Program-made: the position numbers and the translations under genes
In this document: positions 1 through 14,551 of the stretch, one piece after another
How positions within the stretch are numbered: position 1 is the first letter of the stretch
How the letters are laid out: every line of letters starts with the position of its first letter
Notes under the pieces: model-generated
The model's database searches: none
What the model was told of the DNA's origin: nothing
The model's input: the letters and a program-made list of their open reading frames with translations, nothing else
Assembly: GCA_037442925.1 (NCBI GenBank)
Contig: JBBIPG010000059.1
Location: 1-14,551 of the forward strand
DNA length: 14,551 nt
Origin: Candidatus Fraserbacteria bacterium
GTDB lineage: Bacteria; Bipolaricaulota; Bipolaricaulia; RBG-16-55-9
Direction of reading: 5' to 3'

Positions 1-2
1 AG

Positions 3-614
3 CGGGTAGCCACGTGCTTGCGAGCACTCTTCTCTGGGGACGGCACCATCTATACGTCCGGTGAGGGCTTTCACTTAGAATACAGCACCATCTCGGAACG
101 ACTGGCCTATGATGTGCGCCATCTTCTCCTGCGGTTTGGCCTCTTTGCCCTGGTGCGAAGTAAGCCCACCTGGAATGGCAAGCGGGTGTATTGGCTGCAG
201 ATCACGGATCGGGATATGATCCGCCGCTTCGCTCAAGAGATCGGGTTTATCCCAGACAGCCGCAAGCAAAGGACGCTGGAGGAGATCCTTCCCAGGCTAG
301 GTGCTTCGCTGAAATCGAATTTTGACACGCTACCCCAAGAGACTTGGGGATGGTTGAGGGACCTTGTGCACGCATCGGGTCGCTCCCTGCAAGCTGTGGG
401 AATCCGCGGCACGAAACCAAGTCAATCGCTACCCTATGCCCTCGCCCGGCGAGCTGCTCAAGTAGTGGACCATCCAGACTTCTCCGCCGTGGTGGATGCC
501 GACGTGGTCTGGGATACTGTGGACTCAATAAGACCAGCAGGAGTGGAAAGAGTATATGATCTCACTGTGCCGGGGGTACACAACTTCCTGGCGAATGATT
601 TCATAGTTCACAAT
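3..614 (+). mobile_element. Intein with LAGLIDADG homing endonuclease in dcd (N-terminal part outside the window)
   Basis: Block E-like [10 protein letters not shown], block H-like [14 protein letters not shown], block [16 protein letters not shown], block G IVHN (CAC AAT 609-614), then +1 Ser (TCA 615-617). Confidence 0.93.
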
Positions 615-851
615 TCAACCTACGCCCGCTGTGGTATTATTGTGAACATAACGCCCGCCGAACCGGAATGGGAAGGACAGCTGGTCATCGAGATTTCGAA
701 CACGTCACCCTTGCCCGCAAAGATCTATGCCAAAGAGGGAATTGCACAGATGATCTTCCTCGAAGCAGAAGAAGTCTGCGAGACCTCGTACGCGGACAAG
801 AAGGGTAAGTACCAGAAACAAATCGGGATCGTCACCTCCAAAGTCAGCTGA
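3..851 (+). CDS. dcd: dCTP deaminase, 3' part, intein-containing precursor (5'-truncated by the window edge; C-extein 615-851)
   Basis: Frame is open from base 3 ([14 protein letters not shown]...), so the track start at 18 is internal. After the intein end (IVHN) it reads [48 protein letters not shown]...[12 protein letters not shown], the typical C-terminal half of the GKSTYARCG-type dCTP deaminase. Stop TGA 849-851. Confidence 0.93.
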
Positions 852-860
852 GCAGCTACC

Positions 861-889
861 TTGGCGCGTGAAAGACTCTTCAGTATAAT
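861..889 (+). promoter_or_regulatory. sigma70-type promoter for yajC-secD-secF
   Basis: TTGGCG (861-866), 17-nt spacer, perfect TATAAT (884-889), in the dcd-yajC gap; purine-rich GAGGGAGAGGGAGA ribosome-binding region precedes GTG 926. Confidence 0.7.
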
Positions 890-925
890 GGGCCATCGCT
901 GCCGTGAGGGAGAGGGAGAATCTCC

Positions 926-1192
926 GTGACAGATATCTTCACAACGCTGATTTTTTTGGCACTGATGGTGGCGGTCTTCTATTTCCTCTTGATCCGTCCC
1001 GAGCGTCGCCGGCGCCAACAGCATCAAGAGCTCGTCGAGAGCCTCAAGCGGGGGGATAAAGTGATCACGATGGGCGGCATCTGTGGCGTGATCAAGAAGG
1101 TAGACAAAGACAGAGTCTGGTTGGAGGTGGAGGAGAGCGTGACGCTCAAGCTCGTGAGGGATTCTGTAATAGAGAAAGAGAGAGCATCATGA
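926..1192 (+). CDS. yajC: Preprotein translocase subunit YajC
   Basis: 88 aa; N-terminal TM ending FYFLLIRPE, signature SLKRGDKVITMGGICG; directly upstream of secD with ATGA overlap. Confidence 0.96.
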   Translation: MTDIFTTLIFLALMVAVFYFLLIRPERRRRQQHQELVESLKRGDKVITMGGICGVIKKVDKDRVWLEVEESVTLKLVRDSVIEKERAS

Positions 1193-2559
1193 ACCCCGAT
1201 ATGACGCGCTGGATTCGTGCTGGTCTCATCTTGGCCGCTCTCTTGGGGTCGGTGCTCGTATTATCTTTGGAGAAGCCCATACTGGGACTGGATCTTCGAG
1301 GCGGCGTCATGCTGCTCCTCCAAGCAGATCCGCAAGAGTTTGGCAAGCTGTCTGCGGCAGATCGGGCCAAGGCCATCGATCAGATCGTTCAGACCGTGCG
1401 GTTTCGTGTGAACGCGAGTGGCTTGACTGAGGCAGCTGTGACGCAGGCCGGTGATGATCGCGTCTGGGTGGAGATCCCCTGTCCGGCGCAGCCGGCAGAA
1501 TGCACGGAACCCGAGCAGGTTCGCGATCTCATCGAGCGACGAGGTTTTTTAGAGTTCAAGAAAGTCCTAAGAGCCGGAACCAGTCCGGGCGAGGAGATCA
1601 CTCCCACGAGCACGTCCGAGGAAGTCGTCTACGATCGAAACGGTACGCCCTATCTTGTTCCTACCGAGCCCTTGCTGACGGGAGCAGCTATCTCTTCGGC
1701 GCGACCTCAACCCTCACCCCTGCGTGGTCCCTACGTCGTCATCTTGACCTTCACGGATGAGGGGGCAAAGCAATTTGCGCGGGTGTTGACCGATGGGACC
1801 CTCAAGGGGGGAGATCTATTGGCGATCATCCTCGATGGACGGGTGGAGAGCGCGCCGCGAATCACTGGCCCGGACGAACCCAACAGCATCATCATCGCCG
1901 CGCGCCAGGGCTGGCGCAACATTCAAGACGGTACGGAGATCTCCGGCCAGCCGAGCCTGGAAGAGGCTTCCAGTCTCTCGATCGTCCTTCGCTCGGGGAA
2001 CCTGCCGGTCCCGATTCGTGCGATCTTCCAAGATGAGATTGGGCCATCTCTGGGACAAGACTCGATCAATAAGGGTCTTTTCGCGACCGTGCTGGCGGGG
2101 ATCCTCGTACTGCTCTTTATGATCTTCTATTATCGCCTGACAGGGATCATCGCAAACCTGACGATCCTGCTGAATTTACTGATGCTGGTGGCCGCGATGA
2201 TGCTGCTCAAGGCCACGTGGACGCTTCCGGGCATTGCGGGACTCATCTTGACCATCGGTATGGGCGTGGATTCGAACGTCTTGATCTTCGAGAGGGTTCG
2301 CGAGGAGCTGCGATCGGGCAAGACCGTGAGAGCCGCCATCGATTTCGGCTATGAACGTGCGTTGCTCACGATCATCGACTCTCACGTGACGACACTCATT
2401 ACGGCTCTCATTCTCTTCACCTTCGGGACCGGACCGATCAAGGGGTTTGCGACCGTACTGAGCATGGGTCTTGTGATCAACTTGTTTACGGCGCTTATGG
2501 GCACCCGCTTGGCCTTTGAGATCATCAAGCAGCGAGAGCCAAGGAGACTCAGCATATGA
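1189..2559 (+). CDS. secD: Protein translocase subunit SecD
   Basis: 456 aa; LGLDLRGG, LRSGNLP, IGPSLGQDSI, TLPGIAGLILTIGMGVDSNVLIFER, TIIDSHVTT, GTGPIKGFA motifs. Confidence 0.97.
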   Translation: MNPDMTRWIRAGLILAALLGSVLVLSLEKPILGLDLRGGVMLLLQADPQEFGKLSAADRAKAIDQIVQTVRFRVNASGLTEAAVTQAGDDRVWVEIPCPAQPAECTEPEQVRDLIERRGFLEFKKVLRAGTSPGEEITPTSTSEEVVYDRNGTPYLVPTEPLLTGAAISSARPQPSPLRGPYVVILTFTDEGAKQFARVLTDGTLKGGDLLAIILDGRVESAPRITGPDEPNSIIIAARQGWRNIQDGTEISGQPSLEEASSLSIVLRSGNLPVPIRAIFQDEIGPSLGQDSINKGLFATVLAGILVLLFMIFYYRLTGIIANLTILLNLLMLVAAMMLLKATWTLPGIAGLILTIGMGVDSNVLIFERVREELRSGKTVRAAIDFGYERALLTIIDSHVTTLITALILFTFGTGPIKGFATVLSMGLVINLFTALMGTRLAFEIIKQREPRRLSI

Positions 2560-3590
2560 AACCCGCTACACAACAAGCTACGCCGCAGCAACCCCTTCGG
2601 ATGTTTCAGCTCTTGGCCGGAACGAATGTCGACTTTATGGGCAAGCGCGTCTGGGCGTTTCTCTTCTCCACCATTCTCGTCGCCCTGGGAATCTTGGCGG
2701 CCGTTCAGATCTTCATCACGGGCCAAGCCAACTTAGGCATCGAGTTCACGGGTGGAACTTCTGTCACGCTGGAGTTTAAAGAGACCGTCTCCTTGGAGGA
2801 GGCTCGGTCTCTGCTCGCGAGGAATGGCTTTGTGAATCCACAGATTACGGATTCCAGAGAGCCTGGAAAGCACAAGCTCATCGTGCGCGTGAAAGAGGGC
2901 ACGACCAGTGATGAGGCAGTCGTCGAGACCTCGGATCGAATTAAGCAGCTCTTTGCTGAAGCCTTCCCGGAGAATGAGATTCTTGGGACCAGTAGCACCT
3001 CCATCGGACCCGTGATCGGCCAGGAGCTGCGCCAGAAGGCCGTCTGGGCCATCCTCTATGCGCTTCTGGGCATCATCGTCTACATCGCGTTTCGCTTCGA
3101 CTGGAAGTTCGGAGTGGCCGCGACCATTGCGACCTTCCACGATGTGCTGGCCGTGCTAGGGATCGTCTGGCTCAAGAACTTCCTCTGGCCTACGGAGATC
3201 ACACTGCTCATCATGACGGCCATCCTCACCATCGCGGGGTATTCTCTCACGGACACCGTGGTGGTCTTCGACCGCATCCGCGAGAACTTGAGGAAGCGCC
3301 AGCGAGTGCCTCTGAGACAGCTCATCAATGACTCGGTCAACCAGGTGCTTAGCCGCACCATCATCACATCGCTCACGGTTCTGCTGGTGGTCGTAGCCAT
3401 CTTCTTCTTGGGGGGTGAGGTGCTCCGCGACTTTGCCTTCGCTCTCATCATCGGAGTCGTGGTGGGTACTTATTCATCAATCTTCATCGCCAGCGCTCTG
3501 CTGCTCCTCTGGCAGGGTGGGCGGGGGAAACTCCTGGCGCAAGCCGTGACGGACCGCAAGCCACGTGCCGAGTCCGTCAAGAGTCGGTAG
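2556..3590 (+). CDS. secF: Protein translocase subunit SecF
   Basis: 344 aa; LGIEFTGG, IGPVIGQEL, FHDV, GYSLTDTVVVFDRIREN, GTYSSIFIA motifs; ATGA overlap with secD stop. Confidence 0.97.
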   Translation: MKPATQQATPQQPLRMFQLLAGTNVDFMGKRVWAFLFSTILVALGILAAVQIFITGQANLGIEFTGGTSVTLEFKETVSLEEARSLLARNGFVNPQITDSREPGKHKLIVRVKEGTTSDEAVVETSDRIKQLFAEAFPENEILGTSSTSIGPVIGQELRQKAVWAILYALLGIIVYIAFRFDWKFGVAATIATFHDVLAVLGIVWLKNFLWPTEITLLIMTAILTIAGYSLTDTVVVFDRIRENLRKRQRVPLRQLINDSVNQVLSRTIITSLTVLLVVVAIFFLGGEVLRDFAFALIIGVVVGTYSSIFIASALLLLWQGGRGKLLAQAVTDRKPRAESVKSR

Positions 3591-4530
3591 CGGAAGCTGG
3601 AAATGCCCAGTCGATGGCGAGCGCCCACAGGGCCTCTGCCGGTTGGCGTTCCCCTCTCTTGACTTTCAAGTCTTCTTGGTGCAGATGGTGTATCCGTGCA
3701 ATGAGTTCGCTGGCGGTGAGGCGTTGGGCCGTTCGGCGACGTTTGGCCACCCGCCAGGGATAATCGCCCGTCCTCTCAGAAATCTCATCGTTGGAGTGTC
3801 CGGCGGCGCTCAGAGACTGAACCATCAAGATCGCGCGAACTTGAGAGACGAGCAGAAAGAAGACCTTGCTCGGTTCTTCGCCGCGGTCCAATAGCTCCTT
3901 GAGGAGTCTCAAGGCCTGGGGTTGGCGTTCCACCAACGCATCCAGACAGGCAAAGAGATCTCCACCTCGATCATGGAAGAGCACTTCCCCAAGATCCGCG
4001 AGCGACACTTCCCTGCCCTGTGCATAGAGTGCTAGTTTCTCGATCTCTTGGGCGATGCGAAATAGATCGTTCTCCACGCTCTCCAGAAAGTACTGCAGCC
4101 CCTGCGGGGCAAGTCTGACTCTTCGCTCCTGCAACAGCTCGTTTGTGAGCGAAGGGATGCGGCGACGGTCGGGGCGCGGATGATCGTGGATCTCGCCGTG
4201 TTCTAAGATGAGCTGGTAGAGCTTAGTCCGTTTGTCCAGTTTCTCCGCCTCCAGAATCACACATCGTTCCGCGGGCAACGGCCGCTCCAGGCGCTGGGCG
4301 AGTGCATCCGGGTTCGAGAGTTTTTCGAGTCTTTTAATGTGGAGGATCACACCTTCGCGGAAAAGAGGGGAGGTCTCCAGCGCTTCGACAAAACGCTCCC
4401 AAGGAAACTCCTCGCCATCCAACTGGGCCTCGATCCACGGGAGCGTGCTCTGGGTGCGCAGATCGCGCTTCAGTTGTGCGATGGTGCGCTGGCGTAGCCA
4501 CTCTTCGCCCGTGAAGAGGTGAAGATTCAT
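3577..4530 (-). CDS. holA: DNA polymerase III subunit delta (clamp loader)
   Basis: 317 aa; N-terminal LHLFTGEEWL, SPLF motif, KLDKRTKLY, QEIEKLALY, C-terminal DLKVKRG; size and motif order fit HolA. Confidence 0.88.
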   Translation of the reverse strand: MNLHLFTGEEWLRQRTIAQLKRDLRTQSTLPWIEAQLDGEEFPWERFVEALETSPLFREGVILHIKRLEKLSNPDALAQRLERPLPAERCVILEAEKLDKRTKLYQLILEHGEIHDHPRPDRRRIPSLTNELLQERRVRLAPQGLQYFLESVENDLFRIAQEIEKLALYAQGREVSLADLGEVLFHDRGGDLFACLDALVERQPQALRLLKELLDRGEEPSKVFFLLVSQVRAILMVQSLSAAGHSNDEISERTGDYPWRVAKRRRTAQRLTASELIARIHHLHQEDLKVKRGERQPAEALWALAIDWAFPASATDS

Positions 4531-4599
4531 GAGAGTTCCCCGAACTATTCTAGCGGGAGGATGTGGCGAGAACCACAGCGAATCGCTACAATGAGCAAG

Positions 4600-4667
4600 A
4601 AGGGGCCGGGTCCTCTACAACTGACTTACGAATTCCCCTCTCACCACCGTACATGACCCGGCCCCTT
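4600..4667. repeat. 13-bp perfect inverted repeat with 42-nt spacer (long hairpin; possible terminator or structured RNA element)
   Basis: AAGGGGCCGGGTC (4600-4612) and GACCCGGCCCCTT (4655-4667) are exact reverse complements; begins 3 nt past the stop of the 113-aa gene on the minus strand. Function is inferred. Confidence 0.75.
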
Positions 4668-4670
4668 TCG

Positions 4671-5012
4671 TTAAGCTCGTTTGCCATTGCTGAAGAGCGC
4701 GTTCAAAAAGTAGATGAGCCCCATCCCGATAGCTGTGCCCAACATGACCCCTTCGAGACGCTGCTGGCCAGCGAATCGTTGTTGGGTGTAGCCACAGTGG
4801 GGACAACGCAGATACTCGTTCTCTTTCTCGGTCTTGAACGGCTCCAATTTGGCCTTGCAGATTGGGCAACTCTGAGGCTCCAACACCTCTGTGGGAATCT
4901 TGCCGATGCCTTTCTTCATCAAGGCTAGCTCGACCTCTTTGGCGTTCTCGTAGACCCAAAGCGGCACCTTGATCGTCTTGTAGGCTTCTACGTCCTTCGC
5001 CAGCGCTTCCAT
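4671..5012 (-). CDS. Hypothetical protein with C4 zinc ribbon, possible ribbon-helix-helix-like N-terminus and hydrophobic C-terminal helix
   Basis: 113 aa; CPIC-x17-CPHC; N-terminal YKTIKVPLWVYENAKE; C-terminal VMLGTAIGMGLIYFLNALF; AGGA upstream of the ATG and a dedicated consensus promoter. Confidence 0.8.
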   Translation of the reverse strand: MEALAKDVEAYKTIKVPLWVYENAKEVELALMKKGIGKIPTEVLEPQSCPICKAKLEPFKTEKENEYLRCPHCGYTQQRFAGQQRLEGVMLGTAIGMGLIYFLNALFSNGKRA

Positions 5013-5038
5013 GTCATGTCCTGTTCTTCCTATTTCAA

Positions 5039-5060
5039 ATATGCGTAATATTACTCATAT
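5039..5060. promoter_or_regulatory. 22-bp near-perfect palindrome, candidate operator
   Basis: ATATGCGTAATATTACTCATAT; reverse complement ATATGAGTAATATTACGCATAT (10 of 11 pairs match); lies between the promoter and the start codon of the 113-aa gene. Confidence 0.6.
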
Positions 5061-5100
5061 ACATCTTTAGCAGCTTAGACTATCTACGCCTACAAATGGC

Positions 5101-5129
5101 ATTATACACTTTTTCTACCACGCTGTCAA
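5101..5129 (-). promoter_or_regulatory. Perfect-consensus sigma70 promoter for the 113-aa gene
   Basis: Minus strand TTGACA (5129-5124), 17-nt spacer, TATAAT (5106-5101), in an AT-rich intergenic gap. Confidence 0.85.
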
Positions 5130-5161
5130 GGGAGGAGTAAGAGCTGACAGACAAAAGGCAC

Positions 5162-6640
5162 TTACGAGTTCCCCTTAAGTTGCTGCAGAAAGCGTCGGAC
5201 CTGTCGATCGTAAGAGCTGAAGGGATCGTCGAAGACGAGAGCGCGCTTGGCACCCACCGTGATTCCATCCCACTCGATGAGATAGTCCTTCACGGGAAGA
5301 GACCGCAGAGCCTGGATGACGTGAGCGCGTGCATGTGCGCGGGTATTGGCCGGACCTTCATAGAGAGCGCCTTCCACCGCCTCGTCATCGATCAAGCGTT
5401 GGACTTCTCCCGTCTGTTCCAGGGCATAGTAGAGCCCCTGCTCCGGATTGATGTTGTGATATTCAAGATCCAGACTGTGTAGTGCGGGGTCGTCCCAGGG
5501 CAGCCCTTCGGCTTGGCGGTAGAGTTCGATCAGGCGATATTTTGCCACCCAATCCAGACGGTCGGCCAGCTTCATGGGGTCGCTTTCCAGTTCGTCGAGC
5601 ACCGACTCCCAGTTCTCAAGGAGTCGATCGGTCTCCTCATCGCGACCCCGGAAGCGCTGGGCACTCTCCAGATAGCGGCGCTGCAGATCCACCGCGCGAA
5701 TCGTGCGCCCGTCCTCCAGACGCGCCAGCCAGAGTCGGGTGGGGTCGCGCGAGATCTCCCGCAGGCTCCGTATGGGGTGAGCCAGCTCCAGGTCCCGCGG
5801 CACGGCTTGCTCCTCGATGGTGTCCAGCACGAGCGCAGTCGTACCCACTTTGAGGCACGTTGCGTACTCGGACATGTTGGATTCGCCAAACAAGACATGG
5901 AGACGCGGGGCATGGGAAGCGTCCTGAAAACTATCCCACTTGGGGTTGATCAACGCTCGACTGAAGCGAACGCGTCCCGAAGCTACATACAGTATGTGAT
6001 CGGCCCGCTGGGAGAGCTGGAAAGCGACACTGGTGTCCGGCTCCACACCGTAAATCTGGTCCAGAAATGCGTAATCCGCTCGGTGGCGGCTGAGATCGCG
6101 CACCATACGCCGAGGATCGCTGGTTAAGCGATGGCCGCCCACGCGGCCTGCCCCAGCGAAGATCTGGCGGGTCACGAGAAAGGGGATCAGCGGAGCCAGA
6201 TCCCGGCCATAGGGATGGGTGTGCGGGTCGAGCGAATAATTCTCATGGCAACCGAAGGTGTGGCCGCCGTAGTGGTCAATGTTGTTGTTGTGGAAGCTGG
6301 CGCGCTCGGTCCAACCCAACTCTTGGAGGAGCTGTACGAGCAAGCGTGGACCGGCTCTGTTGTAGGCAACGAGATCATGGAGGGAGCGACATTCGGGGGT
6401 GGCGTACTCGAGGTGGCCTCCCACAACGTCAATGTAAAGACGTCCACCGTTGATGAGGAATCCGCCTGCTTCGGCAGGCTCGAAGAAGGCGTCGCGTGCA
6501 TGACGGTCGATCAGTCCCCAGCGTCCGCCGCGAAATGCCTGATCCTTGACGCGCTCGACGATCTCCTCTGCTGTGCCCGCGGCCGGGTCGCGTGCGAGGC
6601 AGCCAAATTCCGTCTCAATACCGACGATTCGTCTCATCAC
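5162..6640 (-). CDS. pafA: PafA-family (Pup/UBact)-protein ligase
   Basis: 492 aa; RRIVGIETEFG, FLINGGRLYIDVVGGHLEYATPEC, FGCHENY, FLVTRQIFAGAG, SQRADH, RLHVLFGESNMSE, LDWVAK, DLEYH; lacks the Dop loop; last gene of the operon as in actinobacterial loci. Start is GTG 6640 or ATG 6637. Confidence 0.88.
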   Translation of the reverse strand: MMRRIVGIETEFGCLARDPAAGTAEEIVERVKDQAFRGGRWGLIDRHARDAFFEPAEAGGFLINGGRLYIDVVGGHLEYATPECRSLHDLVAYNRAGPRLLVQLLQELGWTERASFHNNNIDHYGGHTFGCHENYSLDPHTHPYGRDLAPLIPFLVTRQIFAGAGRVGGHRLTSDPRRMVRDLSRHRADYAFLDQIYGVEPDTSVAFQLSQRADHILYVASGRVRFSRALINPKWDSFQDASHAPRLHVLFGESNMSEYATCLKVGTTALVLDTIEEQAVPRDLELAHPIRSLREISRDPTRLWLARLEDGRTIRAVDLQRRYLESAQRFRGRDEETDRLLENWESVLDELESDPMKLADRLDWVAKYRLIELYRQAEGLPWDDPALHSLDLEYHNINPEQGLYYALEQTGEVQRLIDDEAVEGALYEGPANTRAHARAHVIQALRSLPVKDYLIEWDGITVGAKRALVFDDPFSSYDRQVRRFLQQLKGNS

Positions 6641-7446
6641 GGCAGAAAGCGTGCCAGCTCTTCGTCGCTCATCAACCGGAGTCTTCGCTCTCGCTTGGCG
6701 TCGCGCTCCAGCAAGGCGGCCTCAACTGCCCCTTCCTCAAGTTCTTTGCTCCAGATCTCTTGAGTCTCTCGCGGGGAAGGCAGCGCTTCCACACCCGACT
6801 CTGCTTTGCCTCTCTGACTCGGCTCGAGAATGCCTGCTTGGAGTGCCCAACTTCCGATGGCCCAGGCATCTATCGCCCTCTGCAAGGCCGCCTCCAGCGG
6901 GAGTGAGGAGGCATCTTTTGATTTGCGTTGGGGGGTTCGCTCGCTGAGTGTGTGCTTCATTCGTTGTTCCGCAAATTCCGTGCCGGCCGCGACTGCATGG
7001 TGGTGATGCAGCATGAATTCCCCATCGTAGTTGAGGGTGAAGAAGAGATCGTCCTCGGGGCGATCACCCACTTGTACAAAGAGCCCCTTAAGCACCAGAG
7101 GTGTGCGAAATGGGTCGGCGAAGGAACGCTTGAGCACCGGGCTGATCGCCAGCCCGACGACCCGCTGTATCGAGACGTCATCGGGGCTTCGCTGATAGCC
7201 TTCGGCATGGGCGAAATCCACGGCGAGCTGGCGAACCGTCTCGAGATCCGAAGGGTTCCCGAGCCCCGAGAAAGCCAGCCGATCATAGATCTCGAAGATC
7301 TTGCGCTGGGTACGCCGGGTGGTGAGCAGCAGGGCGCCGGTCTCGCAACTGAGTCCGACCACGGGGCTTCCTGCACGCAGGCGGTCTTCTACGTAATCGG
7401 CCTTCTGTCGTAATGTCTGTTGCCAATCGTAGGGTGTATAGGCCAT
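6637..7446 (-). CDS. prcA: 20S proteasome subunit alpha
   Basis: 269 aa; GSPVVGL, RKIFEIYDRLAFSGLG, GYQRSPDDVS, YDG, AAGT, VEAALLER, matching bacterial PrcA; follows prcB. Confidence 0.92.
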   Translation of the reverse strand: MAYTPYDWQQTLRQKADYVEDRLRAGSPVVGLSCETGALLLTTRRTQRKIFEIYDRLAFSGLGNPSDLETVRQLAVDFAHAEGYQRSPDDVSIQRVVGLAISPVLKRSFADPFRTPLVLKGLFVQVGDRPEDDLFFTLNYDGEFMLHHHHAVAAGTEFAEQRMKHTLSERTPQRKSKDASSLPLEAALQRAIDAWAIGSWALQAGILEPSQRGKAESGVEALPSPRETQEIWSKELEEGAVEAALLERDAKRERRLRLMSDEELARFLP

Positions 7447-7451
7447 AGGGA

Positions 7452-8228
7452 TTAGCTCTCAGAACGCAACTCGCGTTGGAGTTTTCGAAGCGTCTCTTCC
7501 GGTACATCGGCGATGCCCTGAGAAGTGATCGTCTTGGCGAGCGGCAGAACGCCTCCCAATCCCGCCGTAGCCGGGTCCAAGCTGGCAGCGATATCGAGCA
7601 AGAGCAGCGCTTCTCGTAAGACATCACTCAACGGCATCTCGTGCAAGGGTCCGCGCGTGCGGACGATATACTCAAATGCTCCACGAATCTTCTCGGCTCC
7701 GGAGCCGGCTGCCCCATACTCTCGACTCTCGAAACGAGCCCCGAGCACATCGTAAAAGAAGATCCGGCCCTGGTTCTTCGCGCGATCGTGGGCACTCACA
7801 ATGGGCAGAAAGCCTCCGATGCCCTGCAGCACGCTGGGAACACTCTGGGAGAGCACGCGCGACACTTCCGCGAGCTTGCCCTCGAGGCTCATGTCCTGCA
7901 ATTGACTGCGGGCGTAATACTTGAACGAGTGCCGTAGGAATCGGGCTGCTTCCGCGGCCGGTGCGTAAGAGCCTGCAATGGCAATCAGGGTGTATTCATC
8001 GAGCATGAGGATCTTCTCGGCCTCATCGTAGAGGATGCCGGTGGCAGCGGTGGCCCTGCGGTCAGCGACATTGAGGATCCCTTGATCGTACTTGAGGGCG
8101 ATCACCGTAGTACCATGAGCTGCCGAAAGTGTTTCCGCGGAGCCCGCTGGCACGTTGAACAGAGACACGCCCGCCTGTTGCAGTAAGCGAGAGAAATCCC
8201 CCTGGAACCGCTGTCGCTCCATGTTCAT
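7452..8228 (-). CDS. prcB: 20S proteasome subunit beta precursor (about 39-aa propeptide; Thr1 codon 8111-8109)
   Basis: 258 aa; HG|TTVIALKY autoprocessing site; counting from Thr1, Asp17 (ADRRAT) and Lys33 (EKI) are at canonical positions; AAGSG and DPATAG motifs. Confidence 0.95.
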   Translation of the reverse strand: MNMERQRFQGDFSRLLQQAGVSLFNVPAGSAETLSAAHGTTVIALKYDQGILNVADRRATAATGILYDEAEKILMLDEYTLIAIAGSYAPAAEAARFLRHSFKYYARSQLQDMSLEGKLAEVSRVLSQSVPSVLQGIGGFLPIVSAHDRAKNQGRIFFYDVLGARFESREYGAAGSGAEKIRGAFEYIVRTRGPLHEMPLSDVLREALLLLDIAASLDPATAGLGGVLPLAKTITSQGIADVPEETLRKLQRELRSES

Positions 8229-8407
8229 TCTCCGCTGCGCTGGCGGTAGCGACGCGCTTGGCGCGGGTCAACTCGTTTCATGCGTTCCAGCAGTTCCCGC
8301 GTGGTGGGCCGCTCGACATCCGGTGCGCGTGGGCCACCCTCATCCCCGCCGTCGTTCGGCTTGGTCCAGGGTTGATCTGTGATCGGCTGGGTCTTGCGCT
8401 CAGGCAC
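8225..8407 (-). CDS. ubact: UBact, prokaryotic ubiquitin-like tag protein (60 aa)
   Basis: MPERKTQPITDQPWTKPNDGGDEGGPRAPDVERPTTRELLERMKRVDPRQARRYRQRSGE; sits in the pup position between dop and prcB; C-terminal R[ST]G[EQ] plus LLxRM++VDP..A++YRQR is the UBact pattern rather than Pup's FVxxYVQKGG[EQ]. Start moved from 8416 to GTG 8407 because AGGAGG (8421-8416) lies 8 nt upstream of it. Confidence 0.92.
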   Translation of the reverse strand: MPERKTQPITDQPWTKPNDGGDEGGPRAPDVERPTTRELLERMKRVDPRQARRYRQRSGE

Positions 8408-8412
8408 TCTGG

Positions 8413-9930
8413 TCACCTCCTCGCTTGCATCTCAGCGATTGATTCTACCACATCTTCGAAGCTGGCGTCGGCTGGCATCTCTTTGAGAGGCTCTAGCTCG
8501 CCATTCACGGCGTGACGCAGATCCAGCTTGACCATTCTCCTTCGGTGCTTTACAGTGAGTTGCCCCCAGCTTGCGGACTTCACATCAAAGCGGCTCAAGC
8601 AGAGTTCCCGTAGATAAGCTCGTGTGTTGCGCGGCGCAGAATATTTCGCTTCTTCCACTTGTGCATCACTCGTAAGGCGTTGCATTGAACCCTGACGCTG
8701 TAACGAAAAGAACAGCCCGCGCTCGGGGTCGAGGTGGTGATACTCCAGCTCTAGGCTACGCAGCTGATCCAGATCCTCATGCCAGTTCCGGTTCTCATCT
8801 TCCAGAAAAGATTCCAACAAATCCCGTTTGGCAACCCAATCGAGGCGATCGCGCAAGCGCCGCGGGTCTTCCTCCAGATCGTTGAGTACGACCGCCCACT
8901 CGCGAAGTAACCAGTCCGTTTCGTCATCTCTACCGGCAAAGAGCTCTTGTGCCGCGAGTTGATAGGCCCGTTGAATATCTAGAGCCGGCATGGTCTTGTC
9001 ATCACTTAGCGTAACCAGCCAGCGGCAGGTCGAGTCCTGCGAGATCTGTCGGATGGCCTCAATGGGATCTTTGAGTTCTACGGGTGCGCCGTAGCCCGCT
9101 TCCAGGGTCCCGAGCACGAGTGCCGTCGTTCCGAGCTTGAGAGCCGTGGCGTACTCGCTCAGATTGGCATCGCCGCAGATGAGATGCAGTCGTCTCCACA
9201 GGCGACGATCGGCGTGCGGCTCGTCTCGCGTATTGATCAGGGGTCGGTGGTGGAGGGTATCCACGCTGGCAATCTCATCGAAAAAATCGGCCCGTTGCGA
9301 GAGTTGATAGAACAGATGGTCACTCTTGTCAGCAGGGCCTTCCACACCCACCTTCCCCGCTCCGGCGTACAGAATTCGCGTAACGAGAAAGGGCAGCAGT
9401 CCACTCAAGAGATGGTCGAACGGTAGATCGCGGCGCACCAAGTAATTCTCATGGCAGCCGTAACTGATGCCGTGATAGTCGGTATTGTTTTTATACACGG
9501 CTACAGCTCGTCCCGTGCGCTGATGATAGCGTTGCGCTGCTTCCCACACGATTCGCTCGCCTGCGCGATCGTGAGCGAGCAAATCCCATAGGCTCAGGCA
9601 TTCCGGCGTGCTGTATTCCGGATGGCCGTGATCGTGATAGAAGCGTGCTCCGTTGGTGAGCACTCGATCCACGTGCTCTTCATGGGGGGTTCGGGGCTGG
9701 GGCGTGCGTGATCGGGAGATCTGCTCGTAATGATCGTCCGTGGGATTCGTCTTTAAGTGAGGGGCGCGGAAACCGCGCAGATCCTGGAGTGGACTCTCTT
9801 GCTCGTAATCCCAGGGCACACCCGCAGGTCCACTCTGGACGACTTGGCGAGCTTCTGCCATGAGATCCACAACATCGATGCGGTCTACCCATAGACCGTA
9901 TTCGGTCTCCAGTCCCGTTAGGCGATCCAT
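8413..9930 (-). CDS. dop: Dop-family deamidase/depupylase (505 aa)
   Basis: MDRLTGLETEYG, Dop loop WDYEQESPLQDLRGF, VLTNGARFYHDHGHPEYSTPEC, YKNNTDYHGISYGCHENY, SQRADFF, LINTRDEPHAD..RRLHLICGDAN. Start set at ATG 9930, 10 nt after the arc stop; the track's extra 53 codons largely overlap arc. Confidence 0.9.
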   Translation of the reverse strand: MDRLTGLETEYGLWVDRIDVVDLMAEARQVVQSGPAGVPWDYEQESPLQDLRGFRAPHLKTNPTDDHYEQISRSRTPQPRTPHEEHVDRVLTNGARFYHDHGHPEYSTPECLSLWDLLAHDRAGERIVWEAAQRYHQRTGRAVAVYKNNTDYHGISYGCHENYLVRRDLPFDHLLSGLLPFLVTRILYAGAGKVGVEGPADKSDHLFYQLSQRADFFDEIASVDTLHHRPLINTRDEPHADRRLWRRLHLICGDANLSEYATALKLGTTALVLGTLEAGYGAPVELKDPIEAIRQISQDSTCRWLVTLSDDKTMPALDIQRAYQLAAQELFAGRDDETDWLLREWAVVLNDLEEDPRRLRDRLDWVAKRDLLESFLEDENRNWHEDLDQLRSLELEYHHLDPERGLFFSLQRQGSMQRLTSDAQVEEAKYSAPRNTRAYLRELCLSRFDVKSASWGQLTVKHRRRMVKLDLRHAVNGELEPLKEMPADASFEDVVESIAEMQARR

Positions 9931-9940
9931 GGGCGTGGGA

Positions 9941-12900
9941 TCATACGACGGATTCGATGGGGAAGCGGCGGTCGCCCTCGCGGATCGGGCGAACTTCCAT
10001 GACATCCTCCGCTTCGAAGTCGATGAGCTTGAGCCAGTCTTCCAGATAGTCCGTCTTGGGGAAGATCTCGTTCTCGTGATACTCTGCACGCAGGGCCTCT
10101 TGGAGATCCTCTAAGCGGATGCCCTCGTTCGCGTTCTTTCGACCGATGCAGCGTTGGATAGCGAAGTCCTTGGCCCTTTCCACAGCGGACATGAGGAGAG
10201 CGCCGCTCACCAGATCGCTCCAGTAGAGCGTTTCGCGTCGGCCGCTGCGCAAGTGCACCTCCAAAAAAGCGGTCTCTGGGCTCCTACGGAAGAGATAATC
10301 GGCAGCCTGCTCGATCAAGGCGCTGCGAGCTTTGTCCGGATTGTCGTCATGCTCCTTGACCCATGTGGGGTCAAGAGGCACGCGTTCGTTCAAATAGATC
10401 CTGAGAATATCGGCAGACGCTCGGCGGTCCGGTCGGCCGATCTTCACTTTTCTGTCGATGCGCTCGGGTCTTAGAATGGCCGGGTCAATGTAATCGGGGC
10501 GATTGGAGGTGAGCATGACCACTACATTTTCGAGATCGACGAGGCCATCCATCTCCGCGGCAAACTGGGGGACGACGGTATTAGCGATATTGAGATAACG
10601 CCCGCTGCTGCGCACGCGCAGTAGCGAATCCGCCTCGTCGATGAAGACGAAGACGAGATGGCCCTCCTTGGCCCGCTCGCGGGCCAAGGAGAAGATCTCG
10701 CGCACCATGCGCTCGGTCTCCCCCAGCCACATGTTGAGAAGCTGCGGCCCGTTGATGAACATGAAGTACTCTCTCACATCTTGGCCCAGTCGCTCTTTAT
10801 AAGACTGAGTGAGGTTGTAGGCTGTGGCTTTGGCGATGAGCGTATTGTGGGTGATGATCCCTCCTAGCCCCCCAATGAAGGTATGGGTGTCCGCCACAGT
10901 CAAGTCATACACGTAACCATCGGCTCTCTTCTTCGTGATTGAGACAACTCGATCCCAGAGGATATCGGATTGGCAGAGTCGGCTCAACACTGCTATGGTG
11001 GCTGTGTCCGGTTTGGCCTCGAGGATCTCCCCGAGTTTCCGTCGGCTCAGGATTTTTCGACCCTCGTAGTTGTGCTTGGTCTGATAGAACTGCTCTTTAT
11101 TCTGCCTCACCTCAGTCCTTGCCCGGCTTAAGAGGTCTTGAATATTGGGGAGGATGTCGACATTAGTGATCTCTTTTCTGTCGGGGGCGGTCCATTTCTC
11201 CAGTCTCCGATTCTTCTCATCACTGAAGAAACCGATCTGCTTCTGGAAGGTTCTCAAATGGCTAGCTCCACTGATGTAGAGCCGGTAATAGGTGTGGTCG
11301 TTGGTCCGGACCCTCTTCTCCCTGATCCGGGCCGCAATGCCGAACCTCAGTAAGAGATAGGTCAATTTGCTGGCAAACTTCGGGCTGGCGGTGGTCAGTT
11401 CGATCTCGGGGACATCCTTTCGTACTGTAGCCTCGCTTTCGAAGACGGCCCGCAAGAAACGGGCGACGATGCTCTGAGGAGAGCGCATAAGGGAATCCGG
11501 CACATCGGTAGCTCTCGAGTTAACCAGATCGAAATCGAAGGCCTGTTTGAGCCATCTCAACAAGGAGACGGAGTTCATCATCACTTTATAGACTTTATCT
11601 GACGTATCAGGCTTGATCATCGGCTCTAGGCCGAAGGTCTCGCGAGAGAGCGTAGCGACTCGTTCGATAAGTCTCAGGTCTGAATTATGGAAATTGAGGC
11701 CTCCTGCGGATCGGCTGCCTTCGCTCAGAAGGAATCCGAAGCATTCGGCGAGATCGCCGTTTACATCTTGGAAGAATTTCACGGGCCGCGTGTGGGGGTG
11801 ATTCGGGGAGATCCAACGCAGGGTCCCATTGCCCTCAACGGCAAAACCGGCAGTCGCTTTGGAAGGGACGTGGAATTCCTCGTGCTTCGTGCGTATCCTC
11901 CTCGGCACAGCGATGAAATCCCCGAGCTTTATATCAGCTACCCGAACTTTGTTGATCCCTTGATTCAGCACTAGGAAGGGATGCTCTGGAGTCACCGTGA
12001 TCTTCCGGCCGGAGTGGGTCGTGACCTCGTAGAGGTCGCCTTGATACCTTTCCCTGTAAACGAAATCCACTTTCTTGGGGACGATTTGCAGGCTGTCAGG
12101 ATCGAGCGTCAAGACTTCTAGGCTGTTTGGTTCGATGATCGATTCCCCGCCATCGTCTTTGAGAGTGGTGCCCGCGAGTCGGGATTCTTCAAAGAGCTTA
12201 TCAATCGGTTCCACGCGGCCGTCGGCCAAGAGAATGGGAGTATCCCCTGCAACACATTTGCCACACCCCGGTGGTCCATATAAAAGAATCCCCTTGAGTT
12301 GCCGCTTGCCGAATCTCTTATAGAGATCTGGGTAGAGCAAGGGGCGCTCGATGGTGTCCCGAATGAGCTGGATGGCCTCCTCTTGACCGCCCACTTGCTC
12401 CCAGGAGATATCCGGGATCTGTTCCAGATAGTAGCCTCGGACCTCGGACTTTTGGAAATGCTCGAGCGCTACACGCAAGGAGGGCTCCAGACGGACTTCG
12501 TCACCGGGCTTAAGAGCCGTCTTCTCCAGATCCGATGAGCGCAGGAGGATGCGCCCCGAGAGCTGATGACCGTCGACGGAAACCCTCAAGCGCCCGTCGG
12601 GCAGGATTTCTGACACTTTGACGATTGGGCCTTCCGGGTGATACCCCAGATCGCCGATGACCGTAAAGGCTTCGTTGACTTTGATGCGCGTGCCGACTTT
12701 GATTGTCTTGAGGTTCAGCTTCGGGTCCACATTGGCGTAATATTCCGCATCACCCACGGCGATATAGGCGATGCCGTCTGTGGGAGAGCCCAAGTACGTC
12801 CCAATGCGGTTGGCCGGAGAGGTGAGCTTCTGGTAGACCTCCTCGAACTGAGCGATGGCCTGGCGAGCCTCTTCCAGCTGGTGCTCGTCCACCTGAAGTT

Positions 12901-13060
12901 GGTAATCGAGCAGTTCGAGTAGTTCAAGGCGAGCGTCATCTTGGGGAGTGCGTGCCAAGATCTCCGCTAAGAGGGCGCGCGCGCGGATCTGCGTCTCAAA
13001 CTGGAAGTCACCGGGGTTGCGCTCTGGGCGCGGCTGTTTGGGTTCCTTGCGACTCGCCAT
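9941..13060 (-). CDS. arc: Proteasome-associated AAA+ ATPase (ARC/Mpa family), intein-containing precursor (1039 aa; 568 aa spliced)
   Basis: N-terminal coiled coil ending KLTSPANRIG, two OB-type segments, PDISWEQVGG, Walker A GILLYGPPGCGK|TLIAKA reconstituted on intein removal, pore loop NMWLGETER, Walker B VFIDEAD, SRH SNRPDYIDPAILRPERIDRK, VSGA and ENEIFP motifs. GAGGTGG lies 5 nt upstream of ATG 13060 and overlaps the track's GTG at 13069. Confidence 0.93.
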   Translation of the reverse strand: MASRKEPKQPRPERNPGDFQFETQIRARALLAEILARTPQDDARLELLELLDYQLQVDEHQLEEARQAIAQFEEVYQKLTSPANRIGTYLGSPTDGIAYIAVGDAEYYANVDPKLNLKTIKVGTRIKVNEAFTVIGDLGYHPEGPIVKVSEILPDGRLRVSVDGHQLSGRILLRSSDLEKTALKPGDEVRLEPSLRVALEHFQKSEVRGYYLEQIPDISWEQVGGQEEAIQLIRDTIERPLLYPDLYKRFGKRQLKGILLYGPPGCGKCVAGDTPILLADGRVEPIDKLFEESRLAGTTLKDDGGESIIEPNSLEVLTLDPDSLQIVPKKVDFVYRERYQGDLYEVTTHSGRKITVTPEHPFLVLNQGINKVRVADIKLGDFIAVPRRIRTKHEEFHVPSKATAGFAVEGNGTLRWISPNHPHTRPVKFFQDVNGDLAECFGFLLSEGSRSAGGLNFHNSDLRLIERVATLSRETFGLEPMIKPDTSDKVYKVMMNSVSLLRWLKQAFDFDLVNSRATDVPDSLMRSPQSIVARFLRAVFESEATVRKDVPEIELTTASPKFASKLTYLLLRFGIAARIREKRVRTNDHTYYRLYISGASHLRTFQKQIGFFSDEKNRRLEKWTAPDRKEITNVDILPNIQDLLSRARTEVRQNKEQFYQTKHNYEGRKILSRRKLGEILEAKPDTATIAVLSRLCQSDILWDRVVSITKKRADGYVYDLTVADTHTFIGGLGGIITHNTLIAKATAYNLTQSYKERLGQDVREYFMFINGPQLLNMWLGETERMVREIFSLARERAKEGHLVFVFIDEADSLLRVRSSGRYLNIANTVVPQFAAEMDGLVDLENVVVMLTSNRPDYIDPAILRPERIDRKVKIGRPDRRASADILRIYLNERVPLDPTWVKEHDDNPDKARSALIEQAADYLFRRSPETAFLEVHLRSGRRETLYWSDLVSGALLMSAVERAKDFAIQRCIGRKNANEGIRLEDLQEALRAEYHENEIFPKTDYLEDWLKLIDFEAEDVMEVRPIREGDRRFPIESVV
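10844..12256 (-). mobile_element. 471-aa intein with LAGLIDADG homing endonuclease in the Walker A motif of ARC
   Basis: Block A CVAGDTPILLADG (Cys1 codon 12256-12254), block B GRKITVTPEHPFL, block C LAECFGFLLSEG, block E FLRAVFESEA, block H LTYLLLRFGI, block F VYDLTVADTHTFIG, block G ITHN (Asn codon 10846-10844), +1 Thr. 1413 nt = 471 codons. Confidence 0.96.
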
Positions 13061-13228
13061 CGGTTCCACCTCACGACCTTTTCGGAGTATGAGCCTCTCC
13101 GGCTCAGTCCAATAACGTTAGCGCGAATCGTCTCTCGATGCAAGGAGATCGCATGGAGACACGTGTCTTTTCCGGAAGTGTAATGTGCGTCGCTGGCAAC
13201 CGACCCTTGTCCGGCGTATAAGGATCAC

Positions 13229-14551
13229 ATGAGAAAAGAAAAAGGCTGGAGGGCCATTCTTGTATTCATTGTATTCATTGGTATTGTGGCGAGTCTGCCT
13301 CAAGGCATCTGGGTAGGCATGGATAGCGCTCTGGCGAGCGAAGGCGTGCATGCCCAATTGGCCGAGAGCCTCCCCCTGATCGGCGTCGATCGGGTCCATC
13401 AAGAGTTGCGCATCAACGGGCTGCGCGTGGGCATTCTCATCATGGACGATTGGACCATCAACGAGAATGGCTATGCGCACGGACAAGCGGTGGCTGACAT
13501 CGTGAGGGCTGTGGCTCCTGGTGCGCGTATCTGGTCCTGCAAGCTGATGTTCTTCGCCCGGATTTCACAGCAAGACTTTGCCGACTGCTTGCTAAAAATC
13601 GTGCGCGAGCGCTTGCCGGTTCGCGTGGTGAACATGAGTTTTGCCGTCGGCGAAGAGATCTTTGATCGGCCGTGTGATTCTCTCGATGACCCGCTCACCC
13701 GTGCCATCCGTCTACTTCGCCAGAAGGGCGTGATCTTTGTTGCTGCTGCGGGCAACGATGGGCGGAAGAACGCACTGCGCTACCCGGCGTGTCTGCCTGA
13801 AGTGATCTCTGTGGGAGCGACGTACGATCTTGCTGGGTCCGTGCAGTTCGACAATGACCAAGTCTTCTGTCGAGATATGGCTGTGATCGATAACGTCACG
13901 TGTTACTCGAATGTCGCGGATTTCCTCGACCTCGTCGCTCCGGGGACCACGATCAGTACGCCCACGGCGTCCAATTTTGGCGGCACCTCCGCGGCCGCAC
14001 CCATTGTGACCGGAGTGATCGCTCTCATGCTGGGAGCCGATCCTTCCTTGCCGCAACGCGCGATTCTCGAGAACCTACGAACCACGGCCGTTCTTGTGCG
14101 CGATCCCAGATCTTCTCAATCCTTCCCGCGCGTGGACGCCTATCGAGCCGTGCGGGCCGTACTGGCAGCACGGCAGACTCCGTCCGCAACCGCTTCCTCT
14201 CACGCGCTTGCCGACTTTGACACCAATGGTGACGGCGTCATTGACGACTCGGAGTACTATGCCGCCCTGGAGGCGTGGATCGCCGGCCAGATCAGCGATG
14301 AGCTCTTCTTTGACGTGACGGACTATTGGGTACGAGGGGCGCGCGTACGCGCAACCGACGCGAAATTCTCATCTGAAAACACAGAGAAGTTCCAGCTCTA
14401 CGATCTGCAAGGGCGGGAGATTGCGCATCTGGATGGGGCCTCTTCCGGGGAGCTTCGTGCTCTGGTGCGCACGCTCGCCAATGGAGTCTACGTCTATGTA
14501 GCGACTCGAACTGTGCAAGGCAAAACAGTTCGTTCCATGGGGAAGATCGTG
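13229..14551 (+). CDS. Secreted subtilisin-like S8 serine peptidase with EF-hand/dockerin-like motif and C-terminal sorting-like domain (3'-truncated, at least 441 aa)
   Basis: Hand-translated; absent from the ORF track because there is no stop in the window. MRKEKGWRAILVFIVFIGIVA signal/anchor; GILIMDD (Asp), AHGQAVADIV (His), VVNMSF, FVAAAGNDG (oxyanion Asn), YPACLPEVISVGA, DLVAPG, GGTSAAAPIVTG (Ser); DTNGDGVIDDSE; QLYDLQGR...LANGVYVYV. Confidence 0.9.
   Translation, partial: MRKEKGWRAILVFIVFIGIVASLPQGIWVGMDSALASEGVHAQLAESLPLIGVDRVHQELRINGLRVGILIMDDWTINENGYAHGQAVADIVRAVAPGARIWSCKLMFFARISQQDFADCLLKIVRERLPVRVVNMSFAVGEEIFDRPCDSLDDPLTRAIRLLRQKGVIFVAAAGNDGRKNALRYPACLPEVISVGATYDLAGSVQFDNDQVFCRDMAVIDNVTCYSNVADFLDLVAPGTTISTPTASNFGGTSAAAPIVTGVIALMLGADPSLPQRAILENLRTTAVLVRDPRSSQSFPRVDAYRAVRAVLAARQTPSATASSHALADFDTNGDGVIDDSEYYAALEAWIAGQISDELFFDVTDYWVRGARVRATDAKFSSENTEKFQLYDLQGREIAHLDGASSGELRALVRTLANGVYVYVATRTVQGKTVRSMGKIV

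Follow-up and report, generated by a model that had tools for sequence, protein, structure and literature searches.

Why does the ATPase of a bacterial proteasome carry an intein inside its Walker A motif? Could the C-G-K-C at the resulting junction hint at a splicing step gated by oxidation, or did a selfish element happen to land beside a cysteine? Both questions are raised by the window studied here, the whole stretch of 14,551 nucleotides that we analysed from Candidatus Fraserbacteria bacterium (phylum Bipolaricaulota). A first-pass annotation of this DNA had read a 471-aa intein between the P-loop Lys and Thr of the proteasomal ATPase ARC. It took the CxxC at the junction as a possible redox control on the degradation of UBact-tagged proteins, with a purely selfish insertion as the default. 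We set out to place the intein among its relatives and to weigh these readings against each other.

The host gene heads an operon of the order arc-dop-ubact-prcB-prcA-pafA, in which ARC is accompanied by a modifier, a ligase, Dop and the 20S subunits:

9941-13069, minus strand: ORF of ARC/Mpa with its intein, 1042 aa
12257..13060, minus strand: ARC/Mpa N-extein, with N-terminal helix, two OB domains (12455-12808) and Walker A up to Lys271; likely start ATG at 13060
9941..10843, minus strand: ARC/Mpa C-extein, with Thr+1 (10841-10843), Walker B (10628-10648) and the second region of homology (10454-10507)
8413..9930, minus strand: Dop-like depupylase/deamidase (TIGR03688, 430 bits, under the cut-off of 492)
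8225..8416, minus strand: UBact modifier, 63 aa (PF20513 and NF033388, over cut-off)
7452..8228, minus strand: 20S proteasome beta subunit (Pfam/NCBIfam profile search)
6637..7446, minus strand: 20S proteasome alpha subunit (NCBIfam profile search)
5162..6640, minus strand: PafA-like ligase (TIGR03686, 319 bits, under the cut-off of 551)

ARC consists of tandem OB domains and a single AAA domain (PF17758, PF16450 and PF00004, all over cut-off), and the best solved-structure match of an intein-less relative, P0389, is Mpa (E 1e-99). TIGR03689 is its best family by profile score, yet the protein falls short of this actinobacterial equivalog, scoring 417.6 bits against a curated cut-off of 504.75; the intein-less relative reaches 436.7. 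The gene order is that of UBact operons (PF20513, NF033388) and the Walker A context that of actinobacterial Mpa/ARC (PDB 7ljf, 7px9). The locus differs from both in the intein within arc and in the absence of a C-terminal GQYL, which we take to be the docking motif of actinobacterial Mpa; ARC ends in PIESVV instead. Judged from homology, UBact would tag proteins for the ARC proteasome. The 2.07-Mb genome (94% complete) holds a single copy of ARC, and its only other AAA match carries motifs that we presume to be FtsH-like. A scan upstream of arc found no promoter and one terminator-like site, at chance level, and no RNA data set is listed as containing the locus. The genome also encodes two heme-copper oxidase subunits I, superoxide dismutase and acetyl-CoA synthase, as well as a thioredoxin-reductase-like protein with a score under cut-off.

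The intein itself can be described as follows (here and below, a slash marks an extein-intein boundary or the insertion point):

10844..12256, minus strand: class 1 intein, 471 aa, from Cys1 to His470-Asn471 (profiles, model, empty alleles)
12254..12265, minus strand: N-junction C-G-K/C, with extein Cys269 (position -3; 12263-12265) and intein Cys1 (12254-12256)
11981..11992, minus strand: block B, T89-P-E-H92 (TxxH)
11222..11761, minus strand: LAGLIDADG (DOD) homing endonuclease, about intein residues 166-345, its borders approximate and set by hand
11720-11722 and 11432-11434, minus strand: acidic residues of the endonuclease, E179 and E275 respectively
11585..11728, minus strand: 48 codons (intein residues 177-224, with E179) missing through an in-frame deletion from P0500, a near-identical protein
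10844..10906, minus strand: blocks F and G, with D451, H458 and His470-Asn471

Read on the minus strand, 10844-12256 is a stop-free translation of 471 aa in frame within the ARC ORF. It enters at GPPGCGK/C and leaves at HN/T, between Walker A Lys271 and Thr743, and shows the class 1 hallmarks Cys1, TxxH, block F Asp, His-Asn and Thr+1. Pfam Intein_splicing (PF14890) matches with 106.5 bits (cut-off 35.8) and LAGLIDADG_3 with 82.8 bits (cut-off 22.5), and the NCBIfam models of intein N- and C-termini both score over cut-off. An AlphaFold model of the intein with short flanks, computed from a 19-row alignment, has a mean pLDDT of 85.7; its best Foldseek match is the TliVMA intein 7qss (E 8.5e-34), and it also matches the inteins PI-PfuI and PI-PkoII. 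The borders are fixed because empty alleles read across the site directly: 26 relatives run GPPGCGK/TLI or THI without an intein, and DNA from sequencing run X5, about 91% identical to the window (325 differences in 3752 nt), is shorter there by a net 1413 nt, exactly 471 codons. Profiles, fold and empty alleles thus agree with the placement first proposed, and the C-G-K-C junction and the 24-nt empty-site junction given with it prove correct when set against the empty alleles.

Within the endonuclease we recognise two LAGLIDADG-type helices with the acidic residues E179 and E275. The second motif ends in E-A instead of D-G, as does that of the mobile allele in genome G105. Of the columns conserved in the family, the window's endonuclease keeps 53 of 55 and that of G105 53 of 54. 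The two are 63% identical while only 20 of 60 fourfold sites agree, which points to purifying selection; the sequence suggests that the window's endonuclease was probably functional until recently.

From the position of the intein, the P-loop would be rebuilt only by splicing, as the first-pass annotation had held. ARC activity very likely depends on it, because in RadA a P-loop intein is reported to block the ATPase until it is spliced (PMC6195587); the same would apply to any intein so placed, and it does not amount to regulation.

Might the gene be a chimera of assembly, in which an archaeal intein-bearing ATPase was joined to a bacterial ARC gene? Every carrier comes from a metagenome assembly and the closest relatives of the intein are archaeal, as such an error would predict. 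An artefact is unlikely, however: run X1, possibly the source of the assembly, covers the whole locus, runs X2 and X3 (probably one data set deposited twice) contain pieces of the intein, and the separate NCBI protein P0500 has both junctions. The junctions are precise and in frame in four separate proteins (P0003, P0004, P0005 and P0500), the base composition of the intein tracks that of its host (GC3 0.66 here, 0.94-0.95 in genomes G102 and G105), and identity to any archaeal copy is at most 50%. The idea of a chimera is largely refuted already, and we regard its probability as negligible.

How widespread is the intein among ARC genes? ARC is present in 29 of the 184 Bipolaricaulota genomes searched, and only three of these, members of a single family, carry the intein: the window's genome, G102 and G105. 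At the remaining 26 loci LYGPPGCGK runs straight into Thr. On an extein tree (FastTree, 59 rows) the sister of every carrier is intein-less, and so are the nearest relatives of the window's ARC, P0389 (96.0% identical) and P0390 (96.7%). Within these genomes, the search for Hint domains and empty alleles that had been suggested produced empty loci in number, 26 of them, and other ARC inteins in G102 and G105 only. A search for long ARC-like proteins, of 701-2000 aa, scored 8000 candidates and was blind to mini-inteins below about 130 aa; among the 120 best of its 4648 matches, intein domains occur only in P0003-P0005; eight other long ARC rows with OB domains have no intein domain. DNA pattern scans (at least 81, at least 82 and 6 stretches), which detect only Cys1 inteins at the YGPPGCGK motif and include some non-intein matches, place ARC matches only in Bipolaricaulota, among the matches listed. 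The other hosts in these scans, labelled RuvB, DnaA, Vps4-like and TPR-AAA class 2, were assigned by motif and are to be taken as presumptive. Pfam intein matches number 11, 8 and 10 in the carrier genomes; three intein-less relatives have 3, 2 and 0. The window's genome has 10 inteins across 9 genes; others among them sit in SufB, in acetyl-CoA synthase and in the beta subunit of a 2-oxoacid:ferredoxin oxidoreductase (PorB), where the junction reads C-P-G/C.

Outside ARC, the best matches are inteins of archaeal TPR-AAA ATPases (Micrarchaeota where the carrier is named) and of CDC48-D2, all inserted at YGPPGCGK/T. In comparisons with eight archaeal carriers, identity is 44-50% for the intein and 33-39% for the AAA core; a ninth, P0016, shows the reverse, 36% for the intein and 41% for the core. 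All 23 distinct occupied sites read xYGPPGCGK/TxxxKA with every third codon position varying, a shared motif that protein conservation alone could also produce. In an intein tree of 20 rows (20 of 35 were kept, near-duplicates and some outgroups being left out for the AU test set) the ARC inteins form a single clade (99/99) that groups (96/95) with ten TPR-AAA inteins and one CDC48 intein as its sister. The base of the tree, with three CDC48 inteins and one LonB intein on long branches, does not resolve; a quick tree of the Hint part likewise left one fork open, and archaeal monophyly was not rejected (AU test, p = 0.15). The LonB intein, P0163, lies at Walker A and is distantly related to the ARC intein, and most CDC48 inteins that we encountered occupy other sites. 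The archaeal family also contains mini-inteins of 166-197 aa. Around a Micrarchaeota carrier we sampled 301 genomes, of which 50 have the TPR-AAA gene and 3, the seed included, an intein-sized frame; of 30 TPR-AAA loci examined, 2 are occupied, 1 is truncated and 27 are empty, with an identical motif in all 27. Sequence comparison thus gives good support to an intein family that jumped between AAA gene families and across domains. That it moved from archaea to bacteria is no more than a suggestion, which comes from the greater diversity on the archaeal side.

Evidence for recent movement comes from G102 and G105, members of two genera. In DNA, their inteins agree at 98.8% over 376 codons and their C-exteins at 83.5%, while G101, a congener of G102 with a C-extein 98.3% identical at the amino acid level, is intein-less. 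In the 270 nt that lead up to the junction, 10 positions separate G102 from G105 and 37 separate it from G101; farther away the pattern flips on balance, in gap-free windows that become unreliable past about 540 nt. The shared flank of about 270 nt amounts to co-conversion of the kind that endonuclease-driven homing leaves. This applies to the allele of G102 and G105, as the window's allele has no known donor. The G102 assembly is fragmented, with the intein split between two contigs, and may be chimeric there, although P0004, from a separate assembly, has the same allele whole.

Other alleles seem to record the later life of the element. P0500, which clusters with the window's protein at 90%, lacks intein residues 177-224 including E179; of the seven other differences between the two, six lie inside the intein. 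By sequence this is a decaying copy that has lost its first endonuclease motif in a near-identical strain. At the empty site of run X5, the 26 nt leading to the junction contain 9 differences from the window (counted by hand), against 8.7% elsewhere, an excess with a binomial p of 2e-4 in a region picked after inspection. One of these changes replaces the Tyr at -8 with Phe, the residue that P0389 has too; Phe is also found in eight more distant ARCs. Such a site could possibly have escaped the endonuclease, which we offer as a lead only. In the window's own lineage, the intein is only 60% identical to that of G105 and has a host-like GC3 (0.66, with 0.69 and 0.74 in the exteins), which suggests old residence; repeated precise loss and repeated gain are indistinguishable there.

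Is an intein of this kind new? In fold and position it resembles Walker A class 1 inteins with endonucleases (TliVMA 7qss, PI-PfuI 1dq3, PI-PkoII 2cw7; the MCM-a, RFC, RadA and DnaB-b sites), with which it shares Cys1, TxxH, His-Asn and Thr+1, a Hint and LAGLIDADG fold and insertion right after the P-loop Lys. It differs from them in its host, a bacterial proteasomal ATPase, and is about 25% identical to the best solved intein. P-loops are listed as intein hot spots in a 2016 census (PMC4760082), which names archaeal LonB (10) and Cdc48 (2) and bacterial ClpA (1) and ClpB (1), likewise AAA+ motors of protein turnover, and further PorB, SufB, dCTP deaminase and RuvB; the proteasomal ATPase ARC/Mpa is absent from the main-text passages and supplementary file 2 as searched. 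Among the papers listed by a search of largely open full-text literature, none is on an intein in ARC/Mpa, PAN or Bipolaricaulota. The novelty first claimed stands to this extent: no catalogued ARC intein was found, and ARC/Mpa is, against the literature and census as searched, a previously unrecorded host and insertion site of a known type of element. A close precedent for its movement is Anaeramoeba, for which intein transfer between paralogues and between the P-loops of different proteins is described (PMC10710043). There, related inteins occupy the Walker A motifs of different proteins within one eukaryotic genome, as far as that account goes; here they do so in archaeal and bacterial genomes and in three classical AAA families, and alleles that are empty, newly homed or decayed can all be compared. 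By its sequences, the family is a prokaryotic, cross-domain case of intein movement that tracks a motif.

What, then, of the CxxC? If it were a gate, a Cys269-Cys272 disulfide would trap the ARC precursor under oxidation, UBact-linked degradation would wait for reduction, and the host would retain the intein for this service. In favour of this, Cys522 of p97, presumably the same Walker A cysteine as Cys(-3) of ARC, argues that such a thiol can react, as this residue of the D2 ATP pocket is reported to be glutathionylated under oxidative stress (PMC5389986). The spacing equals that of the Cys-3/Cys1 disulfide described for the MoaA intein of P. abyssi and of an engineered trap (PMC3922620, PMC10663303). 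The host is likely facultative and, because it encodes oxidases, superoxide dismutase and acetyl-CoA synthase, likely meets redox shifts. Cys(-3) is found at 23 of 23 occupied sites, which would fit selection for the CxxC too, and the same genome has the C-P-G/C intein in its PorB-type subunit besides those of SufB and acetyl-CoA synthase. Against this, Cys(-3) is older than the intein. It is present without any intein in 26 of 26 empty ARC alleles, in 119 of 120 intein-less homologues and in 27 of 27 TPR-AAA loci that are empty. The solved Mpa of mycobacteria has it in an identical Walker A context, in line with the remark of the first-pass annotation that GCGK is normal in Mpa-type Walker A motifs. 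To read the CxxC as an indication of redox control is thus not supported. Since the cysteine precedes the intein, any Cys1 intein landing at the ARC site forms a CxxC. Walker A inteins at large do not appear to require it: the RuvB-type matches have Leu or Val at -3 in 29 of 29, and in a second Micrarchaeota TPR-AAA paralogue with a different Walker A intein family the residue is C in 15, N in 11, V in 3 and T in 1 (n=30). For CDC48, a background frequency of Cys(-3) was discarded, as the pool had been gathered with a Cys-bearing query. As signs of selection we had looked for a Cys(-3) tied to the intein or an intein fixed in a lineage, and found neither. The model is silent on the Cys(-3)/Cys1 geometry because its pLDDT drops below 50 at construct residues 19-21, the junction itself.

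The resemblance to MoaA, too, is confined to the spacing of an extein Cys(-3) and an intein Cys1: MoaA is an O2-labile protein with a demonstrated disulfide (PMC3922620, PMC10663303), whereas ARC has a Gly-Lys P-loop spacer, a Cys fixed in intein-less homologues, and a case built from sequence. To shut off an unfoldase under oxidative stress, while damaged proteins accumulate, would be hard to rationalise, unlike the protection of an O2-labile enzyme. The intein is absent from 26 of 29 genomes and from the two nearest relatives, and an endonuclease that is intact here and recently mobile in relatives explains persistence without any benefit to the host; patchy, recently mobile and decaying, the element looks unlike a domesticated switch. 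The redox reading of the CxxC is thus weakly supported, and we consider a retained gate improbable. The same holds for its widest form, a portable thiol switch whose family tracks YGPPGCGK in ARC, CDC48-D2 and TPR-AAA: in a facultative acetogen, the Cys269-Cys272 disulfide would hold ARC unspliced under oxygen, unspliced subunits would block hexamers, and the UBact-proteasome would be gated together with the PorB, SufB and acetyl-CoA synthase inteins. This, too, we rate as unlikely. A review of 2014 states that a physiological role of conditional splicing was not yet demonstrated (PMC4031507), and one of 2023 still awaits a demonstrated fitness benefit (PMC10663303). Could the intein instead be a relic, an old possession of the family's ancestor that was inherited vertically, mostly lost, and is now immobile in the window's lineage and kept since precise loss is rare? 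The restriction of all three carriers to one family, the single clade of ARC inteins, the 60% identity between the window's intein and that of G105 with fourfold sites saturated, and the broken endonuclease of the sister strain would all suit such a history. Yet it requires many precise losses, as each carrier has empty sisters, it is at odds with the recent transfer between G102 and G105, and the window's endonuclease matches the mobile one of G105 in its degree of conservation (53/55 against 53/54), with purifying selection indicated. We regard it as very unlikely.

The reading we prefer, and hold with considerable confidence on comparative grounds, is that the ARC intein is a selfish homing element with a predicted constitutive self-splicing that would restore GKT; the default of the first-pass annotation is the one that the patchy, mobile and decaying pattern favours. 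Its endonuclease would recognise DNA encoding YGPPGCGK/TxxxKA with third codon positions free. Because ARC, CDC48-D2 and the Micrarchaeota TPR-AAA ATPases have the same motif, the element could hop between these paralogous genes and across domains. It probably entered Bipolaricaulota from an archaeal pool and would then have homed between genera. The CxxC would be a by-product of insertion at a site with a previously fixed Cys. In vitro, splicing may be blocked by oxidants, as with other Cys1 inteins, without any evolved control.

The routes by which inteins reach new genes are still being worked out. Here one endonuclease family, with a nine-residue motif, spans three AAA families and two domains, and since public data contain empty, newly homed and decayed alleles and possibly resistant ones, homing across paralogues and domains becomes directly testable. 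The bacterial proteasomal ATPase joins the hosts of inteins, and its natural C-G-K/C junction provides a test case for adaptive versus accidental Cys(-3)/Cys1 traps. If the redox gate were true after all, it would be a post-translational switch over an entire proteolytic pathway.

The window carries a second intein, in a dCTP deaminase gene, and two further genes flanking the proteasomal region.

1-614, forward strand: C-terminal part (HN|S; the bar marks the splice junction) of a LAGLIDADG intein in the dCTP deaminase gene, from profile searches
615-851, forward strand: C-extein of dCTP deaminase, adjoining the intein
4671-5012, reverse strand: 113-aa protein, 3' of pafA, bearing two CxxC pairs and, at its C terminus, a hydrophobic stretch
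13229-14551, forward strand: subtilase-family protease, divergently encoded and cut by the contig end, from profile searches

The contig end cuts off the N-terminal side of the dCTP deaminase intein, leaving only its C-terminal part on the window. In the material drawn on here from the 2016 intein census, dCTP deaminase appears as an intein host in one archaeon (PMC4760082). The sole profile match of the 113-aa protein in a Pfam search was rubredoxin-like and weak. Within the ARC intein, two codons of the window differ from sequencing runs X1-X3 at positions 11793 (Asn152 versus Tyr) and 11803 (His155 versus Arg); these differences may reflect either strain variation or assembly error.

Which other ATPases are interrupted at the Walker A motif? 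RuvB-type proteins, presumptively so labeled from a sequence motif, carry inteins there at no fewer than 29 genome loci (L055-L135), in Chloroflexota, Abditibacteriota, Thiomargarita and Bacteroidota. A second intein family of about 360 aa, unrelated to the ARC type, occupies the Walker A motif of another Micrarchaeota AAA paralogue at 30 or more genome loci (L058-L131), where position -3 is C, N, V or T. Among the matches listed are 167-aa mini-inteins at FGPPGCGK|T of an ATPase that we take, again from a sequence motif, to be Vps4/CdvC-like (L130 and L149, one of them from Odinarchaeota), and intein-like inserts at Walker A in Armatimonadota proteins that a motif presumptively marks as DnaA-type (L057, L064, L094 and L166, with the match near 3001). 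The matches listed also include CDC48-like proteins of viral and metagenome contigs (L051, L142, L143, L145, L177), which hold unrelated inteins at Walker A, one protein in both ATPase domains. A separate protein, P0276, is ARC-like, 894 aa long and has two AAA domains in tandem. The census material drawn on here includes two RuvB inteins, and a text search of its supplementary file 2 for "DnaA" gave no matches (PMC4760082).

The window's own genome, G000, holds 10 inteins in 9 genes. Besides those in V-ATPase A, RtcB, SufB (two), DnaB and MutS (contigs C6, C7, C29, C33 and C67), they include:

G000:C2:49079-52693 (L011/L222), forward strand: intein in acetyl-CoA synthase, inserted directly N-terminal to the C-G-C motif
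G000:C24:18156-20291 (L221:3157-5292), reverse strand: 2-oxoacid:ferredoxin oxidoreductase beta subunit interrupted by a 388-aa intein, junctions W-C-P-G|C...HN|C-G-D

Of the 26 matching genomes in the phylum, 13 have the oxidoreductase intein at full length (L253-L265); there is one broken copy besides. The intein's N-terminal junction, C-P-G-C, is thioredoxin-like. This intein would be a better candidate than the ARC intein for a redox trap, in which a Cys(-3)/Cys1 disulfide holds the precursor unspliced, though the Cys of its C-P-G|C junction is also found in empty alleles.
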